Source: an uncultured Candidatus Saccharibacteria bacterium (GTDB lineage Bacteria > Patescibacteriota > Minisyncoccia > Phycocordibacterales > UBA1006). Taken from it: a DNA stretch of 64,000 bases. The notes under the pieces are model-generated. The model was not told where the DNA came from, did not search any database, and saw nothing but the letters and a program-made list of their open reading frames with translations. The stretch covers positions 875-64,874 of the forward strand of contig CAYQCC010000005.1 in assembly GCA_964415895.1 (NCBI GenBank), written 5' to 3'. Both the position numbers and the translations under genes were made by a program. Below, one piece after another: positions 1-64,000 of this stretch; within the stretch, counting starts at the first letter, position 1, and the number at the start of each line of letters is the position of its first letter.

Positions 1-392
1 CACACCTTTCCAGATGTTTCACCTATATAAAAAATTTGTAACTTTTTGGCTCTACGCCGTCAATGTCCTACAACCCCCAATTCACCTCGCTATGTTCAAT
101 ACTTGTGGTATTCACCACAGCGAGGTTATTTGGGTTTGGGCTAGATTCCGTTTCGCTCGCCGCTACTCAGGAAATAACAATTGTTTTCTTTTCCTCTAGG
201 TACTGAGATGTTTCACTTCCCTAGGTTAGCCCCCACCAGAGGTGGGTATCCGTCATTTAAATTCGGATGGGTTTCCCCATTCAGAGATCTCCGGGTCACA
301 GGTTAATTGCCACCTCACCGAAGCTTATCGCAGGCAGTTCACGTCTTTCATCGCCATCAAGAACCAAGGCATTCACTATACGCCCTTAAACT
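1..392 (-). rRNA. rrl: 23S rRNA, 5' portion (continues beyond window start)
   Basis: Reverse complement matches the conserved 23S 5' domain (e.g. ...GGGAAGTGAAACATCTCAGTA..., GATGCCTTGGT..., AGTAGCGGCGAGCGAAA). The two + strand ORFs in this span are spurious. Confidence 0.9.
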
Positions 393-870
393 TCCTATTA
401 GGAAATCTATATATCACTTCATTATGCTGAAGAATTAAAAAAAGCATAATGGTTTGCTGAATTATTTTAAACAGATAATTCATCGTATGACACGCTGGTC
501 ATACACTTTTGTAAGAATGTTAATACAGTAACGTTTCATATTCGAGTTATGTGTGATCTCGATAAAAATACTTACCTATATGTTACATATCCTTACTGTG
601 TCTGGGATAACAGGATTCATACTTGTCCTGATTTACATCAGGGGTACGTTTCACAAAAATTAGACACGTAAGGCATTCATTTGACAAAGTACGTCACTGA
701 TCAGGGAAATAGGCATCCCGATGAAGGGGTGCAAATTTATTAAACAGTGACAAATGCCAGTATAGCCAAACGAGAAATAAAGTCAAGCATTTTCTTTCCC
801 TTATTTTGGATAATGTACCCTTTTAATATAAGGTCCTTATTTCCAAAGGATTTTGTAAAGGACACCACAT

Positions 871-895
871 AAAAAGCCGCATAAAGCGGCTTTTT
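871..895. terminator. Rho-independent terminator hairpin (AGCCGC-ataaa-GCGGCT) with A/T tracts on both sides
   Basis: Perfect GC stem followed by TTTTT; lies 3' of the minus-strand gene at 928-1614. Confidence 0.6.
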
Positions 896-927
896 ATAAG
901 TGGTAAATAAAGGACAGTATCTATCGA

Positions 928-1614
928 TTATTCACGACTAATCATCTTTCCCATGTCAGACAATACACGTGAAGCATGGTCTTTTCCACCAAGTCCAAAT
1001 GCAAGTCCTCCAGCCAATGCAAACATAGCAAGAACAGCTACGAAGATTGTTTGGATAAGTGTTGCTGCAATTCCTAATTGTGACAATGCGATCAATAGTG
1101 CAAAGATCCAAATTGCCCATGTTGCGATTGATCCAACAAAGTTAGCAGAATGAACTCCTGCAGCTTTCGCTGAACCTGTAACAACACGTCCTGCGGCTCG
1201 TGCTACGATTGATGCAAGTAAAATAACTAATGCTGCAACTAATACACTTGGCAAGAAACCGAATACGATTTGTTGCAAGAATGCGTTTAATTGTGACAAT
1301 CCTAGAATATCAAATACAGCAACTAGGAATACGATAATCAAGAACCACTTAACAAGACTTCCGACAACTCGTCCTAGACTGAAATGAAATCCAGCGCGTC
1401 GGAAAGGTTCTTGGATGCCTGTTTTTTCAAGAACTGAATCAACCCGTGTTAGGTCGATTAAATGCTTGATTGACTTTCCGATCAAATGAGCCAAAACCCA
1501 TCCGATTACAAAGATAACCAATGCAAAAATAATTGCAGGCAGATAACTGATAATACCAAACCAAATTGATTGGAGTGATTGTGCGAGTACAAGACCGCTT
1601 GTTTGAAGTAACAT
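928..1614 (-). CDS. Membrane protein with a duplicated conserved TM-helix motif (MscS-like mechanosensitive channel N-terminal-type repeats)
   Basis: 228 aa, highly hydrophobic, with two similar glycine-rich helical segments (LGxxxxxxGxxxxxL). Confidence 0.45.
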   Translation of the reverse strand: MLLQTSGLVLAQSLQSIWFGIISYLPAIIFALVIFVIGWVLAHLIGKSIKHLIDLTRVDSVLEKTGIQEPFRRAGFHFSLGRVVGSLVKWFLIIVFLVAVFDILGLSQLNAFLQQIVFGFLPSVLVAALVILLASIVARAAGRVVTGSAKAAGVHSANFVGSIATWAIWIFALLIALSQLGIAATLIQTIFVAVLAMFALAGGLAFGLGGKDHASRVLSDMGKMISRE

Positions 1615-1709
1615 AGATTAAATGTGTGAGACAGTTATGAGTAATCTGCCATGTCCGATACCTGGACAGTGACATGTATAGTATACCAAAGATACAAAAA
1701 ATAATGCAA

Positions 1710-1771
1710 GCCCGCACACCCAGAAAAATACGGACCCCGATCGGGGTCCGTATTTTTCTGGGTGTGCGGGC
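1710..1771. repeat. 62-nt perfect palindrome GCCCGCACACCCAGAAAAATACGGACCCCG|ATCGGGGTCCGTATTTTTCTGGGTGTGCGGGC; terminator-like hairpin. Family B, copy 1
   Basis: Seen directly. Shares CCGCACACCCAGA / TCTGGGTGTGCGG arms and flanks (tgcaag...caag(a/c)gcgc) with 3680-3710. Sits just 3' of the minus gene 1809-2471. Confidence 0.7.
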
Positions 1772-1808
1772 AAGCGCATTATATCTCTTCGTAATATTAA
1801 AAGATATT

Positions 1809-2471
1809 TTATGACAGTTCTGAAATTGACAGTTGATTAATCAATTTCTGATGTGGGTAATCAAATACGTCACGAATCAATTTATCGTACATTTTAATAC
1901 GATACATAAACTCGTCTGTTGTGAATGTTGCGTAGCGCAATTCCTTTCCAACCTCTGATTCAATTAATGCGATTTGCTTTTGCATAGTTGATGCGTCGAG
2001 CTTGTCGCCAACAATTAATAGATCCAGTGATCGTTCCATGTCACGCATGAAAATTCCAGAAATCATCATTAGTTTAATTTTACCTGCAGACTTAAAACGA
2101 TTTGGAAGATCAGTCAGAGCGATCAATTCTGATTCCAATAATAATGCGCGAAGCGGTTCAAGTAATGCAAAGCTTGGTTGCAACACGTATACGACTGCTT
2201 TTTTCTTTCGCCCTGTCGGCTTCCCTGTTTTCGTAAGCACAGCACGAATCGCATCTTTCTTAAAAATGAATTCTGATTTTTCAAGAAGTGACAATTCATT
2301 GCGAAGCGTTGCTAGATTTGCCTTTGTTTTTTTTATTAGTTCTTCGCGCGTAAATCCATGACCTGGATGAAATAAAAACAATCGCATCAGTTTTACACGC
2401 GCAGCTGATCCCATGATTTTTCCTAAAATTTCGATAGTGTTGCTCATATGGGACCAGTATACCACAGCCAT
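1809..2471 (-). CDS. Hypothetical protein, possible N-terminal winged-helix domain
   Basis: 220 aa ORF. An alternative start (MSNTIEIL) lies near 2447. No recognisable catalytic motif. Confidence 0.45.
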   Translation of the reverse strand: MAVVYWSHMSNTIEILGKIMGSAARVKLMRLFLFHPGHGFTREELIKKTKANLATLRNELSLLEKSEFIFKKDAIRAVLTKTGKPTGRKKKAVVYVLQPSFALLEPLRALLLESELIALTDLPNRFKSAGKIKLMMISGIFMRDMERSLDLLIVGDKLDASTMQKQIALIESEVGKELRYATFTTDEFMYRIKMYDKLIRDVFDYPHQKLINQLSISELS

Positions 2472-2578
2472 TTTAAACGCAAGTAAAAAATACCTTGAAT
2501 TTTATAGGCAATGTGGTGAGATATTAAATAATTATGAAATGCAACAAAAAAACACCGATTGGTGCTTTTTTGAGTGAA

Positions 2579-2977
2579 TTATTTCAATTCTACTTTTCCA
2601 CCTGCCTCTTCGATAGCTTTTTTCAAAGCTTCCGCGTCTTCTTTCTTCATTCCTTCTTTCAAAGTTGCTGGAATTCCATCAACCATGTCTTTTGCTTCTT
2701 TAAGTCCAAGACCCAAAGCTTCTTTAACAACTTTCATAACAGCGATTTTAGCACCACCGTCTGAAGTAAGAACTACTGTGAATTCATCCTTCTCTTCTGC
2801 TGCTGCTCCACCTGCCGCTGGTCCTGCTACAGCAACTGCTGCAGCTGAAACGCCGAATTTTGTTTCGAATAATTTAACAAGTTCGTTCAAATCTAGAACT
2901 GACATGTTTTCAATTGCTTCAACAATTGATTTGAATTTTGCAGGGATTTCCACTGCTGTTGTTTCATTAGTTTCCAT
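2579..2977 (-). CDS. rplL: 50S ribosomal protein L7/L12
   Basis: 132 aa with an Ala/Gly-rich hinge and the conserved C-terminal domain (...[20 protein letters not shown]...GGKVELK). Confidence 0.95.
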
Positions 2978-3004
2978 AATAGATAATCAAAATAAATAAT
3001 AAAT

Positions 3005-3496
3005 TTAAGCTTTTTGCTCTGCAATCTTTGAAAGCGCGATAACCATTCCTTGAATTGGAGAGTTAATAACGTTAACAAACATTCCACGCAATACTTGTGG
3101 TGATGGAATTTCCGCGATTGCCTGCATTTCTGCCGCAGTCATGTATTTTCCTTCAAACACTCCACCGACAACAGTAATGTTATCTGCGAATTTTTTCTTG
3201 AATCCAAAGATTTCACGAGCTGGAGCAATCAAGTCAGAGCCGTAAGCTACTGCAAGAGATCCACCTGCAATTGTAGGCATATCACCTGCAATTGCTGATT
3301 CAGCGAGCGCCTTGGTCAAAAGAGTCTTTTTTGCAACTGCATATCCACCATTACTTTCACGTAGTTGTGATCGCAATTGGTTTGTATCGTTTACGCCAAT
3401 TCCCTGTATATGCAAAAATACCATTGAAGCTGAATCTTTTACGATATCCGTAAATTTCTTCAGAACAGTAACTTTTTGCGCTTTGGTAAGTGCCAT
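3005..3496 (-). CDS. rplJ: 50S ribosomal protein L10
   Basis: Start placed at MALTKAQK... (the six-frame ORF extends further upstream). L10-like throughout; immediately upstream of rplL. Confidence 0.9.
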   Translation of the reverse strand: MALTKAQKVTVLKKFTDIVKDSASMVFLHIQGIGVNDTNQLRSQLRESNGGYAVAKKTLLTKALAESAIAGDMPTIAGGSLAVAYGSDLIAPAREIFGFKKKFADNITVVGGVFEGKYMTAAEMQAIAEIPSPQVLRGMFVNVINSPIQGMVIALSKIAEQKA

Positions 3497-3679
3497 ATAA
3501 AATGTATATGATACAGATGTATCAAAGTCTATCCAATAATAATCGAGCCCATTACAGACAAGATAATGCATGAGTCATTTCGACCTGTGGCGGGATATTT
3601 CAGTACAATGTTACCATTGCACACCCAACCGTCTCTGGTGCATACCGGATCACAATAGCATAATAATTCAAAATTGCAA

Positions 3680-3710
3680 GACCGCACACCCAGAGTCTGG
3701 GTGTGCGGTC
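3680..3710. repeat. Palindrome GACCGCACACCCAGA-GTC-TGGGTGTGCGGTC. Family B, copy 2; terminator-like
   Basis: Seen directly. Same arms as 1710-1771. Lies 3' of gene 3722-4153 and about 185 nt upstream of rplJ. Confidence 0.7.
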
Positions 3711-3721
3711 AAGAGCGCTCT

Positions 3722-4153
3722 TTAGTCAGACTTCCAAGGAGACATGCTCATCAACATATCCTTTATTCCATTTAATACGATCATGATAAATTCAAACGTT
3801 CCCACTACCAAATCTTTCAATATATTATAAAGAACCGTCAGAAATTCATTAATAATTGGAATAACCCATCCTTTTCCAAAAAAGAGGTCATAGGATGCAA
3901 TAAATATAAAGAATAACACCCAAAAGGTTGCTTCAGATCGGTACAGTGAAAAACTGAACAGAAAAATCAACGTAATAATGACTACGACGAGTAATTTCAA
4001 TCCATTAAACGGTCCAAATTCCAAGAGTTTTACGATTCGATCTTTTTTATTATCGTCGGATTTATCTTTGAAATACTTGCGTAGCCACCCAATTCCCTTG
4101 AATATCTCGGATTTTATAAATTCCAAGTCACCTTTTAATGTTGGACGTGCCAT
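3722..4153 (-). CDS. Hypothetical membrane protein
   Basis: 143 aa with two to three predicted TM helices. Confidence 0.45.
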   Translation of the reverse strand: MARPTLKGDLEFIKSEIFKGIGWLRKYFKDKSDDNKKDRIVKLLEFGPFNGLKLLVVVIITLIFLFSFSLYRSEATFWVLFFIFIASYDLFFGKGWVIPIINEFLTVLYNILKDLVVGTFEFIMIVLNGIKDMLMSMSPWKSD

Positions 4154-4219
4154 ATATCCATACCTTAGTCAGAACGTCGTTTTTTGCAAGGTTAGCCATT
4201 TTTGGTATACTATTAGGGT

Positions 4220-4465
4220 ATGATTATGAAACAAGAAGGATCAATTTTTTTTGGGGAGAAAGGGTCAGGAAATAAGGTCATTGAGAATGTGGAGCCAACT
4301 CACGCATACGAGGAAACTCATCTTGGTCAGGATTCGCGCGACTTACCTGAGACTGACATCCTAAGAGCTCGGGATTCTCTGGTAAACAAAAATTGGGAAG
4401 AAGAGCAACTGAGAAAAAGAGAAGCAGATATGAAAAAAGCATTCGAATTTGACGAAGCAGCTTAA
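4220..4465 (+). CDS. Small acidic hypothetical protein
   Basis: 81 aa ORF followed immediately by a strong terminator. Confidence 0.45.
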   Translation: MIMKQEGSIFFGEKGSGNKVIENVEPTHAYEETHLGQDSRDLPETDILRARDSLVNKNWEEEQLRKREADMKKAFEFDEAA

Positions 4466-4469
4466 ACTA

Positions 4470-4495
4470 AAAAACACCTGACGGTGTTTTTTAGT
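4470..4495. terminator. Bidirectional rho-independent terminator (AAAAACACC-tgac-GGTGTTTTTT)
   Basis: Hairpin flanked by an A tract and a T tract. Confidence 0.7.
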
Positions 4496-4512
4496 TTATA
4501 ATTATTTTTTAT

Positions 4513-4878
4513 GTTGTCATACCGGACTAGATCCGGTATCCAGTGCATTATTATATTCCAGATAAGTCTTTCCAGTCTGGGTTATCTTTTTCAATCAATT
4601 CGAGCTTCCATAACCGAGGCCATTTTTTAAGCAATTTCTCTCGAGAAATTGCAGATTCAATATCATGACAATGCTCATAGTATACCAGTTTAGATACGTC
4701 ATATTTCGAAGTAAAACTTTTTTCAAAATGCTTAGCTTTATGTTCTTGGATTCTTTTCTCTAAATTGCTGGTAATACCAATATAAATCGTTCCATTTTTA
4801 TTACTAGCGAGTATGTACACATAATAGATTTTATTTTCCATATATCCTGGATGCCGGATCGAGTCCGGCATGACAGCA
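4513..4878 (-). mobile_element. Compact GIY-YIG element bounded by 28-nt hairpin inverted repeats (TGTCATaCCGGACTAGATCCGGtATCCAG ... CTGGATgCCGGATCGAGTCCGGcATGACA). Copy 1
   Basis: The terminal repeats are reverse complements of each other, and the a/t versus g/c differences are compensatory within the hairpin. The same architecture occurs at 57595-57972. Confidence 0.5.
4551..4841 (-). CDS. GIY-YIG nuclease superfamily protein (COG2827/UPF0213-like, URI-domain endonuclease)
   Basis: YYVYILASNKNGTIYIGITSNLEKRIQEHK... is a GIY-YIG motif. An alternative upstream ATG at 4871 lies inside the right terminal repeat. Confidence 0.8.
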   Translation of the reverse strand: MENKIYYVYILASNKNGTIYIGITSNLEKRIQEHKAKHFEKSFTSKYDVSKLVYYEHCHDIESAISREKLLKKWPRLWKLELIEKDNPDWKDLSGI

Positions 4879-4882
4879 GTGT

Positions 4883-5875
4883 TTATTTTCGTCGGATAAC
4901 ATCGGCAACGGCAACCTTGATAGCATCGCGATCAACTTTATAAAACTTTAACAATTCCTCTGGTGTTCCAGATTGTCCAAACGAATCGCGTACTCCGACA
5001 AATTCCATCGGTACTGGAAATTCTTCCACAATAACTTCGGCAACTGCACTTCCCATTCCACCCATTATTTGATGTTCCTCTACTGTTACTATTGCGCCTG
5101 TTTTCTTTGCAGCGGTAATTATCGCAGATCGGTCAATTGGCTTTATGGTGTGCAAGTTTATAACATCCGCATGAACTCCTTCACTCTCTAAAGATTTTGC
5201 AGCTTGCAATGCTTCATAGACAAGAGATCCGCACGCAATAATTGTTACATCTGCAGATTCTGTTTCGTAAACCATTTGAGCCTTTCCTAATTCAAACGGA
5301 GTTTCTGATGTTGTAAATGTCGGAACACCAGATCGCCCTAATCGCATATAGGCTGGTTTTCCAGATTCTGCAATGGCACGTGTTGCAGCGTTTGCTTGGT
5401 GCATATCAGCTGGAACAATCACAGTCATGTTTGGAAGTGCTCGCATGATTGCAACATCTTCCAATGCCTGATGTGTTGCACCATCGGGACCAACTGTTAA
5501 TCCTGCATGACATCCAATTACTTTTACAGGCATATCATTTATACACACCGTTGTTCGAATTTGTTCCCAATTTCGTCCTGGTGAGAATGTTGCATAACTT
5601 GTGATGAACGGAATCTTTCCAACGTTGGCCATTCCAGAAGCAACTGTTACCAAGTTTTGTTCAGCAACACCAATTTCGATAAATCGTTCTGGGAATTCTT
5701 TTTGAAACCATTCCATGCGCGTAGATTCAGAAAGATCCGCAGTAAGCCCGACAATGTTGGCATTCACTTTTGCAGCATCCACAAGTCCATGACCAAAACC
5801 ATCCCGAGTAGCCTTGCTCTCGAGCTTTGATTGATCAAATAGATCTGGGTTTAGTTTTAAGTTTGAGTTAATCAT
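4883..5875 (-). CDS. Transketolase, C-terminal subunit (pyrimidine-binding plus C-terminal domains)
   Basis: 330 aa with GCHAGLTVGPDGATHQALEDVAIMRALPNMTV... typical of split transketolase subunit B. Confidence 0.9.
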   Translation of the reverse strand: MINSNLKLNPDLFDQSKLESKATRDGFGHGLVDAAKVNANIVGLTADLSESTRMEWFQKEFPERFIEIGVAEQNLVTVASGMANVGKIPFITSYATFSPGRNWEQIRTTVCINDMPVKVIGCHAGLTVGPDGATHQALEDVAIMRALPNMTVIVPADMHQANAATRAIAESGKPAYMRLGRSGVPTFTTSETPFELGKAQMVYETESADVTIIACGSLVYEALQAAKSLESEGVHADVINLHTIKPIDRSAIITAAKKTGAIVTVEEHQIMGGMGSAVAEVIVEEFPVPMEFVGVRDSFGQSGTPEELLKFYKVDRDAIKVAVADVIRRK

Positions 5876-6423
5876 AATTCGTTTGATAACTTTTTGTTAT
5901 TAAGCTCGTTTAGTTTCATAACGTCTTTCGAAGAAAGAATATTGCCATAATCTTCTGGTGCACGCGTAATCTCAATCTTGTTATCTAATTCCTCTTCTTC
6001 ATTCCAGTCCCCCGCTGTGTACACAGCTTTCGGTTGCAGCACGAATTTCCCTTTACTATTTCGCAGAATAATTAACTTATATCCTTTAGGTTTTGCTCCG
6101 AGTTCCTCAGCTTTATTAAGATGAGCGTTTTCGTGCGCCATAGTATGAAGTGTTTTTTCAGGTATCCTATCAAGTTGTTCTAATGCAAATTGAAATTCTG
6201 GAAGAGACTTTAAAAATACTGTCGCATTTTTAATGATTTGCTTTATTTCTTTTTTACGAGTCAAAAGATCTTCTGTTGGTGATTGATCAATTTCTTTTAA
6301 TTCTTCTACAAGATTCTCGTAATCAGATACTTTCAATATATTTTCCTTTCTTTGATTAATGTCTTTGATTATTTTACGCTTTCTTTGCTCGAATGGATTT
6401 TTATTTATTTCCTTAAATTCCAT
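5872..6423 (-). CDS. Hypothetical protein with an HExxH motif (AHENAH); putative small zinc metallopeptidase
   Basis: 183 aa, Lys/Glu-rich, with a single HExxH. Located inside the split-transketolase operon. Confidence 0.4.
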   Translation of the reverse strand: MEFKEINKNPFEQRKRKIIKDINQRKENILKVSDYENLVEELKEIDQSPTEDLLTRKKEIKQIIKNATVFLKSLPEFQFALEQLDRIPEKTLHTMAHENAHLNKAEELGAKPKGYKLIILRNSKGKFVLQPKAVYTAGDWNEEEELDNKIEITRAPEDYGNILSSKDVMKLNELNNKKLSNEL

Positions 6424-6468
6424 ATCATTTATTTTACCATAAACAAAAAAACTTCACTACGAAGCTTT

Positions 6469-6723
6469 TTATAATACAAGTCTCAGTATCGCAACAATTC
6501 CAATCAAAATCCAAATAATGTTCAGCACCATTGGTTGCCAGTCGCGACGCGCTGATGCAACCAGCACCAATCCGAGCGATCCAACAATATTCATCAACTG
6601 AAACCAAATATTGTGAACGGTCAGAATTTCAAAACTCACTAAAAAATATGCCATAACAATCAGCACCATGCCAATCCAGCCGATGGCTTGAAATCGAGGT
6701 TTTGGAAATAAGTAATCAAGCAT
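6469..6723 (-). CDS. Small membrane protein (2 TM helices)
   Basis: 84 aa and hydrophobic. Tightly packed between 6725-7477 and 5872-6423. Confidence 0.45.
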   Translation of the reverse strand: MLDYLFPKPRFQAIGWIGMVLIVMAYFLVSFEILTVHNIWFQLMNIVGSLGLVLVASARRDWQPMVLNIIWILIGIVAILRLVL

Positions 6724-6724
6724 A

Positions 6725-7477
6725 TTATTTTACAGAATAAGTTTCCAGATCGACATTATTACAATCAATAAACTTCTTTGTGTCTAAATTATATTGACCT
6801 TCATATTTTCTAATCTGAGGTAACTTGAAAAAGTTTTCTTGAAACAAATAAATAAATGTTTTCAATGGATTTCCTGGATAGCAAAATAGTATCCACTTCT
6901 CCCGACCTTGAATAAATTCATTTGGTAATTTTATCTGCCCTTTTAATATTAAATAGAGTAGCAATATCTCTTCCAAAAAGAAATTGATTTGGTTTTCGTT
7001 AACTTTTTGTCCAAATGCTTTTGCGTCATCTTTAAGATATTTTTGAAACAACTTATCCTTTTTATAAATATCTTTCAATTGGTTTGAATAATCTATATAA
7101 GTCTTTGAAAGTATGTAGAGCTGACTCCAGGTCATGTATGAAAAAGCATGTTGGATTTGAAATGTCTTTCTATTTTTATGCACTAAATCCTGTAACCAAT
7201 TTGAATGCTGCCAAACCAGGTGTGTGAACTTCTTTTTCAGTGTCAGAGCTTTTTCCGCACTATGTAAATATAGAAAATCACCATAAATGAAGTTTGCTCC
7301 GACTTTTGGAGCAGTCGCTTTATGCTCTGCAAAACGCTTTAGTTCTCCAATTATCGTATCAGGCGCATGTCCGTTTAATAATTTACCCATAGAGAATGGA
7401 AATAATAAAATTCCCTCCTCGCTTGGAAATCTATTAATGTCAAAAAACTCATTTTTTTCTGGCAGCTTAGTTTTCAT
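6725..7477 (-). CDS. Hypothetical protein (250 aa) with a class-I-aaRS-HIGH-like segment (PFSMGKLLNGH)
   Basis: No confident family assignment. The loose HIGH-like segment invites comparison with Rossmann-like class I folds such as cyclodipeptide synthases; this is speculative. Confidence 0.45.
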   Translation of the reverse strand: MKTKLPEKNEFFDINRFPSEEGILLFPFSMGKLLNGHAPDTIIGELKRFAEHKATAPKVGANFIYGDFLYLHSAEKALTLKKKFTHLVWQHSNWLQDLVHKNRKTFQIQHAFSYMTWSQLYILSKTYIDYSNQLKDIYKKDKLFQKYLKDDAKAFGQKVNENQINFFLEEILLLYLILKGQIKLPNEFIQGREKWILFCYPGNPLKTFIYLFQENFFKLPQIRKYEGQYNLDTKKFIDCNNVDLETYSVK

Positions 7478-7483
7478 AAATTT

Positions 7484-8173
7484 CTACAAATTAGTTATAT
7501 CAAAATCTTCATATTCTGCTGGCAACCTTCCCTTTTCCTTTAGATACAAAATTCCTGTTTTTAAAATATCGTTCTTATAATAGTCATCAAATCCGCTTTC
7601 CTTGCTTTCTGCAGTATTCATATTATCAACTGCTTCTTTTAATTTTGCAGCAATTTCGTCGTCAGTCATGATTTCGTACTGCTCTAGTTCTGGATTCTTA
7701 CCCAAGCGCTTGTCAGCGTCGAAATAAAGACCTTTCAGCTCTATGTAATCTTTTCCATTCAGCGAAAACCAACCGGTAGTCCTTAATTTCTCGTTGACGT
7801 TTTTAATCGCCTCTTTTTTCTCTTGTTCTATGTCTGATTTTTTCCTTATAGAGCTTATGTCAAAATCCTCATATTCAGGAGGAAGCTTTTCTTGTTTTTT
7901 AAGAAAAGGAATTCCCTTTTCAAGAATGGTTTTAAATCTGTTCTCAAAACTATCGTCTTTTTTTGAAAGACTAAATCCTTTTACTGCATCGTCCAGTATT
8001 TTCTTGATTTCTTCAACGGTTAATAATTTATAGAGAGGTTCGTCCATTGTATCTTCATATTCTGCTCCAGGACCACCCTGTAAAAGAACATGGTCTTTAC
8101 CGGTAACATCAAATCCACCACTATTCTGGCGCTTTTCTCTTGCTAATTGAATTGATGTCTTTATGCTTTCCAT
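7484..8173 (-). CDS. Hypothetical protein with two ~100-aa internal repeats, each ending LP(P/A)EYEDFDI(S/T)
   Basis: Start placed at MESIKTS, just after the tkt-N stop (the six-frame ORF extends into the tkt gene). The internal repeats are seen directly. Confidence 0.5.
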   Translation of the reverse strand: MESIKTSIQLAREKRQNSGGFDVTGKDHVLLQGGPGAEYEDTMDEPLYKLLTVEEIKKILDDAVKGFSLSKKDDSFENRFKTILEKGIPFLKKQEKLPPEYEDFDISSIRKKSDIEQEKKEAIKNVNEKLRTTGWFSLNGKDYIELKGLYFDADKRLGKNPELEQYEIMTDDEIAAKLKEAVDNMNTAESKESGFDDYYKNDILKTGILYLKEKGRLPAEYEDFDITNL

Positions 8174-8177
8174 ATAA

Positions 8178-9038
8178 TTAATCATTATGGCTTGCCTCGA
8201 TTTTCCCTTGTAAGGTTCGTAGTTCTCCGAGCCATTTCTTTTCTTGTTCCGCATTTGGTGGTGTTCCGTGCCACTTGTAATCAAATTCGATTTCCTTCAC
8301 ACCTTTTCCAGGAATCGTGTGTGCAATAATAACCGTTGGTTTTTCAAATATAGTTTTTGCCATTTCGCATGCGTCAACAATTTCATTAAAGTTGTGTCCG
8401 TTGATTTCGATCACATGCCAATTAAATGCTCTCCATTTATCAGCAAGCGGTTCCAGTGGCATCACGTTTTCTGTCATGCCATCGATCTGAATATTGTTTC
8501 GATCAATGATCGCTGTTAGGTTTGAAAGTTTTTTATTTCCTGCAAACATGATTGCTTCCCATGTATTTCCTTCCTGAAGTTCCCCGTCTGACATGCAGCA
8601 ATACGTATGATTTTTCTTTCCATCCATACGAAGAGCGTATGCCATGCCTGATGCTTGGGACAATCCTGAACCAAGCGGACCTGAAGTGTTTTCCATTCCA
8701 GGCAACATGTGACGTTCTGGGTGACCTTGTAGCCTACTTCCAAATTTACGAAGCGTAAGCAATTCTTTTACGGGAAAATATCCAGCGTGAGCCATGGTTG
8801 CATAGCGCACTGGGACAATGTGACCATTTGATAGAATTAATCGATCGCGCTCTGACATATCTGGATTCTTTGGATCGTGATTCAAGACATGAAAATACAT
8901 GGCAGTAAAAATGTCTGTCATGCCAAGAGGTCCAGCCGTGTGGCCAGATTTTGCTTCTTCGAGCATTTCTAAAATAGACATACGGATATCATTTGCTTTT
9001 AGTTCAAGAGTTTTTACCTGTTCATCGGTGAGTGACAT
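8178..9038 (-). CDS. Transketolase, N-terminal (TPP-binding) subunit
   Basis: 286 aa with HTAGPLGMTDIF... and GHPE...GPLGSGLSQA...DGELQEGNTWEA motifs of transketolase subunit A. Confidence 0.9.
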   Translation of the reverse strand: MSLTDEQVKTLELKANDIRMSILEMLEEAKSGHTAGPLGMTDIFTAMYFHVLNHDPKNPDMSERDRLILSNGHIVPVRYATMAHAGYFPVKELLTLRKFGSRLQGHPERHMLPGMENTSGPLGSGLSQASGMAYALRMDGKKNHTYCCMSDGELQEGNTWEAIMFAGNKKLSNLTAIIDRNNIQIDGMTENVMPLEPLADKWRAFNWHVIEINGHNFNEIVDACEMAKTIFEKPTVIIAHTIPGKGVKEIEFDYKWHGTPPNAEQEKKWLGELRTLQGKIEASHND

Positions 9039-9065
9039 ATACCAAAGATTATATCATAAAATAAA

Positions 9066-9085
9066 GCGGCATGAAGCCGCCTTGT
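9066..9085. terminator. Terminator hairpin (GCGGC-atgaa-GCCGC) serving the minus-strand gene 9100-9621
   Basis: Read on the minus strand, the hairpin is followed by TTTATTTT. Confidence 0.55.
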
Positions 9086-9099
9086 AATAACAAACTATT

Positions 9100-9621
9100 C
9101 TAACGTGGAACGCTTGTCGTAAATGGTTGATCAAATGTAACAGTCGATTCATACGTACCGTCATTCGCTCCGTTTGAATAAACAAACTTATAAGCTTGCA
9201 TATAAAAATCCATCCACGGACCATGTGCTATTACCATTCCAAAATACGTGATCCGCGCCGTATCGTTTCTAACGATTTTATAGACATCCGATTCAGGCTC
9301 GGTTTCTGGAAGACTTGTCAGTGTTAATGGACGATACGGCGTATATTCATGAATAGTATCGTTTCCGCGAATGGTTACGTAGGTTCCAAAATTAATGGGA
9401 ACCTGTGAAAAATACATATCACTGTCGCCTGCAATGATATCAAACGTAATCCGAAAATGCATGTAGTACTTTCCAGAAAACGCGAGCGTATCCAAAAGAA
9501 TAGCTTCCGTCGATACAAGTGTTGCTGTGGGCTCTGTGCCGACAGCAATATGAGCTGATCGTTTTTTACATTGATTTGCAAGAATGCAAATAGTAATAAA
9601 GAAAATAATTTGTGTTTTCAT
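9100..9621 (-). CDS. Putative lipoprotein / secreted hypothetical protein
   Basis: Start placed at MKTQIIFFITICILANQC (signal peptide with a Cys). Beta-rich mature region. Confidence 0.45.
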   Translation of the reverse strand: MKTQIIFFITICILANQCKKRSAHIAVGTEPTATLVSTEAILLDTLAFSGKYYMHFRITFDIIAGDSDMYFSQVPINFGTYVTIRGNDTIHEYTPYRPLTLTSLPETEPESDVYKIVRNDTARITYFGMVIAHGPWMDFYMQAYKFVYSNGANDGTYESTVTFDQPFTTSVPR

Positions 9622-9681
9622 TTGTTTTGTTTTTGATTTAAAAGATTGTAGCAATGATGTATAAAATTAAAATAAAAAAAA

Positions 9682-9705
9682 TCCCAGCGCGTGCTGGGAT
9701 TTTTA
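9682..9705. terminator. Bidirectional terminator (TCCCAGCGC-g-TGCTGGGA plus TTTT)
   Basis: GC hairpin flanked by AAAAAAA and TTTT. Confidence 0.65.
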
Positions 9706-9723
9706 ACCAATATTGTTAAAATA

Positions 9724-10404
9724 TTAGTTCAAATTTTCCGAAAAGAAACTTATTAACTTTTGGATAACATTGCTTCGATTCTTTCTTTTTCCTTCTGAAA
9801 ACTTTCTAAATGCTAACGAATCTCCGTTTGAAATAATAATGGAATCAATATTGCAGAATTCCATTGTATCCAGATAATAAATATCAGGCATCAATTGATC
9901 TAATCCGCCGATAGAAAACTTATACACTAATGCTCTTTTATCATCATCTTCTGATAAAAAAAGAACATGCTTTTGTTCTGTGTATTGTCCTATCTTTTCA
10001 ATTTCCATAACTTTCCACAAAGGATGCTCCTTTTCGTGATACTGAGCTGTAGCAATGATGGAAAAGATTTCACGCTGTGTATACAACGTATACCAACTTA
10101 ACGTGTTTTTCAGATTAAATTCAAACGAATCAAATAAATTAGGGTCAATAAGTCTGAAACTCGGTTGCTTCCTTTGAGAGATGAAAAAGAATCCGTCAGG
10201 AAATTTAAATCCTTTCTTTTTAATCCAGTCTTCGGTACGAAATCGTAGGTTTTTTCCACGATAACCTCGTAACCCATAACTAATTGGCCACCAGTTATCA
10301 TTTGTCTGGTCATTCTGCACTTGAGAATCATTTTGATTTTCTTTTGTTTGTTGTTGATTCACATCAACTTTTTTTGTTTCTTTGATTTCTAAAACTGAAC
10401 TCAT
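9724..10404 (-). CDS. Hypothetical protein with a Gln/Asn-rich N-terminus
   Basis: 226 aa ORF with no recognisable motif. Confidence 0.45.
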   Translation of the reverse strand: MSSVLEIKETKKVDVNQQQTKENQNDSQVQNDQTNDNWWPISYGLRGYRGKNLRFRTEDWIKKKGFKFPDGFFFISQRKQPSFRLIDPNLFDSFEFNLKNTLSWYTLYTQREIFSIIATAQYHEKEHPLWKVMEIEKIGQYTEQKHVLFLSEDDDKRALVYKFSIGGLDQLMPDIYYLDTMEFCNIDSIIISNGDSLAFRKFSEGKRKNRSNVIQKLISFFSENLN

Positions 10405-10491
10405 GTTTTTTTGTTTTGGTTTGGTTATTAATATTTTAAAAAAGAACGAGCCAGTTATTATACTTATACTGAAGATAAAGTCAAGGATTTG

Positions 10492-11103
10492 CTAATAACC
10501 TGTGATTGCGTGAACGATAATTAACACTAATGGACTGATGAATTGCCATAGGACAAACGCAACCACAAACATTAAAATAAAACTATAACGTGATAATTCC
10601 ATGTATTTTGCACGAAGCGATCTTGGAAGAAGCGCGCTTATAATATGATGCCCATCAAGCGGTGGAATTGGAATTAAGTTAAATACTGCGAGTGAAATAT
10701 TAATAATCACAACCACTAAAAAGAATTGAAGCATGGGCGCGCTGAGTGTTACAAAGCGAACGACTAATCCAAATATAACAGCCAACATAATGTTCACCAT
10801 CGGACCAGCCGCTGCAACCAGCGCTCCGCCGTAACGTTCTTTAAACTGCGTGCCACGGATATTGCGCGGATCATATGGAACTGGTTTTGCCCAACCAAAT
10901 ACCACAGGTGACCCAGATAAAACAAAAATAAGCGGTAAGATAATTGACCCCATTGGATCAATATGAGGAATCGGATTTAGTGTTAAGCGACCCAATAATC
11001 GAGCCGTAGGATCACCTAAATATTCCGCCATGTATCCATGAGAAACCTCGTGTAGGATGATTGAAATAATAAGCACAATAAATGAAATAATCGGAAGTGA
11101 CAT
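10492..11103 (-). CDS. Site-2 protease family zinc metalloprotease (peptidase M50)
   Basis: HEVSH (HExxH) in TM1 and NLIPIPPLDGHH (LDG motif), in a polytopic membrane protein. Confidence 0.85.
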   Translation of the reverse strand: MSLPIISFIVLIISIILHEVSHGYMAEYLGDPTARLLGRLTLNPIPHIDPMGSIILPLIFVLSGSPVVFGWAKPVPYDPRNIRGTQFKERYGGALVAAAGPMVNIMLAVIFGLVVRFVTLSAPMLQFFLVVVIINISLAVFNLIPIPPLDGHHIISALLPRSLRAKYMELSRYSFILMFVVAFVLWQFISPLVLIIVHAITGY

Positions 11104-11135
11104 ATTGCCTGATTATACCCGAAAAATCGTTTCAA

Positions 11136-11252
11136 GGTAAATCTCGCCAAAAGCGGCGTGTTGAGATCGAGGACCGAACCCGCAGCACCGCAGGTGCGTG
11201 AGGGCGCTTGCGTTCCGCAGATCGAAAACAGCCGCTTTTGGCGAGATTTACG
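11136..11252. repeat. GC-rich structured element: 22-bp inverted repeat (GGTAAATCTCGCCAAAAGCGGC ... GCCGCTTTTGGCGAGATTTACG) enclosing the family-C core GAGATCGAGGACCGAACCCGCAGCACCGCAGGTGCGTGAGGG
   Basis: Seen directly. High-GC island between the M50 gene start (11103) and rpmB (11336). Confidence 0.5.
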
Positions 11253-11335
11253 GATATAAGCCAATAAGGCTTGCATTTTTCGGTCAATATGTTAGTATCA
11301 ACCCATTAATTGTTATTAAATAATCATCAAATTTT

Positions 11336-11581
11336 ATGGCTCGTACATGTGATATAACAGGAAAAGGCTCGCAGGTTGGTGGAGGTTACTCTAACCGTGT
11401 TCGTGCTACAAAATTCAACCCTACAGGATTGCGACGACGATACCCAAACCTACAGACAAAAACCTATATTGTTCCAGAATTGAACAACCAAAAGGTTAAA
11501 TTGACTGTTTCAACACGAGGTATGCGAACAATCACTAAAAACGGAATCTTCAAAGCATTGAAAGATGCAAAGATTATCTAG
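11336..11581 (+). CDS. rpmB: 50S ribosomal protein L28
   Basis: 81 aa; MARTCDITGKG...NRVRATKF matches the L28 signature. Confidence 0.9.
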   Translation: MARTCDITGKGSQVGGGYSNRVRATKFNPTGLRRRYPNLQTKTYIVPELNNQKVKLTVSTRGMRTITKNGIFKALKDAKII

Positions 11582-11590
11582 TAGTAAAAA

Positions 11591-11611
11591 AGCACCAAAT
11601 GGTGCTTTTTT
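11591..11611. terminator. Bidirectional terminator (AGCACC-aaat-GGTGCT plus TTTTTT)
   Basis: Hairpin and T tract directly after the rpmB stop. Confidence 0.75.
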
Positions 11612-11612
11612 A

Positions 11613-12515
11613 CTACTTTGAGCCAGAACATGTGATTGTGGTTCCGTCGGAAAGGCAATCAATGGTGCCTAATTGCGACGTTTCTAAAATTTGTGCATTT
11701 ACTGATTCGGCTCGCTCGATAACCTCTGGAGCTGGGTGACCATACTTATTTCCCAATCCTGCCGAAACAATAGCCGTTGTTGGGTGAACCACTTGTAAGA
11801 ATGCGTCGGAACTGGATGTTTTTGAACCGTGATGACCGAGTTTCAATACATCAGATTTCAATTGCGGACCATATGTCTTAACCAAATAATCCTCTACATC
11901 ACTTGGAGAATCACCCGTTAACAGAAATGATGTGTTGCCGTAGGAAACTCTTGCAACAATCGAAGCTTCGTTGGTTTCCCACCCTGTTGGATTTTGATCT
12001 GGAAATAGGATATCAATAACAACACCATGATTTTTATCAAGAATAATTCTCTCGCCAGATCGAGCAGTTAATTTATTTGCCTGCTCATTAATAACTTTTT
12101 GTCCAAACGTACGATCAATAAGTGTAGGTGAAGAAATCTCAGATTCGACAACTGTACCAACCTTAAAGCGATCCAACACATACGGAAATCCACCGATGTG
12201 ATCCGCATCTGAATGTGTTGCTAAAATCACATCGATCGTTCGATCAAAGAAATTCTTTTCCTCGCCTAATCGATCAATGACAGACTGGTCTGGGCCTGAA
12301 TCAATTAACAATTCCCTACCATTCGGCGCCTGAATCCAAATTGCGTCACCTTGACCAATATCCAAAAATGCAACATGAAGTGTTGGCGGCGCAAGAAGCG
12401 GTAATGCATTCATCATAATTAATGCTGCGAGTGATACCAAAAAACCCAATAGAATAATTGAGTTTTTTTGAATACTTGATCTAATAATTGTTCGAGTATT
12501 TTTTAGATGCTCCAT
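11613..12515 (-). CDS. Metallo-beta-lactamase fold protein, ComEC/Rec2 C-terminal-domain-like, membrane-anchored
   Basis: N-terminal TM/signal segment; HSDADHIGG and HHGS motifs of the MBL fold. Confidence 0.7.
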   Translation of the reverse strand: MEHLKNTRTIIRSSIQKNSIILLGFLVSLAALIMMNALPLLAPPTLHVAFLDIGQGDAIWIQAPNGRELLIDSGPDQSVIDRLGEEKNFFDRTIDVILATHSDADHIGGFPYVLDRFKVGTVVESEISSPTLIDRTFGQKVINEQANKLTARSGERIILDKNHGVVIDILFPDQNPTGWETNEASIVARVSYGNTSFLLTGDSPSDVEDYLVKTYGPQLKSDVLKLGHHGSKTSSSDAFLQVVHPTTAIVSAGLGNKYGHPAPEVIERAESVNAQILETSQLGTIDCLSDGTTITCSGSK

Positions 12516-12523
12516 AATGTATA

Positions 12524-13612
12524 TTATTCTAATTCAACAGGTTTTGGCTCTGTCGCACTTTCCTGCGCCAATGTAATACTTGTTTTTTCGCGATCATAAA
12601 TAATTTCGAGTATAAGCACAGCAAACGGAATAGCAATAATTGCACCAATCCAACCAATCAACTGAATCCAAGCAACAATGGATATCAACACAAGCAACAT
12701 CGGAATACCTACTGTCTTGTGGACGATCAATGGCTGAAACACATTTGCCTCAAGGAAGTTTAGAATAAGGAAGAAAATAAGCGCTGTGACTCCAAGCGAT
12801 GGACCTTGTGAAATGAAAATAATCGGAGTAACAACGATCGTTCCAACCGTCAGACCAAATGGAATAAGTTCCAAAAACGTTACAAGAATTGAAAGCAATA
12901 ATGCGTATGGAATTCCCATCAACGTAAATCCAATGAATCCGACGACACCTGCGATTAATGCCAAAATAAACTGTCCACCAAACCAATATCCAATTTTGTG
13001 TTCTACACGATCCCACAAATCAACAACGTATGATTCATATTTTAACGGAGTGATAGCTCTCAAAAAACTGTTGATACCACCTTCTTGAATAGACAAGAAA
13101 AACGAGATCACAAATACGAGCAATGTATCAGCAACGATTTTTACAACTGTTGTAATACCTGTTACCACAGAATCTGTCAGGTATACTTTCCAGAAGTTCT
13201 GGAGACCAGAAAGTCCAACCGATGTTCCTAGGATCGTCTGAAGCGATAATCCATCCTGCGATACGCGATTTAGCAATTTTGCCCAAGGACTCGCCTTTGG
13301 TAGATAACTTGCAAAGCCAGATAATTCACGGAATAATAACGGAAAGAATATAAATATCATCGCTGCTGCAATTCCAACAAACAAGAGATACATGATAATT
13401 ATTCCTAACATGCGCGGAATACGAATCTTTTTCAACACGCGCGCACCTACGTTTACAAACGATGCGATGATAACAGCTACTACGATGAGTAGAACGAAAT
13501 CGCGAACCGCCCATAATGCCAAGATTACTGCCGCACCAAGAGCAAGAACTGCAAAACTACGTGGCGTAATATCAACATGATAACGCACTGACTTTGGGTT
13601 ATGTTCTGTCAT
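12524..13612 (-). CDS. AI-2E family transporter (PerM/UPF0118)
   Basis: 362 aa polytopic membrane protein with the typical AI-2E helix layout. Confidence 0.8.
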   Translation of the reverse strand: MTEHNPKSVRYHVDITPRSFAVLALGAAVILALWAVRDFVLLIVVAVIIASFVNVGARVLKKIRIPRMLGIIIMYLLFVGIAAAMIFIFFPLLFRELSGFASYLPKASPWAKLLNRVSQDGLSLQTILGTSVGLSGLQNFWKVYLTDSVVTGITTVVKIVADTLLVFVISFFLSIQEGGINSFLRAITPLKYESYVVDLWDRVEHKIGYWFGGQFILALIAGVVGFIGFTLMGIPYALLLSILVTFLELIPFGLTVGTIVVTPIIFISQGPSLGVTALIFFLILNFLEANVFQPLIVHKTVGIPMLLVLISIVAWIQLIGWIGAIIAIPFAVLILEIIYDREKTSITLAQESATEPKPVELE

Positions 13613-13649
13613 ATACCAACAACTGTATCATTGATATTAAAAAAAGTCA

Positions 13650-14903
13650 TTATATGACTTTTTTTATTTCTGATTCTGTATGTGGACCCGTAATAACCAG
13701 GTGAAATTGATCTAACTTAAAATATTTCTTTGCTACTTTTGTAATATCTGAGATACTAACCGATCTAATTTCCTTCTCGAGCTCTGCAAGTGTTTTTTGA
13801 GGTTGGTTGAGAATTTCGTTCGAACCTACAAAGTTTGCAACATCATCGGATAGCTCCATTCCCATGTATAATCTACCAATCATGTATTCTTTTGTTTTTG
13901 AAAGTTCATTTTCAGAAACTGGCGTGTCAGATAACTTTTTCAGTTCGCCCTTGATAGCACTTAGTACTTCTGCGACACGTCTTGGTTCTGTACCAGTTGC
14001 AATAGCAAACTCGCCCGTATCGTCTGCTGATGAGAAATCTGAGTACACATAATATCCTGCGCCCATTTCTTCGCGCAACTTAAAAAATAAACGCGAACTC
14101 ATTCCTTGACCTAAGATTCCGTTTAATACAGACAGCGCGCGACGATCTGGATGATTCCCTGCAAGTGATCGTGTACCCATAATAATATGAGACTGATCTG
14201 TTTTTTTATTTTCAACAATAATTTTCGGCCCAGGTTTTGAACTAATCTTTTTCTTATTAACAACTGACTTTGTAGGAATAGCGGCGAATGCCTTTTTAAC
14301 CATTTCAATTGCTTCTTTTTCATTAATATTTCCTGTAATAACTACCACTGTTTTTTCTGCATGATAATGTTTCTTGTGATAATCAACAAAATCCTTTCTT
14401 GTAAAACGTTTAATGTTTTCTTTTGGCCCTGCGATCGTGTATCCTGCTGGCTGATTACCGTAGATTGATTCCAAAAAGGTGTATCCGATTTTGTGCTGTG
14501 GATTATCATTTATCATATCAATTTCGCCACATACTACGCCTTTTTCTTTCTCGATTTCAGCATCAGGAAATATTGAGTTTAGGTAGACATCAGCAACAAT
14601 ATCCAATAGCTTGGGAAATAGTTTTGCACGACCTTTTGCATGATAGCCAGTCATATCATAATTAGTATAAGCATTGCTTTGTGCGCCCATAGCTTCTAGT
14701 TCATAAGCAATTTCAAGTGCTGTGCGGCGCTTTGTTCCCTTGAAGCACATATGTTCCAAGAAATGTGACAAACCATTTGACTGCTCTGTTTCATAACGTG
14801 TTCCTGCAGCAACCCATACCTGTACCGTTACGGTTGGCGAATCTTTCATAGGCACCGTCATAATGCGTAATCCATTTTTAAGAGTTGTCTTTTTGATGTT
14901 CAT
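13650..14903 (-). CDS. Peptidase M16 family (insulinase-like) zinc protease
   Basis: Inverted zincin motif HFLEH...E. Start placed at MNIKKTTLKNG. Confidence 0.85.
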   Translation of the reverse strand: MNIKKTTLKNGLRIMTVPMKDSPTVTVQVWVAAGTRYETEQSNGLSHFLEHMCFKGTKRRTALEIAYELEAMGAQSNAYTNYDMTGYHAKGRAKLFPKLLDIVADVYLNSIFPDAEIEKEKGVVCGEIDMINDNPQHKIGYTFLESIYGNQPAGYTIAGPKENIKRFTRKDFVDYHKKHYHAEKTVVVITGNINEKEAIEMVKKAFAAIPTKSVVNKKKISSKPGPKIIVENKKTDQSHIIMGTRSLAGNHPDRRALSVLNGILGQGMSSRLFFKLREEMGAGYYVYSDFSSADDTGEFAIATGTEPRRVAEVLSAIKGELKKLSDTPVSENELSKTKEYMIGRLYMGMELSDDVANFVGSNEILNQPQKTLAELEKEIRSVSISDITKVAKKYFKLDQFHLVITGPHTESEIKKVI

Positions 14904-14975
14904 AGATTGGCAGTATAACAAAAAGGTCGCAATAGCGCGACCTTGTAACTTTCTACAATAATATGTAATTGTAGA

Positions 14976-15350
14976 TTAATTTTGTGGCTGGTACTCACTA
15001 ATATGATTTTTAATAAAATCCTTGAAAGCAATCTTCTTGTTATCTTTCCAAATATCAGGAGTTACTTCGTTGCCTAACAAATTAAATACTTCAGGTCGCA
15101 ATGCATTACTTGTAAGGAATTCATAAAATTCATCATTCATTTCGTTATCGAAAGCACGAAGTTCTATGAACACAAGGTTAATATCTTCTGTAGTTTTTAA
15201 TTCGTCAAAAAGTCTCTGCTTTTTTTGTTTGGAAAAATAATGAACGAAAATGTCATTATCTGATAATTTCCCCATACCAGATAAGATGTTTGGAATACGG
15301 CTGCTTGTTGAACCGTTTGTAATGATAAGAATCTTTTTACTTGTTGCCAT
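14976..15350 (-). CDS. Hypothetical small alpha/beta protein
   Basis: 124 aa. The N-terminal KKILIITNGS resembles a beta-alpha-beta start. No family assigned. Confidence 0.45.
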   Translation of the reverse strand: MATSKKILIITNGSTSSRIPNILSGMGKLSDNDIFVHYFSKQKKQRLFDELKTTEDINLVFIELRAFDNEMNDEFYEFLTSNALRPEVFNLLGNEVTPDIWKDNKKIAFKDFIKNHISEYQPQN

Positions 15351-15402
15351 CGTTTTTATTTTTGATTAATAGGCATATTACTCGAGTTTGTAGAAATGTC
15401 AA

Positions 15403-15424
15403 AACCGCCTATCCAGGCGGTTTT
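15403..15424. terminator. Terminator hairpin (AAACCGCC-tatcca-GGCGGTTTT) overlapping the glyQS stop
   Basis: Perfect GC stem with T tracts on both strands. Confidence 0.6.
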
Positions 15425-16829
15425 AATACTTCAACTTTTCAGCTAAATCAGCAATAGCTACGCGCTCCTGTGTCCCTGTATCACGGTTACGAATAGTAAC
15501 TGTATCGGCAAGTTCCGGTGCCTCGTTTCCAAGAGTTTCAAAATCGATCACGATACACCACGGTGTCCCAATCTCATCCTGACGTCGATATCGTTTTCCA
15601 ATGTTTCCATTATCATCGAATTCACAACGGAAATCTTTTCGAAGCATCTTGTACACTTCTTTCGCTTTTTCAACCAGTTCTGGTCGGTTTTTCAACAATG
15701 GAAATACTGCGCACGTAATCGGAGCAATTGAAGGATGAAGTTTAAGATATACACGCGTTTCACCTTTGTCGTCTACTTCTTCTGTATATGCATTATCCAA
15801 AAACATTAGCATTGTTCGAGCAAGTCCAGCAGATGTTTCCATAATATGTGGAGTAAATCGCTCTTTTGTTTCTTGGTCAAAGTAATCAAGATTCACGCCA
15901 GAGAATTTGCTGTGCTGAGACAAGTCCCAATCACCACGAGCATGAACTCCTTCTACCTCGTCGAACTTATCGAAGCATCCGAAATTATATTTAATATCGT
16001 ACGCATCGGTTGCATAATGGGCAAGCTTTTCATGTTTGTACCACTGTAATTTTTCACTTGGAATTCCGTGATCTAAATACCACTGCCACCGATATTCCTG
16101 CCACGCTTTGAACAGATCAACTGTTTGTGCAGGATTATGAAAATACTGCATTTCCATTTGTTCGAATTCTCGTGTTCGGAAAATAAATTGTCGTGCTGCA
16201 ATTTCATTTCGGAATGCTTTTCCAATTTGTGCAATTCCAAACGGAAGACTTGGATGCATAGAATCCATTGTATTTTTATATTCCAAGTAAATTCCTCCGC
16301 ATGTTTCAGGTCGCAAATACATTACGTTGTCTTCTGTTAATATATCAACGGGTGAACCAAAGTTTGATTTCACCATCAAAGAAAATGATCGCGCTGGCGT
16401 TAAGTCTGCAGACTTGCAATTTGGACACACCAATTTTTTATCAGCTCGCAACTTATCAAGTTCCGCATTGATCCATTCAACCGGTTGTTTATCAGCATCA
16501 ATTCCAAAACTTTCCAACATATGGTCCGCACGAAATCTGGATTTACAATTCTTACAATCTATTTGAGGATCATCAAAGTTCCCTACGTGACCTGACGCAA
16601 CCCATGCTTGTGAGTGCATGAAAATTGCACTGTCGAGCGCCACGACATCATCACGGTGTTGAATCATCGATTTCATCCATTCATTCTTTACATTTTCTTT
16701 CATTAAATAACCGTAATGACCATAATCATACACGCCAGCAAGTCCGCCATAAATTTCAGACGAAGGAAACACAAATCCGCGACGTTTACATAATGATACG
16801 ATTTTTTCCATTAAATCTTGATTTTCCAT
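15423..16829 (-). CDS. glyQS: Glycine--tRNA ligase, homodimeric (GlyQS) type
   Basis: 468 aa with class II aaRS motifs and GlyRS-specific segments (FRNEI...RxREFEQME...; the anticodon-binding C-terminus). Confidence 0.93.
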   Translation of the reverse strand: MENQDLMEKIVSLCKRRGFVFPSSEIYGGLAGVYDYGHYGYLMKENVKNEWMKSMIQHRDDVVALDSAIFMHSQAWVASGHVGNFDDPQIDCKNCKSRFRADHMLESFGIDADKQPVEWINAELDKLRADKKLVCPNCKSADLTPARSFSLMVKSNFGSPVDILTEDNVMYLRPETCGGIYLEYKNTMDSMHPSLPFGIAQIGKAFRNEIAARQFIFRTREFEQMEMQYFHNPAQTVDLFKAWQEYRWQWYLDHGIPSEKLQWYKHEKLAHYATDAYDIKYNFGCFDKFDEVEGVHARGDWDLSQHSKFSGVNLDYFDQETKERFTPHIMETSAGLARTMLMFLDNAYTEEVDDKGETRVYLKLHPSIAPITCAVFPLLKNRPELVEKAKEVYKMLRKDFRCEFDDNGNIGKRYRRQDEIGTPWCIVIDFETLGNEAPELADTVTIRNRDTGTQERVAIADLAEKLKY

Positions 16830-16974
16830 AATTCCCTGATACTACCATAATCCCTAAAAGTTTTCCACATATCCAAGTTGTCTCAAGTCAGACAAAAAGC
16901 TATAATATAAATGTAAGATTGCAGGGCACTGCCCTCCAATCTTACACGACTCCCACACTCTGTGAGGAGTTATT

Positions 16975-17016
16975 TATTTACACGAAAATCCCTTTTACGG
17001 GATTTTCGTGTAAATA
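16975..17016. terminator. Long perfect hairpin (ATTTACACGAAAATCCC-tttta-GGGATTTTCGTGTAAAT) downstream of gene 17023-18948
   Basis: Seen directly. Preceded by a second hairpin at 16916-16945. Confidence 0.55.
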
Positions 17017-17022
17017 GTCACA

Positions 17023-18948
17023 TTATGGTTTTACTTTTCCATCCTCACCAACTTTTGATGTATCAGAAGGAAGTCGTGTTTCCATAAATCGTTTTTTCTG
17101 GAAAATAGATGCCTGAACCACTGAATCAGTAGCTGTTAAGAATAGGTCACGAGTTAGTACGGGGACACCTCCTACCTGATTAGTAACTGGAACAATACTT
17201 ACTGTAAATGCTATACTTTTTGCATTTTGCCCAACTCCTACAGAACCTGGATTCCATACAACCTCACGAGTCACAGTATTATATGTAATAAGCGATCTGT
17301 CAGTTGAGGGAGCTACTGCATTTTCCCAATTGATACCTGTTGGTAAAATAGTTTTCACCACAGCATCAGAAACTGGATTAACAGTATTTGATAACTGCCA
17401 TACCAATGTAAATGTCGTCTTTTTACCAACCTGCATTGGCATCGGTCCGGTATTTTTAAGCGGACCAGAATGATATAACGTCTTCGGAATTAACTGAAGG
17501 TTGGTCGAAATTGGAATGGTTACCTTACTACTATCAACCAATGTTTTTGCAGTTCCACCAGAGATAATTCCTGATGCCGATGTTACAAACTGAATAGTGG
17601 ATGTTTTATCAAGCCCTGCACGCGGCGTAAGACTAAACCTCAATCTTCCTGTTGCGCCTGGCTCAATGAGTTTCAACTCAGAGTCTTCATTTGACGTCCA
17701 AATTAATGTATTTGTTGCACTATCGGAATAAGCGCTCCCACTTTCCAATCGAGCAGGATCGAATGCGTCACCAGATATTTTAAGATTAATTTCCGCATCT
17801 GAAATAGCAACATCTAATGTGTTTTTCCATTCAACAATAACAGCACTTAGCTGATTTTGAGCGAATGACACTTTTTGGTCAACAGGCGCACCTTCAATAT
17901 TAAATGTGGTAGCAATGAACGGTAGTGTTAATTTCACCAAATGTGTTGCGCTGGTATACACGCTTGCAATTTTTCGCTCGTTAGTTTCGTCTTGTACACC
18001 AACGGTAAATCTAATATTCTTTTCAATATTAGTAACACCGTCGCACTGCACAATCATATTAATTTCTTTTTGCGAACTCACAGGCAAATCACCTAAAAAC
18101 CATACATTTTTATCAAGAGTGGGCGCTGGATCAGAACTTACAAAATTACAACCATCCGGAAATTCACCAACAACCATTGCATCTTTAACAACATTAGAAG
18201 CATTTCCAGAAATAGTTAGTTTTATCGGTAATTCTTGACCTGACAGCATCGTACCTGAAGCGTTTACAAGTAGTGTCGCAATAGACGAACGAAGTGTTAA
18301 TTTTGCACCGCCAGATTTCTCGAATATTGCATTAGAACCTGCGAGACGGAATTCAACCATTGCAGTAAAATCTTTCTCGTTCCCTTGTTCACCAAATAAC
18401 TGCATTGGAAAAACTTCATTACGAGTTTCACCTGCGCCAATAGTTCCAAGGTCTCGAGTAATTTCTTTCAAAGCATTTGGATCTCGGGTGTTACCTAATG
18501 GATACTTAAAGACAAGCTTTGTAAATTCCATAGGAACAGGGTTTTGATTTACCAACGTAACGGTTGCATTTACCTCTTCACCACTATCTGCGAATGTTGT
18601 AGCTGTTACATTCAATTGAATATTTTCACCTGATAATCGAGCACGTCCAGTAAATAATGAAAATATAAACAAACCTGCCGATATAACAGCAAATACACAC
18701 GATCCGATAAAGATCTTTTTAAAATATGACTTTTGTACCGTTCGTTTTTGATGAATCAAATCATCATGATGTGCCTCGGGTACTGGTTCAGTCCAATCCT
18801 CAGCAACAGGTTTCAATTTATCGCGATGTAAAATTCCACGATTAGTATCACTAACACCGCGTCCAGCTGTTAAATCATTATCAAGTTTTTTCAAAAGACT
18901 TTCATTTGAATCCATAGAGATTAAAAGTATAACATAAAAAGAGTCCAT
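17023..18948 (-). CDS. Large membrane-anchored extracellular protein (N-terminal cytoplasmic segment, one TM helix, beta-rich repeats)
   Basis: 641 aa; TM at ~res 80-100. An alternative start MDSNES lies at 18915. Confidence 0.55.
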   Translation of the reverse strand: MDSFYVILLISMDSNESLLKKLDNDLTAGRGVSDTNRGILHRDKLKPVAEDWTEPVPEAHHDDLIHQKRTVQKSYFKKIFIGSCVFAVISAGLFIFSLFTGRARLSGENIQLNVTATTFADSGEEVNATVTLVNQNPVPMEFTKLVFKYPLGNTRDPNALKEITRDLGTIGAGETRNEVFPMQLFGEQGNEKDFTAMVEFRLAGSNAIFEKSGGAKLTLRSSIATLLVNASGTMLSGQELPIKLTISGNASNVVKDAMVVGEFPDGCNFVSSDPAPTLDKNVWFLGDLPVSSQKEINMIVQCDGVTNIEKNIRFTVGVQDETNERKIASVYTSATHLVKLTLPFIATTFNIEGAPVDQKVSFAQNQLSAVIVEWKNTLDVAISDAEINLKISGDAFDPARLESGSAYSDSATNTLIWTSNEDSELKLIEPGATGRLRFSLTPRAGLDKTSTIQFVTSASGIISGGTAKTLVDSSKVTIPISTNLQLIPKTLYHSGPLKNTGPMPMQVGKKTTFTLVWQLSNTVNPVSDAVVKTILPTGINWENAVAPSTDRSLITYNTVTREVVWNPGSVGVGQNAKSIAFTVSIVPVTNQVGGVPVLTRDLFLTATDSVVQASIFQKKRFMETRLPSDTSKVGEDGKVKP

Positions 18949-18971
18949 ACTTAAAGCACGGACTCTTTTTT
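18941..18971. terminator. Terminator hairpin (GAGTCC...GGACTC plus TTTTT)
   Basis: Lies between the ABC exporter gene end and the start of the surface-protein gene. Confidence 0.55.
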
Positions 18972-18989
18972 ACTTGTTTATTAAAATTT

Positions 18990-20795
18990 TTAACTGGCTA
19001 AAGATACAAACTTACTACCTTCTTGTATCAAACCTACCAATGAAAATGGCTCGGAATCACTTACCTCTCTTTTGACTATCTTTCCATTTTCGATACAAAT
19101 GATTCTTTGAAAGAAAGATTCGTAATGTTCGTCATGAAGACAGACAACAACCGTTTTACCTGGAAACAATGTCCCGGCTGTTATTTTGCCGTAGAAATCT
19201 TTTTTTGTTTCTGGGTCAATATTGCCCATAGGTTCGTCTAGTATAACTATTTCAATACTTGGATTGCTTGCCTTGAAATAAAGAGACGCTAAAGATATTC
19301 TTTTGTTTTGACCTGTAGATAGTTGAATACCACCTTTCCACTGCTGACCAATATACGTATCTAACTGGCTTGGTAAATCCTTTACGAATCCGTCCATGCC
19401 AACCGCATGTAATGCTTTCCAGATTAAATCATCATTATCTGTAGTAAGTGAGGCAGATATGATTTCCCTAATGGTTGTATCAGGTAAACCATTGTAAACA
19501 CTTTCAATAAGCATGTAATTCAACAGCGAAGATCTTTTAATATCTGATGTCTTTGTTCCGCCAAGAGTCACGTTTCCTAATTCAGGAAAGTAAATTCCAG
19601 CTATCAGATTTATCATGGTTGTTTTTCCGCCACCATTGTTTCCAATCAATCCGATGATTTCGCCTTGCGAAATCATCGTTGAAAGATTTTGAACAGCAGA
19701 CTTGTGCTTGTTTGGGTACGTAAATGTTACATCATCAAACACAATTGGTAGTAATGTGTTTACAGTTTTTGAACCTTCTATGTAAACAGGTTTTAATTCG
19801 TTAAAGGGTACAAAATATTTCTCATATTCCTTTAACGAATTAATGAAGTTCGCAATAGAAAAGCCCAAATTGCTAATTGAAGCCTTAAAAGTAAATAATG
19901 CTCCAAAAGCAAGAGGCCATGTAATAATCGTTATCTTTCCATGCATTGCTGATACACACATAAATCCCAAAGCAACGGCAGTACAAATAACACTAATTAC
20001 ACAATACGTTAATCTTCTTGCGGTTTGAATTCTTTGCATTTTCAAGAGATCATCTACAATTTTACCTCTTGCGTCATAGAAGCGACCTTTAAAGTACTCA
20101 CGAGTTCCATGAAAAATAGTCTGAAGAGCTGATTTATTATTTTGTAATAAATCATTATATTCTTCAAACATTGTTCGATCATCATGACCTTCTTCCCATA
20201 TACTCAACACTTTGCGATGTATTTGTATATTTGAAATAATGCTATATATTCCAGGAATTAGTACAAAGATAATCACCCAAGGTGAAAGTAGCGCAATAAG
20301 AGCGCCTGAAATCAACAGGGCGATCGTTCTTTGAAGAAGATTAAATGACTTATCATATAACCCTACCATCGAAGGCCAACCTTTTTGAAAAAACAATATT
20401 TTTGTTTTTGATACTTCGTTGTCAAAAAGCTGTGAAGGGTCAAGTTCTTCAATCTTTTTCTGAGTGAAGGTTTTGTGTTCTTGGAAATTATGCTCTGCTC
20501 TTAAGTTGTCATAATAATCGCCTATTTCCGAGATTAATTGCATACACGCAAGCCATACTGAAACGACAATGATAAAAATAATTCCCCATTTTACAGAATT
20601 ATCCTTACCAAGATTCGTTAACATAATAATACCTAAACTGGTAATACCACTTGAAATGGCGCTTTGTGATGCCGTCCAAAAACTTTCAAAAATATTAAAA
20701 GCAGTAAGTTTTGGAGCAATTCTTTTAGCTAATGCAAACGATTGAAGAACCGCCTGAATAACGAGCTGCTTGGTTAACGTGTTTTTCTTTTCCAT
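18990..20795 (-). CDS. ABC transporter, fused permease/ATP-binding protein (exporter type)
   Basis: N-terminal 6-TM domain; Walker A GNNGGGKTT, signature LSTGQNKRISLA, Walker B ILDEPMGNID. Confidence 0.85.
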   Translation of the reverse strand: MEKKNTLTKQLVIQAVLQSFALAKRIAPKLTAFNIFESFWTASQSAISSGITSLGIIMLTNLGKDNSVKWGIIFIIVVSVWLACMQLISEIGDYYDNLRAEHNFQEHKTFTQKKIEELDPSQLFDNEVSKTKILFFQKGWPSMVGLYDKSFNLLQRTIALLISGALIALLSPWVIIFVLIPGIYSIISNIQIHRKVLSIWEEGHDDRTMFEEYNDLLQNNKSALQTIFHGTREYFKGRFYDARGKIVDDLLKMQRIQTARRLTYCVISVICTAVALGFMCVSAMHGKITIITWPLAFGALFTFKASISNLGFSIANFINSLKEYEKYFVPFNELKPVYIEGSKTVNTLLPIVFDDVTFTYPNKHKSAVQNLSTMISQGEIIGLIGNNGGGKTTMINLIAGIYFPELGNVTLGGTKTSDIKRSSLLNYMLIESVYNGLPDTTIREIISASLTTDNDDLIWKALHAVGMDGFVKDLPSQLDTYIGQQWKGGIQLSTGQNKRISLASLYFKASNPSIEIVILDEPMGNIDPETKKDFYGKITAGTLFPGKTVVVCLHDEHYESFFQRIICIENGKIVKREVSDSEPFSLVGLIQEGSKFVSLAS

Positions 20796-20910
20796 ATGTT
20801 TTATTTTTTAGTTTTAAAAGATGATTTTCTTAATTTTTATCATTATATCATAAATGATATATATGTCAAAATAACAAAAAACCACACTTTCGAGTGGTTT
20901 TTGCAATCCA

Positions 20911-21762
20911 TTAATTTGGATTTCGTTTTGATTTTCGTCGTGTAACGATTGCATAGTTCGAATACTTCTTTGGAGTACGTGTTCGCACACCGTACGCTTG
21001 CTTTCCGTATCGAGTTTTTGGTCCTCGTCGTAGACCAATTCCCTGGCGCCCTTCTCCACCTCCGTGCGGGTGATCTACTGGGTTCATGGCAGAACCACGA
21101 ACTGTTGGTCGGATACCTTTCCATCGTGATCGTCCAGCTTTTCCAAGATTTACCAAATGGTAATCAGGGTTTGAAACTGATCCGATTGACGCATAACATT
21201 TATCAGATACTGTTCGAACTTCACCTGAAGGCATTTTAAGTTGAGTTCGCCCTTCGTTGTGCGCGTTTACTTGTGCAAAACTTCCGGCCGAACGCACCAT
21301 TTTAGCGCCATTATCAGGTTTAATTTCGATGTTGTAGATGAATGTTCCCACAGGAATGTTTACTAATGGCAAACGGTTTCCAGGTGTAAGTGGTGCATCT
21401 GCAGATACGATGAATGTTGATCCAGCAGTAACTCCTTGTGGAAGTACAATGTATCGTCGTTCACCATCCTTGTAACATACCAATCCAATGAAAGCTGATC
21501 GGTTTGGATCATATTCAACAGACTCGATCTTTGCAGGGATGTTGATCTTGTTCATTTTGAAATCGATTTCTCGATATGAACGTTTGTGTCCACCTCCTTT
21601 ATGAGGAGCTGTAATACGTCCTTGATTGTTTCGTCCAACATGTCGCTTTCGTCCTTTCGTCAAAGCCTTGTGAGGAGTTGAAGTCGTAAGCACGTCTCGG
21701 TATTTGATACCTGTCATGTTACGTCGTGACGGCGATGTTGGTTTATAAGTTTTAATTGCCAT
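20911..21762 (-). CDS. rplB: 50S ribosomal protein L2
   Basis: Start placed at MAIKTYKPTSPSRR. Contains the conserved GGGEGRQ...HPHGGGEG motif. Confidence 0.95.
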   Translation of the reverse strand: MAIKTYKPTSPSRRNMTGIKYRDVLTTSTPHKALTKGRKRHVGRNNQGRITAPHKGGGHKRSYREIDFKMNKINIPAKIESVEYDPNRSAFIGLVCYKDGERRYIVLPQGVTAGSTFIVSADAPLTPGNRLPLVNIPVGTFIYNIEIKPDNGAKMVRSAGSFAQVNAHNEGRTQLKMPSGEVRTVSDKCYASIGSVSNPDYHLVNLGKAGRSRWKGIRPTVRGSAMNPVDHPHGGGEGRQGIGLRRGPKTRYGKQAYGVRTRTPKKYSNYAIVTRRKSKRNPN

Positions 21763-21860
21763 AATGATTCTCGGTACCAATAAGGCTTTCTGGTACGGTT
21801 ATTTATATAAAATTCTTGCCTAAGGAAATAGTGAGTGAAGTAATAAAAGAAATTGTTTCT

Positions 21861-21903
21861 GAGATCGAGTCCGCGTTGCGGACGAAGCCGAGCACAGTGA
21901 GGA
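21861..21903. repeat. GC-rich repeat, family C copy: GAGATCGAG-TCCGCgttGCGGA-CGAAGCCGAG-CACAGTGAGG
   Basis: Seen directly. Shares flanks with 43873-43918, but the internal hairpin is a different palindrome. Sits in the unusually long rplW-rplB spacer. Confidence 0.5.
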
Positions 21904-21948
21904 AATTTTCGAAGGAATAATTTCTTTTATTACGAAACGCTCATGATA

Positions 21949-22272
21949 TTATGCAATCTCGATTTTCTGTCCTTTCGGAAGAAATACAGTTGCTTTCTTT
22001 TCACCTTTAGTCATTCCGCGTGTTCCACGAACCAAAACGGCTACAGGTTTTTTAAGTGATACAGTTACTTTTACTGGATCTACGTTGTACAGGAATTTAA
22101 TTGCTCGAGCAATTTGAATTTTGTTTGAACGAGTTGCTACGTTAAATACGTAAGCATTGTTCTCGGCGCTGTACGCTGCTTTTTCAGTAATCCGTGGACC
22201 GATAATGATACCAACAAGTTCTGCTGGAAGCTTTTTCTCGTCCGGTTTTTCAATCAATGATTTTTTTGCCAT
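21949..22272 (-). CDS. rplW: 50S ribosomal protein L23
   Basis: 107 aa L23-like protein directly downstream of rplD. Confidence 0.92.
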   Translation of the reverse strand: MAKKSLIEKPDEKKLPAELVGIIIGPRITEKAAYSAENNAYVFNVATRSNKIQIARAIKFLYNVDPVKVTVSLKKPVAVLVRGTRGMTKGEKKATVFLPKGQKIEIA

Positions 22273-22275
22273 AGA

Positions 22276-23010
22276 TTATACAGATTTTTTCACAGCACCT
22301 CGCTTTGTAAGCAAGAACGCCTGTGTATCTGTTGGATTACTGATAATCATGTAACGATATTTCATTACATCGACCGGGTTAATGTTTCGAGCTTCAACCA
22401 ATGTTACATGGTTGATGTTTCGGAAACTGTTTCGTACTACTTCAGAAATAACTGGCAATACTAACAAGATGTTGTTTGGCTTGTTTGTGTTGATAGTTTC
22501 AAATCCTGCAATAGTCTCAAATCCTTTCAAGATTTTTTCTGCATCTTTTGTTTTTGCATTTGATAGATCAATTGATTCTGAGAACAAAATCTTTCCCTTT
22601 CGGAGTTTGTTTGACAATGTTGCAAATAATGCTGCAGTTTTTTGTTTCTTGTTGATTTTTACTGAATAATCTTTTTCATTTCGAGGACCATGAGTAACTC
22701 CACCCGTTCGCCAAATTGGAGATCGTGTTGAGCCGTGTCGCGCGCGTCCTGTTCCTTTCTGCTGCCAAGGTTTTTTACCTGATCCAGAAACTTCATCTCG
22801 CATTTTAGTGTGAGCCAAACCTGTTCGAGCATTTGCCTGCATACCAATAATAACTTGATGTACTAAATCTCCATTCCAAGAACGATTGAAAATTGCGCCT
22901 GACAAATCAACGTTTCCGTTTGATTTTCCAGCCAATGTATACAATGGTGCTGAAACATTTTCAGAAGATTTTTTTGCAACTTTTTTAGTTGCCACTTTTT
23001 TTGTTGCCAT
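22276..23010 (-). CDS. rplD: 50S ribosomal protein L4
   Basis: 244 aa L4-like, with an N-terminal Lys-rich extension. Confidence 0.92.
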   Translation of the reverse strand: MATKKVATKKVAKKSSENVSAPLYTLAGKSNGNVDLSGAIFNRSWNGDLVHQVIIGMQANARTGLAHTKMRDEVSGSGKKPWQQKGTGRARHGSTRSPIWRTGGVTHGPRNEKDYSVKINKKQKTAALFATLSNKLRKGKILFSESIDLSNAKTKDAEKILKGFETIAGFETINTNKPNNILLVLPVISEVVRNSFRNINHVTLVEARNINPVDVMKYRYMIISNPTDTQAFLLTKRGAVKKSV

Positions 23011-23014
23011 ACAA

Positions 23015-23632
23015 TTATTGTGTAATTTCTAGCATTGTTCCACGTCTTCCGGGAACAGCACCTTTAATCACGATGATGTTAGTTTTTGGATCGACCGCAA
23101 GTACTTTTAGGTTCTTGACCGTAATTCGATCAGTTCCCATTCGTCCTGCCATGCGCATACCTTTCATTACGCGCTGCATTCCACCGGCTCCAATAGAACC
23201 AGGTTCACGCTCGCTGTGTTTCTGACCGTGAGTTCGGCGTCCTCCATGGAATCCATGTCGCTTTACTACACCTTGGAAACCTTTACCTTTTGAAATACCT
23301 GACACGCGGATCATGTCGCCTTCAGCGAATTGATCAACTGCCATTGTATTTCCTCGAGCATAGTTTGCAAGATCTGCAGTGTCCACTAGAAATTCCTTTG
23401 TATATCGGAAGTTTCCAAGATCACCATAGTGACCTTTCACAGGTTTTGATAAATTCTTTTCATTACGAGTTCCTGACGAAACCTGCACAGCGTCGTATCC
23501 GTCGCTTGCAACTGATTTCACCTGAGTCACTGTAATAGGTGTTGCAGAAATCAATGTCGCAGCATGAGCGATTCCTTTTGAATCGAAATACTGTGTCATT
23601 TGGATCTTCTCACCCAAAATATATTTTTTCAT
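23015..23632 (-). CDS. rplC: 50S ribosomal protein L3
   Basis: Start placed at MKKYILGEKIQMTQYF. L3-like throughout. Confidence 0.92.
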   Translation of the reverse strand: MKKYILGEKIQMTQYFDSKGIAHAATLISATPITVTQVKSVASDGYDAVQVSSGTRNEKNLSKPVKGHYGDLGNFRYTKEFLVDTADLANYARGNTMAVDQFAEGDMIRVSGISKGKGFQGVVKRHGFHGGRRTHGQKHSEREPGSIGAGGMQRVMKGMRMAGRMGTDRITVKNLKVLAVDPKTNIIVIKGAVPGRRGTMLEITQ

Positions 23633-23862
23633 ATGGTAAAACCAAATTAGTATCAGCGGTTTGAGATATGCCTTCATATCAGAAACATGATGAGTTGTTC
23701 GGCGGTTTTGAAATAGGATTCCAAAACACGAACTGTTATTAATAGCTCCAAGCGCCACAAGAGAAATCAGAATTGACTGTTTCTTATTAAACAAGGTCTC
23801 GACTTGTGTAATGGATTAGAAAATTCTGATCTCCGGGCAACGCCTGGATTGTACGAAAATGA

Positions 23863-24192
23863 TTACATCATTTTTACATCGATTTCAACACCAGACGGTA
23901 GTGAAAGAGATGTTAAAGCTTCGATCAATTTTGGCACTGGATTGATGATATCAATCAAACGTTTATGTACACGGATTTCAAATTGCTCACGAGCGTCCTT
24001 GTGAACGAATGTTGAACGGTTAACTGTGTACTTTCGAATCTCGTTAGGAAGCGGTACGGGTCCGCGAATGGTCGCTTCATGTCGGTTTGCAGTTTCGATA
24101 ATTTGTTTAACCGAAGCATCCAACACTTTGTTTTCATACGCACGAACGCGAATCCGCAATACCGCTTCACCTGATTTTTTTTCTGATGACAT
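23863..24192 (-). CDS. rpsJ: 30S ribosomal protein S10
   Basis: Start placed at MSSEKK. IRIRVRAYE...LDxS...I motif of S10. Confidence 0.95.
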   Translation of the reverse strand: MSSEKKSGEAVLRIRVRAYENKVLDASVKQIIETANRHEATIRGPVPLPNEIRKYTVNRSTFVHKDAREQFEIRVHKRLIDIINPVPKLIEALTSLSLPSGVEIDVKMM

Positions 24193-24249
24193 AGCAGTGG
24201 GACAAACCATGATGAAGTGTACAAGTACGCTTCATGTAGATTTGCAAGA

Positions 24250-25449
24250 TTACGCGATAATTTTTGTTACCACTCCTGCCCCGACTGTCTTACCACCTTC
24301 ACGAATCGCGAATCGAGTGTTGTTCTCAAGTGCGATAGGTGCAAGCAATTTAACTTTGAATGTTACGGTATCTCCTGGCATAACCATTTGAGTACCTTCT
24401 GGCAATGTTACATCACCTGTCACGTCCGTTGTTCGGATGTAGAACTGAGGTTTGTATCCGTTTAGGAATGGAGTGTGTCGTCCACCTTCTTCTTTTGAAA
24501 GAATGTATACTTCACATTCGAATTCTGAATGCGGTTTGATTGAGCCAGTTTTAGCAAGAACTTGTCCACGTGTGATGTCATCTTTTTTAACACCTCGTAG
24601 AAGGATTCCTGCGTTGTCTCCAGCCATACCTTCTTGCAATTGTTTGTTGAACATTTCAATTCCGGTAACAGTTGTTTTCACAGTATCTTTCAATCCTACG
24701 ATTTCAACTTCTTCACCAACCTTGATGATTCCTTGTTCAATTTTTCCTGTTACCACTGTTCCACGTCCCTCGATTGAGAACACGTCTTCGATTGGCATAA
24801 GGAATGGTTTATCAACTTCACGCTTTGGCTCTGGAATATAAGTATCCAAAGCTTCAACCAATTCAAGAACTTTCTTAGCCCATTCGTCATCATTTGATGT
24901 TGACTCAAGCGCTTTCAATCCTGAACCGTGAATGATTGGAGTGTTGTCTCCATCATATCCTTGTTTAGTTAACAATTCTCGCATTTCAAGTTCTACCAAT
25001 TCCAACATTTCTTTGTCATCAACCATGTCACACTTGTTCAAAAATACTACGATTTTTGGAACTCCTACTTGTTTTGCAAGCAATACGTGTTCACGTGTTT
25101 GAGGCATCGCTCCGTCAGTTGCTGCTACTACGATGATTGCACCGTCCATTTGAGCGGCACCTGTAATCATGTTTTTGATGTAGTCGGCGTGACCTGGCGC
25201 ATCGATGTGTGCGTAGTGTCGTGTTGGTGTCCAGTACTCGTTATGAGAAAGTGCAATGGTGATTCCACGCGCCTTTTCTTCTGGAGCCTTGTCGATACCG
25301 TCAATTCCTTTAAGAACTGCACCGTATCCATTTGCTTGTCGTGCAAGCACTGACAAGATTGCCGCTGTAAGCGTAGTTTTACCGTGGTCAACGTGACCAA
25401 TAGTACCTACGTTTACGTGAGGCTTTGAGCGGTCAAAAGCTTCTGCCAT
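24250..25449 (-). CDS. tuf: Elongation factor Tu
   Basis: 399 aa with [18 protein letters not shown] and NKCD motifs. Confidence 0.97.
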
Positions 25450-25637
25450 ATAGTTATATATTTCGGGAACAGGTACTCGAATCTACGGAGCACTTTAAGA
25501 AAAGATCCTAAATGCATGTTGCATAGATACGGCAATACGCGTTCCACTGGACGCCGGTCAAGGCCGCCCGATTAAATGAATAAACATATGGCATATTACG
25601 GAAAAATCGTTACTTGTCAATGGTTTTGCTGTATTTA

Positions 25638-25759
25638 TCTCCTCCTAATTTAGGAGGAGTGCCCAAAGGGCGAGGTGGTATTGTAAGCTTTATTGTGTGT
25701 ACAAAAATACCACCCCGTCTCGTCGTACCTCCTCGCCACCCCTCCTAAATTAGGAGGGG
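25638..25759. repeat. Triple-hairpin palindromic element: TCTCCTCCTAATTTAGGAGGAG ... GGTGGTATT-23-nt loop-AATACCACC ... CCCCTCCTAAATTAGGAGGGG
   Basis: Seen directly. The outer hairpins pair an SD-like AGGAGG with CCTCCT. Lies in the 477-bp tuf/hpf intergenic region. Related partial copies occur at 57545-57562 and 55046-55130. Confidence 0.5.
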
Positions 25760-25944
25760 ATTTCATACATTAAATTATGGTAAACGAGCCTTTAAATATA
25801 AGCTCTTATGAATGTCCTTTATGGCCCTATAATGTCCTTTAGAAAAATAGCCATGGTATACTGAATATGTACCGATTGAATCTCACCGCTGCCCGATTGT
25901 AATCATGCGTCCGAAAAGAGATACGGATGACATTTTCACCAATT

Positions 25945-26292
25945 ATGAAAATATCTATTTCTGGATCACACATTGATTTAACTGATGCCTTGCGCAATCA
26001 TGTTGATCATGAGTTTAAAAAATTGGAGAAGTTGATAGAACCGAATGCGCGAATCGATGTAGAAATTGGAAAAACGACTGAACACCACAAACAAGGAAAC
26101 ATCTTTAAAGCGGAGGCAAAAATTGTAGAATCAAAAGCAGAATATTTTGCAGAATTTGTTACCGACGACTTGTACAGCGCCATTGGAATGCTATCGGATG
26201 AATTATCACAGCAAATTACCCGATCAAAAAGCCGTCACCGCACTCTATTCAAACGCGGAGGCGCAATGATTAAAAGCTTGTTACGTTTATAA
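25945..26292 (+). CDS. hpf: Ribosome hibernation promoting factor (RaiA/HPF family, short form)
   Basis: Start placed at MKISISGSHIDLTDALRNHV, matching the HPF N-terminus. Confidence 0.85.
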   Translation: MKISISGSHIDLTDALRNHVDHEFKKLEKLIEPNARIDVEIGKTTEHHKQGNIFKAEAKIVESKAEYFAEFVTDDLYSAIGMLSDELSQQITRSKSRHRTLFKRGGAMIKSLLRL

Positions 26293-26317
26293 ATTAATAT
26301 AAAGAATTATCATTATT

Positions 26318-27025
26318 ATGGAATCACCATCAAAAGCACCCTGGTATATTGGAATTATTATCATCATCGTAGCTATCGTTCTGGTAGTTATCGGACTCAA
26401 ATCTAAGACTGCAACACCGTCAGATGAAATGCCAATTATTAACACAGAAACTCAGACAGAAACATCTCAGAATACTGCGATTGACGCACCATTATCAAAC
26501 CAACCAACAACTTCAGTTCCCACTGATACTAAAAAAGTTATGAACACAGTTACACTAAAAACAAATATGGGAGAGATTACTATCACACTTGATCGAACAA
26601 GTGCTCCTAAGACTGTTGAAAACTTTACAAAGCTCGCAGGTGAAGGATTTTATGATGGTATTCGCTTCCACCGTGTTATCAAGGATTTCATGATCCAAAC
26701 TGGTGACCCTCAATCAAAAGATGAAAGTAAGAAATCATTGTGGGGTACAGGCGGACCAGGATATAAATTTGATGATGAATTAAGCGGAAAAGAAACCTAC
26801 CTACAAGGAACAGTTGCTATGGCAAATTCTGGACCTAATACGAATGGGTCACAATTCTTTATCGTAACAGCAAACCCTGGCGCTCCCCTTCCTCCAAGCT
26901 ACACAGTATTTGGAAAAGTAACAAAAGGGTTAGATGTTGCATTAAAGATCGAGAAAGTAAAAACAGAAACTGCAGATCGACCTATTGATGATGTTATTAT
27001 CGAAAAAGCTACTGTTTCAGAATAA
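26318..27025 (+). CDS. Peptidyl-prolyl cis-trans isomerase, cyclophilin type, membrane-anchored
   Basis: N-terminal TM helix and Thr-rich linker, then a cyclophilin domain (FHRVIKDFMIQTGDP...GTVAMAN...GSQFFI). Confidence 0.9.
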   Translation: MESPSKAPWYIGIIIIIVAIVLVVIGLKSKTATPSDEMPIINTETQTETSQNTAIDAPLSNQPTTSVPTDTKKVMNTVTLKTNMGEITITLDRTSAPKTVENFTKLAGEGFYDGIRFHRVIKDFMIQTGDPQSKDESKKSLWGTGGPGYKFDDELSGKETYLQGTVAMANSGPNTNGSQFFIVTANPGAPLPPSYTVFGKVTKGLDVALKIEKVKTETADRPIDDVIIEKATVSE

Positions 27026-27032
27026 ACAAAAA

Positions 27033-27051
27033 ACACCATATGGTGTTTTTT
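27033..27051. terminator. Bidirectional terminator (AACACC-atat-GGTGTT plus TTTTT)
   Basis: Hairpin with flanking A and T tracts, placed between convergent genes. Confidence 0.75.
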
Positions 27052-27053
27052 GT

Positions 27054-27698
27054 TTATTCTTTCCAGATTGCGAGCATATATGCTCCTGAATTATACCAGG
27101 CATGCAGCAACCGATCCCTGCTCACTATTGATACTGGCTCTTCAATCGGCTGGGAATTATTGAAGAAATAATGATCGCCTTCTTTTCCTGTAATGGTAAT
27201 GGCATGATTTCCCATTCCACCATTTGGACGAAGAAAAATTCCTCTATTCCGAACGCTTAGTATTACAGGCATACCCTTTTGTAAAAATTCATCAACACCT
27301 TCTAATGTTGGCAATGCCGTGGAATATTTTCCTCCTCTTTTTATAATATTAATATCTCCAAGCAGCTTTCTCCTGCGATATAGATTTTCCTCATTATTAG
27401 GAATGGACTCATAATTTTTTTGTATCCTTTCAAGATCTTTCTCGGTAACATTCTCTATTTCTGGACTTATCACTTGCAAGTCATGATATGCAAAGAATGT
27501 ATTATACCCACGGTCCAAGGCAACAATAGCCGCACCTTGATTATCATATCCTTGTTTGAGTTTATAAGGATTCATCAGTTCGATTACTTCCTTATATTCG
27601 ATGTTATCTCCTAAAAACCTTAACACCATTGTTAAGTTCGCTACTAGACACTCGTCGGATTTAGGAGTTTGTCGAATAATTGGAATATTTAATTTCAT
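27054..27698 (-). CDS. Peptidase C39-like (papain-fold) domain protein
   Basis: Start placed at MKLNIPI (the six-frame ORF runs into the tRNA). Q...DEC(L)VANL with catalytic Cys and a downstream GNHAIT His, consistent with a C39-like fold. Confidence 0.55.
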   Translation of the reverse strand: MKLNIPIIRQTPKSDECLVANLTMVLRFLGDNIEYKEVIELMNPYKLKQGYDNQGAAIVALDRGYNTFFAYHDLQVISPEIENVTEKDLERIQKNYESIPNNEENLYRRRKLLGDINIIKRGGKYSTALPTLEGVDEFLQKGMPVILSVRNRGIFLRPNGGMGNHAITITGKEGDHYFFNNSQPIEEPVSIVSRDRLLHAWYNSGAYMLAIWKE

Positions 27699-27699
27699 G

Positions 27700-27784
27700 C
27701 GGAGATGGAGAGATTCGAACTCTCGAAGGCTTTCACCTTGCCACGTTTCCAACGTGGTGCACTAGACCGCTATGCGACATCTCC
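27700..27784 (-). tRNA. tRNA-Ser (anticodon GGA)
   Basis: Cloverleaf folds with GGAGATG/CATCTCC acceptor stem, anticodon loop TTGGAAA, long variable arm, TTCGAAT T-loop and discriminator G. Confidence 0.85.
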
Positions 27785-27915
27785 ATACCATCTACGTTGC
27801 ATATAGATGATGATTCGACCCTCTTGGGCCGCCCGTATGCTTGTACCAGCGAGATTACCATAAAAACATTGTTTTCCAAAATAAAAACCGCATGTTGCCA
27901 TGTGGTTTTTACTGA

Positions 27916-28029
27916 TTATACAACTTCAACAGGCTCAACTGGCTCTTCGCCTTCTGTTGTTCCGTCAGCTTCTTCCAAAGCTTTTTTTGCTGCAATCTCT
28001 TCTTCTGTCATGATTACTTCTGGTTCCAT
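27916..28029 (-). CDS. Possible small acidic ORF (37 aa, MEPEVIMTEEEIAAKKALEEADGTTEGEEPVEPVEVV)
   Basis: Not in the supplied track (<60 aa). Followed on its own strand by the hairpin-plus-T-tract at 27881-27910. No clear SD. Confidence 0.25.
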   Translation of the reverse strand: MEPEVIMTEEEIAAKKALEEADGTTEGEEPVEPVEVV

Positions 28030-28092
28030 AAAATAGTTTATATAGTTAATTGCTAAGGTGCTCAGTATACACTAATTTCAACTAATAGCAAT

Positions 28093-28674
28093 TTATTTGT
28101 CAAAACGCTCCATGGCACCTTTCCAGGAAACTTGATCAAGAAAGTCTGAAATATATTGTTTTTTCCCAGACGGCTGATAGTCAGCAACGTATGAATGTTC
28201 CCACATGTCGATTCCTATAATATACTGCGTTGAATTTAGGTGGCCAAGATGTTGTTCATCAACCCAGCCATTTTGCAATATCCCAGCTTCTGGGTCATAT
28301 GATAAGATTGCCCAACCGATTCCTCGGGTCATTGCGATCTTTTCAAATTCCACGCGCCACAGGTCCACGCTTCCCCAAACTTCGATTATCTTTTTAGCAA
28401 GTTCTGAATTTAAATCCAGAGCAACGGTTTCGCTTAATAAATCTGTGAAATAATATTCGTGATTCTTTATTCCATTGTATTCAAATGATCGACGACGGTT
28501 CAATTCAGTCATTAAAAACTGAGTGTCTTCTTGATTTGCATACGTATCCATTAAATCACTTGCAAGATTGTAATGTTTTACATAACCACTATAAAGATTC
28601 AGGTGTTCAGCCAATGTCTTTTGTGAAATTCCTTTCAAGTTTTTTAATTCAAACGCCTTTGCTATATATGTCAT
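28093..28674 (-). CDS. sodA: Superoxide dismutase [Fe/Mn]
   Basis: Start placed at MTYIAKAFELKNL. C-terminal DMWEHSYV...Y motif and N-terminal His ligands. Confidence 0.9.
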   Translation of the reverse strand: MTYIAKAFELKNLKGISQKTLAEHLNLYSGYVKHYNLASDLMDTYANQEDTQFLMTELNRRRSFEYNGIKNHEYYFTDLLSETVALDLNSELAKKIIEVWGSVDLWRVEFEKIAMTRGIGWAILSYDPEAGILQNGWVDEQHLGHLNSTQYIIGIDMWEHSYVADYQPSGKKQYISDFLDQVSWKGAMERFDK

Positions 28675-28681
28675 AAATTTA

Positions 28682-29275
28682 TTATTTAGCGCATAAACGA
28701 TGGGTATCATCGATAGTATCTGACCCTGTTCCTGGCTGCATAACCAATTCAGTCATCATTCCAGACCCTATTGCGACACCGCCAGAACTGAAATGAACTC
28801 GTGTCTGTTTTTTATAATCAGTCTTTTCTAGGATAAGTGTTAGGCCGCTGCACTGATCTTGATCCATTGTCGGTGGAATAATGTCGACAATGAAGTATCC
28901 TTTTGCGTCTGTATATACTGATTTATTAAGTTCAGATATGGTAACTTTCACACCTGATAGTAACTTAGTAGTAGTACCATCAGAAATACGACCTTCTATT
29001 CGAAACATATTTGAAGGGATTTCACTACTATTTGTATTCATAGAAGACTGAGCTTGTGTGTTAGTCGTTGTGTTTGTCTGTACAGGTTTTGTCACTTTTG
29101 GCGCTGGGGCTTTTACTTCTGAATCTGGTTTTGAATTTGTAATATCTGTAGGTGTCGAAACGTTATAATTCTCAACTGCTGCTTTTTTCTTGCTTACAAG
29201 TGCCCAAATACCTACGGCTAGTAAAATAATAATAATTACTAATAAAATTATGTTGATTTTTGATTTATTTTCCAT
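28682..29275 (-). CDS. Membrane-anchored protein with a carboxypeptidase-regulatory-like (transthyretin-like) domain
   Basis: TM helix, Thr/Asn-rich linker, then GRISDG...VKVTISELNKSVYTDAKGYFIV. Confidence 0.5.
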   Translation of the reverse strand: MENKSKINIILLVIIIILLAVGIWALVSKKKAAVENYNVSTPTDITNSKPDSEVKAPAPKVTKPVQTNTTTNTQAQSSMNTNSSEIPSNMFRIEGRISDGTTTKLLSGVKVTISELNKSVYTDAKGYFIVDIIPPTMDQDQCSGLTLILEKTDYKKQTRVHFSSGGVAIGSGMMTELVMQPGTGSDTIDDTHRLCAK

Positions 29276-29287
29276 ATGTTAATTATA

Positions 29288-29818
29288 TCACAGCTTGATC
29301 CAGTAAAGACATTCCTTCCGACCATCATCATTTTGCACGATTTTATCGAGCTTTCCACCGTTTTTCTCTATCAGTCTTCGCGAACCCTTGTTATTAATCT
29401 TGCATGTTAAAAGCACCTTTTTTAGGTGTATTTTACGTGCCTTTGCCAAAACCTGCTGCAGCATTTCAGATCCATACCCCTTTCTTTGCTGTTTCGGTGA
29501 GACATCTTGTCCAATGTGTCCGCCAAACAAACGCAATTCTTTTGTAAGTTTGTGTCGCAGTCCGATTCTTCCAACAACTTTCTCGCCAACTACTGCCCAG
29601 TACATGTCTGGCACATAACTCTTTCGAGCAAGAATATCTGTACGGCGAGCTAATAGTTCTAAAATAAATCCAGGTTTTTTTGAATATTCCAAATTCTTTG
29701 CGTAACTATCTCGATAATTTTTATTTTTTCCATGTGCAATAAAATCACGGCACAGGTCTTGGTAGCTTCCTAAATATTTCTTTGTTGGCAAAACAAGTTT
29801 TAATTTCTGATTTTTCAT
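29288..29818 (-). CDS. GNAT family N-acetyltransferase
   Basis: Start placed at MKNQKLK. Motif A core Q..RKGYGSEML. Confidence 0.7.
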   Translation of the reverse strand: MKNQKLKLVLPTKKYLGSYQDLCRDFIAHGKNKNYRDSYAKNLEYSKKPGFILELLARRTDILARKSYVPDMYWAVVGEKVVGRIGLRHKLTKELRLFGGHIGQDVSPKQQRKGYGSEMLQQVLAKARKIHLKKVLLTCKINNKGSRRLIEKNGGKLDKIVQNDDGRKECLYWIKL

Positions 29819-29819
29819 A

Positions 29820-30221
29820 TTAATTAACGATATCGCACTGACCATCAAAATAACCTTCGACGACTTCGATTTCAAAGTGTTCAACAAAGTTTACGGTTCC
29901 GTGCGTAATTGCTCGTTCGATCATATCTTCTGTATGTCGCGGATTTACATTGTCCGTACACGAGATTGTAATATGTGGATGTTCCTTGGTAGATTTTGGA
30001 TTTTTGATTAATACTGCCTGACTATTTTCATCATATACATACCCAATCACTTTCAAGAAATACTTGTTCCCTATTTCAATACCTGACAAATCTTTTGGTC
30101 GATATTCAATCGTAGAATGATGCGCAAATACACGGTTATGAATAGGTGGGAAAACGTTTAATAATGTCTGTGGATCAACCACAAAACATGCTGTATAGAT
30201 TATTTTAACAAAACCATCCAT
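29820..30221 (-). CDS. Putative 2H phosphoesterase superfamily protein
   Basis: 133 aa with two H-x-[TS]-x motifs (HHSTIEY and HITIS) spaced as in LigT/CPDase-like enzymes. Confidence 0.4.
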   Translation of the reverse strand: MDGFVKIIYTACFVVDPQTLLNVFPPIHNRVFAHHSTIEYRPKDLSGIEIGNKYFLKVIGYVYDENSQAVLIKNPKSTKEHPHITISCTDNVNPRHTEDMIERAITHGTVNFVEHFEIEVVEGYFDGQCDIVN

Positions 30222-30222
30222 G

Positions 30223-30666
30223 TTACTTGTTCTCTATTGGGTGTAAGTGAGCGGCAATTCCCATCGCAGCTGCAATAATTACTAGGTTCTTGATAATATA
30301 TTGACCTACAAGTGTTGGCACCAAAAATCCTGACCATGATTCTGAAGGTAGTAATACTAATGGTCCAAATGTTGTGATCATATGAATTAATAGCAATGGC
30401 ATAACAATACGTGTCATTTTTGGAAACAAAAACAATACACCAATAACAACTTCAAACCAAGCGAAAAACATATAAAAATGAGCAAATGACACAAAATGAA
30501 TAGATGACTCGAATAATGCATGGACCAATGATCCTGCTGGTGATAACCCTAGTACTTTCAACATTCCAAACCAAATAAATACAACAGCAATGGCAAAACG
30601 AGCAGTGGCAATCCAATGCTTTTGAAAAAATCTAATAATATGCAAATCTATATTTTTTATATTCAT
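30223..30666 (-). CDS. Membrane protein (4 TM helices; DoxX/DUF417-like)
   Basis: Start placed at MNIKNIDL. The upstream extension would overlap the tRNA region. Confidence 0.55.
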   Translation of the reverse strand: MNIKNIDLHIIRFFQKHWIATARFAIAVVFIWFGMLKVLGLSPAGSLVHALFESSIHFVSFAHFYMFFAWFEVVIGVLFLFPKMTRIVMPLLLIHMITTFGPLVLLPSESWSGFLVPTLVGQYIIKNLVIIAAAMGIAAHLHPIENK

Positions 30667-30725
30667 ATAATTAATTATATACCTGGATTGAAATGGTTGC
30701 AAAGTATGATATAGTCGCCATATAT

Positions 30726-30812
30726 GGAAGCGTGGCTGAGTGGTTGAAGGCACTTGTTTCGAAAACAAACGTACGGGAGACCGTACCGAGAGTTCAAATC
30801 TCTCCGCTTCCG
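30726..30812 (+). tRNA. tRNA-Ser (anticodon CGA)
   Basis: GGAAGCG...CGCTTCC acceptor stem, anticodon loop TTCGAAA, long variable arm. Close match to canonical bacterial tRNA-Ser. Confidence 0.85.
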
Positions 30813-31138
30813 CATATATATAACTTTCTATTTCATACAACTATTATTATCTGCCTTAGTCGCTTATTTATTTTGGAATCGATTTGCAGGCAAGTATCCG
30901 GGCGATAAGCCAGAAAGATCTTTTGTGGTAAGGATATCAGATTACAGTATTCATGTTCATCACTGGATCTGTTGCTCCCTTTTTCTAGTAATCACCATTT
31001 TGTTTAAATATTATAATCCATTGTTCCTAGGAGTATTCATTGGGTCAATTATCCAAGGGCTTACTTATAAGGACAGATTTGTGATTATTTATAAAAGCAG
31101 AGATTTTGAAAGAATTTATTCTAAGTTTGTAAAATAAA

Positions 31139-31160
31139 ACACCAGTTACTGGTGTTTTAT
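31139..31160. terminator. Bidirectional terminator (AAACACCAGT-tact-GGTGTTTT)
   Basis: Hairpin plus T tract between 31137 and the end of the minus gene at 31162. Confidence 0.7.
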
Positions 31161-31161
31161 T

Positions 31162-31689
31162 TTATATTTTTCTACTGTCATATGCCCAATGCAATACTGC
31201 TTGGCGTTGTCTTGGTCTACAAAACATATCGCCTGCTCTACAATTATTTCCAATTTGGATAGTGTGACGCCGGATCGCTTTCCAACGTTTTATCTGACGA
31301 GCATCCTCATTTTTAATTCTGCGACCCATATAATATCTACAATACCACTGAAACCATCCACGAGGATCTTCTTTATAAATCCATCCCTTTTGTCTCCAAA
31401 TATTTAATGATTGACTGGCATTTTTACCAAAGTAATTTATTGATGCCTTATGTGTGTTTGTCTCACTTGGGGCAAGCTTTGCATTCTTAAACCAAGATTT
31501 TGGAAACTCATTCATACAGTCACGCATGTATACACCTCCAAACACACCAAGCGACAACATCTCAGCTGGAGTTAATTGTGGCTTGAATTTTGAGTCAAAA
31601 TTTTTTCCTACTGGTTCAACCAGTTCGTACGAGTAATTCTTTTGCATCTTATCATGCACGTTCACGATAATAATTTTTTGTTTTGCCAT
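31162..31689 (-). CDS. Conserved hypothetical protein (175 aa, Trp/Tyr/Arg-rich ...GWFQWYCRYYMGRR...)
   Basis: Clean ORF with its own terminator. No family assigned from memory. Confidence 0.5.
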   Translation of the reverse strand: MAKQKIIIVNVHDKMQKNYSYELVEPVGKNFDSKFKPQLTPAEMLSLGVFGGVYMRDCMNEFPKSWFKNAKLAPSETNTHKASINYFGKNASQSLNIWRQKGWIYKEDPRGWFQWYCRYYMGRRIKNEDARQIKRWKAIRRHTIQIGNNCRAGDMFCRPRQRQAVLHWAYDSRKI

Positions 31690-31691
31690 AT

Positions 31692-31982
31692 TTATTTTTT
31701 AGGTTTAACTACTGGATTAACTCCATCGATGTCAGTTTCCTGCTTTACGACTGGCGATGTTTTCTTTGGTTGCACTTTTGGAGGCGTTGTAGACCCTGTT
31801 TTAATTGGTAACAAATCTGCTTCTTCTGCCAATGGGTCTGGTTCACCATTTCCAATAATACTTCCAGAGTTAGCGCGACCACTTAAAAAATCTTGCTGAT
31901 CAGCAATAACAAGACCAATAATTCCCAGGCCGATGATGCCTATGAATAACGCCACTTTTCGCCATGTCCAAAAGTCTTTCAT
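31692..31982 (-). CDS. Small membrane-anchored Pro/Lys-rich protein
   Basis: Start placed at MKDFWTWRKVALFIGIIGL. One TM helix followed by a low-complexity tail. Confidence 0.45.
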   Translation of the reverse strand: MKDFWTWRKVALFIGIIGLGIIGLVIADQQDFLSGRANSGSIIGNGEPDPLAEEADLLPIKTGSTTPPKVQPKKTSPVVKQETDIDGVNPVVKPKK

Positions 31983-32016
31983 ATGATCAGTATAGCAAAG
32001 ATTAGTAAAAACTAAA

Positions 32017-32040
32017 AAACCACATATTATGTGGTTTTTT
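32017..32040. terminator. Bidirectional terminator (AAAAACCACAT-attat-GTGGTTTTTT)
   Basis: Hairpin with flanking A and T tracts. Confidence 0.7.
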
Positions 32041-33031
32041 AGCGCCCATTTATTGACCAATGCCAAGGCTCTGATTGGATTTTATGCTGAAGAGGTCCGT
32101 ACTCTTTTTTTGATGCATTTGCACTTAACCATGCATAACAACTACTGCCGTATTTCAAACTACCGCCGTTACACGAAAGATCAAAAGCAAGTCCGAATCC
32201 ATGATTTGATTTGCCGGGAAACGCTGTGTCTGGATCACATTGCTTTACAGGTTTCGTCATAATACAACTTTGATCACCACCGCAGTGGCAATTCTTATTA
32301 CGTAACTGAACCTGTTCACCATAGGAACGATAGCCGTCTTTAATACCAAGAGGGACGCCTGATGCACGTGCGTCAACAATCATTTTTTTTATTTGATTTG
32401 CAATTGTTTTACAAGCATATTCCCCATATCCTACAGATTCGAAACCAGCTGGACATGCAGGCGTATTACTTCCTGCTGATGGCGCAGTGGTAGTAACTAC
32501 GCTACTGTTACTAGCGTCAAATGGGTCAAACCCATCGCCGTTCTCGTCTAGATCAAGCGCTGCCATTTTGATATCTGGCTCCACAATCAACAAATCTGGA
32601 TTAATCGTTCTTAGAATTATTGTAATACCAAGCAACAACATCAAACCAAGAATAACCTTTGTAATCTTGTCTTTTAACTGAGCAAACGTACCCACATTCT
32701 TGTCTTCTGCTGCGTACTGAAATCCGTACACAACTAACATAACAACACCTAATACTCCTGCTATTCCAATACCTATCTCCATCGCAAAGTTAATGAAACC
32801 CCCAATTCCTCCTGTACCTCCTGTTTTTCCAAGATCAATACTCTCTACAGGTACTCCATCACTTCCTGGTAATGCCTCAAGGAGTACATAACAGTCTCCC
32901 GCTTTAGCGGTACTGTCACATTTGGGGACGATGGAAGTGTTAAGAGATGGAGTCACAGGAGTTTGTGCAAAAGCCACCTGCCCAAAAACAACTGTTGTTA
33001 GTAATATAAAAAGTAGGAATAGTTTTTTCAT
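32039..33031 (-). CDS. Secreted/membrane protein: N-terminal pilin-like hydrophobic region fused to a C-terminal peptidase M15 (VanY / D-Ala-D-Ala carboxypeptidase-like) domain
   Basis: Signal peptide; Gly-rich hydrophobic segments (TGGTGGIGGFINFAMEIGIGIAGVLGVVMLVV); C-terminal SNHGFGLAFDL...EPWHW zinc-peptidase motifs. Confidence 0.65.
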   Translation of the reverse strand: MKKLFLLFILLTTVVFGQVAFAQTPVTPSLNTSIVPKCDSTAKAGDCYVLLEALPGSDGVPVESIDLGKTGGTGGIGGFINFAMEIGIGIAGVLGVVMLVVYGFQYAAEDKNVGTFAQLKDKITKVILGLMLLLGITIILRTINPDLLIVEPDIKMAALDLDENGDGFDPFDASNSSVVTTTAPSAGSNTPACPAGFESVGYGEYACKTIANQIKKMIVDARASGVPLGIKDGYRSYGEQVQLRNKNCHCGGDQSCIMTKPVKQCDPDTAFPGKSNHGFGLAFDLSCNGGSLKYGSSCYAWLSANASKKEYGPLQHKIQSEPWHWSINGR

Positions 33032-33157
33032 AATATAATGAATTTAGTATATCACTATTATATTCTGGTTTCCAGCACAATTTTAAATTAATTTTATCTC
33101 GAAGCGTTACGCTAACTAGGATCTTTTCTTTTTAAAACACAATTAAATAACAACTGT

Positions 33158-34108
33158 ATGACAACTAAAAAATTAATTATGATTACCTTAATGGTAATGA
33201 CTCCATTTTTAAGCAATGGACAAACTGGCGTTAACACAATGACACCCAGATCAACACTCGAAGTAAATGGAACGTTCCGGGTAGATTCCATAAAACCTAT
33301 TAATAAACCAAAAAAGATAGCCGTATTCACCGACTCAAACACGTTGGACTATGTTTCAACCGACACATTACAGAAACTGATCAGCAACTCAGATAATAAA
33401 CCAAGCATGTTACCGACTGATAACGTATGCTATGGTTCTAGTATTTACTATCCATTTTATAATAACTCGGATAATTCTTATATTATTGTTACTAACAGCT
33501 CTTCTGTTTGTTTCTATTCAGATGAATACGGGTTACAGAAATGTTATCTAGATACGCTTTTCGGATATCCTGGCGCCCTATCAGTAAATCTTACAGGAGC
33601 ATGCATTATTAATAACTACGCCTACCTACTAATTAGAGGTTACGATATAAGTTCCATCTTACGAATAAAAGTAGTTCGTTTGCCAATATCAACCTTTTCG
33701 CACGCTTCTGCTCAGATTATGTCTTTTTCAGGAGGAAGTTTAAATGGTAATTCATTTGTTCCGTACATGACCGGCAATGGATCAAATCTTTATTTTAATT
33801 ATAATGGCGGATATTCAGGAAGTACTAATTTGATAGCAAAGTATCAAATAAGCGGACTCACGTTATCAAAGGTCTCTACAATTACTTTATCTGGAATAAC
33901 CTTGGATTACTCTTACTTTTTTATAAAAGATGATCAAACTATTTGGCTTAATGATGCTTCTATAAATTATATAAAGGTCTTCAATCAAACTGGAAGCCTA
34001 GTAAGAACATACGAAGGCGGTCTTTATTTACAAAATCAAAGCATAAACTGGAACAATGTATTATACTGGCTTAACAATGGATTATTTCAAAAAATTAATA
34101 TCTTTTAA
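33158..34108 (+). CDS. Secreted hypothetical protein (signal peptide, beta-rich)
   Basis: 316 aa ORF with an N-terminal signal peptide. Confidence 0.5.
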   Translation: MTTKKLIMITLMVMTPFLSNGQTGVNTMTPRSTLEVNGTFRVDSIKPINKPKKIAVFTDSNTLDYVSTDTLQKLISNSDNKPSMLPTDNVCYGSSIYYPFYNNSDNSYIIVTNSSSVCFYSDEYGLQKCYLDTLFGYPGALSVNLTGACIINNYAYLLIRGYDISSILRIKVVRLPISTFSHASAQIMSFSGGSLNGNSFVPYMTGNGSNLYFNYNGGYSGSTNLIAKYQISGLTLSKVSTITLSGITLDYSYFFIKDDQTIWLNDASINYIKVFNQTGSLVRTYEGGLYLQNQSINWNNVLYWLNNGLFQKINIF

Positions 34109-34224
34109 AAGATTAGAGTCAGGAATTATACCTGACTCTTTATTATTTATTTTACATAAAGTGAGTAAACAAAAAACCGCCGAAGCGGTTTTTTGTTTAC
34201 ATAACTAGAGTTAGATAATAAGAA

Positions 34225-36144
34225 TTATTTAACTGAAGTATATGGAGTTTGGAATCCTGACATAGGAGTCAAGTTCTGAACTGTTGCACCTGTTGTAAGA
34301 GCCGCATCTGTGAAGAACTTAAGATCGTTCAACTGAACTCGGTAACTTGCAACTGCAGAAGCCCCAGTTACTTCAATTTTAACGTTGAATGTCTGAGTAG
34401 CCCCTGAATCAATTCGCCATGATGTTCCGTTTGAAGGAGCAGCACTTGAAACTGTAGCAACAACTGTAGCTCCACCAATTGTAGTAGCCTGAGTTGAAGG
34501 AGTTGAAGAGTTATTGAATGTAAATGACAACTCATTTGTTCCTGAGATAGCTCCAGCTGCAGCAGCTTGAACTGTTTGTCCAACATACAATGTATCGTCA
34601 AATGCCTTAACTGTTACAGGAATCATGTAAGTAGCCTTTTGGTTGCCTGCAGCACTGTAAGTTTCAGGTGAGAATGATGTAGATACATTACCCATAGTAA
34701 CAAGAGCACCTGTAGACAAGAATGTCATGTTTTCACCGACAACTGATCCAGATACGTTTGAAACTGTATCACGGTTGATGTTATCCAATTCAACAGTCAT
34801 TGTTGAAGAGTTAACAGAAGCTGATGCTTTGTCTCCGTTATCGAAGTCTGTAGTAGTAACTCCAGTGTTTTCAATATCGTTGATGTCAGCTCGTACTTCG
34901 AACTTAGCAGTTGCGTTTGCAGCAATTGAGTAGTTCAACTTAGAAATGTTTCCAAATGTTACAGTTTGAGTTGAAACACCTGTTGGGATTGATTCTGTTG
35001 AAAGAAGTGATCCGTTAGCGTACAACTTAACAACTTTAACGATAGCTTCTGGGTTAGGAGCAACTCCGTCCGCACCACCGTTTGTTGTTGTAATAACAAC
35101 TGGTACTTTCTGAACAACCATTCCAGCGTTCTCAGCTTTAGCATCGAAAGCAAGAAGTAATTGATCAGGAGTATCAGAAGTGTTTGAAGCCTGAACTGTC
35201 TGAGCTACAGGGTTTGAAGATGAAGTGTTAACTTTAAACTTCTGGTCTGAAGAAACTCCACCAGCTTTTTGGAAGTCAATTGTTGACTGTCCTAGTACTG
35301 ATCCGTAGTCTCGGTATCGTCCGTTAGCTGAAACAGCTGAAACATAGTTTGATGTTCCTGAAACTGTTGTACCAACGTTGATCTTCCAAGCTTCGTTAGC
35401 AGCATCAGTTGAATCCATAGTTGGAGTTCCTGATACAGCGATCAATACTTGTCCTCGCATGTTTTGCTTAACAACACCATTCATTCCTGTGAATCGGTAT
35501 GTGTAAACATCACCTGAGTCTGAAGAGAAGTTAGAAACTGACTTTCGTCCGATTTCTTTTCCATCCAAGAATACAGTAATGTCAGAAGCGTATCGAGTGA
35601 TCTTTAGGCTTCCTGTTCCTGTGTTCTGTAGAGCAACTGATAGACTATCGATTTTTTGGTCAGCGTCTTTAGCGATAACTTCAAAACCGTAAACTACTTT
35701 GTCTTTATCTCCTTCCATTACCTTTGTACTGTTGTAAGCTCCAAGCTTAACATCGTTTGAAAGGTATCCTTCTGTTCCACTGATAACTGTACCATTGTCG
35801 ATAACAGTTGATCCTGAACATGCAGCCAATTGAGCAGCAGTTACAGGTCCGATGATACCGTCAACTTTAATAGCTTTTGAAGCTTGGAAAGTCATGAATA
35901 CTCCTTTTGTTAGAGGACCGAACTTTCCGTCAATTACTAGGTTTGAACCTGCTACACAAGAGTTAAGAGCCATTTGAGCAGCTTTAACATTTGCGTTCTG
36001 TGAAACTTTAGCTCCGTATCCAGAACCTACTTTTAGGTATCCAGATGTAGAAGTGTAGATTTCAGTTGACATAACTGCACTTGCTGATCCCGCTAGAGCG
36101 AAGAATGCAATTGCTGCAACTGTTGAAATCATTATTTTTTTCAT
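34225..36144 (-). CDS. Surface protein with an N-terminal peptidoglycan-binding domain (PGBD-like) and a long Thr/Ser/Val-rich beta-repeat region
   Basis: Start placed at MKKIMISTVAAIAFFALAGSASA. ...AAQMALN...IDGKFGPLTKGVF...VDGIIGPVTAAQLAA fits a PG_binding_1 fold. Confidence 0.6.
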   Translation of the reverse strand: MKKIMISTVAAIAFFALAGSASAVMSTEIYTSTSGYLKVGSGYGAKVSQNANVKAAQMALNSCVAGSNLVIDGKFGPLTKGVFMTFQASKAIKVDGIIGPVTAAQLAACSGSTVIDNGTVISGTEGYLSNDVKLGAYNSTKVMEGDKDKVVYGFEVIAKDADQKIDSLSVALQNTGTGSLKITRYASDITVFLDGKEIGRKSVSNFSSDSGDVYTYRFTGMNGVVKQNMRGQVLIAVSGTPTMDSTDAANEAWKINVGTTVSGTSNYVSAVSANGRYRDYGSVLGQSTIDFQKAGGVSSDQKFKVNTSSSNPVAQTVQASNTSDTPDQLLLAFDAKAENAGMVVQKVPVVITTTNGGADGVAPNPEAIVKVVKLYANGSLLSTESIPTGVSTQTVTFGNISKLNYSIAANATAKFEVRADINDIENTGVTTTDFDNGDKASASVNSSTMTVELDNINRDTVSNVSGSVVGENMTFLSTGALVTMGNVSTSFSPETYSAAGNQKATYMIPVTVKAFDDTLYVGQTVQAAAAGAISGTNELSFTFNNSSTPSTQATTIGGATVVATVSSAAPSNGTSWRIDSGATQTFNVKIEVTGASAVASYRVQLNDLKFFTDAALTTGATVQNLTPMSGFQTPYTSVK

Positions 36145-36632
36145 ATGATTTGTTTTATTAACTAAAATTATAATTTTAATTCCCATAGATTTGCATCCGG
36201 CAGGAAATTTCACTGCCCGATAGATTCAACTCTATGGAGATCCGTATGCGAACACATTCGACGTCGACGTGTTCAGAACAATGTAAAAAGTCGAGACCTT
36301 TTATTATTATTCAAGCGGCATACTCGCTCGCGGCACTAACCCTGTTTTGAGGACGATTAGTACCGCGCGCGTTTTCGACAAGTTTCGAGACAACCTGTGA
36401 ATATACGGAAAAGTATAGCACGGAAATTGCAATACAGGCATATAGTTACAAGTTAATCAAGCAATAATTGCAAGATATTTATAACGGACACACCTATTTA
36501 TAAAATCTGTCCTTTACTATTCCAGAACCCGAATTATATACATATATTGCTATATGCATGAAAATCAAGACGTTCCTACCAGTACTAACGATTCAGCGAC
36601 CAGAATATTACATATATCCGTTCTCTTCAGGT

Positions 36633-37547
36633 TTATACATTTTTCATGGCTAATTTATAAACAGCCCAGCGTTTTTCACCTTCTCGGATTAATACACCAT
36701 GCTGGATTAACTCCTGTAAATCACGTTGAATGGTTTTTTCACTACATCCACGTATATTTTCTGATATGTCCTTTATTGTTACCTGTCCTTTAGATCGGAT
36801 AGTTTTCATAATGGCATCTCGACGCTCTTTTTTATCTTCTCCTGAAAATGGTTTTGTTGGGACCATTGATGGAATACGAAGATCATCATTACTTTTTTGA
36901 ATTGGTTTTATGAACGGTTTTGATATGTTCATACTAGTGTGAATATCTCTCACCACTTTTTCTGATTGAGTCATGGTCTGTAAGACAATGTGTCCTGTCT
37001 CTGATTGTGGTTTTACAATCACAGATTCTGGTGATGCTATTTTTTTATCAGCACTCGTGTCGGTCGAAAATAAATGATCTAGATTTGGCTGAGTTGCTCC
37101 AGTAGTATGAGCTTCAATTTCAGGAACGCGTAATGGATATGTTACTTGTCCTATGCAATAAGCGCTTAATTTTTCATGAACAAATTGTTCTACTTGGCGC
37201 AATTCGTTCAGAATAATATGATAATTCATATCGGACATCAGTCCTGCTGTATGGCACAATTCACATGAATCAATGATATGTCGTAATCCTGTCGATAAAC
37301 GTGCAACATCGTTTGTTGTTACCATTTCAGGCGCATATTCTAGCTGATATGTATCAGATAATGTCTGTGTCGCATATCGCATCAAATGTGCTGATAGTTG
37401 ATATGGGTCACGGACAACGGTAGTAATCAAGGCAACAGCTTGGGCAATTTTACCCATACGTCCCGAGAGTGTTTTAAGAGTCTCCTGGATCACCGGAATC
37501 ACAGAAGGTGTTGGTGTTCCAGACATTGCAGAATCTAGTGTAGTCAT
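36633..37547 (-). CDS. Putative transcriptional regulator with a C-terminal winged-helix (DeoR/HTH_11-like) domain
   Basis: C-terminal ...IMKTIRSKGQVTIKDISENIRGCSEKTIQRDLQELIQHGVLIREG. N-terminal domain unassigned. Confidence 0.5.
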   Translation of the reverse strand: MTTLDSAMSGTPTPSVIPVIQETLKTLSGRMGKIAQAVALITTVVRDPYQLSAHLMRYATQTLSDTYQLEYAPEMVTTNDVARLSTGLRHIIDSCELCHTAGLMSDMNYHIILNELRQVEQFVHEKLSAYCIGQVTYPLRVPEIEAHTTGATQPNLDHLFSTDTSADKKIASPESVIVKPQSETGHIVLQTMTQSEKVVRDIHTSMNISKPFIKPIQKSNDDLRIPSMVPTKPFSGEDKKERRDAIMKTIRSKGQVTIKDISENIRGCSEKTIQRDLQELIQHGVLIREGEKRWAVYKLAMKNV

Positions 37548-37726
37548 GTCCGATAGTATACTGACATTCTGAAAAAAGTCAAAGACATGATTCTTATTAT
37601 TGAAGACATGTTTGCTTCCAAAAAAGTTGAGGTTTACATAATAGAGACACCTTAAAAACAGATTGAGACAACATAATAGTATCTGCGAAACCGTGATATA
37701 CTAGGCCTATTAAACAGATATTTTAT

Positions 37727-39946
37727 ATGGCAAAAAAATTACCTAACAACCCAGGACGTAAAGATTTCAAAAAGACAGATTCCGAATCTGATCACTCACC
37801 AATCTTTAAAAAAATAATAGGTTTCTCAATTGTCTTTATATTAGGATTATTAATGTTCTTGGGAATGGTGACATCGGGTGGGTCTGTTGGGACATTTCTT
37901 TATCACAAAATTGCTCTCGGACTATTTGGGTATGTTGGCGTACTCCTTCCTTTCACTCTTTTCTATGCATCTATTTCCATATTGTTTCCAGAAAAACTAA
38001 CACCTAAAATTGTAGACTGCATTGTGGGATTAATAATAGTAATGTCCGTTACAGGATTATTAGAACTACTAGTTCCCTCTTTAGCCTTAGGTGGATTATT
38101 AGGGACAGGAATTGGAAGCGTTGCCGTATCATTATTTTCTCGCGTTGGCGGAATTGTCGTTTTGTTATTAGCGACATTAATAGGAGTATTAGTATTATTT
38201 AGAACGTCCTTTAATATATTGGAATGGTTGGGTGGATTGTTTAACTCAGAGACAGAAGAATACGAGGAATATTATGAAGAAGATGTCTTTGAAGAAGAGG
38301 TTGAGGAACCGAAAAAACCAACTATTCCTGAAAAGGACATGTTTGAATCATCATTAAAAGACGCCGAGGCAAAAACGGGCAAAAATGAAGTTGTAGAGAA
38401 AAAAGAAGAAGATTTTTCAATTGAATCAATCAGTTTCTCTGATGACTATATATTGCCTCCATTATCGCTACTATCAAAAACTGCTGGGAAATCATCAGTT
38501 GGAGATATCCGTGCACAAGGTAATGTTATCAAACAAACACTCGCAAACTTTGGTATTGATGTAGAAATGGATGAAGTATCGGTTGGACCAACGGTGACGC
38601 GTTATGCAATGAAGCCGGCACAAGGAGTAAAACTTGCGAGGATCACTGCACTAAAACAGGATCTTGCATTGTCACTTGCTGCGCATCCATTGCGTATCGA
38701 AGCACCAATTCCAGGAAAGTCATTGGTTGGAATCGAAATTCCAAACATCAGTAAATCAGTTGTTGGACTGGGAAGTTTACTTGAAAGTGATGAGTTCCAA
38801 AGTTCGTCAGAACGATTACTCGTAGCGCTTGGAAAAGGCGTAACTGGAAGATCCTATTTCTATAATATTGGAAAAATGCCTCACCTGTTGATTGCGGGTA
38901 CGACTGGTTCTGGAAAATCTGTTGTGGTCCACAACTTGATCATGTCATTATTATATAGAAACACGCCAGACGAAGTACGGTTGATTATGGTTGACCCAAA
39001 GCGTGTGGAACTTACTTTGTATAACGACATACCTCACCTACTAACACCTGTTATCAAAGAACCTAAAAAAGCAGTTCTTGCATTAAAATGGGCAGCTAAA
39101 GAAATGGAACGACGATATGATTTATTGGAAAGCCATAAAGTTCGCGATATAAAATCGTATCACGAAAATATCGTCTATCCTGCATACAATGGAAAAGCTA
39201 AAAATACTGAAACATTGCCGGAAAAAATGCCTTACATTGTTATTATTATCGACGAGTTAGCAGACATCATGCAGGCATATCCACGAGAATTGGAATCTGC
39301 AATTGTACGATTGGCACAGATGTCACGTGCAACTGGAATTCACTTAATCCTATCGACACAACGTCCGTCAGTAAACGTAATTACTGGTTTGATCAAGGCG
39401 AACATTCCATCACGATTAGCTCTTCAAGTAGCATCACAAATCGACTCACGAACTATTTTAGATGCACCAGGTGCAGAAAGTCTGCTTGGTCGTGGAGACA
39501 TGCTCTTCCAAGGTTCTGATATGTCAAAACCTGAACGTATGCAAGGAGCAAACCTACCAGAAGATGAAATTAAAAGTGTTGTTGCCTTCATAAAGAAAAA
39601 GAACCCTCGATTGTCAGATCATATTATTATGAGCGAGACGTTAGAAGACGAGAAATCAATTGTAGGAGTCGACTTTGATGACGATGGCGACAATGATGAT
39701 CCATTATATGAAGACGCAAAACGTGCCGTAATTGATGCAGGAAAAGCAAGCACCAGTTACCTACAGCGCAGATTAAAGGTTGGTTATTCTCGAGCAGCAC
39801 GATTGATCGATATCTTGGAAGAACGAGGTATTGTCGGTCCAGCAGATGGTGCACGACCTCGAGAGATCTTGAATACTACCGATCACGCTTCGTTTGAGAA
39901 ACCGCCCGAGATATCCACAGATTTATTTGATGAAGAAGAAGAATAG
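37727..39946 (+). CDS. ftsK: DNA translocase FtsK/SpoIIIE
   Basis: N-terminal 4-TM domain, acidic linker, motor domain with GTTGSGKSV Walker A, and a C-terminal gamma domain. Confidence 0.93.
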   Translation: MAKKLPNNPGRKDFKKTDSESDHSPIFKKIIGFSIVFILGLLMFLGMVTSGGSVGTFLYHKIALGLFGYVGVLLPFTLFYASISILFPEKLTPKIVDCIVGLIIVMSVTGLLELLVPSLALGGLLGTGIGSVAVSLFSRVGGIVVLLLATLIGVLVLFRTSFNILEWLGGLFNSETEEYEEYYEEDVFEEEVEEPKKPTIPEKDMFESSLKDAEAKTGKNEVVEKKEEDFSIESISFSDDYILPPLSLLSKTAGKSSVGDIRAQGNVIKQTLANFGIDVEMDEVSVGPTVTRYAMKPAQGVKLARITALKQDLALSLAAHPLRIEAPIPGKSLVGIEIPNISKSVVGLGSLLESDEFQSSSERLLVALGKGVTGRSYFYNIGKMPHLLIAGTTGSGKSVVVHNLIMSLLYRNTPDEVRLIMVDPKRVELTLYNDIPHLLTPVIKEPKKAVLALKWAAKEMERRYDLLESHKVRDIKSYHENIVYPAYNGKAKNTETLPEKMPYIVIIIDELADIMQAYPRELESAIVRLAQMSRATGIHLILSTQRPSVNVITGLIKANIPSRLALQVASQIDSRTILDAPGAESLLGRGDMLFQGSDMSKPERMQGANLPEDEIKSVVAFIKKKNPRLSDHIIMSETLEDEKSIVGVDFDDDGDNDDPLYEDAKRAVIDAGKASTSYLQRRLKVGYSRAARLIDILEERGIVGPADGARPREILNTTDHASFEKPPEISTDLFDEEEE

Positions 39947-40025
39947 GAGTATACTACTAGCAAATGTGCATTTCTACTTGTTTTAAACGGTTTAATCTAT
40001 TATTTAACAGCTAACTTTGTTTATT

Positions 40026-40421
40026 ATGTCCAAACAGAAAAAGGCAAAAAGTATTTGGTTTATAGGAATGGCTACGCTCGTGGCATTAGTAGGCGTATTC
40101 GTCGCAAGTCGAATTGTTCCTATTATTCGTGGTTCTGAAATCACGCTAAACATTCCACATGACTCTGAAGTATCAGAACCAATCATTGCATTGTCTGGTT
40201 CGGCTCACGATACAAAAAAGCTAAGTATTAACGGCAGTCCAATACTATTGTCCCCTACTGGAACATTCGAACGTACGGTATTGCTTCATCCAGGATATAA
40301 CACAATTACCTTGGACACTGTTGATAAAATCGGACACACAAAAAAACAAAGTTATGCGTTTCTATTGAAAGAACTTGAAACAGGCACATTTGCCCTATCA
40401 AGTCTTCCGAATCAGAACTAG
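40026..40421 (+). CDS. Membrane-anchored hypothetical protein (Ig-like beta domain)
   Basis: Start placed at MSKQKKAKSIWFIGMATLVALVGVF. Confidence 0.45.
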   Translation: MSKQKKAKSIWFIGMATLVALVGVFVASRIVPIIRGSEITLNIPHDSEVSEPIIALSGSAHDTKKLSINGSPILLSPTGTFERTVLLHPGYNTITLDTVDKIGHTKKQSYAFLLKELETGTFALSSLPNQN

Positions 40422-40427
40422 CAAAAA

Positions 40428-40451
40428 AGTCCTTACTTGAAGGACTTTTTT
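40428..40451 (+). terminator. Rho-independent terminator (AAAGTCCTT-acttga-AGGACTTTTTT)
   Basis: Hairpin plus T tract after the stop at 40421. Confidence 0.7.
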
Positions 40452-40491
40452 GTATTCACTAAAATTGACTGCTGAATGATATACTAAAGAA

Positions 40492-41055
40492 ATGAAAACA
40501 TTAATCATAGATAACCATAGTAAACACTTGTCAGAAATCGTACAGATATTTCCAAATTCAAAAGTAGTTTCTCATGAAAACTTGTTGCCCGATCAAGACC
40601 TAAGTCTTTTCAATCTCTTGGTAATTTCAGGCGGGTCAGGAGTTCCGACAGTTAAGCATCATGAAAATTATTATGGAGTCGAGGAACAACTTGTTAGGAG
40701 TTCCCCTATTCCTGTTCTTGGTATCTGCTTAGGTGCAGAAATTATTGTTACAGCGTTTTCAGGCGAGCTCGCAGAGATTTCTACATTACATAAAGGTGAA
40801 ATGGAGCTGCAAATGCAGAACGAATCCTTGCAAAAAGCATTACACCATAATCCATGTATAGTTTACGAGGCGCACTCTGTCTTGATTCAAAAGCTTCCAG
40901 AAAATTTCATTGTCCAAGCAGAATCGAAACATGGTATCGAGGTATTTAAGCATGCAACAAGACCTATTCTGGGTATTCAATTTCATCCAGAAGTTGGAAA
41001 ACATGATGATTTGTGGAACTGGATATTTGATCAATTAAATGTGAGGCGAAACTAG
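40492..41055 (+). CDS. Class I glutamine amidotransferase-like protein (stand-alone GATase1 domain)
   Basis: GICLGAEII nucleophile elbow and GIQFHPE His/Glu motif. Confidence 0.7.
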   Translation: MKTLIIDNHSKHLSEIVQIFPNSKVVSHENLLPDQDLSLFNLLVISGGSGVPTVKHHENYYGVEEQLVRSSPIPVLGICLGAEIIVTAFSGELAEISTLHKGEMELQMQNESLQKALHHNPCIVYEAHSVLIQKLPENFIVQAESKHGIEVFKHATRPILGIQFHPEVGKHDDLWNWIFDQLNVRRN

Positions 41056-41140
41056 TCCTTGAAAATGGGCTTTTTTTATAAAATTTCCATAAAAATCGGG
41101 AAAGTTTGCACGCCTCATAAATATGATATAATGACAGGGT

Positions 41141-42241
41141 ATGCCTAAAAAAGTAACAAAACCTAAAAAAGAAAATGGTGGAGATTTGGACAGTACGTTG
41201 AAGATGATTCAGACGAAGTTTGGTGAAGGCGCTATTATGAAACTTGGCGAAACACCAAAAGTTGATATTGAAGTTGTTTCAACAGGATCAATCGGACTTG
41301 ATGCAGCTCTTGGAATCGGAGGACTTCCCCGCGGACGCATCATCGAGATTTTTGGACCAGAATCATCTGGTAAAACTACATTAACATTACATGTAATTGC
41401 TGAGGCTCAAAAAGCTGGAGGAATCTGTGCATTTATCGATGCAGAGCATGCGATGGATCCAGAATATTCAAAAAAATTGGGCGTGAAAATCGATGACCTG
41501 TTGATTTCACAACCTGATACTGGCGAACAAGCTCTTGAAATCACAGAAGCATTGGTTCGTTCAGGAAAAATCGACGTAGTTGTTATCGACTCTGTTGCAG
41601 CTCTTACTCCAAAAGATGAAATCGAAGGTGATATGGGTGCACACCATGTTGGGAAACAAGCTCGGTTAATGTCTCAGGCATTGCGTAAACTAACTGCAAT
41701 TGCTCACAAAAGTAAAACAGTGATTATCTTTATTAACCAAATCCGAATGCAGATTGGTGTTATGTTTGGAAACCCTGAAACCACACCAGGTGGAAAGGCG
41801 TTGAAATTCTATTCATCAGTTCGTTTGGATATTCGCCGAACTGCACAGATTAAAAAAGGTGAAGAAGTTGTTGGTGCTCGAACAAAAGTTAAAGTTGTAA
41901 AAAACAAAGTTGCCGCTCCGTTCAAGGTAACTGAATTTGATATCATCTATAACGAAGGTATTTCAATGGAAGGCGAAATGCTTGCCCTTGGCGAGAAATT
42001 CGGAATCGTTGGAAAATCTGGTGCGAGTTTCAGTTATATTTCAAAGGACAAGGATGGAAAGGAAGAAAAACTTCCATTAGGACGAGGATATGACGCAACA
42101 CGTCAGTTCTTGCGAACAAAGGAAGGTAAACCTATCCGCGATAAAATATTCAAGGAAATCACAAATCGTATTAAAAATGACGGATTGTCATTTACTGCTT
42201 CAACTTCTGAATCTGATGAAGGTTCAGAGCCAGAAGAATAA
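41141..42241 (+). CDS. recA: Recombinase RecA
   Basis: GPESSGKTT Walker A and the ...[23 protein letters not shown]... loop regions. Confidence 0.97.
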
Positions 42242-42252
42242 TTAAACAAAAA

Positions 42253-42277
42253 AACAAGACATTGTCTTGTTTTTTTG
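42253..42277. terminator. Bidirectional terminator (AACAAGAC-attg-TCTTGTT plus TTTTTT)
   Basis: Perfect hairpin with flanking A and T tracts, placed between convergent genes. Confidence 0.8.
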
Positions 42278-42278
42278 T

Positions 42279-43205
42279 TTAATAGCATGACATAGTCATA
42301 TCACACTTTGGATTTATAAGTCGAATCGTTTTTGTTAATCCTCGATAGGAAACCGTCATGGTTGTTTCGGTATCTTCTTTCAATCCTGTTACCAACAACG
42401 CTTGGTTATCTTTTCGACTTATTGTTGCAAGGCTTGGATTGGCGATGGTTGCGGTTAATTCTTTATCTGATGGAGAAATATATAATTTTTTACCGTCAGA
42501 ATAAACCGCTCTCACATATACACTTGCTGGGCTGGATTTTAATTGTGATAGATACATTACACCTGTTGTAAATCCTTCAGAAGGTTCAGGATGTTCTGCT
42601 TGATCTAACAAATCATAATCACCAACATCCAATCTGACAACTGCGTTTTTTGGGGAGATAAGCGTGATTGTTCCAGTAACGCTTTCTTTGTCTTCTGGCT
42701 TAAAGTTTGCCAAATTGTTCATTTGCAATATTCCCAACACGTCCCTGCCAACCTTATCTGGCAAGGTGAGAGTTTCTGTATGAATTCCTAATGACGTATT
42801 CTTATCAATATTCAAGGAACCCTTTTCCAGGGTAAATCCTGGAAGAAAAAGTACGCCAAGCTCTACTGGTTTCAATATCTCGTACCGCAGCGTAATCTTT
42901 GAACCTGCTTCAAATTGATCTCCCGATTTCGGACTAATAATTCGTATTCTGCTGGTTTCAACGAACGAGCCGTTTGGGATCTCTTTTGGCGGGACATAGC
43001 TTGCGGCAAATCGTTTTTCCATTTCTTCTGGAGATTCCTTGACTGAAGTATTGTTAGCACTTTCGCTATCCTTTTGAATTTCCTGAGGTTGTTGTTCGGC
43101 AGAATTATCGGTAGCTGGATTTGTTCTTGATTTACTTTCTTGATATAAGAAATATCCACCAATCCCTATTCCAATAACAAATATCACAACGATTATTTTT
43201 TTCAT
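42279..43205 (-). CDS. Membrane-anchored hypothetical protein with a C-terminal Ig-like domain
   Basis: 308 aa with one N-terminal TM helix. Confidence 0.5.
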   Translation of the reverse strand: MKKIIVVIFVIGIGIGGYFLYQESKSRTNPATDNSAEQQPQEIQKDSESANNTSVKESPEEMEKRFAASYVPPKEIPNGSFVETSRIRIISPKSGDQFEAGSKITLRYEILKPVELGVLFLPGFTLEKGSLNIDKNTSLGIHTETLTLPDKVGRDVLGILQMNNLANFKPEDKESVTGTITLISPKNAVVRLDVGDYDLLDQAEHPEPSEGFTTGVMYLSQLKSSPASVYVRAVYSDGKKLYISPSDKELTATIANPSLATISRKDNQALLVTGLKEDTETTMTVSYRGLTKTIRLINPKCDMTMSCY

Positions 43206-43243
43206 ATGATTATTATATCATAAGAAAAACGCAATAAATGCGT

Positions 43244-43828
43244 TTAGTTCTTTTCTGCACGTTCTACATATTCACCAGTATCAGTGTTTACTTTCACAAC
43301 GTCTCCTTCGTTAATAAACAAAGGTACGCTGATTTCTGTCCCATTTTCAAGTACGACTGTTTTTGAAGCACCTTGTGATGTATTCCCTTTTACTGCTGGA
43401 GCTGCCTCTTTTACTTTCAAATCCATTTTTACAGGAATAGATAGTCCGATGATTTGTTCTTCGTCATCATCGTTGGTAAAAATAACTGCGTCGTAATTAT
43501 TATTTTCGCGGATCCATTTAATCGTATCACCCAATGTATCCCGAGAAATAGTAAATCGGTCAGCTGGTTTTCCATCGTGATGAAACCAGTACTCACCTTT
43601 CGCTTCGTAAATAAATTTAACAGGAGATTTTCGCATATCAGCCTCGTCAACTTTTTCAGTTGCTTGGAATGAAACTTCTACTACACGACCCGTGATAAGG
43701 TTGCGTAATTTAGTTGCGTTTACTGGCTTTCGCATTTGTTTACGAAATACGTGAGATGTTAAAACTTCATACGGAGCATCGTCATGAATAATATATTTTC
43801 GTGGCACAATTTCGTTGTAATCTAGCAT
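43244..43828 (-). CDS. efp: Elongation factor P
   Basis: Start placed at MLDYNEI. KPGKG-like loop region and three OB/KOW domains. Confidence 0.9.
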   Translation of the reverse strand: MLDYNEIVPRKYIIHDDAPYEVLTSHVFRKQMRKPVNATKLRNLITGRVVEVSFQATEKVDEADMRKSPVKFIYEAKGEYWFHHDGKPADRFTISRDTLGDTIKWIRENNNYDAVIFTNDDDEEQIIGLSIPVKMDLKVKEAAPAVKGNTSQGASKTVVLENGTEISVPLFINEGDVVKVNTDTGEYVERAEKN

Positions 43829-43872
43829 GATATAAGTAGTACGTTTTGAGTAAATAATGCAAAGGCGGCGCT

Positions 43873-43918
43873 GAAATCGAGCCGGCATGCCGGCGAAGCC
43901 GAGGACGAAGTCCGAGGG
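43873..43918. repeat. GC-rich repeat, family C copy: GAAATCGAG-CCGGCatGCCGG-CGAAGCCGAG-GACGAAGTCCGAGGG
   Basis: Seen directly. Lies 45 nt upstream of the efp start. Confidence 0.5.
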
Positions 43919-44069
43919 AATTATTGAAGCAACGGCTTTGTATTATTTACGGAATAGCAACGTTATTAAATGAATAATACCCTAATCCTACCCATTTTTC
44001 AGTTTTTATCAAGCAGTAAAATTAAAGAGCCATGCAATATGCATGGCTCAGTTTTATTTGTGATTGTAA

Positions 44070-46154
44070 TTAAAATTTGACCACTTCTTTTCTTGCATAA
44101 TCATTGTCAGTTTCAATAGTTATAATGTAAATGCCTGCTGGCTTATCCATTATATCTACTTGGTTTGAGAATGATTTGGCCTTGAACACTACCTGCCCTG
44201 AAACATCATAAACGGTTATTTCTCCTTTTTCAATTCCTTGAATGTTTATTAATCCATTATTGGGAACCGGAAAGATCGAAACTTGCTCTGAAATGTTATT
44301 TCGGATGCCTGTCACTATGTTGTTTCGCTTAACGCGTGGCAATGTTACGAATATCGACAATCCATTTGCGTTTCTTAAATTGTACCCGATTTCGTAATCA
44401 CCCGGCGGATGGTTGAACGGAATACTCATGCCATTTGTTATTCCATATCCAACATCTACCGTGTCAAAAAAAGTTTGACCGGTCGTGACATTATAATACG
44501 TGAAGTACAGTACTGTACTTACACAATATGCGTCACCGGAAATTGAAATTGTTGGATTCGCTGATGTTGCAAATCCAACAGGACTTACTTGATAAGAAAC
44601 TGAATCAGTGCTTCCATTATATGTAGGAGCGCTGATAGCAGTAGAGAATGCCATTACGCCGTCTGTTGACCACGTAACGATCCTCCAATAATACCTTCCT
44701 TGCGTTCTTGGCGCAGATTCCGAATACGTGCCCTGATTGGATGTGTCAGTAACGAAAAATGACCTAGTCGTATCGCGCATATTTACGGCATTGCTGTCAT
44801 TAAATGCGCGAATAATTGCAGCGCGACCTGTGCCACTTATCGCATAGCCTGCCAAATCGATGTGACCGCAATAGGTCACCGGCGCAGGGTTGGTCTTGAA
44901 ATAAGCTACCGGCGCTGGTGCCAAAATTCTTCGTAAAGTTCTGATCGCGCCAGAAATCGAGTCAACATGAACCGAATCATTGATAATGATTGCAAATCTA
45001 TACAATGTGCCCTGAGTTCCCGCAAATGCATAGCTGTAGATTCCGTTGGTATTTGCCTGTATCACGGGTGATATTTGCAACTGAGCGCCTGTTGAATCTT
45101 TTTTCACAAATTTAATACTTGCGTGAAAAGTGCCCAATGTAATGGTTGCAAAAATCCTAAACGAATCAATGTAAGCAGTTGCCGACGTGTTTGAAATCAG
45201 GCCGAAATTATACGGTTTTGTCCTGATTGTTCCTCTGAACGTATCAGTTCCAATCGCATTCCAAATGATTACTTGGTACGAGTACGGACTGTTTCCCATT
45301 AAGCCTGTGGCAACATACGGATATAAACCAGATACGTTCGCAGGGATTATAGAAGAAGTTCTCACTACCGTGCCAGACGAATCCTTCACGGTAACCTGTA
45401 AATTACCAGCATACGTTCCTATGCCTACGTCCATCAAAAGTTTGATCGAATCCATGCCTGAAGTTGCCGTAACACCTCTAATGGTGTCTTTGGCAAAGCT
45501 TGGAGTGATAAAGGAATCGCAATTAATCAGCCTGTCGCCTAGTAAATCAGAATGAATCCATATACAATATGTGATTTCATCCTGAGCATTTGGAGTGTTT
45601 AAATGGAGTGTCCCTGTCGTTGTTCCATTGGCGCGGATCGTGTCGTCAGAATAGTCGTCGAATAAGATTCCATAGTTGGCGTGAATATAAAAACTATCAC
45701 GCGTTCCTGTAGCAACGGCGCTAATGATTAATTCGCTTGTTCCGATCTTTGGTATTTCCTGAACCGTCACGGTTGGAAATACCGGATACGCCTTCGTTGT
45801 GAAGGTGTACGGCTGGCAAATCACAGTGTCTCTTGCGGAAGAAGTGTCTGAGATTGTCACCGCATACATGTACGTCGTTGATGACATCAGGTTGCGCGCG
45901 CCAAGAGATCGATTTGATCCTATAGTGCTCGCCATGATACTGTCAGCCGCAATCCATGCGGAATCAATGCCTTTTTTTACCAGAAGCTTTTCTTTGTGAT
46001 TGCCTACAATAGAAGTGGCTGTCACTTTGTAAACTACTCTTGCCGTATCGTAGCCTATATTGCTGGAATTAGGCGGAAGCCACGTTATTGTGGTGTTTGC
46101 GAATGCGCATGCGGATATCATAATCAACATCAGCGCTAAGTACTGTTTTTTCAT
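44070..46154 (-). CDS. Large secreted beta-repeat protein with a C-terminal T9SS-type sorting-domain-like tail
   Basis: Signal peptide; C-terminus ...ITVYDVSGQVVFKAKSFSNQVDIMDKPAGIYIITIETDNDYARKEVVKF resembles the Por/T9SS C-terminal domain consensus. Confidence 0.55.
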   Translation of the reverse strand: MKKQYLALMLIMISACAFANTTITWLPPNSSNIGYDTARVVYKVTATSIVGNHKEKLLVKKGIDSAWIAADSIMASTIGSNRSLGARNLMSSTTYMYAVTISDTSSARDTVICQPYTFTTKAYPVFPTVTVQEIPKIGTSELIISAVATGTRDSFYIHANYGILFDDYSDDTIRANGTTTGTLHLNTPNAQDEITYCIWIHSDLLGDRLINCDSFITPSFAKDTIRGVTATSGMDSIKLLMDVGIGTYAGNLQVTVKDSSGTVVRTSSIIPANVSGLYPYVATGLMGNSPYSYQVIIWNAIGTDTFRGTIRTKPYNFGLISNTSATAYIDSFRIFATITLGTFHASIKFVKKDSTGAQLQISPVIQANTNGIYSYAFAGTQGTLYRFAIIINDSVHVDSISGAIRTLRRILAPAPVAYFKTNPAPVTYCGHIDLAGYAISGTGRAAIIRAFNDSNAVNMRDTTRSFFVTDTSNQGTYSESAPRTQGRYYWRIVTWSTDGVMAFSTAISAPTYNGSTDSVSYQVSPVGFATSANPTISISGDAYCVSTVLYFTYYNVTTGQTFFDTVDVGYGITNGMSIPFNHPPGDYEIGYNLRNANGLSIFVTLPRVKRNNIVTGIRNNISEQVSIFPVPNNGLINIQGIEKGEITVYDVSGQVVFKAKSFSNQVDIMDKPAGIYIITIETDNDYARKEVVKF

Positions 46155-46292
46155 CTTCTTTTAATTATTGTTTTGAATGATTTAATATTTTAAATGTAAA
46201 TGTACGGATTTTTCAGTCCTAATCACAATATTAGCACGATATTACGAAAAGTCAAGTACCTTCGTAGCTGCCTGTTTGGTATAATAAGGCTT

Positions 46293-47327
46293 ATGAAACC
46301 TGACTTTTTAAGCCGTATATACATGGTAAGCATCATTTCGGTAATTACCATTGCAGCATTGATTTTAGCTAAACAATTACTTATTCCGCTGACTCTTGGG
46401 CTCTTTCTATCGCTTGGACTATCGCCTCTTGTACAGCGATTAAAAAAATGGGGTGTTCATCGGGTGTTATCAATTTTTATAACATTCATTGTTGGAATTG
46501 CAGTATTGGCTGGAATTATATACACGATTGGATTTGCGATTAACAACTTTGCAAGTAATGTACCGACCTATGCAACAGCAGTAAACGAAAATGTTTCGGC
46601 TACAAAATCTTTATTGATGAACAAGCTGTCACTTACCGAAATCGAGCTGACCGCAAAGATTCAACAATATACAAACTTGTCAGGCTGGGGCTTTACCATC
46701 GCAGGAACCGTCGTAAAAGCAACGGGAAATATATTAGCAACACTTGGACTATCTCTTGTTATCACATTCTTCCTCTTGTTATATCGAGAACGTATTAAAA
46801 AGTTCTTTGAATTGGTTGCAGATAAAAACAGGCAAGAAGAAATTCTTACTATCGTGCGAAAATCATTCAGAATCTTACCTCGTTATATTTTAGGTCTGAT
46901 ATTAGTTATCGCCATCATGACTGTATTAAATACATTAGGATTCTGGTTAATCGGCGTTAAAAGTCCATTGTTCTGGGGAATTATTGTTTCGTTACTAAAC
47001 GTGATACCCTATGTTGGTACAATAATTGGGTTTGGCGCAGTAACTATCTTTGCACTGATTGTATCAGGACCACTGACAGCATTGTTTGCAATTATTATGT
47101 TCCTTATTATCCAATTCGTTGATAACAATTTCCTAACACCACGAATCACAGGCGGACAAATTGCCATTAATTCTCTCGCTGCAATTATCTTTATTATCAT
47201 TTGGGGAATGATTTGGGGCGTTATCGGCATGGTATTGGCTCTTCCTATCTTAGGATTAATCAAAATCATTTGCGATACATTTGTACCATTGCAACCTATC
47301 GGTTATCTGCTAGGCGACAAGGAATAA
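46293..47327 (+). CDS. AI-2E family transporter (second paralogue)
   Basis: Start placed at MKPDFLSRIY, preceded by TATAAT and AAGG. Polytopic protein with a C-terminal ...ALPILGLIKIICD. Confidence 0.8.
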   Translation: MKPDFLSRIYMVSIISVITIAALILAKQLLIPLTLGLFLSLGLSPLVQRLKKWGVHRVLSIFITFIVGIAVLAGIIYTIGFAINNFASNVPTYATAVNENVSATKSLLMNKLSLTEIELTAKIQQYTNLSGWGFTIAGTVVKATGNILATLGLSLVITFFLLLYRERIKKFFELVADKNRQEEILTIVRKSFRILPRYILGLILVIAIMTVLNTLGFWLIGVKSPLFWGIIVSLLNVIPYVGTIIGFGAVTIFALIVSGPLTALFAIIMFLIIQFVDNNFLTPRITGGQIAINSLAAIIFIIIWGMIWGVIGMVLALPILGLIKIICDTFVPLQPIGYLLGDKE

Positions 47328-47362
47328 TTATTGAATAACTTATTATCTATTAACTAACCATT

Positions 47363-48094
47363 ATGTCTACAAAACATTTATTTGAAAAATTCGCAACACC
47401 GATTTCTATTATTGTTGCAGGCGCATTAATTGGAGGCGGTATTATATTATCAAAACATGTAAACGGTTCTCCAGTACAAGGCGCATCAACAACAACTGCT
47501 CCTACCAGTGAGGCTGATGTTATTAAAACAATTAGTTCACTTCCTATTTTGAAAAAGATTGGAGTTAAATCAAAAGAACTTGAAACATGTATCGCGGAAG
47601 GAAAAGCTACGGCAGCAGTTGAAGCTGACATAGCACTTGGACAAAAAGCAGGTCTTCGAGGGACTCCTCATATGATTGTTATGATGAAAAAAGATGGAAA
47701 AGATATTCAATTCCCATTGTACGGAGCATTGGATAAAGCATCTATTGAAAAAGCACTAGCCGCGGGCGCAACTCCTGATGAGCAAAAATCATATGTTGAA
47801 AAGTTTGAACTTCAAACGTTAACTCCTAATGATCATATCCAAGGAGATGTTGCGACAGCTCCTGCAACTATTATTGAGTATTCTGATATTGATTGTCCTT
47901 ACTGCAAAAAGCTTCATCCTACACTACAGGAATTGCTTAACGAAGGTAAAATCGCATGGGTATATCGTCACTCACCAATCCCACAATTACACCCTTATGC
48001 ACAGGTAAAAGCTGTTGCAACACAATGTGTATATGAAATTGCAGGACAAAAAGCGTTCTGGCAGTACCTAGACGTGTTAGTAGCACAACAATAA
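47363..48094 (+). CDS. DsbA-like thiol:disulfide oxidoreductase, membrane-anchored
   Basis: TM anchor and a thioredoxin fold with a CPYC active site. Confidence 0.75.
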   Translation: MSTKHLFEKFATPISIIVAGALIGGGIILSKHVNGSPVQGASTTTAPTSEADVIKTISSLPILKKIGVKSKELETCIAEGKATAAVEADIALGQKAGLRGTPHMIVMMKKDGKDIQFPLYGALDKASIEKALAAGATPDEQKSYVEKFELQTLTPNDHIQGDVATAPATIIEYSDIDCPYCKKLHPTLQELLNEGKIAWVYRHSPIPQLHPYAQVKAVATQCVYEIAGQKAFWQYLDVLVAQQ

Positions 48095-48157
48095 CACTGA
48101 TTAAAAATCCTCTTTACAAGAGGATTTTTAATTTAATTTCTGGTATACTTTCACTAT

Positions 48158-48544
48158 ATGTCAAAAGAAACAAAAGTATTTTTGGGTATTATCGTTGGTC
48201 TAGTCGTTATTATTGGAGGCTCTTTAATTATTAACACTAAAACTCCTGGTAAATATGATGATTTTGCCCAGTGTCTCAAAGATTCTGGAACAAAATTCTA
48301 TGGAGCCTACTGGTGTCCTCACTGTGCAGCACAAAAGGCATTATTTGGAAAATCTGCAAAGAAATTGCCATATATTGAATGTGCTCTTTCTCAGGATAAG
48401 CAAACTCAGATTTGTATTGATAACAAAATTGAAAGTTATCCAACATGGGAACTTAAAGATGGTACACGTCTTCAAGTTGAAAATTCAAGCGGAGTATCAC
48501 TTGAAACCCTTGCCGCTAAAACATCTTGTGCATTACCTAACTAA
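48158..48544 (+). CDS. Thioredoxin-fold protein (WCPHC active site), membrane-anchored
   Basis: 128 aa with a TM helix and a CxxC motif. Confidence 0.7.
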   Translation: MSKETKVFLGIIVGLVVIIGGSLIINTKTPGKYDDFAQCLKDSGTKFYGAYWCPHCAAQKALFGKSAKKLPYIECALSQDKQTQICIDNKIESYPTWELKDGTRLQVENSSGVSLETLAAKTSCALPN

Positions 48545-48549
48545 TAATT

Positions 48550-49101
48550 ATGTCACTTCAAACATTTAACATATTAATTGGAATTGGAGTTATTGCAATT
48601 TCACTTATCACAGTAACTCTTGTCATCTTTAGAGCTGTTATGGGAAAAGATAGTTCGATCATGCAATCAGTGCACAACTATGCATTACCAATTGGTTTTA
48701 TATTGGGACTTGCTGCGATTGTTGGCTCACTTACCTATTCAAACATCTATATGCTTCCACCGTGCTTATTCTGCTGGTGGCAACGAATATTCCTGTATCC
48801 GCAATTTGTATTATTTGCAATTGCTTGGTATCGCAACCGTAAAGGAACATTTGATGGCAAGGAAATCTTTTACTTCACAACACCAATGGCGATCATTGGA
48901 TCAGTTATATCGCTATATCACGTATTCCTGCAACAAGGCGTCATTGCAAACACAGGTGCGTGTTTGCAAAACGGAGTATCATGTACGACTATTGATATCA
49001 GTGTCTTTGGATTTCTAACAATCCCTATTATGGCTCTTGTCTTAGGTATTGCACTCGCACTTCTTGGAGTATTTGTTATCCGAACAAAGAAAAATCAATA
49101 A
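48550..49101 (+). CDS. Disulfide bond formation protein B (DsbB/BdbC family)
   Basis: 4-TM protein with CLFCWWQR and a second periplasmic Cys pair. Confidence 0.75.
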   Translation: MSLQTFNILIGIGVIAISLITVTLVIFRAVMGKDSSIMQSVHNYALPIGFILGLAAIVGSLTYSNIYMLPPCLFCWWQRIFLYPQFVLFAIAWYRNRKGTFDGKEIFYFTTPMAIIGSVISLYHVFLQQGVIANTGACLQNGVSCTTIDISVFGFLTIPIMALVLGIALALLGVFVIRTKKNQ

Positions 49102-49141
49102 TGTCAAAAAACTACCTTATATAAGGTAGTTTTTTGACATT
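49100..49141 (+). terminator. Rho-independent terminator within a 42-nt palindrome (TGTCAAAAAACTACCTTATATAAGGTAGTTTTTTGACA)
   Basis: Seen directly after the DsbB stop. Confidence 0.75.
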
Positions 49142-49244
49142 ATTTTAAATAAAAGGCGTTTTAAAACTTACTATACACAACTATTACGCTAGGGTATAAT
49201 TAAAGTACAGAGATTTTCTCTACTTATTAGTAATAATTATTCAT

Positions 49245-49742
49245 ATGCATAACAAAAAGTTTTTAATTGGTGCGCTCGCTGCGATTGCAATTGCAATTAC
49301 TGGAATAGTATATTCTGGAGTAGGAACTAGCCAACCAGCTTCAATTGGTAATTTACTTGCACTGACTACTGCTCCTAAGGTAGTAAAACCAGTTTACGAT
49401 AATGGCGTGTATGTTGGCGCAGATAAAGTAGCAAATCCTCAGACATCTGGAAATACTACTGCTAAAGTGGACTCACAACCAAAAGTAAAATACCCAACAT
49501 CGGGAGAACCTAAAACAGGACTTGTGGAAGACCGAACACTTGAAGTTCCTACTAGCACGTATCCAGGCTTAGAAAAGGAAACAAAGGCTTTTCAGGATAG
49601 CATAACAGCTCTTGAAAAGAAGATTCAAGGAACTGTATCTCCAACGGATGGAAAACGAAAATTGATTATCCTTGGTAATGGCTGGTGTGCTAATACTGGA
49701 CCTTTTGGAGGAACTGCACATATATTCTATTGCGGACTTTAA
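49245..49742 (+). CDS. Membrane-anchored hypothetical protein
   Basis: 165 aa with one N-terminal TM helix. Confidence 0.45.
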   Translation: MHNKKFLIGALAAIAIAITGIVYSGVGTSQPASIGNLLALTTAPKVVKPVYDNGVYVGADKVANPQTSGNTTAKVDSQPKVKYPTSGEPKTGLVEDRTLEVPTSTYPGLEKETKAFQDSITALEKKIQGTVSPTDGKRKLIILGNGWCANTGPFGGTAHIFYCGL

Positions 49743-49791
49743 TACTTGGTAACAAAAAAACGTCTAGACGTTTTTTTTGTTACCAAGTATT
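49741..49791. terminator. 51-nt perfect palindrome / bidirectional terminator (AATACTTGGTAACAAAAAAACGTCTAGACGTTTTTTTTGTTACCAAGTATT)
   Basis: Seen directly. The last eight codons of tsaE are encoded inside one arm. Confidence 0.75.
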
Positions 49792-50225
49792 ATCATTCGT
49801 CCACCATTATCATGCTCAATCTTTATATGGATTGCAGAATGTGGAATAATGGATTCTATCATTTCTGGCCATTCAATAATCATGAGCGCTTTCTGGGTCG
49901 CAAAATCTTCACTCAATCGTAATACTTCTAAATTTTCTTCACCTTCCAATCGATATGCATCCATATGAATAAGTTTCTTGAACACACCTGACTGTGTATC
50001 ATATATCTTTTTTATAACAAAGGTTGGACTTTGCAAGCTGTCTGACACACCAAGTTGCTTTGCAATCATTTGTGTCATCGTCGTTTTCCCTGCACCCAAA
50101 TCACCATGCAAACACAACACACAAGCAGTAGTTGTTTCCTCCTTTATATATTCATCAGAAACAACTGCCAAAATCTCTGTGGTAGCTTTCTTGAAATCTT
50201 CAATTGTTGTAGTATTCCATTGCAT
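49764..50225 (-). CDS. tsaE: tRNA threonylcarbamoyladenosine biosynthesis protein TsaE
   Basis: HGDLGAGKTT P-loop and overall YjeE-like sequence. Confidence 0.85.
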   Translation of the reverse strand: MQWNTTTIEDFKKATTEILAVVSDEYIKEETTTACVLCLHGDLGAGKTTMTQMIAKQLGVSDSLQSPTFVIKKIYDTQSGVFKKLIHMDAYRLEGEENLEVLRLSEDFATQKALMIIEWPEMIESIIPHSAIHIKIEHDNGGRMIILGNKKNV

Positions 50226-50305
50226 AAATATAACCCTTATCTTACCTAAACTTTTGGAAAAAGCAAAAACTACCTTTTCAGGTAGTTTTTGTCATTGTAA
50301 GAGAA

Positions 50306-53300
50306 TTACAATTTAGGAGTTGGGCGATATGGCGTGTATTCAACTTCCGTTGTCTTAGTCACCATAGGCGCAACAGGCGCTGTAGGAACCATTTCTGGTG
50401 CATACGGAGCCATTGGTCCTTTATCTGTTGGATAGTAATGATGATGTTCCTCGCGTCCACGCATAGTGTAACGAATGATCAAAATCACTAGAATCAATAG
50501 TAGGATAATGAACAACCATCCAGCTAATGTTCCTGGTAGGAAATCCAATCCAAAGATTGAAGCTCCAAGAACATTTTGCGTTGATAGATACGTATCAGAA
50601 TCGTATGCGATTGCATTTTCCTGTGCTTTGTTTTCAGGGTTTTCAAATGCGATGATTGCTCGTGCTGTAATTGGATCATTATCTTTGAATGAATTTCCTT
50701 TTACGTGTGCACGAACTGTCATGTCGTCTTTTTCAAGAGCTCGCAATTCACGAATGTTTACGTAAATTGTGTTTGCTTTTCGATCGATCTGACCACGGTC
50801 TGCTCCGATAATCTGCAAGCCTTCTGGGATTGCAATTTCCAAAACCAAATCATCAAGATCTGTCTTTGTAATATTTTCCCATGTAATATCGTAGATTAAT
50901 TCATCTCCACGCACGATTGTGTCTCGTCCGTTATCGATTGTTAATCGGATATATCGTGCACCACCACCAATATTAGTAGCAGTTGTGATATTACGAATAA
51001 TGGTTGTTGTTCCACCATTATTTACAACAGGTGGGTTGTATACAGTTGTATAAGGCAATGTCGTAAATGACAATTGTGATCCATACACTGTATTTCCACA
51101 AGCCTGAGCAACTGCCTGGTAATAATAGGTTGTTCCTGCAGCAAGTCCAGTAATAGACTGAGAGATTGAGCCTGAACCACTTCTATAGATAGATGAAGTT
51201 GTAGATCCATATGCACCGTTTCGTCCATATTGGAAATACGTCTGAGCTGAGGAACAGCTTCCGATATTCAAATATCCATCAAGTGTTGCAGAATCTTGCC
51301 CTCGGTAAAAGATTGGTAATGTCTGAACAGAAGCACTCTGATTATTGTTGTAGTTGTAATTCTGAGTTACAAGGAATGAAAGTTCCTGACCACACTGTGT
51401 GTAACTATTATTAGCTGCACATGCGCGGTAGTAATACGTTCCAGGAATCAGGTTATACAATGAAACATTGAATGATAGAGAACTGTTGCTTGAAGTATCA
51501 CTTGAAATGTTTCGAGCACTTTGTCCACCTAATCGGTATTCAAAATATGTTCGAGTTGATCCATATGTGTTTCCATTGTATCGTCCTCGCAAGATAACAC
51601 TTCCACTATCCTGGTTAATCCAAGAATAGTCTTCTGTGTATACGTTTAGGTTTGATTGCTGAGTGTCGTAAGGTGCTTCAGAGTCATCGTCATAACCACT
51701 ACATCCTTGATCGTTTGGATAGTCGATACGTCCGTCTCCGTCGTTATCACGTCCATCACTACATTCATGTGTTTGGTTAACTGTGTTAACACCAACATAT
51801 TCTGTATCAGTTTGTGGGTTTGAAGGATTTGAACTCTTCCAAGCCTTTATTTCATATGTTCGTCCTGTGTAAAGAGGTCCGAATGGTTTAGAGTCATCTA
51901 CGGCGTAGTTAACGCCATCGATAGTCACAACGTCACATCCTGTTGTATTCCATGACAATGTTGTGTATCCACCAGCGTTTACGTTTGAAGGTGATGCTGT
52001 GAAATTATTAATCACACACTGAGTTACAGTGTTAAATGGTGATTCAGTTGCGCCCGTGTAACTTGTACATGCAGGGTCATTTGGATAGTCTGTAAATCCA
52101 TCACCGTCGTTGTCGATACCGTCGTTACATTGTGGTGCAACTACTTGGTTCACTCCAACATATCGGTTTTGAGTTTGAATATTAGAAGGGTTTGAACTCT
52201 TCCAAGCTTTCAGTTCGTATGTTCGTCCTGTGTAAAGAGGTCCGAAAGTTCGAGTAGCGTTTGCAGGATAGACAACTCCATCAATTGTAAGCTGGTCACA
52301 GTTTGATGTACTCCATGATAAAGATACATATCCACCAGAGTTTACGTTTGTAGGGTTGGCTGTAAAGCTGTTGATCACACACTGTGCAACAGTGTTAAAA
52401 GGAAATTCTGAATTACCATTTGCGTTAGCACATGCAGGGTCATCTGGATAGTCTGTAAATCCATCACCGTCGTTGTCGATACCATCGCTACACTGATGAG
52501 TGATAGGTCGTTCAATACGGAATGTTAATGTACTTCCACATGTTGTTCCATATGAGTTTCGGGCACATGCACGGTATTCATGAGTTCCAGATGAAAGATT
52601 TGAAATATACTTACTGAAAGAAAAGTTCCCTGTTGTTGAAGAATTTCCACAATCTTCAGCAGTGGTTTGGTAACCACTATTGTTGATGTTTCGCCATTCA
52701 AAATAAGTACATGTAGCAGCGCCGTTAGGGCTTACTGATCCATTAAGGGTTGCAAATCCATCTCCTTCTGAAAATGGTAGGTATGAACCTGTAGAAACTG
52801 TAGGTTTTGAACCAGTTTGAACTGGAGTAGTGCTCACTTGGAAACCAAGCACAACAGCACCTTGTGCACATAATGGGTTCGTTGCACATGTGTTCATTCC
52901 TCGAACAAGTCCGATATTCAATCCTCCTGATGTGAAGATATCTTCTTCGTTTGCCATACGAACAGGGTTGTTTCCTCGATCATAACTTACACTAAGAGAT
53001 CCAGGAATAAATGTGAGGGTTTGAGAAGAAGAAAGTGAGATAGAGGTTGAGCTTGTGTTTGAAGCACCACCACCTGAAACAGAACCATTCAATGTGAATG
53101 ATTGAGAGGCAGATGTTCCTGGTCGATTAAGCTTGATGATAGTGTTCGTTGAGTCTGCAGTTCCATTGTTATGGAAATACACAACCACAGCTACCTTGTC
53201 ACCTGCAGATGCAGAAGATGACGGTGTATATGACGGAGCGCCATACACTTTACTTGCGACCATAGAGTTGCCTGTAAGTCCGTTGATAGGACCATATGAC

Positions 53301-53410
53301 GTGTTTGGGTTTGCCCAAGAAACACTTCCAGCAGAAGCGGTAGAAACAGTAGCAAGTGCAACAATTGCAACGATTACTGTAGAAAATACTTTTTTAATAA
53401 TTGATTTCAT
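50306..53410 (-). CDS. Very large (1034 aa) surface protein: signal peptide, multiple beta domains, three ~115-aa internal repeats with (Q/E)C(N/S)DG(I/R)DNDGDG(F/R)(T/I)DYP(D/N)D Ca-binding-like motifs, C-terminal TM anchor and Pro-rich tail
   Basis: Repeats and motifs seen directly in the translation. Confidence 0.65.
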   Translation of the reverse strand: MKSIIKKVFSTVIVAIVALATVSTASAGSVSWANPNTSYGPINGLTGNSMVASKVYGAPSYTPSSSASAGDKVAVVVYFHNNGTADSTNTIIKLNRPGTSASQSFTLNGSVSGGGASNTSSTSISLSSSQTLTFIPGSLSVSYDRGNNPVRMANEEDIFTSGGLNIGLVRGMNTCATNPLCAQGAVVLGFQVSTTPVQTGSKPTVSTGSYLPFSEGDGFATLNGSVSPNGAATCTYFEWRNINNSGYQTTAEDCGNSSTTGNFSFSKYISNLSSGTHEYRACARNSYGTTCGSTLTFRIERPITHQCSDGIDNDGDGFTDYPDDPACANANGNSEFPFNTVAQCVINSFTANPTNVNSGGYVSLSWSTSNCDQLTIDGVVYPANATRTFGPLYTGRTYELKAWKSSNPSNIQTQNRYVGVNQVVAPQCNDGIDNDGDGFTDYPNDPACTSYTGATESPFNTVTQCVINNFTASPSNVNAGGYTTLSWNTTGCDVVTIDGVNYAVDDSKPFGPLYTGRTYEIKAWKSSNPSNPQTDTEYVGVNTVNQTHECSDGRDNDGDGRIDYPNDQGCSGYDDDSEAPYDTQQSNLNVYTEDYSWINQDSGSVILRGRYNGNTYGSTRTYFEYRLGGQSARNISSDTSSNSSLSFNVSLYNLIPGTYYYRACAANNSYTQCGQELSFLVTQNYNYNNNQSASVQTLPIFYRGQDSATLDGYLNIGSCSSAQTYFQYGRNGAYGSTTSSIYRSGSGSISQSITGLAAGTTYYYQAVAQACGNTVYGSQLSFTTLPYTTVYNPPVVNNGGTTTIIRNITTATNIGGGARYIRLTIDNGRDTIVRGDELIYDITWENITKTDLDDLVLEIAIPEGLQIIGADRGQIDRKANTIYVNIRELRALEKDDMTVRAHVKGNSFKDNDPITARAIIAFENPENKAQENAIAYDSDTYLSTQNVLGASIFGLDFLPGTLAGWLFIILLLILVILIIRYTMRGREEHHHYYPTDKGPMAPYAPEMVPTAPVAPMVTKTTEVEYTPYRPTPKL

Positions 53411-53605
53411 AATATTGTTATAATAATTTAAGATAATATGTATTTTTCGACGAATACGTATCTATTCCATTAACTTTCTCTTCTTAAAAACCTCATATAT
53501 CTGTATACATAATATACCTATATAAGATTTTTAGAAAGAGGGTAACGCAGCTATTTTACAATAGGCGTTACCTTCTTTTTTTGTTTTTAAAAGGTTAAAA
53601 TTTTT

Positions 53606-54799
53606 TTACTGCTGCATGGACAAATTTATTTGACCAAGCTTTTTTAATGGATTCTGCACACCACCATCTCCACTGGTTGGGTCGGTAGTTGGAATAATGA
53701 TAGGGCTATGAACGCCGCCATTTCCAGTACCAATAGTGGTTGTGAATGGTCCTACTTGAACCCCACCACCCAGTTTTTTCATGCAACGTTGCGTTGCAGG
53801 TTCGAAATACTCATCTACCGCACAAACTTGAGTATTCTGTCTAATAATGGGCGGAGTCTGGGTAGTTGTGGTTGCTGCACCAGTAAAGATGTTAATAGGA
53901 TTTGAATTAATGTTGTTATCACTATTAATCTTACTTTTGTTGACATTAACGTTAATCTGATCAGGCAATATCGCATCAATAATAGCTGCCGCAACCAAAC
54001 CCTTCGGATATGGTTGCTGGTAAGCGACACCTTGCTGATATCCACCTTGCATGATTGTACCTTGCGGAATGTATCCTGTTTGTACAGTCATCATGCGTGG
54101 ATCTCCTAGTGGAGTGAACCCTGTTGACAACCCGCCTGGTGTTGAAGCACCATTTGTAGCAGTTGCCGTGGCCGTTCCACCTGCACCACCTGCAGCATAA
54201 TTATTAACAGTAAAGTTAATAGTAGCTCCTGCTGGTGCTTGAATTGTTGTAGTACTGGTGTTTGCTGGTTTTTCAAAATTAGAAGCTGTTGATACTTTTG
54301 AAAGAGGATTCAAACAGCATTGCGAAATTTCTACCGTTGCAAAAGGTCCAACGATGGTAATCTTGCGTTCACCTGGATATGGATCACGCGTAATCGCATC
54401 ATCTGTTCCAAATAGATCGCCGGATGTTTCACCAATTTTGATACCTTTCGCATTCACCTTACCAACTATCAGAGTTGAAGGAGCAGCTAAAATTAACTGA
54501 ACAATTTCGCTATCTGATACTGATCTTCCAAAAGCTTTTTCAATAGCTTCATGAACATCTTTTTTGAAAAATGCCATGTGTTTTGCTTTTTGGGTAGCTT
54601 TTTGATACAGAGAATAATCAGAATACTCTACAATATTGATAGGTATACCTAAGTAGTAACCTGCCATTTCTTGTTGAGTACGGTTAATCTTATTCTCTTG
54701 TGGCAAGTATGCCACCAGATTATATCCTTCCGCTTTTAGTGTTCTGGTTGCCAACATCGCTACGATGCTTAAGGCAAAATAAGTAAGTAATTTTTTCAT
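53606..54799 (-). CDS. Secreted hypothetical protein (Gly/Thr/Gln-rich C-terminal half)
   Basis: 397 aa with an N-terminal signal peptide. Confidence 0.5.
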   Translation of the reverse strand: MKKLLTYFALSIVAMLATRTLKAEGYNLVAYLPQENKINRTQQEMAGYYLGIPINIVEYSDYSLYQKATQKAKHMAFFKKDVHEAIEKAFGRSVSDSEIVQLILAAPSTLIVGKVNAKGIKIGETSGDLFGTDDAITRDPYPGERKITIVGPFATVEISQCCLNPLSKVSTASNFEKPANTSTTTIQAPAGATINFTVNNYAAGGAGGTATATATNGASTPGGLSTGFTPLGDPRMMTVQTGYIPQGTIMQGGYQQGVAYQQPYPKGLVAAAIIDAILPDQINVNVNKSKINSDNNINSNPINIFTGAATTTTQTPPIIRQNTQVCAVDEYFEPATQRCMKKLGGGVQVGPFTTTIGTGNGGVHSPIIIPTTDPTSGDGGVQNPLKKLGQINLSMQQ

Positions 54800-55138
54800 A
54801 TAACTGATTTTTTATTTTTTAAAATATTTGAAATGAATGATTATCAAAACTTCGAGAAAGTCCTGCAAAACCTTGATAATCACTCATTTCTTCAATCAAT
54901 TATATGAATTTAACCTTTACAAAGATCATATGCCTAAAATAGTTATATTTCAGGGCATTTGTTGGCAGTATAGCATATTAGCATATATTTGTCAACCTCT
55001 GCATTATGTGGCATTTTGGGTGAATCGGGGTGCATTTTCCCCTCCCTTATGTAGGAGAGGGCTAGGATTAGGTAGTTCTTTTTAAATACCTCCTCCGGAT
55101 TTCAGCCACCTTATGCTACGTAGGAGAAGGAAAATACA

Positions 55139-55168
55139 TGGATACCAGATCAAGTCCGGTATGACAAC
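55139..55168. repeat. Solo copy of the GIY-YIG-element terminal hairpin repeat (GGATACCAGATCAAGTCCGGTATGACAACC)
   Basis: 26 of 28 match to the 4513-4543 repeat after reverse complement. No GIY-YIG ORF nearby. Confidence 0.5.
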
Positions 55169-55186
55169 CACAAAAAAAGCCGCTGC

Positions 55187-55243
55187 AGTGCAAAATTATA
55201 TTTTCAACAAAATGTTAAACGCATAATTTTGCACTACCGGCTT
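55187..55243 (-). terminator. Terminator for pilB: 13-bp stem (AGTGCAAAATTAT...ATAATTTTGCACT) followed on the minus strand by GCAGCGGCTTTTTTT
   Basis: Seen directly. Confidence 0.55.
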
Positions 55244-55320
55244 ACCTTCCACAGAGACTGTCGATACAGGATCGAAAGAACCTCGCGGTCTCAACTACAA
55301 TATCACATGCGAAATTAATG

Positions 55321-57519
55321 TCACCCTTTCGCCACTAAATTTTCTATGGTGTTTCGAATTTCTCTCAGTTGTGATGCAACACTAACGTTTGGTTTTCGTG
55401 ATTGATGCTGCTCTAGTGATTCTAGTCCACTTACAATCTTTTCAACTTCACTGTGAACAACAACTGTTGGATCATACATGATCCATTTTGAAACATCGGA
55501 ACGAACTAACAGATTTACAATTGTCTCCTTTAGATCAGTAATCTTTTGCTTAATTCCCTGTTCAGGATGCTTGTCTTGTTCTTGTTCAAGTGTCTTTAAA
55601 TAGTCTACCAGCATGATTAATTCCTTTATTGGCAAAACGCTTTCGGTTGCAGCTGTTGTTGATTCAACTAAAGTTCCGTCTTCGGACAGTGCAGCAGGTC
55701 GAAACTCAATATCATGACTCGGTTCTATCACAGGAGAAATTGGTTTTTCCTCGACAACAGTAGGAACACTGACATACGTTTCTGAAACAACAGGAACTGC
55801 TTGCTTATTCCAACCTTCTGGTAGATCTTCTGCCATATCAACCGTACTCTGTACTTCCTCGATTGTGGTAATACCAGATAATATCTTTGAAACACCGTCT
55901 TCTACCATCGTAAAGATTCCTTGGTGTAATGATCCATGTTTGATTTCACGCTCTGTTGGATTATTTGCAATAATATCAGCAACTTTGTCATCCACTAAAA
56001 TCGCCTCGTATAATCCGATTCGTCCTTTGTATCCGATATTGTCACATTTTGGACATCCGACTGGTTTAAACATCTTGAATTCGCTTGTAGCCGTAACGCC
56101 CATATAACTAAAGTCTTTTCCTGTCTCTTCTCCATTTTTAACAATAGCTCGAAGCAACTTTTCTTCGTCAGCGGTTGGCGTATATTCTGCCTTACAATCC
56201 TTACATAAACGACGAATCAGACGCTGTGCCATGGCAACGGTCAACGCATCTGGTAAAATTTTTGGATTCACGCCAAGCTCGATTAAACGCGGAATAGCAC
56301 CAGCAGCATTGTTGGTGTGGAGTGTTGAAAGCACAAGGTGACCAGTAAGGGACGCATTAATAGCAGTACTTGCGGTTTCCTTGTCACGAATTTCACCTAC
56401 CATGATTACATCCGGATCCTGACGCAGTGCTGCACGCAAACCTGAACTAAAATCATATCCTTTATCGTGATCTACCTGTGTTTGTGTCACACCTGGCAAG
56501 TGATACTCGATCGGATCTTCGATCGTTAGGATTTTAATTTCTGGTGTATAGATTCTTTTTAGGAATGAATACAAGGCAGTCGTTTTTCCGGATCCGGTCG
56601 GACCAGTGGTTAGCAACATTCCGTTTGGTTTATCAATTTCTATTTGCAATACATCAAAGAGTTTCTTTTGAATTCCCATTTGTTCCAATTCCACAGTCAA
56701 TCCTTCTGGGTTCAAAATACGCATTACAATTGATTCACCGTAGGGACCTGGAATTAATGATGTACGAATTTCAATCTCCGTACCTTTATACATAATGGTA
56801 AAACGACCATCCTGCGCGGTTGCGGTACTCGTCAATTTCATTTCTGAAAGAAGTTTAATACGCGAGTTAATACTTTTATAAATCTCCAGTGGAAATTCTA
56901 CAATATCTTGAAGCACCCCATCCTGACGAAAACGCAAACGAGAAAAATTCTCGGCAGCTTCGATATGAACGTCGGAAGATTTCGTTCCAATAGCTGCACC
57001 GAAAATAATTTCCATTAACTTGGAAACTTTATGAGCATCTGATGAACCAATCATCGCCATAAACATATCTTTGATATCACTATTGGAATGAACTTGTTTT
57101 GCTAGTTGTTGTAAACCTTCATCAGTAATATCAAGCAGTCCACCGCGAGTTCGAAGCGATCCACTGACATCAGCATAACGCGCCCACGCTTTTTCCAAAC
57201 TTCGCATAGACACTAAATACAGGTGAACAATAAAACCTTTAGTTTCCAAGTTATCAATCTGTTCGATCGCACCTACATCTGTTGGTGATTGCACGGCAAT
57301 ACTTAATTTTTTACCAACCATTCCAAAACAAGCTATTTTTGCAGAGCGTGAAATTTCTTCTGAAATCAATAACAGACCGTCAGTGTTAATTCCAATTCCA
57401 GATAAATCAACATAGCCGATACCATATGTATCAGCCAACGCTTTTACCGCCGCCTCTTCTTGATGAGCATGAATTTCCGCAAGTTTTTTATTCTGTTCTT
57501 CATCGTGGAATACCGCCAT
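55321..57519 (-). CDS. pilB: Type IV pilus / type II secretion ATPase, GspE/PilB family, with a ~170-aa C-terminal extension
   Basis: T2SE_N-like N-domain, Walker A GPTGSGKTT, Asp/His boxes, tetracysteine CPKC...C motif, then extra C-terminal sequence. Confidence 0.88.
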   Translation of the reverse strand: MAVFHDEEQNKKLAEIHAHQEEAAVKALADTYGIGYVDLSGIGINTDGLLLISEEISRSAKIACFGMVGKKLSIAVQSPTDVGAIEQIDNLETKGFIVHLYLVSMRSLEKAWARYADVSGSLRTRGGLLDITDEGLQQLAKQVHSNSDIKDMFMAMIGSSDAHKVSKLMEIIFGAAIGTKSSDVHIEAAENFSRLRFRQDGVLQDIVEFPLEIYKSINSRIKLLSEMKLTSTATAQDGRFTIMYKGTEIEIRTSLIPGPYGESIVMRILNPEGLTVELEQMGIQKKLFDVLQIEIDKPNGMLLTTGPTGSGKTTALYSFLKRIYTPEIKILTIEDPIEYHLPGVTQTQVDHDKGYDFSSGLRAALRQDPDVIMVGEIRDKETASTAINASLTGHLVLSTLHTNNAAGAIPRLIELGVNPKILPDALTVAMAQRLIRRLCKDCKAEYTPTADEEKLLRAIVKNGEETGKDFSYMGVTATSEFKMFKPVGCPKCDNIGYKGRIGLYEAILVDDKVADIIANNPTEREIKHGSLHQGIFTMVEDGVSKILSGITTIEEVQSTVDMAEDLPEGWNKQAVPVVSETYVSVPTVVEEKPISPVIEPSHDIEFRPAALSEDGTLVESTTAATESVLPIKELIMLVDYLKTLEQEQDKHPEQGIKQKITDLKETIVNLLVRSDVSKWIMYDPTVVVHSEVEKIVSGLESLEQHQSRKPNVSVASQLREIRNTIENLVAKG

Positions 57520-57594
57520 ATTAATAAAAGTATATCATATGATGTTTAAATCCCCTCCTAGTTTAGGAACTGAACGCTTGATTTTGAGGTTTGT

Positions 57595-57972
57595 ACTGTC
57601 ATTCCCGCGAAGGCGGGAATCCATTAGGGCTCTACGAAAACGAAAGATCTTTCCATTCGGGATTTCTTTCTTGAATTAATCTAATTTTCCATAATCGATT
57701 CCATTTCTTTAATTTCTTCTCATATTTAATAGCAGCTTCTATACTATTCGTCATTTCATACTAAACCAATAAGTGTAATCCGTATTTATATGTAAATCCT
57801 TTATTGATTCCTTGTTTGTGTTCCACAACTCTTCGTTCAAGATTATTAGTTACCCCGACATAAAGTGTTCCATATTGTTCATTAGTCATAATATAAACAA
57901 AATACATGACATTAATTATATCAGAGATTATTTTACTGATCATGGATTCCCGCCTTCGCGGGAATGACAACA
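57595..57972 (-). mobile_element. Compact GIY-YIG element, copy 2, bounded by a perfect 28-nt inverted repeat (TGTCATTCCCGCGAAGGCGGGAATCCAT)
   Basis: Same terminal architecture as 4513-4878: TGTCAT, a 5-bp GC hairpin, then ATCCA. The hairpin sequence differs from copy 1 but remains self-complementary. Confidence 0.5.
57650..57952 (-). pseudogene. GIY-YIG nuclease gene disrupted by a frameshift
   Basis: N-terminus MISKIISDIINVMYFVYIMTNEQYGTLYVGVTNNLERRVVEHK ends prematurely. The conserved C-terminal ...KKLKKWNRLWKIRLIQERNPEW is readable in another frame of 57650-57760. Confidence 0.6.
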
Positions 57973-58525
57973 GAATTGAAAAACCTTTCCCGAAGGAAAG
58001 GTTTTTCAATTCTGTGCTTAATTGGTTGCAAGGCAAGCCTCATAAGCATTCAAACACAGAAATCTCAAAGACATCTTTTCTGCCCACGAGGGAGCTGAAA
58101 TTGAAGAAAGGAGAAAGGAGAAATCCAGAAGTCGTCCGTTCAAGCAGACGCACCAGACATTCCTACCCGCAAACCCCAGGAAGACCGCGAGATCCCGATC
58201 CCTTTGAGATTTCTATGTTCAAAACTATTATGTAGTTTTATGATTGAAGCATATCATACTAATTATAATATGTCAAGTGCTTCACACTTATCTAACTTTT
58301 TAATTACATTGGTTTGCAATTAAAAATCCAGCAAGACTTAGACTATAACGCGGTTATGAAAATTGCGCAAGCACAAAATATGTGGTTTTTCACCAAGTTA
58401 TCCACAGGCTTTTTCCACATGCTAAATGAGCAATATACCTTTATTTATAAGGATATCTTCCTTATTTTCATGTTTTAAATCTGTATTACTGAAAAAAGAG
58501 ACTTGTATGATATAATGGATTTTAT

Positions 58526-59512
58526 ATGAAATCTTCTGAAAAAATCGAGCGTTCCTTGGACGCAAATCTACGTCCAAATAGCTGGGATGAATACATTGGA
58601 CAGACCACCATCAAACAAAACCTTCATATTCTGATAAACGCTGCTGAAAACCGTGCACAAGTTGCTGAACATATTCTGTTTTACGGTCCACCAGGACTCG
58701 GTAAAACAACTCTTGCCCATTTAATTGCAAATGAAACAGGTCGTGCTATGAAAATTACGTCAGGCCCAGCCATTGAAAAGGTTGGAGACCTTGCAAGTAT
58801 TCTTACCAACATTCAACCAGGTGACATTGTGTTCATCGACGAGATCCATCGCTTGAATAAAATGATCGAGGAAGTCCTCTACCCTGCTATGGAATCTGGC
58901 GTACTTGATATTATTATCGGAAAAGGACCAAGCGCACGAACATTACAGTTGGAACTTCCACCATTCACATTGATTGCAGCAACAACGCGGCCCTCATTGA
59001 TTTCTTCACCATTGCGTTCACGATTTTCAGGTGGAACATTTAAGCTTGAGTTTTATGATGATGCTGAAATGACAGAAATTGTGCGCCGCAGTGCAAAACG
59101 ATTAAATATTATCATCGATGATGAGGCACTTGGTATGATTGCCCGCCGCAGTCGAAAGACTCCGCGTACGGCAAACTACTTCCTGAAACGAGTACGCGAT
59201 TATGCGCAGATCAAGGAAATCGAGCATATAGATGTAGAAACTGTAGAGTCTGCCCTTGATATGATTGGCGTTGATTCATTAGGACTATCACCATCCGATC
59301 GATTATTATTGAAAACTCTTGTCGAGAAATTCAATGGTGGTCCTGTTGGCGTGAAAACACTTTCTGCTGCAACAGGCGAAGAAGAAGATACTATTGAGGA
59401 AGTAATTGAACCATACCTAATTCAGACAGGATTACTTGAAAAGACTCCACGTGGACGATGCGCTACTGAAAAAGCGTATGACCATTTAGGTGTTGCATAT
59501 TTAGGGAAATAA
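58526..59512 (+). CDS. ruvB: Holliday junction branch migration ATPase RuvB
   Basis: LFYGPPGLGKTTLA Walker A, sensor motifs and a C-terminal winged helix. Confidence 0.95.
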   Translation: MKSSEKIERSLDANLRPNSWDEYIGQTTIKQNLHILINAAENRAQVAEHILFYGPPGLGKTTLAHLIANETGRAMKITSGPAIEKVGDLASILTNIQPGDIVFIDEIHRLNKMIEEVLYPAMESGVLDIIIGKGPSARTLQLELPPFTLIAATTRPSLISSPLRSRFSGGTFKLEFYDDAEMTEIVRRSAKRLNIIIDDEALGMIARRSRKTPRTANYFLKRVRDYAQIKEIEHIDVETVESALDMIGVDSLGLSPSDRLLLKTLVEKFNGGPVGVKTLSAATGEEEDTIEEVIEPYLIQTGLLEKTPRGRCATEKAYDHLGVAYLGK

Positions 59513-59540
59513 AAACATCAAACATGATATACTTTTCTAT

Positions 59541-59909
59541 ATGAAAATGAAGACTTTCTATATCTTAGGAATACTGTTTACGTGTCTTGGATATCTTTCC
59601 TTATCTTTTATTGCTGGTCAAATGCTAATTTTATTTCAGATTGTTTTTTTATCTGGCCTTGCCTTTTTGTTGGTTGCAGTACTATTATCAATTACTAACC
59701 TTATACAGACAAAAAGATATAAGACTCTTCTGTTAATAATCTTTGGCGTTATTTTAGTGTATGTTGTATTGGAAGTTCCTATAATAACTCGTCACTATAA
59801 TTCTCAGGTTGTTTGTGTCACTTTCCCATGTGGCGGAGATGGTGAAACAGAAGAAAAGATAACTATTAAAAATCTGCTAGTAGAAAAGTTGAGCTCCAAG
59901 CGATATTAA
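59541..59909 (+). CDS. Hypothetical membrane protein (3 TM helices)
   Basis: 122 aa hydrophobic ORF. Confidence 0.45.
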   Translation: MKMKTFYILGILFTCLGYLSLSFIAGQMLILFQIVFLSGLAFLLVAVLLSITNLIQTKRYKTLLLIIFGVILVYVVLEVPIITRHYNSQVVCVTFPCGGDGETEEKITIKNLLVEKLSSKRY

Positions 59910-59923
59910 TTGAGATTACAAAA

Positions 59924-59952
59924 AACCGCTATTCGTATTCAGCGGTTTTTTT
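59924..59952. terminator. Bidirectional terminator (AACCGCT-attcgtattc-AGCGGTT plus TTTTTT)
   Basis: Overlaps the last codons of the minus gene 59929-60387. Confidence 0.7.
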
Positions 59953-60387
59953 CTCGAGTATCGCATTCACTGTAATATCTAATAGTTTAGATAAATGTTC
60001 TGCGGTGATATTATCTCCTGCTTCAAATTCATAAAACATACCAGTGCTTGATGAATCTTCTGTAAAAGGATATGTAAGCAACACCATATCATTTGGATGT
60101 CCCTCATTAAAATTTAATACTTTCTCAGAAGTTGTGGCATCATCGGGGTCAGGAAATTCATAATAACTTTTTCCAGTATCTAAATCAGTAAATAACTGTC
60201 TATGCCCAAATTCAAAATCTTCAACTCTTAGAACTTCTAAGCCATAATTAGATGATAAAGTTTTCTTTGGAAGAGACTCTTTTAGTTTTTTAACCTGATC
60301 TAGGAGGCTCCGCTTTTCTTCCATAGCCTGTACTAATGGATCCTTCTTAACGACCTTACTTTTAATTGTTTCAAATATGCTTGTCAT
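59929..60387 (-). CDS. Hypothetical acidic protein
   Basis: 152 aa ORF. Confidence 0.45.
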   Translation of the reverse strand: MTSIFETIKSKVVKKDPLVQAMEEKRSLLDQVKKLKESLPKKTLSSNYGLEVLRVEDFEFGHRQLFTDLDTGKSYYEFPDPDDATTSEKVLNFNEGHPNDMVLLTYPFTEDSSSTGMFYEFEAGDNITAEHLSKLLDITVNAILEKKTAEYE

Positions 60388-60455
60388 GAAGTAAGTATAC
60401 TATGTAGGTAAGAAAAAGCAAAAAACCACCCTTTCGGATGATTTTTTGTAAGAAA

Positions 60456-61034
60456 TTATCTTTTGCGTTTAACACGAGCCTTTTTCTTCTCTTCTTCTTT
60501 TTTCATTGGGAAGCCCAAATATTCAAAGAAAGCGAGAGCTTCAGGTCGAGTTTTAGCAGTTGTTACGATTGTGATAGCAAGACCAAAAACGTGTACGATT
60601 TCCTCGTCACCAGTTTCAGGGAAGATTGTGTGTTCCTTGATACCGATTGTCATATTACCCAATGCATTTGCTGATGATCGGGCAATACCTCGGAAGTCCT
60701 TTGTTCGTGGCAGTGCAATATTCACAAGCTTGTCCAAAAATTCGTTCATACGAGTTCCGCGCAATGTCACCACAACTCCTACTGGATCTCCAGCACGAAT
60801 TTTAAATGATGCAATTGACTGCTTTGCTCCTTTGACTGATGGTTTTTGTCCAGTAATTTTTAGAAGTCGGTCTGAAACGAACGTATTTTTATTACGATCT
60901 TTTTTCATTCCTGATCCTGTTCCTACTGATACAATTACCTTTTGAATTTTTGGTGCTGACATTGCATTTTTGTAACCAAACTGGTCCTTTAATGCAGCGT
61001 ATGCTCCGATTTGTTTTTGTTTCATTGATTCCAT
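60456..61034 (-). CDS. rplE: 50S ribosomal protein L5
   Basis: L5-like throughout, with a Lys-rich C-terminal extension. Confidence 0.92.
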   Translation of the reverse strand: MESMKQKQIGAYAALKDQFGYKNAMSAPKIQKVIVSVGTGSGMKKDRNKNTFVSDRLLKITGQKPSVKGAKQSIASFKIRAGDPVGVVVTLRGTRMNEFLDKLVNIALPRTKDFRGIARSSANALGNMTIGIKEHTIFPETGDEEIVHVFGLAITIVTTAKTRPEALAFFEYLGFPMKKEEEKKKARVKRKR

Positions 61035-61072
61035 AAGTTGATGTTAATTATTCACGAATGAATAATTATTGG

Positions 61073-61378
61073 TTAGGCAATATCCTTTCCGCTTTTTTTG
61101 GCAACGCGAACTTTTTTCGCGCCGTCTTTGCGGGTTCCAACTCGAGTCGCTTTTCCTGATGACGGATCAATCAGGGCAACATTAGAGATGTGAACTGGAA
61201 AAGCTGTTTCGACCAACGTATGTTTCTCGCCGCGCAATTTCGCTTTGATAACTTTTTTATGAATATTGATTCCAGCAACAATTACCTTGTTGATGTCTTT
61301 CAATACTTTTTCTACGGTACCTTTGGCACCCTTGTTTGATCCTGTAAGAATCAATACATTGTCTCCTTTTTTAATCAT
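61073..61378 (-). CDS. rplX: 50S ribosomal protein L24
   Basis: KOW motif MIKKGDNVLILTGSNKGAKG. Confidence 0.92.
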   Translation of the reverse strand: MIKKGDNVLILTGSNKGAKGTVEKVLKDINKVIVAGINIHKKVIKAKLRGEKHTLVETAFPVHISNVALIDPSSGKATRVGTRKDGAKKVRVAKKSGKDIA

Positions 61379-61391
61379 AATAGTTGTTTGA

Positions 61392-61763
61392 TTAGAGAAC
61401 TTCAGGAGCTAAGGATACAATTTTTTGATATCCGAGCTCTCCGATTTCCCGTGGAATAGGACCAAAGATACGACCTCCTTTCGGTTCTTTTGTCTTCTTA
61501 TCGAGAATAACAACAGCGTTGTCATCGAATCGAATATAAGAACCATCTTTTCGACGTGTTACCGTCTTTTGTCGAACGACAACAGCGCGGTGCACATCTT
61601 TTTTCTTCACTGATTTTCGAGGTTCTGCAGATTTAACTGACAGAACTACGATATCACCAACGAACGCATAGCGACGGTGTGAGCCTCCAAGAATCTTGAA
61701 GACACGCGCCTTTTTTGCTCCTGTGTTGTCAGCGATTGTTACGTTTGTTCCAACTTGAATCAT
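61392..61763 (-). CDS. rplN: 50S ribosomal protein L14
   Basis: [18 protein letters not shown]... matches the L14 signature. Confidence 0.95.
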
Positions 61764-61768
61764 ATAGG

Positions 61769-62011
61769 TTAAGCGGTTGTCACCACTTCAAAGTTTTTAT
61801 CCTTTGAGAGAGGGCGACATTCGCGAATAGTTACCGCATCACCGACTTTGAGCGAGTTGCTTTCGTCATGGGCTTTGTATTTTTTTGAAAACTTCTGGTA
61901 CTTCTGGTACTTAGGATGTTTTACAAAACGCTGCACCAAGACGACAACAGTTTTATCCATTTTGTCTGAAACGACTGTCCCTTGTAGGGTTTTTCCATTG
62001 ATTGTTTTCAT
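61769..62011 (-). CDS. rpsQ: 30S ribosomal protein S17
   Basis: 80 aa with an S17 OB fold. Confidence 0.92.
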
Positions 62012-62025
62012 AATATTCGATGTGA

Positions 62026-62448
62026 TTACATGTCGTCTCGACTAATAGTACGGGTAGTCACAGGCAATTTGCAGCTAGCTTTTCGCAAAGCTTCGCGCGC
62101 AACAGCCTCTGATACTCCGTCGACTTCAAAGATGATTCGACCTGGTTCTACCTCGAAACAATACGACTGAAGATCTCCCTTACCCTTACCCATACCTACC
62201 TCTGCAGGTTTTCCGGTAATAGGTCGGTCAGGAAAGATTCGAATCCAGTAACGTCCTGTTTTTCCGAGTGTACGTGACACCACTTTTCGTGCTGCCTCGA
62301 TTTGATTTGAAAAGACTCGTGACCCAGTTAATGAACGCAGACCATATGATCCAAATTGCAACTTGGTTCCCCGTGTTGCAACTTTTTTGCTCAAATCCTT
62401 TCGGTCAGTTTGCCATTTTCGATGTTTTACTTTTTTAGGAAATAACAT
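62026..62448 (-). CDS. rplP: 50S ribosomal protein L16
   Basis: [11 protein letters not shown]...; L16-like throughout. Confidence 0.95.
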
Positions 62449-62475
62449 ACATGTTTAACAGAAAGATCTGCGTCA

Positions 62476-63150
62476 TTAATTTTTTGAAGGGACGATGTTT
62501 TCAAGTGTATCTCCTTTATAGATCCACACTTTGATTCCAACTCCTCCATAAGTCATTCGTGCTGTGTCCGTAGCGTAATCGATGTCTCCACGCATAAACT
62601 GCAATGGAATTCCACCTAATTTTATTTCTTCGCGTCGGGCCATATCAGCACCACCTAGTCGACCTGATAATACAATTTTTCCTCCTTTAACTCCGCGAGC
62701 AGCCATGATTTTCTCGATGGTTTGCTTTAACACGCGTCGGAATGGAAGACGTTTTTCGAGCTGTTCCGCAATACTGTAAGCAACAATTGCTGCATCAGCA
62801 TCAGGGTTTCGCACTTCAACGATATCAATATGCAATGCCTCAGTAATGACAATCTTGTGTCGTTTTAGGAATTTGATGATGTCTTTTTTCAAGACTTCAA
62901 CACCTTCTCCTGAACGTCCGATTACCATACCCGGACGAGCTGTTGCAATAATGATTTTGATGTTCTTTGAATTTCGCTCGAATTCAACACCTGACAAATA
63001 ACTTGTTCGCAATTTTTTCTCCAAGTATTCTCGGATTAAAATGTCTGCTCGCAATGTGTCTCGGTATTCAGATCCTGAACGGAACCATCGTGATTTCCAC
63101 CCACGGATGAGTGGTAAACGATGTGCATATGGATGTACAATTTTTGACAT
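62476..63150 (-). CDS. rpsC: 30S ribosomal protein S3
   Basis: KH and S3-C domains. Confidence 0.95.
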   Translation of the reverse strand: MSKIVHPYAHRLPLIRGWKSRWFRSGSEYRDTLRADILIREYLEKKLRTSYLSGVEFERNSKNIKIIIATARPGMVIGRSGEGVEVLKKDIIKFLKRHKIVITEALHIDIVEVRNPDADAAIVAYSIAEQLEKRLPFRRVLKQTIEKIMAARGVKGGKIVLSGRLGGADMARREEIKLGGIPLQFMRGDIDYATDTARMTYGGVGIKVWIYKGDTLENIVPSKN

Positions 63151-63153
63151 AAA

Positions 63154-63519
63154 TTATGAAGTCTTCTTTGAACGAGATTTCTTAATTGGTGCTCCTTGTG
63201 AAAGAACCAATGTAACAATACTTGTTCGTTTATTAATGCGATGAGCTCGACCACGAGATACTGGACGGATACGTTTCAAGGTTGGACCCTTGGTCACTGA
63301 AACGGCTGATACAAATAATGCATCGTTCGCTCCTACCTTGAAATTGTGCTGTGCGTTAGCAACAGCTGAGTGCAATAATGTATGAAACATTCCCGTTGCG
63401 CGCTTTGTAAGGAAGGTCAAAATATTTTCTGCCTCTGCGACTGACTTTCCACGGATTGCATCCGCAACAAGGCGAACTTTACGTGGTGACTGTCGATAGT
63501 TTTTTAAATAGGCTTTCAT
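63154..63519 (-). CDS. rplV: 50S ribosomal protein L22
   Basis: L22-like with a basic C-terminus. Confidence 0.92.
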   Translation of the reverse strand: MKAYLKNYRQSPRKVRLVADAIRGKSVAEAENILTFLTKRATGMFHTLLHSAVANAQHNFKVGANDALFVSAVSVTKGPTLKRIRPVSRGRAHRINKRTSIVTLVLSQGAPIKKSRSKKTS

Positions 63520-63521
63520 AA

Positions 63522-63878
63522 TTATTTCTTCTTAGCACCAGGCTTTGCAGCTGATGAAGCACTAGCGGATTTTGCAGCTGCGATTTCAGCTTGCTTTTTC
63601 TTTTGATCGAGTTCCTTCTGCATCTTACCTCCGTGACGGTGGAAAGTCTTTGTAGGAGAGAATTCTCCTAATCGGTGACCAACCATATCCTCAGAAACAA
63701 GAACTTCGGTATGTTTTTTGCCGTTGTGAACGCCAAAGGTAAATCCGATCATTTCCGGAGAAATCATGGACGCGCGAGCCCACGTTTTAATAACCCCTGT
63801 TTCCAGTGGTTTTTTACCTTCGATTTTCTTCAGCAATTTTACATCGATATACGGTCCCTTGTAGACAGATCGTGACAT
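63522..63878 (-). CDS. rpsS: 30S ribosomal protein S19, with an Ala/Lys-rich C-terminal extension
   Basis: [18 protein letters not shown]...GHRLGEF matches the S19 signature. Confidence 0.95.
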
Positions 63879-64000
63879 ATAAATGTTGTTTGTGAATTAA
63901 ACACTCCACCTAATCATATAGATTAGACGAAGGTAGCCTTGAACGTATTCAGTTCAACTCCTTTAAAATGATTAAAGGGCGTGAAGATGATTCAAAATCA

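Follow-up and report, generated by a model that had tools for sequence, protein, structure and literature searches.

The 64-kb stretch of DNA analysed here (the window; 64,000 nt from a patescibacterial contig) contains two units of about 370 bp (4512-4878 and 57597-57969), each comprised of a gene for a small GIY-YIG protein set between inverted hairpin repeats, together with one solo repeat, as the initial annotation had proposed. The features are collected in Table 1, where the genes are called ssn and the repeats SRMs (Ssn-related motifs) in keeping with the assignment reached below.

Table 1. Genes and hairpin repeats of the two units and the solo repeat (R1, covariance model of the repeats, see text)
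Feature	Position	Strand	Remarks
SRM, stop-codon side of ssn copy 1	4512-4543	+	CGTC/TGTC-tagged REP; 5-nt loop
ssn copy 1	4551-4841	-	intact single-domain GIY-YIG nuclease gene; 96 aa plus stop; start MENK
SRM, start-codon side of ssn copy 1	4847-4878	-	contains alternative ATG 4869-4871
Solo SRM	55139-55166	-	5-nt-loop type like copy 1 (TGTCATACCGGACTTGATCTGGTATCCA); 30.0 bits, E=2.2e-06 (R1)
SRM, stop-codon side of ssn copy 2	57597-57624	+	4-nt loop (TGTCATTCCCGCGAAGGCGGGAATCCAT); 43.7 bits, E=1.8e-10 (R1)
ssn copy 2, pseudogene	57632-57907	-	Pfam GIY-YIG E=8.9e-15, stop masked
SRM, start-codon side of ssn copy 2	57942-57969	-	perfect reverse complement of 57597-57624

The arms of the copy-1 inverted repeat are 32 nt long and 88% complementary. 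Their cores read TGTC-ATACCGGA-CTAGA-TCCGGTAT-CCA on the stop-codon side (4515-4542; 35.6 bits, E=4.5e-08 with R1) and, on the minus strand, TGTC-ATGCCGGA-CTCGA-TCCGGCAT-CCA on the start-codon side (4848-4875; 34.2 bits, E=1.2e-07). The start codon does lie in or next to the right repeat, as noted earlier: the ORF begins at 4841, and the alternative ATG inside the repeat extends it to 106 aa. An AGGA upstream of the gene could be its ribosome-binding site; it overlaps the preceding repeat at the latter's 3' end (ATCCAGGATATATG). The copy-1 protein has a single PF01541 domain over residues 6-77 (E=1.5e-18), in line with the single-domain, ~90-100-aa build of the SsnA family, and its homologs measure 92-112 aa. 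The COG2827/UPF0213 (E. coli YhbQ) and Slx1 branch presumably has a similar layout, with a basic helix at the C-terminus of a small GIY-YIG (URI) domain, but since Ssn and Slx1 count as separate families (see below), the COG2827-type label given in the initial annotation is at most tentative. Literature searches on COG2827/UPF0213/YhbQ, and on GIY-YIG proteins with terminal inverted repeats, returned nothing relevant, and a PDB sequence search with the ssn protein found no relative having a solved structure. The catalytic set Y9, Y20, R30, H34, E68, and N87 is invariant in a 24-sequence alignment, with Y9, Y20, and E68 corresponding to Y6, Y17, and E64 of the published SsnA. The same published residues, and the 94-aa length, are recovered from the numbering of the Neisseria gonorrhoeae ortholog, to which the copy-1 protein is 57% identical over 86 aa (BLASTP, E=8e-35). 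The relation to Neisseria also emerges from a tblastn search of the whole plasmid collection (E=1e-12), below the E < 1e-10 used as the homology cut-off for the Ssn family by Chenal et al.

In the copy-2 unit the two repeat arms are complementary at 28 of 28 nt and differ from the Neisseria NTS consensus CGTCATTCCCGCGMAVGCGGGAATCYRG at the first and last bases only. The gene between them carries an in-frame TAG (57761-57763) in place of a near-invariant Tyr, owing to which it lacks the catalytic-residue set of the Ssn family, and the nearly invariant Arg of its REK motif is a Tyr relative to the family consensus. Judging from its sequence, copy 2 is in decay, although the 4-nt-loop SRMs on either side of it remain perfect. 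Read through the stop, its product shares 53% identity with that of copy 1, and we detected no DNA similarity between these two window genes. We infer that the two cassettes belong to separate lineages that were acquired independently. The solo SRM, in which one stem pair is reduced to G.T, closely matches the SRM found downstream in the closest relatives (L098).

The motif TGTCAT-N12-22-ATCCA occurs six times in the window against an expectation of 0.67; five of the matches are hairpins, and the sixth (34723) is a chance occurrence. A covariance model trained solely on repeats from other genomes (R1) finds exactly these five (E = 1.8e-10 to 2.2e-6, the next match having E = 0.04) and is strand-specific, scoring 30-44 bits on the repeats versus 8-11 bits on their reverse strands. 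DNA folding gives each an 8-bp stem, rather than the 5-bp hairpin described earlier, closed by a loop of 4 or 5 nt, with energies for the gene-flanking repeats of -7.3 (4512), -10.5 (4847), -8.9, and -8.9 kcal/mol and a weaker one (-4.1 kcal/mol) for the solo SRM. The copy-1 arms differ by a/t versus g/c at the third stem pair; this is a true compensatory change, as the initial annotation had read it, and across the family the pair varies as UA (13), CG (8), AU (2), and GC (1). Double changes occur at six of the eight stem pairs, and 93 of 112 sites picked by their flanks alone have a perfect inner stem, where 0.09% are expected. These comparisons support selection acting on base pairing in the hairpin, as had been suggested for the stem-loop.

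The initial annotation knew of no description of this arrangement. A catalogue of the repeats nevertheless dates from 2013, and the repeat-gene-repeat layout, with its biochemistry, was published in 2025. The Ssn family (site-specific single-stranded DNA nucleases) is typified by SsnA and the NTS repeats of Neisseria meningitidis (Chenal et al., Nat Commun 2025;16:2388, PMC11893778). The nuclease of ~95 aa encoded by ssnA binds the hairpin solely as ssDNA, on the strand reading (C/T)GTC-palindrome-C, with a reported Kd of 4.5 nM, and cuts ~3 nt 5' of the motif; it is inactive on dsDNA and RNA, and RNA is not bound (PMC11893778). Mutagenesis showed the GTC before the palindrome to be critical for cutting and the C after it for binding (PMC11893778), and both are kept in all five window repeats, which read TGTC-AT...AT-CCA. 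Ssn (cd10448, GIY-YIG_unchar_3) and Slx1 are separate families of the GIY-YIG superfamily, and repeats flank the gene in 71% of Ssn homologs (PMC11893778). The window units share with this system the single-domain ~95-aa GIY-YIG protein, the repeat-gene-repeat layout, and a repeat of the form (C/T)GTC, palindrome starting AT, C-C-A/G. They differ from it in several respects: the host belongs to the Patescibacteria, a group absent from Chenal et al.; the copy-1 repeats carry a 5-nt CTNGA loop; the copy-2 gene is a pseudogene; and there are only five SRMs in 64 kb versus hundreds in Neisseria, with no sign of a massive amplification like that known from Neisseria or Rickettsia. Further, the window repeats face outward whereas those at the Neisseria ssnA locus face inward, so the outward-cut geometry is not universal.

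The repeats also fit the definition of the CGTC-tagged REPs (Di Nocera et al., BMC Genomics 2013;14:522, PMC3733652), a class including the Neisseria dRS3/NTS and Rickettsia RPE-4/RPE-6 repeats: an unpaired CGTC/TGTC tag, an 8-9-bp stem starting with AT, and a CCA tail. In that class TGTC often replaces CGTC, the dimers are inverted, and loops are of 4 nt in family 1 and 5 nt in families 2-4, both kinds being found in the window. The 2013 study found no dedicated enzyme; in the window, as in the work of Chenal et al., a GIY-YIG gene lies between the repeats. The search pattern published for SRMs, HGTCWYN(0-2)YYVSBRHN(0-5)WNVSBRGN(0-2)RNCYNB, retrieves only the copy-2 pair from the window, where chance would give 0.08 matches. 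It passes over the solo repeat and the copy-1 pair, the latter being caught by R1. The pattern thus misses a whole class of repeats, those with 5-nt CTTGA-type loops, and the published repeat counts are therefore underestimates.

Uniqueness of the repeats to these two loci, named in the initial annotation as a refuting observation, does not apply. Across many phyla, the same repeats adjoin the gene in 70 of 80 homologous loci, 35 of which have the exact window layout, and gene-less outward-facing doublets and solo repeats occur alongside the cassette. Taken together, we consider it highly probable (roughly 0.87) that the two units are Ssn-family cassettes of the GIY-YIG superfamily (cd10448), each gene being flanked by its cognate SRMs. 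The units are thus a further case of a published system rather than a mobile element of a new kind.

By analogy with SsnA, the intact copy 1 probably acts both on the 5-nt-loop SRMs that flank it and on the solo SRM (55139). Since TGTCAT faces outward in both copy-1 repeats, cuts are predicted at 4511|4512 on the plus strand and at 4878|4879 on the minus strand, exactly at the ends of the inverted repeat, which reaches 3 nt past TGTCAT, the cut distance published for SsnA. With less certainty, the unit may be of selfish, IS-like origin and have spread horizontally, and it may be lost via recombination between its own inverted hairpins. The resident nuclease might then nick SRM hairpins exposed as ssDNA, for instance on incoming transforming DNA, as in Neisseria; modulation of transformation by this ssDNA-specific nuclease has been demonstrated in N. 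meningitidis only (PMC11893778).

The likeness to REP/RAYT systems raised in the initial annotation is apt and was also drawn by Chenal et al., who noted an IS-like and REP/RAYT-like architecture with mobility as a hypothesis only (PMC11893778). With REP/REPIN/RAYT systems (REPtrons) and IS200/IS605 elements the units share a small nuclease gene between inverted hairpin repeats, dispersed solo repeats, gene-less doublets, the lack of a target-site duplication, and, going by the characterised Ssn homologs, recognition of a hairpin in ssDNA with an adjacent cut. They differ in the enzyme, a hydrolytic GIY-YIG nuclease versus an HUH/Y1 tyrosine transposase with a covalent intermediate, and, from REP/RAYT, in the tag (CGTC/TGTC versus GTAG). 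The resemblance is hence one of layout, and the units are not members of these groups, their enzyme being a GIY-YIG protein.

A reading that partly overlaps with the Ssn assignment, and departs from it in claiming present-day self-mobility, is that of an autonomous IS-like transposon with the GIY-YIG nuclease as its sole enzyme, which would cut at the hairpin ends and move the unit to new sites, the gene-less doublets being MITE-like derivatives. In its favour is the whole-unit presence/absence polymorphism seen on comparing insertion sites in other genomes, where gene and repeats come and go as one rather than the gene being kept without repeats at shared synteny. At the orthologous adk-map gap, filled alleles measure 392-447 nt and empty ones 27-35 nt, the latter without a hairpin; at the Sphingobium fnrL site, filled and empty alleles occur at 89-97% DNA identity. 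Such whole-unit presence/absence at orthologous sites in two lineages is new here. One empty fnrL allele retains a symmetric hybrid palindrome, TGTCAY-stem-loop-stem-RTGACA, which looks like an excision footprint. The nearest relatives of copy 1 (71% aa identity) lying in a different genomic context, the spread of homologs at 55-66% identity across many phyla, the coexistence of gene-less outward doublets and solos with the cassette, the coincidence of predicted cut sites with the inverted-repeat ends, and short-read contigs ending exactly at the repeats point in the same direction. Elsewhere, a ~590-bp composite in Shinella is absent in relatives, at ~80% identity and with junctions that are not resolvable, and no orthologous empty site was found for the Rhizobium CIAT894 and Planktothrix plasmids. 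The Planktothrix gene is flanked by longer MITE-like repeats. Exact-protein look-ups of the window neighbours tktC and ruvB returned short contigs of the same organism that stop exactly at the repeats and are therefore uninformative on empty sites.

Against self-mobility, 61 units show neither a target-site duplication nor a conserved target motif, and near-identical copies did not turn up in more than one context. The exact protein P0099 was considered as a case of transposition into multiple contexts and rejected, as all 10 places listed, of the 16 contigs carrying it, are the same locus in one population. Two copies within a single MAG share only ~80% identity, and between those of the window no DNA similarity was detected. 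Moreover, the inverted repeats leave each strand with one cleavable site only, and for this reason IS200-like single-strand excision is impossible as such. To our knowledge, hydrolytic GIY-YIG nucleases have no strand-transfer chemistry and form no covalent intermediate. In the 2025 paper, too, mobility is only hypothesised (PMC11893778). The autonomous transposon is accordingly a doubtful minority reading. Equally tentative is the idea that the unit is a mobile element of a new mechanistic class, in which a hydrolytic ssDNA nickase would act together with host replication or repair. Opposite-strand nicks just outside the outward-facing hairpins would delimit such a unit, recombination between the hairpins would lead to its loss with a symmetric palindrome left as the footprint, and the gene-less doublets and solos would be non-autonomous derivatives.

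Alternatively, the hairpins might be ordinary REP/REPIN sequences moved by an HUH RAYT encoded elsewhere, with the GIY-YIG gene a mere neighbour or a host processing factor; for Neisseria the same 21-mer, ATTCCCGCGCAGGCGGGAATC, was indeed assigned to the REPINs of a Group-2 RAYT. However, CGTC repeats flank no transposase gene, RAYT included, in any species examined (PMC3733652), whereas they adjoin ssn in the large majority of loci both here and in the 2025 survey, are bound directly by SsnA with nanomolar affinity, and are gained and lost with the gene as a single unit, which makes this improbable. Lower still we place a classical free-standing homing endonuclease of the I-TevI type, acting on a dsDNA target in cognate genes that lack the gene. 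PADLOC and PHROGs returned only weak GIY-YIG motif matches, among them phage homing-endonuclease families, and the sole NCBIfam hit of copy 1 is TIGR01453 at a score of 27 against a cut-off of 56; the weakness of the PADLOC and PHROGs matches also led us to discard membership in a known defence or phage family. The copy-1 protein, at only 96 aa, has no DNA-binding domain and lies outside any intron, intein, or phage context, and characterised family members do not cut dsDNA (PMC11893778). Least probable of all is a role of the palindromes as local transcription terminators, or as regulatory hairpins in RNA, with no function at the DNA level. Repeats do stand at both gene ends, and a loose terminator scan accepts the solo repeat, but it calls none of the four gene-flanking repeats, which lack a T-run, and instead passes separate terminator-like hairpins adjoining them (4463-4498 and 57971-58014). 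Further, the unpaired TGTC and CCA flanks are conserved across phyla in the strand-specific manner captured by R1, an Rfam scan of the whole window yields rRNA and tRNAs only with nothing at the repeats, and SsnA does not bind RNA (PMC11893778).

The preferred assignment as Ssn cassettes extends this system to a Patescibacteria-like lineage with small genomes. Organisms of this type probably depend on type IV pili to take up DNA. Alleles such as the filled, empty, and footprint ones described above are the type of evidence needed to decide whether CGTC REPs and Ssn cassettes are mobile. Should the tentative new class of mobile unit prove true, the CGTC REP superfamily would have its 'missing transposase'. 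Finally, with a 4-nt loop in one and a 5-nt loop in the other, the two natural nuclease-hairpin pairs are candidates for orthogonal specificities in ssDNA-cutting tools of the kind proposed by Chenal et al. (PMC11893778).

Sequence comparisons add the two ~370-bp repeat-gene-repeat cassettes of the window (copies 1 and 2) to the published Ssn/SRM (CGTC-REP) system as new members; the system pairs a GIY-YIG single-strand-DNA nuclease (Ssn) with its cognate hairpin repeat, the Ssn-related motif (SRM). The repeats were catalogued earlier as "CGTC-tagged REPs", which are equivalent to Neisseria dRS3 and Rickettsia RPE-4/6, have 8-9-bp stems beginning with AT, 4- or 5-nt loops, a CCA tail, and a tag that is often TGTC, and were concluded to be without a dedicated transposase (Di Nocera et al., 2013; PMC3733652). 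Gene and repeats together were published by Chenal et al. (Nat Commun 2025; PMC11893778), who recognized dRS3 within a longer oriented motif, NTS (consensus CGTCATTCCCGCGMAVGCGGGAATCYRG), and NTS-like SRMs flanking homologs of NMV_0044 (ssnA) across phyla, with at least one SRM near 71% of the homologs and SRMs on both sides in 42%. The initial annotation was therefore mistaken in taking the arrangement as undescribed; its analogy with REP/RAYT was apt, the same comparison having been drawn in 2025, along with one to IS200/IS605 and domestication as a hypothesis. The ssnA product, a 94-aa single-domain GIY-YIG protein (cd10448), binds NTS as ssDNA only and on one strand only (Kd 4.5 nM), cuts it in the variable flank upstream, and is inactive on dsDNA and RNA; cutting depends most on the three nucleotides preceding the palindrome, and binding on the C immediately following it. 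Homologs from three further species act in the same way, each toward its own repeat, and the enzyme reduces transformation of N. meningitidis by NTS-bearing DNA (Chenal et al., 2025; PMC11893778).

Coordinates of the cassettes and other repeat features in the window
Feature	Position	Strand	Remarks
Terminator-like hairpin	4463-4498		ends 13 nt from copy 1 left end
Copy 1 inverted-repeat arms	4512-4543 and 4847-4878		32 nt, 88% complementary
Copy 1 GIY-YIG ORF	4551-4841	minus	96 aa from family-consistent start MENK
Tandem duplication	51822-52492		period 363 nt, 1.8 copies, 77% match; unrelated to cassettes
Small hairpin motif, two copies (CCCTCCCTTATGTAGGAGAGGG, CCACCTTATGCTACGTAGGAGAAGG)	55036-55061, 55100-55130		64-69 nt apart, just upstream of solo repeat
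Solo repeat	55139-55166	minus	
Copy 2 inverted-repeat arms	57597-57624 and 57942-57969		28/28 nt complementary
Copy 2 homologous GIY-YIG ORF	57632-57907		broken by in-frame TAG at 57761-57763
Terminator-like hairpin	57970-58015		abuts copy 2 right end

Both products match the Pfam GIY-YIG domain (copy 1, E=1.5e-18; copy 2, E=8.9e-15), and that of copy 1 is 57% identical (E=8e-35) to the SsnA ortholog taken from one of the N. gonorrhoeae chromosomes filed in a plasmid collection, which agrees with the published length and numbering (94 aa; Y6, Y17, E64). The published SRM pattern recognizes the copy 2 repeats (0.08 chance matches expected), which differ from the NTS consensus at its two end bases only. 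That pattern has no match to the copy 1 repeats or the solo repeat, which are nonetheless clear SRM members as judged by a covariance model and the 2013 description. This model, trained on 56 repeats taken from other genomes, picks out the five window sites and no others (E = 1.8e-10 to 2.2e-6); their reverse strands reach only 8-11 bits, indicating that the motif is oriented. In the window TGTCAT-N12-22-ATCCA occurs six times against 0.67 expected, comprising the five hairpins and one chance match. DNA folding gives every repeat an 8-bp stem (AT + 6 bp), rather than the 5-bp hairpin first described, with a 5-nt loop in the copy 1 repeats and the solo and a 4-nt loop in those of copy 2 (-7.3 and -10.5 kcal/mol for copy 1, -4.1 for the solo, -8.9 and -8.9 for copy 2). 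The bracketing of both ORFs by inverted hairpins, the solo repeat, and the compensatory nature of the a/t versus g/c difference between the copy 1 arms, a true change at the third stem pair, were all confirmed. GTC precedes the palindrome and C follows it in 5/5 repeats. The additional small hairpin motif upstream of the solo may be another short repeat family.

Copy 1 is an intact gene, with just 5-7 nt separating the repeats from its start and stop codons; translation from an alternative upstream ATG within the right repeat would yield a 106-aa product. The sequence ATCCAGGATATATG at the repeat-gene junction is common to its closest relatives, and the AGGA within it could be a ribosome-binding site overlapping the repeat. 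As the gene is co-oriented with the upstream transketolase gene and has no space for its own promoter, it is likely transcribed by read-through. In both repeats the TGTCAT ends point outward and, by homology, the product would cut the + strand at 4511|4512 and the - strand at 4878|4879; the oligonucleotide lengths reported by Chenal et al. (PMC11893778) put cleavage 3 nt 5' of the 28-nt motif. The inverted repeat reaches 3 nt past TGTCAT, and its limits are exactly these predicted positions. Copy 2 is a pseudogene, given that its in-frame TAG sits at a near-invariant Tyr of the family and Tyr stands in place of the nearly invariant REK-motif Arg. The two copies share 53% protein identity and no detectable DNA similarity, which we read as two independent acquisitions and not a within-genome duplication. 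Independent Logan short-read contigs from the same organism (SRR26856460; L182 end, L183 start) break off precisely at the outer SRMs of the two cassettes (equivalent to 4847-4878 and about 57940), as would be expected of repeats with several copies in the sample.

Protein searches recovered 1476 homologs, many on very short contigs; a scan with one genome per species gave 80 loci (52-67% identity) spanning Patescibacteria, Proteobacteria, Bacteroidota, Planctomycetota, Chloroflexota, Nitrospirota, and other phyla. The named relatives among the homologs suggest that the genome of the window, low in GC (38%), is Patescibacteria-like. With no motif assumed, most of the loci have TGTCAT-hairpin-ATCCAG as the top inverted repeat around the gene; a motif detector finds at least one such repeat beside the gene in 70/80, so that the repeats are not unique to the window, and the exact window layout, with TGTCAT outward on both sides, recurs in 35/80. 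Two hairpin classes recur, TCCCGCG-AAA-GCGGGA with a 4-nt loop and NNNNNA-CTTGA-TNNNNN with a 5-nt loop, and the upstream and downstream repeats of one gene often differ in class. The two classes of the window correspond to family 1 (4-nt loop) and families 2-4 (5-nt loop) of the CGTC-tagged REPs. A perfect 6-bp inner stem is present in 93/112 sites chosen by their unpaired flanks alone (0.09% after shuffling), and six of the eight stem pairs of the 5-nt-loop class are changed on both sides. The case for covariation rests on these, and not on the fall in pairing in that class from 99% to 7-53% on sliding the partner column, its sequences being pre-selected for pairing.

Several loci show further arrangements. 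Tandem cassettes, with two co-oriented ssn genes 0.4-0.9 kb apart, occur at L051 and L061. On Planktothrix agardhii plasmid NZ_LR882964.1 (L092) an ssn homolog lies between an MmeI-type restriction-modification gene and DISARM drmA, flanked (1190-1460, 1830-2050) by arrays of longer MITE-like units, with TGTCATTCTGAG at their start and CATTCAGGATGACA at their end, and with partial copies in tandem. Shinella plasmid NZ_OZ000531.1 (L185, about 980-1650) has an SRM doublet with a ~80-nt spacer on each side of the gene; the two spacers look reverse-complementary, and the ~590-bp composite is absent in related Shinella replicons. In N. gonorrhoeae NZ_CP119142.1 (L091; NTS repeats at 1361-1388, 1777-1804, 1849-1876, and 1932-1958) the GTCAT ends of the two repeats nearest ssnA point toward the gene, opposite to the window; upstream of Val5 the reading frame contains no ATG, GTG, or TTG, the nearby ATG being out of frame, and the published numbering fits only with translation starting four codons upstream, at ATT. 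The PLSDB entries NZ_CP119142.1, NZ_CP119140.1, CP090106.1, and NZ_AP026896.1 are multi-megabase records of chromosome-like size filed as plasmids (N. gonorrhoeae, 2.17 Mb; S. meliloti, 3.7 Mb; A. caviae, 4.9 Mb), which we take to be whole chromosomes, a caveat for plasmid statistics.

An alternative proposed for the same Neisseria 21-mer is that the repeats are REPINs driven by a RAYT, but this explains neither their cross-phylum linkage to ssn nor the direct binding of the repeat by SsnA (PMC11893778), and no transposase gene flanked by CGTC repeats was found in any of the species surveyed (Di Nocera et al., 2013; PMC3733652). That the hairpins are instead terminators or RNA hairpins is contradicted by their oriented conserved flanks, their lack of T-runs, and the absence of RNA binding by SsnA (PMC11893778); the terminator scan passes none of the four repeats that flank a gene. 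Long perfect hairpins with a T-run, which look like bidirectional intrinsic terminators, do adjoin each cassette and pass the same scan, at 4463-4498 and 57971-58014, two cases being too few to tell an insertion preference. A classical homing endonuclease is likewise contradicted, as protein size and gene context do not fit and the family is without dsDNA activity (PMC11893778).

Whether the unit transposes itself is a separate matter. The presence/absence polymorphism anticipated for it is seen at two sites, and its occurrence in different gene contexts points the same way: the relatives nearest to copy 1 (71% aa) lie between adk and map, not beside transketolase, with a downstream repeat almost identical to the copy 1 left repeat and the window solo. 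The adk-map gap is 392-447 nt when filled and 27-35 nt, with no hairpin, in related lineages (Adk 81-91%, Map 73-78% identical). At loci L095 and L102, on the adk side, the intact upstream SRM comes after two decayed, incomplete copies of the 5' part of the repeat (TTGTTTGTCATTTGAAGAG, GTTGTTTGTTATTCTAGGAT), suggesting slippage or recurrent events there. At the fnrL site of Sphingobium megaplasmids (87-97% DNA identity) four kinds of alleles are found, namely the filled repeat-ssn-repeat unit, a single symmetric palindrome (CGTCAC-CCCGGG-TCAAG-CCCGGG-GTGACG; two strains), an unrelated REP-like palindrome, and a minimal 38-nt spacer. The symmetric palindrome consists of the outer halves of both repeats joined at an 8-nt direct repeat, ACCCCGGG, and has no C after the palindrome, the base required for SsnA binding (PMC11893778). 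Since the five repeats in 50 kb of a filled plasmid are all canonical (two gene-flanking, one solo, and two set 25 nt apart as a doublet without a gene), with no symmetric palindromes, it is best read as a deletion footprint and not a common landing pad. In one MAG, two copies of the unit are ~80% identical with 100% identical repeats, the similarity starting 2 nt outside TGTCAT. Against self-transposition, 61 units show no target-site duplication or target motif, each strand has only one cleavable site, and no identical copies occur in different contexts, either in the window or for one exact protein in the 10 places listed of 16 contigs. GIY-YIG enzymes are not known to carry out strand transfer, and on balance we consider self-transposition rather unlikely.

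The evidence on mobility goes beyond that of Chenal et al. (2025). Of interest here are the 5-nt-loop repeat class, which escapes the published SRM search pattern, the outward repeat geometry with ends at the predicted cut sites, and the filled, empty, and footprint alleles, which make the question of mobility testable.

Follow-up and report, generated by a model that had tools for sequence, protein, structure and literature searches.

Four small genes lie between the two halves of a split transketolase in the stretch of DNA analyzed here (the window, 64,000 nucleotides in full), which comes from an ultra-small bacterium of the candidate phyla radiation, and their arrangement raises the question of whether they act together as one cassette or share a site as unrelated passengers. 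The first-pass annotation had speculated on the former, likening the four to a RiPP-like or toxin/immunity cassette placed in a housekeeping operon. The features of the locus, in window coordinates, are as follows.

4463-4498, strand not assigned: terminator-like hairpin with a 16-bp stem, which would close the tkt transcription unit
4551-4871, minus strand: stand-alone GIY-YIG nuclease gene (Pfam GIY-YIG, 2.1e-18)
4883-5875, minus strand: tktC, 330 aa, transketolase subunit with the pyrimidine-binding and C-terminal domains; downstream border of the slot
5872-6423, minus strand: gene D, 183 aa, with HENAHxN and AP(E/Q)xY motifs
6469-6723, minus strand: gene C, 84 aa, CBU_0592-family membrane protein
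6725-7477, minus strand: gene B, 250 aa, unannotated family, predicted cyclodipeptide synthase-like fold
7484-8173, minus strand: gene A, 229 aa from the ATG at 8173
7487-7816, minus strand: repeat 2 of A, spanning residues 120-229 and closing with RLPAEYEDFDI
7847-8161, minus strand: repeat 1 of A, spanning residues 5-109 and closing with KLPPEYEDFDI
8178-9038, minus strand: tktN, 286 aa, transketolase N-terminal (ThDP-binding) subunit; upstream border of the slot
9063-9083, minus strand: terminator-like hairpin on the upstream side of tktN, where the preceding gene ends

Gene calling upheld four tightly packed, co-directional genes between tktN and tktC, and the six genes from tktN to tktC were recovered unchanged by independent gene calls on three other assemblies of the same organism. 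Pfam and NCBIfam confirmed the flanking genes as a split transketolase whose N- and C-terminal halves are separate genes: tktN matched Transketolase_N (Pfam; E = 3.7e-60), with NCBIfam transketolase models covering residues 4-279, and tktC matched Transket_pyr (1.9e-39) and Transketolase_C (3e-32; both Pfam). The genes between them are accessory and unrelated to transketolase, as had been proposed. The spacers tktN-A, A-B, B-C, and C-D measure 4, 6, 1, and 45 nt, respectively, and the start of tktC overlaps the stop of D by 4 nt. The hairpin at 4463-4498 has a counterpart directly 3' of tktC in the related locus L088; inside the operon, two hairpin matches were found on the minus strand, both weak. 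Because the spacers are 1-45 nt with one 4-nt overlap, and because terminator-like hairpins lie just outside the operon and are weak inside it, tktN, A to D, and tktC look like a single transcription unit. The GC3 of A to D fell within the range of the tkt and L10 genes.

The gap between tktN and tktC was surveyed across 63 metagenomic loci in which both tkt halves were present and tktN was 67-90% identical. Split transketolase genes had been taken to be normally contiguous; this did not hold reliably in this lineage, with a gap of ≤30 nt at only 19 of the 63 related loci. The gap was 31-150 nt at 9, 151-500 nt at 19, 501-1100 nt at 11, and >1100 nt at 5, and it ranged from 4 nt to 5.5 kb in relatives with the same flanking genes. 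We grouped 85 cargo ORFs from 42 loci with gaps of >150 nt (35 of the 63, further relatives, and L001, this organism's own locus) into 48 clusters, which included PAP2, MazG-like, CBS-pair, pilin-like, and NAGPA proteins. Slot content was wholly different in relatives with tkt halves 88-94% identical to those of the window. In L088 and L089 (tktN 88% and tktC 90% identical; flanked, as here, by M50 peptidase ... L10-L12), the slot is filled by four unrelated genes, and that of L090 (tktN 90%, tktC 94%) by C together with a MazG-like and a D-like gene, without A or B. The slot of L009 contains PAP2, Ser-hydrolase, C, an MFS fragment, GNAT, a D-like gene, and B, and that of L010 contains C, B', and B. 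In L085 and L086, tktN is followed by a gene for a 116-aa protein, B, and C; tktC lies beyond the contig end in L086. With a span of 4 nt to 5.5 kb and about 48 unrelated gene families among its contents, the gap is a hypervariable cargo slot. Co-occurrence of all four genes was seen in this organism alone.

The slot resembles genomic islets that are exchanged between core genes via flanking homology, in that it has conserved borders (tktN and tktC), unrelated content in close genomes, and precise single-gene indels. It differs from them in that its borders are two halves of one split enzyme in one operon, which places the cargo inside a housekeeping transcription unit, and in that these borders are without an integrase, tRNA gene, or repeat.

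Compared to L085, the closest relative that carries B, gene D is a precise indel of one gene: window positions 5876-6429 (about 554 bp) have no counterpart there, and both flanks align at 82%. The GIY-YIG gene is a second precise insertion, between tktC and the terminator hairpin; window positions 4492-4881 are absent in L085 and L088, and both flanks align. The HExxH noticed earlier in D proved genuine: HENAH (residues 97-101) is invariant in all 7 family members found, within the conserved motif HENAHxN, and AP(E/Q)xY is likewise conserved. Only four homologues of D were found in the database, plus the D-like genes of L009 and L090, the latter only 31% identical where tktC is 94% identical. 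D had no hit in Pfam, NCBIfam, or PDB sequences, and thus no match to a peptidase model. The AF2 model of D, which is of moderate confidence (pLDDT 73.8), found no fold match in Foldseek (best E 0.32 in PDB and 0.056 in BFVD; TM < 0.25), although at this confidence a fold may have been missed. Its predicted topology runs from a three-helix N-terminal part through the HExxH helix to a β-hairpin. D is comparable to zincin HExxH metallopeptidases (minimal gluzincin- or aspzincin-like) in having an invariant HExxH on a predicted helix and a conserved downstream acidic/Tyr motif, AP(E/Q)xY; it differs in that the moderate-confidence model is predicted to have no β-sheet preceding the active-site helix.

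Gene A is acidic (pI 4.9) and consists of two repeats of ~110 aa, both ending in LP(P/A)EYEDFDI. This internal repeat, also part of the first-pass annotation, was evident in the local self-alignment of the two halves, which scored 152 compared to 32 ± 6 in shuffles. The 116-aa proteins of L085 and L086 align with either half at 30-37% identity (E about 1e-9 to 1e-13), and a KLPxxYxxFD C-terminal tail is common to the repeats and these homologues. A is a lineage-specific gene that arose by tandem duplication; its single form, a fast-evolving gene of 116 aa, sits at the corresponding position in two relatives. No homologue besides A itself was found in a large protein database, and A had no match in Pfam, PHROGs, or PADLOC.

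Gene C matched NCBIfam NF047864 (E = 7.1e-13; 48.3 bits, cutoff 25), with residues 11-81 aligned to positions 2-72 of 72, and Pfam PF26604 is on record for a protein identical to C. Its hydropathy profile has three hydrophobic segments, so that the earlier description of a 2-TM protein needs correction. C recurs in the slot of L085, L086, L009, L010, L090, L093, and L103. It is a CBU_0592-family small membrane protein and a frequent slot resident with or without B. Our literature search found no paper naming this family, and its recurrent position in or beside the split tkt operon is first seen here.

Gene B (250 aa; basic, pI 9.2) is widely distributed and lies near tkt in only a small part of its range; elsewhere it stands independently of A, C, and D. 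Its family comprises 411 homologous clusters (90% identity), which come from Patescibacteria and from the ultra-small DPANN archaea. No Pfam domain was found in any of the 411 clusters, B had no Pfam or NCBIfam match, and full-text literature searches found no paper on the family, which is hypothetical in every source. Nanoarchaeota copies are 75-77% identical to Parcubacteria copies; the copies in L085 and L086 are 93% and 72% identical, respectively, to that of the window.

Because A, B, C, and D have four different histories, they do not look like one cassette, and we consider it probable that they are passengers in a hypervariable cargo slot of the split transketolase operon. Under this explanation, tktN and tktC, which are conserved in this Paceibacteria-type (Patescibacteria/CPR) lineage, would require co-expression, and small accessory genes between them would be repeatedly gained, lost, and swapped. 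The pattern of loci points to homologous recombination as the most likely route, with the tkt halves as flanking homology arms, and the passengers would be transcribed via read-through from the tkt promoter. C would be the commonest long-term resident of the slot and A a fast-evolving acidic 116-aa module that was tandemly duplicated in this genome; D, an HExxH protein that also evolves fast, would have come in separately as an insertion of one gene. The GIY-YIG nuclease gene would have been inserted likewise on the other side of tktC.

An alternative is that the A-like gene, B, and C form a small functional module to which D is a later add-on. B would then yield a small aminoacyl-derived product, C would serve in export or self-protection, and the A-like protein would be a scaffold, regulator, or acceptor. 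Consistent with this idea, L085 and L086, whose B copies are 93% and 72% identical, both retain the order 116aa-B-C with a few nucleotides between genes, C and B share the slot in L009 and L010, and the KLPxxYxxFD tail is conserved across the A repeats and the 116-aa homologues. However, neither C nor an A-like gene stands beside B at any of the 73 species-level loci of a genome scan, C is found without B in the slot of L090, L093, and L103, no A-like gene was found beyond three very close genomes, and A has diverged to 30-37% identity where the neighboring B is 93% identical. Taken together, we find both the module and the roles assigned within it unlikely.

A different set of neighbors could suggest that B is a sugar-phosphate or central-carbon enzyme, functionally tied to transketolase and acting as a non-orthologous substitute for an absent step of the pentose-phosphate pathway or glycolysis. 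B lies directly upstream of tktC in L009 and L010 and directly downstream of class-II fructose-bisphosphate aldolase (FBA) in L007, L008, L013, and L065; in L011 and L012, one small gene separates the two. PfkB, rpiB, rpe, and transaldolase genes are also nearby. Nevertheless, only a single sub-clade, in which B shares at least 55% identity with the copy in the window, shows this association, with tkt within 8 kb of B at only 2 of the 73 species-level loci and FBA within two genes of B at only 3 of the 60 loci where B was called. Elsewhere, B recurs with a SET-domain methyltransferase, fused to it in two cases and encoded by the adjacent gene in four, and the predicted fold of B matches cyclodipeptide synthases (CDPSs) and class-Ic aminoacyl-tRNA synthetases (aaRSs) but no sugar-phosphate enzyme, which leaves this reading very doubtful.

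The AF2 model of B (pLDDT 88.9, pTM 0.87) was compared to PDB with Foldseek. The top 40 matches were all CDPSs (E 3.9e-7 to 1.5e-3, probability 1.00, TM 0.43-0.61), followed by TrpRS and TyrRS, although TM-scores were only about 0.5 and identity 10-19%. The model thus has a Rossmann fold of the class-Ic aaRS type, with CDPS structures as its nearest matches. A class-I aaRS affinity had been suspected from a HIGH-like segment; the fold, of the peptide-bond-forming CDPS type, bears this out, but the segment itself (NGHA) is NRQ in the family consensus and is not conserved, and no conserved HIGH or KMSKS motif was found in the family. Pfam CDPS (PF16715) did not match the window copy of B at E ≤ 1. 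It matched 1 of 66 family members scanned, the divergent P0241, in register (E = 5.4e-4), at 20.2 bits and below the gathering score of 27 bits. A profile search of PDB sequences with B found no CDPS, and hhalign of B with AlbC gave a co-linear alignment (pairwise E 0.0026-0.0038, probability 9-11%). These data suggest that B is a very distant, unannotated relative of the CDPSs, a relationship that is weak at the sequence level.

Candidate catalytic residues of B, based on the model and on conservation counted over 64 diverse family members, are S29 (conserved in 60/64), F166 (61/64), E169 (62/64), and E170 (63/64), and Y200-P201 (63/64 and 53/64, respectively). S29 follows the predicted strand 22-28, and Y200-P201 are at the end of strand 195-200. 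S29 is opposite AlbC S37 in both hhalign runs, an assignment that comes from sequence and secondary-structure register rather than coordinate superposition, and C199-Y200-P201 are opposite AlbC C201-Y202-H203. F166 and E170 are spaced i, i+4, the AlbC pair being Tyr178/Glu182, and the distance from S29 to the Glu is 141 residues versus 145 in AlbC/ParcuCDPS; however, hhalign places AlbC Y178/E182 opposite the non-conserved Y175/K179 of B, not F166/E170. A Tyr-to-Phe change at the Y178-equivalent keeps activity in XYP-type CDPSs (PMC7613923).

The closest known enzymes to B are the CDPSs, among them AlbC (PDB 3OQV/4Q24), Rv2275 (2X9Q), YvmC (3OQH), and, from Parcubacteria bacterium RAAC4_OD1_1, a canonical CDPS of the XYP type (7QB8). 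Like these, B is a stand-alone, basic protein of ~250 aa with a predicted Rossmann-type class-Ic aaRS-like fold and secondary-structure elements in the same order, a Ser after the first β-strand in a [G/P]-x-S motif, and an aromatic-x3-Glu on a long C-terminal helix that may correspond to the Tyr178/Glu182 pair; a Tyr-Pro ending the next β-strand is shared with the XYP subfamily. In contrast to them, B has no significant sequence similarity, a Phe at the putative Tyr178-equivalent, a Glu-Glu pair, near-invariant Y65, Y70, H91, and Y210 without a described CDPS counterpart, and 10 additional residues in the loop that joins the Glu helix to the Tyr strand. B also differs in lying among housekeeping genes rather than with a cyclodipeptide oxidase or P450 in a biosynthetic cluster, in its recurrent SET-domain partner, and in its range across Patescibacteria and DPANN archaea. 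B is predicted most likely to move an aminoacyl group from aminoacyl-tRNA onto Ser29; it would then either form a cyclodipeptide by a ping-pong mechanism with Glu170 and Tyr200, as in CDPSs, or hand the group to a different acceptor.

CDPSs are tRNA-dependent enzymes that act on aminoacyl-tRNAs and not on ribosomal precursor peptides; they are not RiPP enzymes. Very fast divergence, for its part, is typical of conflict genes. Least likely of all is the four-gene RiPP-like or toxin/immunity cassette, with A as precursor, B as modifier, C for immunity or export, and D as leader peptidase. At first glance the architecture fits, the HExxH of D is invariant, and both A and D diverge very rapidly (D-like 31% versus tktC 94%; A-like 30-37% versus B 93%), but the genes have four different histories and occur together in this organism alone, D is an independent indel without a peptidase fold match, a CDPS-type enzyme would use aminoacyl-tRNAs, A (229 aa) is far above typical precursor peptide size, and no toxin, immunity, defense, or RiPP match was found in PADLOC, PHROGs, Pfam, or NCBIfam. 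The hint of peptide chemistry was partly right for B, given its CDPS fold, and did not extend to the four genes as a unit. Two specific candidates found no support for A to D: a RiPP cluster (no RiPP enzyme family in Pfam or NCBIfam, the size of A, and no co-occurrence outside this organism) and a toxin/immunity or anti-phage defense system (no known family matched; PADLOC returned 0 families at E ≤ 0.1, and PHROGs matches were at chance level).

Returning to passengers in a cargo slot, a broader joint reading can be put forward tentatively, in which B represents a third, deeply divergent tRNA-dependent CDPS-like clade and the tkt junction is a dedicated site of accessory-gene expression and exchange. 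B would have been missed by current sequence models, would have spread horizontally between Patescibacteria and DPANN archaea, and would be coupled repeatedly to SET-domain methyltransferases; its product would be a diketopiperazine, or it would aminoacylate an acceptor other than tRNA, as part of the interaction of ultra-small symbionts with their hosts. The tiny genomes of Patescibacteria and DPANN archaea contain few recognizable biosynthetic or signaling genes, and CDPS-type enzymes are in use as biocatalysts. If the reading is true, the B family adds a tRNA-dependent small-molecule or aminoacyl-transfer activity to these lineages and widens known CDPS-type sequence space. The SET-domain fusions offer a concrete, testable functional link. 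Independently of B, the split-enzyme junction would be a small-scale illustration from nature of the way in which streamlined genomes acquire accessory genes and bring them to expression, with about 48 gene families seen across some 40 relatives.

Conserved synteny with housekeeping annotations had been named as a finding that would count against a cassette. L085 and L086 do keep the 116-aa A-like gene, B, and C between or beside the tkt genes, without housekeeping annotations. Retention of the trio across B identities of 72% to 93% may point to a functional link.

The first-pass annotation had described four genes inserted between the halves of a split transketolase, and this insert is real: its coordinates and spacers are defined, Pfam and NCBIfam identify both halves, and the same genes are called in three other assemblies of this organism. 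The features are as follows.

8178-9038 (-): tktN, transketolase N-terminal half (Pfam and NCBIfam)
7484-8173 (-): A, 229 aa (gene call)
6725-7477 (-): B, 250 aa (gene call)
6469-6723 (-): C, 84 aa (gene call; NF047864)
5872-6423 (-): D, 183 aa, HENAH motif (gene call)
4883-5875 (-): tktC, transketolase C-terminal half (Pfam and NCBIfam)
4551-4871 (-): stand-alone GIY-YIG nuclease gene (gene call), between tktC and the hairpin
4463-4498: terminator-like hairpin

Along tktN-A-B-C-D, the genes are separated by spacers of 4, 6, 1, and 45 nt; D and tktC share 4 nt. The GC3 of A to D falls within the range of neighbouring genes, and this measure gave no sign of foreign origin. When A to D were searched against Pfam, NCBIfam, PHROGs, and PADLOC, the sole match was that of C to the CBU_0592 membrane-protein family. 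A search of the rest of the window turned up no further B copy and no SET-like or D-like gene.

We compared this locus with those of relatives (handles beginning with L; L001 is this organism's own locus). These share the flanks M50 peptidase ... tktN, tktC ... L10-L12, while the content between the tkt halves differs completely.

Genes between tktN and tktC in relatives, with identity of each half to the window
L088/L089: tktN 88%, tktC 90%; 102 aa, 94 aa, NAGPA, 102-aa membrane protein
L090: tktN 90%, tktC 94%; C, MazG-like, D-like (31% identical to D)
L085: tktN 86%, tktC 92%; 116 aa, B, C
L086: tktN 86%, tktC runs off the contig end; 116 aa, B, C
L009: tktN 77%, tktC 68%; PAP2, Ser hydrolase, C, MFS fragment, GNAT, D-like, B
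L010: tktN 71%, tktC 53%; C, B', B

The tktN-tktC gap was measured across 63 metagenomic loci with both halves present and tktN 67-90% identical: 19 loci had a gap of at most 30 nt, 9 had 31-150 nt, 19 had 151-500 nt, 11 had 501-1100 nt, and 5 had more than 1100 nt. Where the gap exceeded 150 nt (42 loci: 35 of these 63, other relatives, and L001), it yielded 85 cargo ORFs, which fell into 48 clusters. DNA alignment of the window with L085 revealed two precise indels, one corresponding to gene D (5876-6429) and the other to the GIY-YIG gene (4492-4881). The latter gene is absent from both L085 and L088, and in L088 the hairpin found here at 4463-4498 lies directly 3' of tktC. Further GIY-YIG or T5orf172 genes were observed in L009, close to the slot, and in L087, close to a D homologue.

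These data are best explained if the junction between tktN and tktC serves as a hypervariable cargo slot: its content varies, its indels are precise, its borders are conserved, and its genes are tightly packed. Terminator-like hairpins occur just outside the tkt operon, and inside it there are only weak consensus matches. Homologous recombination using the tkt halves would account for cargo exchange, and read-through for cargo expression. The slot is a clear form of genome plasticity, though not an unprecedented one. The four genes are not the RiPP or toxin/immunity unit that had been speculated; even so, A and D evolve very fast, which would fit genes with some part in conflict or in interaction with a host.

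Gene B is the substantive one of the four. Its family comprises 411 homologous clusters at 90% identity, almost all of 245-255 aa; none of the 411 carries a Pfam domain, and every cluster named in its source is "hypothetical." An exhaustive profile search with B returned 225 clusters at 50% identity. The NGHA segment previously likened to the HIGH motif is not conserved across the family. An AF2 model built from 40 sequences was confident (pLDDT 88.9, pTM 0.87), and in a Foldseek search of the PDB its top 40 matches were all cyclodipeptide synthases (CDPSs; AlbC at E = 3.9e-7, Rv2275, 5OCD, 6EZ3, and ParcuCDPS), followed by TrpRS and TyrRS. The title of PDB entry 2X9Q describes CDPSs as related to class-Ic synthetases, the TrpRS/TyrRS kind.

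At the sequence level the kinship is weak, yet co-linear. B as a single sequence matched nothing among PDB sequences, its profile retrieved no CDPS, and hhalign of a narrow B alignment against four CDPSs of the NYH subfamily gave no match. With a broad family alignment, hhalign against AlbC, Rv2275, YvmC, and BtCDPS (sequences from the PDB search output) returned one full-length co-linear alignment (pairwise E = 0.0026-0.0038, probability 9-11%). In this low-probability register, B S29 corresponds to AlbC S37, and B C199-Y200-P201 to AlbC C201-Y202-H203. One divergent family member also matches Pfam CDPS in register, below threshold (E = 5.4e-4). The best-supported assignment, from the predicted fold, is that B would be a divergent member of the CDPS structural class, most likely using aminoacyl-tRNA through a putative Ser29 acyl-enzyme. 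Full-text literature searches yielded no paper on the B family; the canonical ParcuCDPS was the only CDPS-like enzyme that they turned up from CPR or DPANN organisms.

The product of B could be a cyclodipeptide, or B could aminoacylate another acceptor, and its one doubly backed partner hints at the latter. A SET-domain methyltransferase is the only partner for which both fusion and adjacency were found: in four genomes (L021, L029, L031, and L045) B is immediately followed by a same-strand gene for a SET protein (156-167 aa), and SET is fused to the B C-terminus in two database proteins, P0166 (429 aa; Pfam E = 1e-9) and P0186 (406 aa; 1e-10). Another B-family protein, P0140 (525 aa), has a 280-aa N-terminal extension in which Pfam gave only a chance-level HTH_24 match (E = 0.049).

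A genome scan located B in Patescibacteria and DPANN archaea, 73 species in all. The context in L006/L024 is genuinely archaeal (archaeal-type ribosomal protein S15, RIO kinase, and SRP54), and B of Nanoarchaeota (L024 and L028) is 75-77% identical to a Parcubacteria copy (L030), which indicates cross-domain horizontal transfer, by this identity apparently fairly recent. Two or three copies per genome occur in L010, L070, and the DASZOX01 MAG. In L010 (5236-6750), two tandem paralogues lie between the tkt halves, one of mainstream type and the other 61% identical to window B; L070 has two copies on one contig; and the three of DASZOX01 (L035, L046, and L055) are mutually 59-81% identical.

No universal neighbour of B emerged across the 60 genome-scan loci in which the B gene was callable. 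tkt lies within 8 kb of B in only 2/73 loci, and C was present in 0/73. One clade conserves the order IleRS-(Ser hydrolase)-B-RecO-unk635-GlyRS, which is single-clade synteny, not independent evidence; another has FBA-B-FAD oxidase, FBA being class-II fructose-bisphosphate aldolase. That B is a missing sugar-phosphate enzyme, first suspected from FBA, tkt, and PfkB neighbours, was dropped once the fold search had given CDPSs and a broader survey of contexts had limited this association to one clade.

The two-repeat structure noted earlier for A was borne out, its halves aligning at a score of 152 versus 32 ± 6 for shuffles. A collection of 5.8 billion proteins contained no homologue except the A protein itself. 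In two relatives, L085 and L086, whose B is 93% and 72% identical, respectively, a 116-aa gene occupies the exact position of A. Each A half is 30-37% identical to its product (E of about 1e-9 to 1e-13), and the similarity takes in the C-terminal KLPxxYxxFD tail. A is thus the result of tandem internal duplication, and the gene that was duplicated is lineage-specific and evolves very fast.

For D, the HExxH motif on which a metallopeptidase had been proposed is present (HENAH), but neither a peptidase model nor a fold supports the proposal. No Pfam or NCBIfam peptidase model matched, PDB sequence searches with the single sequence or a profile were empty, and fold searches with the AF2 model (pLDDT 73.8) brought up nothing from the PDB or from the viral structures of BFVD; the label is thus a guess at motif level. 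Homologues number only four in the database, plus the D-like genes of L009 and L090, and HENAHxN, AP(E/Q)xY, and SxxD are conserved in 7/7 family members, as are a Gly and a Tyr. The 243-aa gene adjoining the D homologue in L087 was compared with B and is not B-like. In L090, the D-like gene (2488-3057) lies directly upstream of tktC and is 31% identical to window D (5872-6423), beside an adjacent tktC 94% and a C 88% identical to the window. Such values mean that this gene either has diverged to an extreme degree or was swapped for a distant homologue.

C matches the CBU_0592 family over its full length (NF047864, 48.3 bits versus a cutoff of 25) and has three hydrophobic segments rather than the two transmembrane segments first assigned. 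A full-text literature search on CBU_0592 found no paper on the family. Genes of this family also lie between tktN and tktC, or directly 3' of tktC, in L093, L103, L094, and L096, all of which lack B; this recurrence suggests that the small membrane protein has long been positionally tied to the tkt operon. The commonest cargo in more distant relatives is a membrane protein of 80-121 aa with a Cys-rich C-terminus (CKCCCGDKHCDTC) and no Pfam match, found in 11 relatives (e.g., L163, 7916-8197).

Elsewhere in the window, a 694-aa protein (44070-46154, -) ends in a Por_Secre_tail domain (Pfam E = 1.2e-9), the sorting signal for type IX secretion, which is unexpected in a Patescibacteria-type genome. 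In L009 (11562-12753), an isoleucyl-tRNA synthetase gene carries a NUDIX match between its tRNA-synt_1 segments in the precomputed Pfam list.

Follow-up and report, generated by a model that had tools for sequence, protein, structure and literature searches.

Hairpin elements upstream of rplB, efp and an M50 protease gene: a probable family of structure-defined palindromic insertions in a narrow CPR/Patescibacteria clade

The 64,000-nt stretch of DNA analysed here (the window) contains three GC-rich islands, at 11163-11204, 21861-21903 and 43873-43918, all on the + strand, which raise the question of whether they are regulatory RNAs, protein-binding sites or mobile DNA. A first-pass annotation had offered these three options, the first as a cis-regulatory RNA motif in 5' UTRs, the last as a MITE-like insertion. 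The islands are present where they had been placed, and their cores are separated by 99, 44 and 60 nt from the minus-strand starts of rplB, efp and the M50 gene, respectively. The motif GARATCGAG, which they share, occurs eight times in the window against 1.0 expected, a count reached in 0 of 100 shuffles. The rplW-rplB spacer does measure 186 nt, and the low-GC background, claimed to be ~37%, is 38% over the window. Among the three options, the MITE-like insertion is the best fit. We propose, with a probability of roughly 60%, that the islands belong to a family of small non-coding, structure-defined, non-autonomous palindromic insertion elements in a narrow Paceibacteria-like clade of the CPR/Patescibacteria.

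Anatomy of the element and selection on one strand

The GC-rich islands are real and not due to chance, but each is only the apex of a far longer hairpin. The whole element is a hairpin of ~95-125 nt whose stem (P1, ~20-30 bp) is long, AT-rich and different in every copy. On top of the stem sits a GC-rich junction that is conserved and measures ~58 nt in type B and ~65-80 nt in type A. Where a single hairpin per core had been described, each core has a pair of conserved hairpins and, in addition, a 3' tail that is also conserved, GRAATTWTYGAA, and had been overlooked. The copies near rplB (copy B) and efp (copy C) have one architecture, type B, and the copy near the M50 gene (copy A) has a related but distinct one, type A. 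Their features are as follows.

11137..11251, + strand: copy A, whole element, type A, in the spacer separating rpmB from the divergent M50 protease gene
11137-11168 and 11220-11251: copy A, arms (inverted repeats)
11137-11157 with 11231-11251, + strand: copy A, P1
11165-11168 with 11220-11223, + strand: copy A, GAUC paired with GAUC
Core of copy A, + strand: GGA/UCC helix; P3, CCC-GCAG-CACC gca GGUG-CGUGA-GGG; CG-CUUG-CG hairpin
21831..21944, + strand: copy B, whole element, type B, in the rplW-rplB spacer (RNA fold, z -7.4)
21831-21837 with 21938-21944, + strand: copy B, outer 7-bp helix
21840-21860 and 21913-21933: copy B, arms (inverted repeats)
21840..21860, + strand: copy B, 5' arm of P1, GTAATAAAAGAAATTGTTTCT, pairing with 21913-21933 with two G-U pairs (inverted repeat, fold, covariation)
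21913..21933, + strand: copy B, 3' arm of P1, AGGAATAATTTCTTTTATTAC (fold, inverted repeat)
21861..21912, + strand: copy B, core (alignment, pair counts, model R1)
21861-21864, + strand: copy B, GAGA bulge
21865-21868 with 21909-21912, + strand: copy B, UCGA paired with UCGA
21869-21883, + strand: copy B, P2
21884-21887, + strand: copy B, GAAG
21888-21902, + strand: copy B, P3 (CC-GA-GC aca GU-GA-GG)
21903-21908, + strand: copy B, AAAUUU
43850..43950, + strand: copy C, whole element, type B, upstream of efp, whose start codon is 20 nt away
43850-43877 and 43923-43950: copy C, arms (inverted repeats)
43850-43872 with 43928-43950, + strand: copy C, P1
43873-43876, + strand: copy C, GAAA
43877-43880 with 43924-43927, + strand: copy C, UCGA paired with UUGA
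43882-43893, + strand: copy C, P2
43894-43898, + strand: copy C, CGAAG
43899-43917, + strand: copy C, P3

In type B the order is P1, a GARA bulge, a UCGA/UYGA helix of 4 bp, a G, P2, CGAAG, P3, GRAAUUWU and the return to P1. The stem is ~21 bp, often extended to ~30 bp, with a conserved closing U-A pair, and P3 consists of CC, a tandem G.A/A.G and a variable tip. Type A has GAUCGAG, CGAA and CC...GAGG in common with type B; a long-range GGA/UCC helix takes the place of P2 and an extra CG-CUUG-CG hairpin is present. The type-B covariance model (R1) gives 82.8 bits on copy B and only 18.9 bits (E=0.11) on copy A. All three copies fold far better than shuffled sequences, with z-scores of -7.7, -7.4 and -5.0 for A, B and C. 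Exact matches to CGAAGCCGAG in the window are confined to copies B (at 21883) and C (at 43894). The outer ends GTAA(A)T...A(T)TTAC are common to the three window copies only and absent from the copies elsewhere.

The element is under structural selection. It had been suggested that the sequence of these hairpins varies while pairing is kept. Covariation supports this within each type, but the hairpins that had been compared are not homologous across copies: TCCGC/GCGGA in copy B and CCGGC/GCCGG in copy C form helix P2, whereas GCACC/GGTGC in copy A is the tip of P3 and not a counterpart of P2. Covariation is strong in the type-B alignment of eight sequences, where 92% of cells are paired and 17 of 26 pairs have changed on both sides; none of 500 shuffles did as well, and sliding the partners lowered pairing to 34-45%. 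The type-A alignment, with three sequences, is 98% paired, and 6 of its 17 pairs have changed on both sides.

Pairing is maintained on one strand only. The paired columns hold 10 G-U cells versus one A-C cell, and the minimum-energy folds contain 31 G-U pairs versus one C-A mismatch, an excess which implies that one strand is selected. The element strand folds better than its complement in every copy, by 4.5-16 kcal/mol with RNA parameters (in copy B, -43.9 kcal/mol on the + strand and -28.4 on the - strand) and by about 2-8 kcal/mol with DNA parameters in all four copies tested. A palindrome acting at the level of the duplex would be free of this asymmetry. A deamination bias, as expected for the exposed gene-sense strand, would, we infer, push the opposite way. 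Relative to rplB, efp, uvrB, frr/rseP and, in locus L049, YqeY/holin, the selected strand runs antisense; only in L081 is it sense. It is antisense in 6 of 7 scorable loci, a suggestive bias that is not statistically significant.

Distribution, insertion sites and the puzzle of the stems

After filtering, type-B copies were found only in metagenome-assembled genomes of Candidatus Paceibacteria/Paceibacterota and in metagenome contigs of similar composition. Filtering was needed because simple sequence patterns are swamped by the Glu-rich coding sequence of GC-rich genomes, which accounted for 52 of 55 matches as false positives in a genome scan and for 2 of 7 in a metagenome scan. Three DNA patterns run against viral contigs gave either Glu-rich phage coding sequence (GAG ATC GAG ... 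GAA GCC GAG) or nothing. Type-A relatives were obtained through homologues of ribosomal protein L23; the L23 of the window has solely metagenomic close relatives, and a distant match is labelled Paceibacterota. The copies outside the window are listed below.

L048/L095: type B, inside uvrB
L081/L091 and L049: type B, YqeY-holin spacer
L097: type B, frr-rseP spacer
L092/L096: type B, orthologue of copy C
L021, 3871-3975: type A, rplW-rplB spacer
L032, 11541-11643: type A, rpmB-M50 spacer

Copies are sparse and sporadic. There are three in the 64-kb window, and a model scan of ~400 kb of relatives matched only the loci that had been retrieved on account of the element, duplicates from close strains and the uvrB copies of L100-L102. 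No copy was seen in ~96 kb from relatives empty at the YqeY-holin site. The independent loci seen number only ~10, all in one narrow clade. The L092/L096 orthologues differ from copy C in P1 and P2 mainly by one-sided changes (G-G to U-G, C-A to U-A, C-G to U-G), and their P2 loop is longer.

At one and the same site, some close relatives have the whole hairpin and others lack it. A type-B copy occupies the rplW-rplB spacer of the window and a type-A copy that of L021; the spacer is 71 nt long with no insert in L029 (L23 85% identical), and it is occupied by an unrelated two-hairpin element in L027/L028 (93%) and L022/L023, and by AT-rich filler in L032 and L017. The rpmB-M50 spacer is occupied in the window and L032 and empty in L021, L022 and L023. 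The YqeY-holin spacer is 136-137 nt, nearly all of it hairpin, in L081 and L049, and measures 14 and 8 nt in relatives without the element whose YqeY is 88% and 82% identical. The element is small, non-coding, dispersed and polymorphic for presence at orthologous sites, which could make it a marker of strain-level variation in uncultivated lineages. The uniform orientation and position relative to genes that had been reported hold within the window, but the wider set of copies includes other spacers, either orientation and the interior of uvrB.

The uvrB case reveals what happens to a copy after insertion. In L048 the entire hairpin lies within uvrB, antisense, between the segments encoding VRPVVAT and YPGQIQDF; arms and core together add ~40 aa (120 nt) in frame and without a stop codon. 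At least nine diverged UvrB sequences (83-97% identity), from several species, have the element-derived insertion, and UvrB proteins of 86-91% identity lack it. The empty allele in L098, whose UvrB is 91% identical, has neither arms nor core. The orthologous uvrB copies score 63, 55 and 34 bits with the type-B model; they retain the inner arms, and the otherwise invariant junction is altered, e.g., to GAGATCAAG or CGAAACC. A copy thus drifts after insertion, and old copies lose conserved junction bases. The element is tolerated both inside a protein of an essential pathway and inside a ribosomal-protein operon. It is also a warning for annotation, where it can inflate spacers, extend ORFs spuriously and appear as “insertions” in conserved proteins. 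Of 12 copies, 10 have one or more frames without a stop on the reverse strand and 5 on the element strand, counts too weak to be used as evidence of an adaptation of the element to translation.

The UvrB loop itself, from VRPV(V/T)A to (Y/F)PGQIQDF, is an insertion hot spot in this clade (UvrB homologues P0055-P0174). About 35 of 120 UvrB relatives have in-frame inserts of 10-60 aa, among which many unrelated sequences, often encoded by palindromes, are represented. Inserts in this loop include the following.

L048, 1785-1905: insert in the UvrB loop
L100, 11297-11470: insert in the UvrB loop
L102, 11306-11470: insert in the UvrB loop

The stems are a puzzling part of the element. The P1 arms are unrelated between copies, so that terminal inverted repeats common to the family were not found. 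L081 and L097 carry an identical 58-nt core on unrelated arms at different loci, and between L081 and L049 the core has opposite orientations in the same YqeY-holin spacer, with the genes collinear. No clear target-site duplication was seen in comparisons of filled and empty sites (uvrB in L048/L098; YqeY-holin in L081/L049 versus L103/L111; rplW-rplB in the window/L029), the empty alleles coming from diverged species. When seven 5' arms were compared by blastn-short with 0.5 Mb of DNA from relatives, the copies themselves and chance 13-mers were the only matches. We also considered whether the core targets pre-existing hairpins, and found no support for this as a general rule: the empty YqeY-holin and uvrB sites contain no hairpin, and the rplW-rplB fillers of L032 and L017 fold no better than shuffles. 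Although the stems belong to the insertion, the core is not passed on together with them, as L081 and L097 illustrate. Since no source of the arms was found in the 0.5 Mb either, a simple cut-or-copy-and-paste model is insufficient. Either the core moves or is converted independently of the stem, or each insertion is given a newly made stem. A nested palindrome elsewhere in the window (see below) and the flipped core point to activity at hairpin apices. The exchange of the stem with retention of the tip is a tractable puzzle.

Origin of the element and comparison with known repeats

How could such an element spread and persist? We suggest that it moves as DNA and that an enzyme encoded elsewhere probably recognises a folded single DNA strand, i.e., the three-way junction on its stem. 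Folded strands are recognised in this way at attC sites, in REP/REPIN systems and at IS200/IS605 ends. An inserted copy would have no locus-specific job and would then decay. The excess of antisense copies may arise because the sense orientation would place the stabler fold in mRNAs. Any influence on rplB, efp or the M50 gene would be incidental, arising for instance from a long hairpin in the transcript or from outward-facing ATTTAC sequences resembling -35 hexamers. A Pfam search of 18 window ORFs and 7 locus ORFs gave no transposase, integrase or other mobilising candidate in the window or adjoining any copy. In an additional scan of ten window ORFs for such an enzyme, the sole match was a GIY-YIG ORF, which is part of a different hairpin element.

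The regulatory-leader reading, which makes the element a cis-acting RNA in the 5' UTRs of these three genes, has in its favour that the three window copies lie 44-99 nt upstream of minus-strand starts and that the sense mRNAs must include copies B and C, the former lying within an operon and the latter a mere 20 nt before efp. However, the selected strand is the antisense one, and the sense-strand fold is weaker and holds the A-C mismatches. Copy A precedes the -35/-10 match of the M50 gene and is not in the UTR: the best M50 promoter match is TTTACC-18-TATAAT (10/12), and its -35 hexamer is the outer end of the P1 of copy A. Relatives have the same genes without the element or with a different insertion at the site, and other copies are beside unrelated genes (YqeY/holin, frr/rseP) or interrupt uvrB, so that neither position nor sense orientation is conserved relative to one gene family. 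Hence, we find the leader reading scarcely credible.

A second rival is a structured-RNA gene on the element (+) strand. It could encode a stable ncRNA that RNase III releases from the P1 stem, or a small ribozyme, and have spread because the RNA is useful or is a mobile intermediate. Invariant unpaired junction bases combined with freely varying helices (here P1, P2 and P3) are also a hallmark of functional RNA and count against the insertion reading. One strand is selected, with G-U pairs, the fold asymmetry is larger with RNA parameters (4.5-16 kcal/mol) than with DNA parameters (about 2-8), and a stem of 20-30 bp is a typical RNase III substrate. Against this, the element has no conserved promoter or terminator of its own, since its stems and flanks vary from copy to copy; in most scorable loci, a ribosomal-protein operon and uvrB among them, the folded strand runs antisense; and the orthologous copies lose junction bases. 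No match to Rfam was obtained even at E up to 10, and we consider an RNA gene improbable. A host DNA signal, acting as folded single-stranded DNA or a cruciform to which a replication, repair or recombination protein binds or on which it loads, and retained where useful, seems less probable again. It would fit a strand-specific conserved structure without evident transcription signals and a prevailing orientation with respect to genes and hence, probably, to replication, in a window where the + strand has a negative GC skew over most of its length. It is at odds with presence or absence at one site in close relatives, the flipped orientation in one spacer, the insertion within a conserved protein, the decay of old copies and the ~96 kb of relatives that held no copy. 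The skew was discarded as a replication signal, as effects of replication and of coding strand are inseparable in the window.

A more radical possibility concerns the unit that moves. The ~58-nt three-way junction could itself be mobile or catalytic, or the substrate of an unknown structure-specific enzyme, and could settle at the apices of palindromes or build a new ~20-30 bp stem. This would account for identical cores on unrelated stems, for the flipped core and for nested palindromes. We hold it to be unlikely, to about the same degree as the RNA gene, but if true it would amount to transposition or templated insertion without conserved ends, which is not described for bacterial repeats.

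For the palindromic-insertion reading that we favour, comparison with other systems is informative. Selfish DNA in the form of small palindromic repeats is familiar from Rickettsia, enterobacteria, pneumococci and mitochondria, and the CPR/Patescibacteria, with their tiny genomes, are usually regarded as poor in mobile DNA. To our knowledge, and in the literature that we searched, such repeats have not been described before for this group. The first-pass annotation had pointed to Rfam, and no curated family matches: at gathering thresholds, Rfam 15 finds in the window only the 23S rRNA and two tRNAs, and E-value scans (E up to 10) of copies B and A return spurious miRNA-hairpin matches well under gathering scores. 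The signatures of the hammerhead (CUGANGA/GAAA), twister, attC and group II domain V are, by eye, unlike the core. Judged by Rfam and the literature searched, the family is undescribed. Its defining trait is a fold rather than a set of terminal sequences: the branched apex is invariant, and each copy has a new stem.

By analogy, the element appears closest in behaviour to the Rickettsia palindromic elements (RPEs), and it also resembles mitochondrial GC clusters. Like RPEs, it is ~100-150 bp, palindromic and non-autonomous, resides in a reduced AT-rich genome, and is found both between genes and, in frame and free of stops, in conserved protein genes (here uvrB, one coding site). We know of no transposase associated with RPEs, nor with the element. 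Compared by description, RPE families have sequence conserved along the element and a conserved peptide, whereas here only the GC-rich apex is conserved, and the hosts are unrelated, Alphaproteobacteria in one case and CPR in the other. Insertions of RPEs within genes are in frame as well (PMC10969869). Mitochondrial GC clusters are GC-rich palindromes in AT-rich DNA, sporadic and of rapid turnover, which merge and nest and for which no dedicated enzyme is known (PMC4478555). They are simple hairpins of ~30-60 bp in organelles, whereas here a branched junction stands on a 20-30 bp AT-rich stem in bacteria; nesting is seen in both the clusters and the window DNA (1706-1777 versus 3676-3722).

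Other systems differ more. REP/REPIN elements, mobilised by RAYT, a Y1 HUH enzyme, and the palindromic MITEs of IS200/IS605 are processed as folded single-stranded DNA, in a strand-specific manner, by an enzyme acting in trans. In REPs the hairpin sequence and a 5' GTAG are conserved within a genome that has a RAYT gene, whereas P1, P2 and P3 of the element differ between copies B and C; the element has no GTAG motif, and Pfam gave no Y1/HUH gene among 18 window and 7 locus ORFs. As in the element, what defines integron attC sites, of about 60-140 nt, is how one strand folds and not its sequence. They have conserved boxes, RYYYAAC/GTTRRRY, at the base and a variable apex, the converse of the conserved apex and variable base seen here. 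We found no GTTRRRY at the bases of the element and no integrase or cassette array, and the neighbours are housekeeping genes. Classical MITEs (Correia, ERIC, BOX, RUP) are small, non-coding stem-loops in AT-rich intergenic regions that can create promoters or fusions (PMC10969869). They have terminal inverted repeats common to the family and target-site duplications, both derived from a parent IS; for the element, such repeats were not found, and no clear duplication was seen against the empty alleles of diverged species.

Other signals and hairpins in the window

Several observations concern the neighbourhood of the copies. The outer ends of P1 in copies A (11136-11141) and C (43849-43854) read ATTTAC outwards, giving the -35-like hexamers TTTACC and TTTACT facing the M50 gene and efp. 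Read from the sequence, copy A is also upstream of an rpmB promoter match, TTGCAT...TAGTAT. Part of a promoter may come from the element. The 60-70 nt adjoining the rplB start (21763-21825) are conserved in L017, L021, L022, L027, L029 and L032 whatever is inserted upstream, and read, on the gene strand, TTCCTTAGGCAAG ... GTACCAG-AAAGCCTTA-TTGGTAC; this stretch is a candidate rplB leader or processing structure. The S10 operon is interrupted after rplB (18990-21780 in the window; also in L017, L021 and L022), where a gene of 600-630 aa comes next. This gene encodes an ABC-ATPase in the window, and rpsS is ~9 kb off in L017.

The window also contains hairpins of other kinds. A 91-aa GIY-YIG ORF (57761-58036, minus strand) is accompanied by inverted GC hairpins, GTCATTCCCGCGAAGGCGGGAATCC (57598-57622) and GGATTCCCGCCTTCGCGGGAATGAC (57944-57968), and two-hairpin versions without the ORF, with the same GTCAT...ATGAC ends, occupy the rplW-rplB spacer of L027/L028 and L022/L023. 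This looks like a second element family with a candidate nuclease. The pair of GC-rich hairpins at 1706-1777 and 3676-3722 has the form GCAAG-NCCGCACACCCAGA ... TCTGGGTGTGCGGN-CAAG; the hairpin at 3676 has a 3-nt loop, and the one at 1706 has in its loop a perfect palindrome of 32 nt (AAAATACGGACCCCGA/TCGGGGTCCGTATTTT, read as one uninterrupted palindrome), i.e., a nested palindrome. Upstream of tuf, a long spacer holds the inverted repeat ATCTCCTCCTAATTTAGGAGGAG / CCCCTCCTAAATTAGGAGGGGAT, with 75 nt between its arms (25637-25761), and a similar sequence, ATCCCCTCCTAGTTTAGGAA (57550-57569), adjoins the GIY-YIG element; together they may be a third repeat family. At 58053-58219, upstream of ruvB, 23-nt inverted arms surround 121 nt of GC-rich sequence that has no Rfam match at the gathering threshold, and which may be an unannotated structured RNA or another insertion. 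Finally, many perfect intergenic palindromes of 16-24 bp have A-tract/T-tract arms and loops of 0-4 nt and are probably bidirectional terminators. Examples are given below.

27019-27060: A-tract/T-tract palindrome
42241-42283: A-tract/T-tract palindrome
49097-49144: A-tract/T-tract palindrome
57970-58015: A-tract/T-tract palindrome

Follow-up and report, generated by a model that had tools for sequence, protein, structure and literature searches.

The described repeats closest to the one considered here are the CGTC-tagged REPs, a superfamily defined by Di Nocera, De Gregorio and Rocco (BMC Genomics 2013; PMC3733652) and divided by them into four families, CGTC-1 to CGTC-4. A repeat of this kind opens with the tag CGTC, often TGTC, continues with a stem of 8-9 bp that starts with AT, and ends in a CCA tail. 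The loop is 4 nt long in family 1, which includes Neisseria dRS3 and Rickettsia RPE-6, and 5 nt long in families 2-4 (PMC3733652). CGTC REPs are found mostly as inverted dimers in intergenic DNA and never flank a RAYT gene; they were judged to 'apparently lack a dedicated transposase', and in Neisseria they coexist with the other REP type (PMC3733652).

A protein that acts on a repeat of family 1 was described by Chenal et al. (Nat Commun 2025; PMC11893778). SsnA of N. meningitidis, a GIY-YIG protein of 94 aa (CDD cd10448), binds the dRS3-containing NTS, CGTCATTCCCGCGMAVGCGGGAATCYRG. SsnA works on ssDNA only, and only on the strand that reads GTCAT...ATCC, which it cuts a few nucleotides 5' of the tag; on duplex DNA and on RNA the enzyme is inactive (PMC11893778). 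Within the NTS, cleavage depends on the GTC that precedes the palindrome and binding on the C that follows it; mutations in the stem reduce binding, and cutting is abolished by Y6A, Y17A and E64A (PMC11893778). Transformation by DNA that carries the NTS rises about five-fold when ssnA is lost (PMC11893778). When homologues are taken at tblastn E < 1e-10, 71% of the SsnA-homologue loci have at least one Ssn-related motif (SRM) and 42% have the motif on both sides; the NTS-ssnA-NTS layout was likened to an insertion sequence, and the mechanism of spreading was left open (PMC11893778).

How does the present locus compare with these systems? The stretch of DNA analysed here (the window, 64 kb of a Paceibacterota genome, with an EF-Tu, HQV64809.1, that is annotated as Candidatus Paceibacterota) contains five hairpins, all intergenic and all in one common frame, namely (T)GTC, an 8-bp stem beginning with AT, a loop of 4 or 5 nt, and CCA. 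The hairpin under study, a solo copy beside pilB, is the 30-mer GGATACCAGATCAAGTCCGGTATGACAACC at 55140-55169; the preliminary description gave the right string and placed it one base too far to the left, at 55139-55168. With up to three mismatches allowed, GGATACCAGATCAAGTCCGGTATGACAACC has one further match only in the window, at 4512-4541 on the opposite strand, and 100 dinucleotide-preserving shuffles gave 0 matches, so that the resemblance is real and beyond chance. The solo copy and the reverse complement of 4512-4541 differ at 3 of 30 nt, 2 of them inside the conserved 28-nt unit, and the earlier count of two substitutions relative to the copy-1 repeat was essentially right. Once the T-rich outer flank is counted the match extends over 38 nt at 87%, and a looser pattern picks up a third copy at 4851-4871, which is the second hairpin of ssn copy-1. 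Coordinates of all these features are collected in the table.

Table. Features of the window that bear on the solo hairpin, in order of position.
Feature	Position	Strand	Description
Hairpin, 3' side of ssn copy-1	4512-4541	+	TGTTGTCATACCGGACTAGATCCGGTATCC; closest relative of the solo copy
ssn copy-1	4551-4841	-	intact 96-aa single-domain GIY-YIG (MENKIYYVYIL...); PF01541, E 2e-18
Hairpin, 5' side of ssn copy-1	4848-4875	-	plus strand reads TGGATGCCGGATCGAGTCCGGCATGACA
MITE-like element, separate	55031-55138		abuts the solo hairpin; 10-nt inverted ends TGCATTTTCC / GGAAAATACA; two CCTCC-type palindromes
Solo hairpin	55140-55169	-	(GGT)TGTC-ATACCGGA-CTTGA-TCTGGTAT-CCA; tag, 8-bp stem, 5-nt loop, CCA tail
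Intrinsic terminator	55170-55243	-	long stem 55243-55177 and U7 55176-55170; RNA fold z -3.8
PilB-like ORF, 732 aa	55321-57519	-	T2SSE and MshEN domains; between solo copy and ssn copy-2
Hairpin, 3' side of ssn copy-2	57597-57624	+	TGTCATTCCCGCGAAGGCGGGAATCCAT; NTS/dRS3-like, 4-nt-loop class
ssn copy-2, pseudogene	57632-57907	-	PF01541; in-frame TAG 57761-57763
Hairpin, 5' side of ssn copy-2	57942-57969	-	perfect inverted copy of 57597-57624 (28 nt, 100% complementary)

The stem of the solo copy begins with AT and includes one G.T pair on the minus strand, which is A.C on the plus strand and weakens the stem. The DNA fold of the minus-strand hairpin has an energy of -4.7 kcal/mol, and those of the copies that flank genes range from -7.3 to -10.6. 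The non-palindromic flanks are present, as the minus strand reads TGTC-ATACCGGACTTGATCTGGTAT-C-CA, with GTC on the 5' side of the palindrome and C adjoining its 3' side. This anatomy matches that of the repeats that bracket both GIY-YIG genes of the window, and the original identification of the sequence as a solo copy of the terminal hairpin of a GIY-YIG element is borne out. It seems clear that the solo hairpin is a genuine but ordinary member of the repeat family described in 2013 and 2025. New here are only the host, a Paceibacterota genome, and the place of the hairpin in a 5-nt-loop class that the published SRM pattern overlooks.

Judged by their sequences, both GIY-YIG ORFs of the window are homologues of SsnA. 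Copy-1 has an open frame at 4551-4871 on the minus strand, with the ATG at 4841 as its likely start, and inverted hairpins bracket it at no more than 10 nt on each side. When its protein is compared with the window by tblastn, copy-2 is found at 57641-57913 on the minus strand, 53% identical. The in-frame TAG of copy-2 is present also in an independent Logan assembly, the contig of which stops exactly in the outer hairpin. Over the full length, copy-1 is 57% and copy-2 47% identical to the SsnA orthologue of N. gonorrhoeae, a protein of 94 aa with Y6, Y17 and E64 and with NTS copies around its locus; in a tblastn search of a plasmid collection, two N. gonorrhoeae chromosomes that are deposited as plasmids gave a single matching locus each for copy-1 (E 1e-12 to 2e-12). 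Residues Y9, Y20, R30, H34 and E68 (copy-1 numbering) are invariant in a family alignment of 22 members. Among them Y9, Y20 and E68 are the equivalents of SsnA Y6, Y17 and E64, and Y5, Y16 and E63 of copy-2 have the same spacing of 11 and 47 residues as in SsnA. The nearest solved structures, 1ZG2 and 1YWL, are of uncharacterised UPF0213 proteins. The copy-1 protein is a candidate enzyme for the solo hairpin.

The likeness to the SsnA system is thus to a single-domain GIY-YIG protein of about 95 aa, at 57% identity to the Neisseria orthologue and with the same Tyr/Tyr/Glu spacing, to inverted hairpins that bracket the gene in the oriented GTCAT...ATCC frame, and to gene-less copies dispersed in intergenic DNA. 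The differences are that in the solo and copy-1 hairpins the stem is of the CCGGA type and the loop 5 nt long, that the host belongs to the Paceibacterota (CPR), which are unnamed in PMC11893778, and that there are five hairpins in 64 kb rather than hundreds. A related issue is the class to which each hairpin belongs. The published search pattern for the SRM, HGTCWYN(0-2)YYVSBRHN(0-5)WNVSBRGN(0-2)RNCYNB (PMC11893778), matches both copy-2 hairpins exactly, and it fails on the solo copy and on both copy-1 hairpins at one stem position, because position B of the pattern is A in CCGGA. Elsewhere the pattern misses most copies with a 5-nt loop, about half of the structurally detected upstream flank hairpins and a fifth of the downstream ones. 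We read these failures as a limit of a hand-built pattern and not of the architecture, as the hairpins do not differ in tag, tail, polarity or gene association. Since the solo and copy-1 hairpins fail the pattern, the case for membership of the 5-nt-loop class is built on their architecture and on the earlier definition of CGTC REPs. By that definition the solo copy fits the type with an 8-bp stem and a 5-nt loop (CGTC-2-like), and the copy-2 hairpins, which are of another stem class than the solo and copy-1 hairpins, fit CGTC-1. The survey in PMC3733652 covered five phyla, none of them CPR, and the GIY-YIG gene went unnoticed there.

On the minus strand the solo hairpin comes 6 nt after an intrinsic terminator, which closes a region of about 150 nt downstream of pilB that is conserved in relatives; the stem and U7 that precede the hairpin confirm that it lies directly next to the pilB terminator, as had been proposed. 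The separate MITE-like element on its other side is related to 25637-25761, in the tuf-hpf spacer, and to a fragment at 57545-57575. The CCTCC...GGAGG palindromes that had been remarked upon in the spacer are real, and related to the tuf-hpf element as suggested. Together the solo hairpin and the MITE-like element make up an insertion of about 155 nt that is absent from relatives. The statement that no GIY-YIG ORF is nearby is correct for the immediate flanks of the hairpin and goes too far beyond them, as the GIY-YIG pseudogene lies 2.4 kb off, on the far side of pilB.

Two other identities for the hairpin were considered and rejected. A fragment of a tRNA T-arm is unfit in the sizes of stem and loop (8 bp with a 5-nt or 4-nt loop), and ARAGORN and Rfam found only two tRNA-Ser genes, which lie elsewhere in the window. 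A known RNA family was rejected as well: a scan of the window at Rfam gathering thresholds had no match at the solo hairpin, and a scan of 54800-58600 by E-value gave sub-threshold matches only, among them Francisella FtrB. The consensus of Francisella FtrB itself holds an NTS-like hairpin.

Close relatives of the host show that these repeats come and go. Relatives with PilB proteins 91% and 83% identical have syntenic contigs with the order ruvB, pilB, hypothetical gene. Three features on the 3' side of pilB hardly vary in these relatives, namely the first 150 nt beyond the stop codon, the terminator, and the promoter that serves the next gene; the solo copy is absent from them (PilB 83-91% identical), and the U-run is followed by an unrelated short sequence. 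The same relatives lack the copy-2 hairpin-ssn-hairpin unit upstream of pilB. A conserved non-coding region there is bounded by a promoter, and in the window the unit begins 2 nt past the terminator of that region. At rplN-rplX, an inverted doublet lies within a 138-nt insertion in three relatives, and the site without the doublet, in the window (61379-61391) and in L214, is a spacer of only 13-14 nt. The outer flanks of the 138-nt insertion, about 30 nt, have no second copy among the loci compared, and no target-site duplication is seen where the solo copy, the two ssn elements or the rplN-rplX doublet meet the surrounding DNA. From these differences in presence and absence between close relatives it follows that the repeats are gained or lost on the time-scale of strain divergence. 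The solo copy was at first likened to both REPs and MITEs. The REP-like part of that comparison stands, given the dispersed gene-less copies in other genomes and the absence in relatives. A strict MITE it is not, because the copy is a single hairpin that has no terminal inverted repeats beyond the hairpin itself and no target-site duplication.

How widely is the repeat distributed, and does it travel with the gene? The 27-mer pattern GGATRCCRGATCNAGTCCGGYATGACA occurs in at least 120 GTDB genome stretches from many phyla and in four viral contigs. Hosts among the matches listed include Ignavibacteria, Comamonadaceae, Desulfobacterota, Zixibacteria, Saccharibacteria, Andersenbacteria and Woesebacteria, and further Planctomycetota, Sphingomonadales, Coxiellaceae, Bacteroidota and Omnitrophica; one of the Comamonadaceae, Caenimonas sp. 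SL110, has more than 14 loci with the pattern. A set of 124 loci, about 890 kb in all, was selected by hairpin among the matches listed, and it holds 262 hairpins and only 5 GIY-YIG ORFs. The majority of copies in these loci lie in intergenic DNA, either singly or as inverted doublets, with no gene attached. Their stems covary (GCCGGA, TGCGGG, TCCGGC, CCCGGG, CCTGAA) and their flanks are kept: among 96 copies that were detected by the stem-loop alone and had no part in locus retrieval, TGGAT is found in 80-90 and ATGAC in 81-89. Outside these flanks conservation in the 96 copies ends sharply, which defines a unit of 28-29 nt.

The arrangement of the copies is also instructive. Inverted doublets, of the form GTCAT..ATCC N10-35 GGAT..ATGAC, account for 79 of the 106 neighbouring pairs less than 400 nt apart among the matches listed, and their polarity is that of the gene-flanking hairpins. 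Grouped into clusters, again among the matches listed, 137 of 157 lie outside long ORFs and 84 of the 157 are singlets. Convergent gene pairs are over-represented around them (35 of 101 classifiable clusters, compared with 22% of all adjacent gene pairs). The ORFs next to hairpins represent 149 different Pfam families; among the 25 families listed, GIY-YIG is the sole nuclease or mobile-element family, and the others are housekeeping or regulatory. One might think that the repeat inserts preferentially after T-runs or terminators, as is true at three sites of the window's AT-rich genome. As a general preference this fails across 377 hairpins in other genomes, of which 32 have a T5 run upstream, compared with 24-37 in three control categories.

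The converse search, from gene to hairpin, used a profile of 22 family members, which found 80 metagenomic loci; a flank hairpin was counted if it was correctly oriented and within 110 nt of the ssn homologue. Such a hairpin is present upstream in 41 of 75 cases, downstream in 51 of 77, on both sides in 28 of 72 and on at least one side in 58 of 72, where about 0.02 per oriented flank is expected from a background density of 0.32 per kb. Our percentages, 81% for at least one side and 39% for both, agree with the published 71% and 42% (PMC11893778). A comparison of the 80 loci for the whole hairpin-gene-hairpin unit in unrelated contexts had only three related locus pairs to draw on, two of which look orthologous. 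The GIY-YIG family itself is very large, with more than 1,476 clusters at E <= 1e-5. Named members come from Paceibacterota, Moranbacteria, Chloroflexi and Bacteroidetes, many of them on very short contigs, and some homologues have N- or C-terminal tails that are translated hairpins (CHSRESGNP, MSFLRRQESS, WIPNQVGNDAL).

Two better-known systems invite comparison. In the REP/REPIN-RAYT system (Nunvar 2010; Bertels and Rainey 2011; Ton-Hoang 2012), as here, the hairpins are short and tagged and form inverted doublets, the repeat brackets a gene for a small nuclease, and recognition is of the single-stranded hairpin on one strand. The tag, however, is GTAG in that system and (C/T)GTC here, and a Y1 HUH transposase with a covalent intermediate takes the place that a hydrolytic GIY-YIG nuclease has here. 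The subterminal hairpins of IS200/IS605 are likewise imperfect, bound the element, are read as ssDNA and direct a strand-specific cut a few nucleotides from the foot of the hairpin. IS200/IS605 differ in enzyme fold and chemistry, their ends are not mutual inverted copies, and for them transposition has been demonstrated.

The anatomy, the family of the two proteins, the association with ssn genes and the dispersal of the repeat in other genomes, and its gain and loss among relatives argue that the solo hairpin is probably an orphan CGTC/TGTC-tagged REP, that is, an Ssn-related motif of the kind recognised by SsnA-family nucleases. Might it nevertheless be inert, with no present interaction with an enzyme, and be either the one terminal hairpin left of an ssn element that has lost its gene and second hairpin by deletion, or a passenger of the MITE-like insertion? 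We hold this to be possible, at rather less than even chances. It would account for the singlet state, where inverted doublets are the commonest close arrangement in other genomes, for the broken stem pair and the weak fold, and for the sharing of one lineage-specific block of about 155 nt with an unrelated MITE-like element; and the nearby ssn copy-2 is itself a pseudogene. On the other hand, the solo copy has kept intact those positions that are reported to matter most, the GTC for cleavage and the C for binding (PMC11893778), only 2 of 28 positions differ from a hairpin that flanks an intact enzyme gene in the same genome, and singlets are common in other genomes too (the 84 of 157 clusters among the matches listed). 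A reading that we regard as extremely improbable takes the hairpin for a regulatory element of the host and its likeness to the GIY-YIG hairpins as secondary; the hairpin would serve as a second terminator, or as a stem-loop that stabilises the pilB transcript or the conserved RNA downstream. A consensus scan does call the solo hairpin terminator-like on the minus strand, it follows the terminator by only 6 nt, and REPs act in 3' UTRs. Yet a strong terminator with U7 precedes the hairpin, so that little transcription should reach it, and relatives with the same conserved 3' region and next-gene promoter do without it. Moreover, SsnA does not act on RNA (PMC11893778), and a role purely as an RNA hairpin leaves the conserved tag and tail unexplained.

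There is also the question of whether a RAYT, rather than a GIY-YIG nuclease, is the partner of the repeat. In that case a RAYT (Y1 HUH transposase) with its gene at another place in the genome would have spread the solo copy as a classical REP/REPIN singlet, and the GIY-YIG genes would merely sit in, or home into, REPINs. Bertels and Rainey assign the Neisseria repeat ATTCCCGCGCAGGCGGGAATC, the stem of which is that of the copy-2 hairpins, to a Group 2 RAYT as a REPIN (bioRxiv 10.1101/2021.07.10.451892); the hairpin doublets do resemble REPINs, and a hydrolytic GIY-YIG nuclease alone cannot carry out strand transfer. A phmmer search at E up to 10, however, found no RayT-like ORF in the window or in 1.25 Mb of related loci, made up of about 890 kb selected by hairpin and 358 kb around ssn genes. 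That query is reasonably sensitive, as it picks up RAYTs of 41-49% identity in Neisseria, Chloroflexota and cyanobacteria. Nor is Y1_Tnp among the 25 listed Pfam families of 138 hairpin-adjacent ORFs, a list in which families with a single member are shown only in part. GTAG-tagged hairpins (GTAGGTCGGAT...) immediately flank the RAYT gene of N. gonorrhoeae, with the closest NTS pair 140-240 nt upstream; the 2013 survey found no RAYT with CGTC repeats at its flanks (PMC3733652), and the tag of the solo copy is TGTC, not GTAG. The lack of a RayT-like ORF and the GTAG hairpins at the gonococcal RAYT make a RAYT a poor candidate partner for the repeat, and we consider this origin of the solo copy very unlikely.

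If the solo hairpin is an orphan Ssn-related motif, what would it do? By extension from SsnA, the copy-1 enzyme would bind the minus-strand hairpin when it becomes single-stranded, in replication, repair or DNA uptake, and the predicted nick would fall at about 55170-55178. The solo copy may have arisen within the genome from the copy-1 lineage and decayed slightly since. By analogy with Neisseria, hairpin sites of this kind might limit the recombination of incoming ssDNA. Given the stem mismatch, the weak fold and the published effect of stem mutations on binding, the solo copy may be a poor or even a dead substrate. A further issue is how copies reach new sites. We know of no strand-transfer activity in hydrolytic GIY-YIG nucleases such as SsnA, and SsnA alone therefore does not explain this movement. 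A more speculative scenario, which we think doubtful, is that in these small CPR genomes the hairpin-ssn-hairpin unit is a currently mobile, REPtron-like element with a GIY-YIG ssDNA nuclease instead of a Y1 transposase. Solo copies and doublets would then be its non-autonomous derivatives, inserting in intergenic DNA, here always just 3' of intrinsic terminators. In the same scenario the inward-facing cleavage sides around pilB, at 55140-55169 and 57597-57624, could form an SRM-gene-SRM cassette that limits the replacement of a pilus/competence ATPase gene by transforming DNA.

For the annotation of genomes, which is where most of the value lies, such hairpins yield spurious ORFs (MPDQVRHD, CHSRESGNP), break assemblies, and pass for terminators or small RNAs. 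The 5-nt-loop class (GGATGCCGGATCAAGTCCGGCATGAC and relatives) is very widespread and goes with ssn genes, yet it escapes the published SRM pattern, and counts of SRMs and of enzyme-site pairs have probably been underestimated as a result. In Neisseria, the repeat whose 'REPIN' population is ascribed to a RAYT and the NTS ascribed to SsnA are one and the same; as the gonococcal RAYT gene is flanked by hairpins of the GTAG type, the attribution of the Neisseria REPIN to a RAYT deserves re-examination. The Ssn system is present in Patescibacteria as well, and the clean presence and absence of its repeats among close relatives provide natural material on repeat movement.

The interval between ruvB and pilB holds a near-invariant block of ~270 nt that is kept in all relatives. 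A good promoter of the TTGACA/TATGAT type lies ahead of this block, a terminator, CACAGAATTGAAAAACCTTTCCTTCGGGAAAGGTTTTTCAATTCT, lies at its end, and Rfam gives nothing for it, even at E ≤ 1. It has the look of a non-coding RNA gene that has not been described before. Small insertions of several kinds seem to land in the same spacer: at the site where the window carries ssn copy-2, a GIY-YIG homologue of ssnA, the relatives with 83% PilB identity have a different small element, bounded by terminal inverted repeats of roughly 30 bp, AACAAAACACCTTGTACAATAATTACTCTT....

A second conserved region lies 3' of pilB, where the ~150 nt from the stop codon to a U7 run are near-invariant among relatives whose PilB proteins are only 83-91% identical. 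This region is well folded (z -3.8), a long terminator closes it, and Rfam has no match for it; it may correspond to a small RNA or to a structured 3' UTR.

Is ssn copy-2 still a gene? At a position where family members carry Tyr, it has a TAG in frame. An independent Logan assembly (contig L001) shows the same TAG, so copy-2 is a genuine pseudogene rather than the product of a sequencing error. The hairpins of copy-2 give weak matches (E 0.6-0.9) to FtrB (RF02748), the Rfam family of Francisella sRNA B, and an NTS-like hairpin, GTCATTCCCGCGTAGGCGGGAATC, is found within the FtrB consensus.

Coordinates of the features discussed (window positions unless a contig of another genome is named)
Feature	Location	Strand
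Perfect palindrome	1710-1771	
CCTCC-N-GGAGG repeat, full copy	25637-25761	
CCTCC-N-GGAGG repeat, full copy	55031-55138	
Conserved region 3' of pilB	55170-55320	minus
CCTCC-N-GGAGG repeat, fragment	57545-57575	
FtrB matches	57578-57683, 57911-57987	
TAG in ssn copy-2	57761-57763	
Block in ruvB-pilB interval	about 57972-58277	minus
Empty rplN-rplX site	61379-61391	
rplN-rplX doublet insertion	L208 187-324; also L209, L212	
Element at ssn copy-2 site	L208 about 3840-3990	
PilB homologue, Rep_1 and ParA-like genes	L210 3630-5940	
Hairpin array	L073 2448-2932	
Gonococcal RAYT gene with its flanks, and ssnA	L217 1050-1750, L216 1480-1790	

The window also contains a second repeat family, about 110-125 nt long, with TGTATTT... 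ends and two CCTCC-N-GGAGG palindromes. An Ssn hairpin adjoins two of its three members; the relatives are without the copy beside pilB, and the exact palindrome is present in none of the 213 other loci compared. At some 1.3 kb from the 23S rRNA end the window has a separate, perfect palindrome of 31+31 nt (GCCCGCACACCCAGAAAAATACGGACCCCGA / TCGGGGTCCGTATTTTTCTGGGTGTGCGGGC).

Hairpin doublets are met elsewhere as well. In one relative lineage a 138-nt insertion with an inverted doublet occupies the rplN/rplX junction of the ribosomal-protein operon, a site that is empty in the window and in the relative L214. A Pseudomonadota MAG (JAZKFI010000001.1) carries ten hairpins as alternating doublets in a tandem array with a period of 100 nt, which resembles BIME-like clusters. 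The contig of one 83% PilB homologue, L210, runs into Rep_1 and ParA-like genes and not into the usual downstream gene, and may be a chimeric assembly or the junction of a plasmid or integrated element.

In Neisseria gonorrhoeae NZ_CP119142.1, GTAG-tagged hairpins, not NTS/dRS3, directly border the RAYT gene, which is split over two frames. The ATG of ssnA in this strain is out of frame with the remaining ORF, so that ssnA may also be defective. The gonococcal RAYT flanks and the state of ssnA bear on the 'REPIN decay in N. gonorrhoeae' described in the literature.
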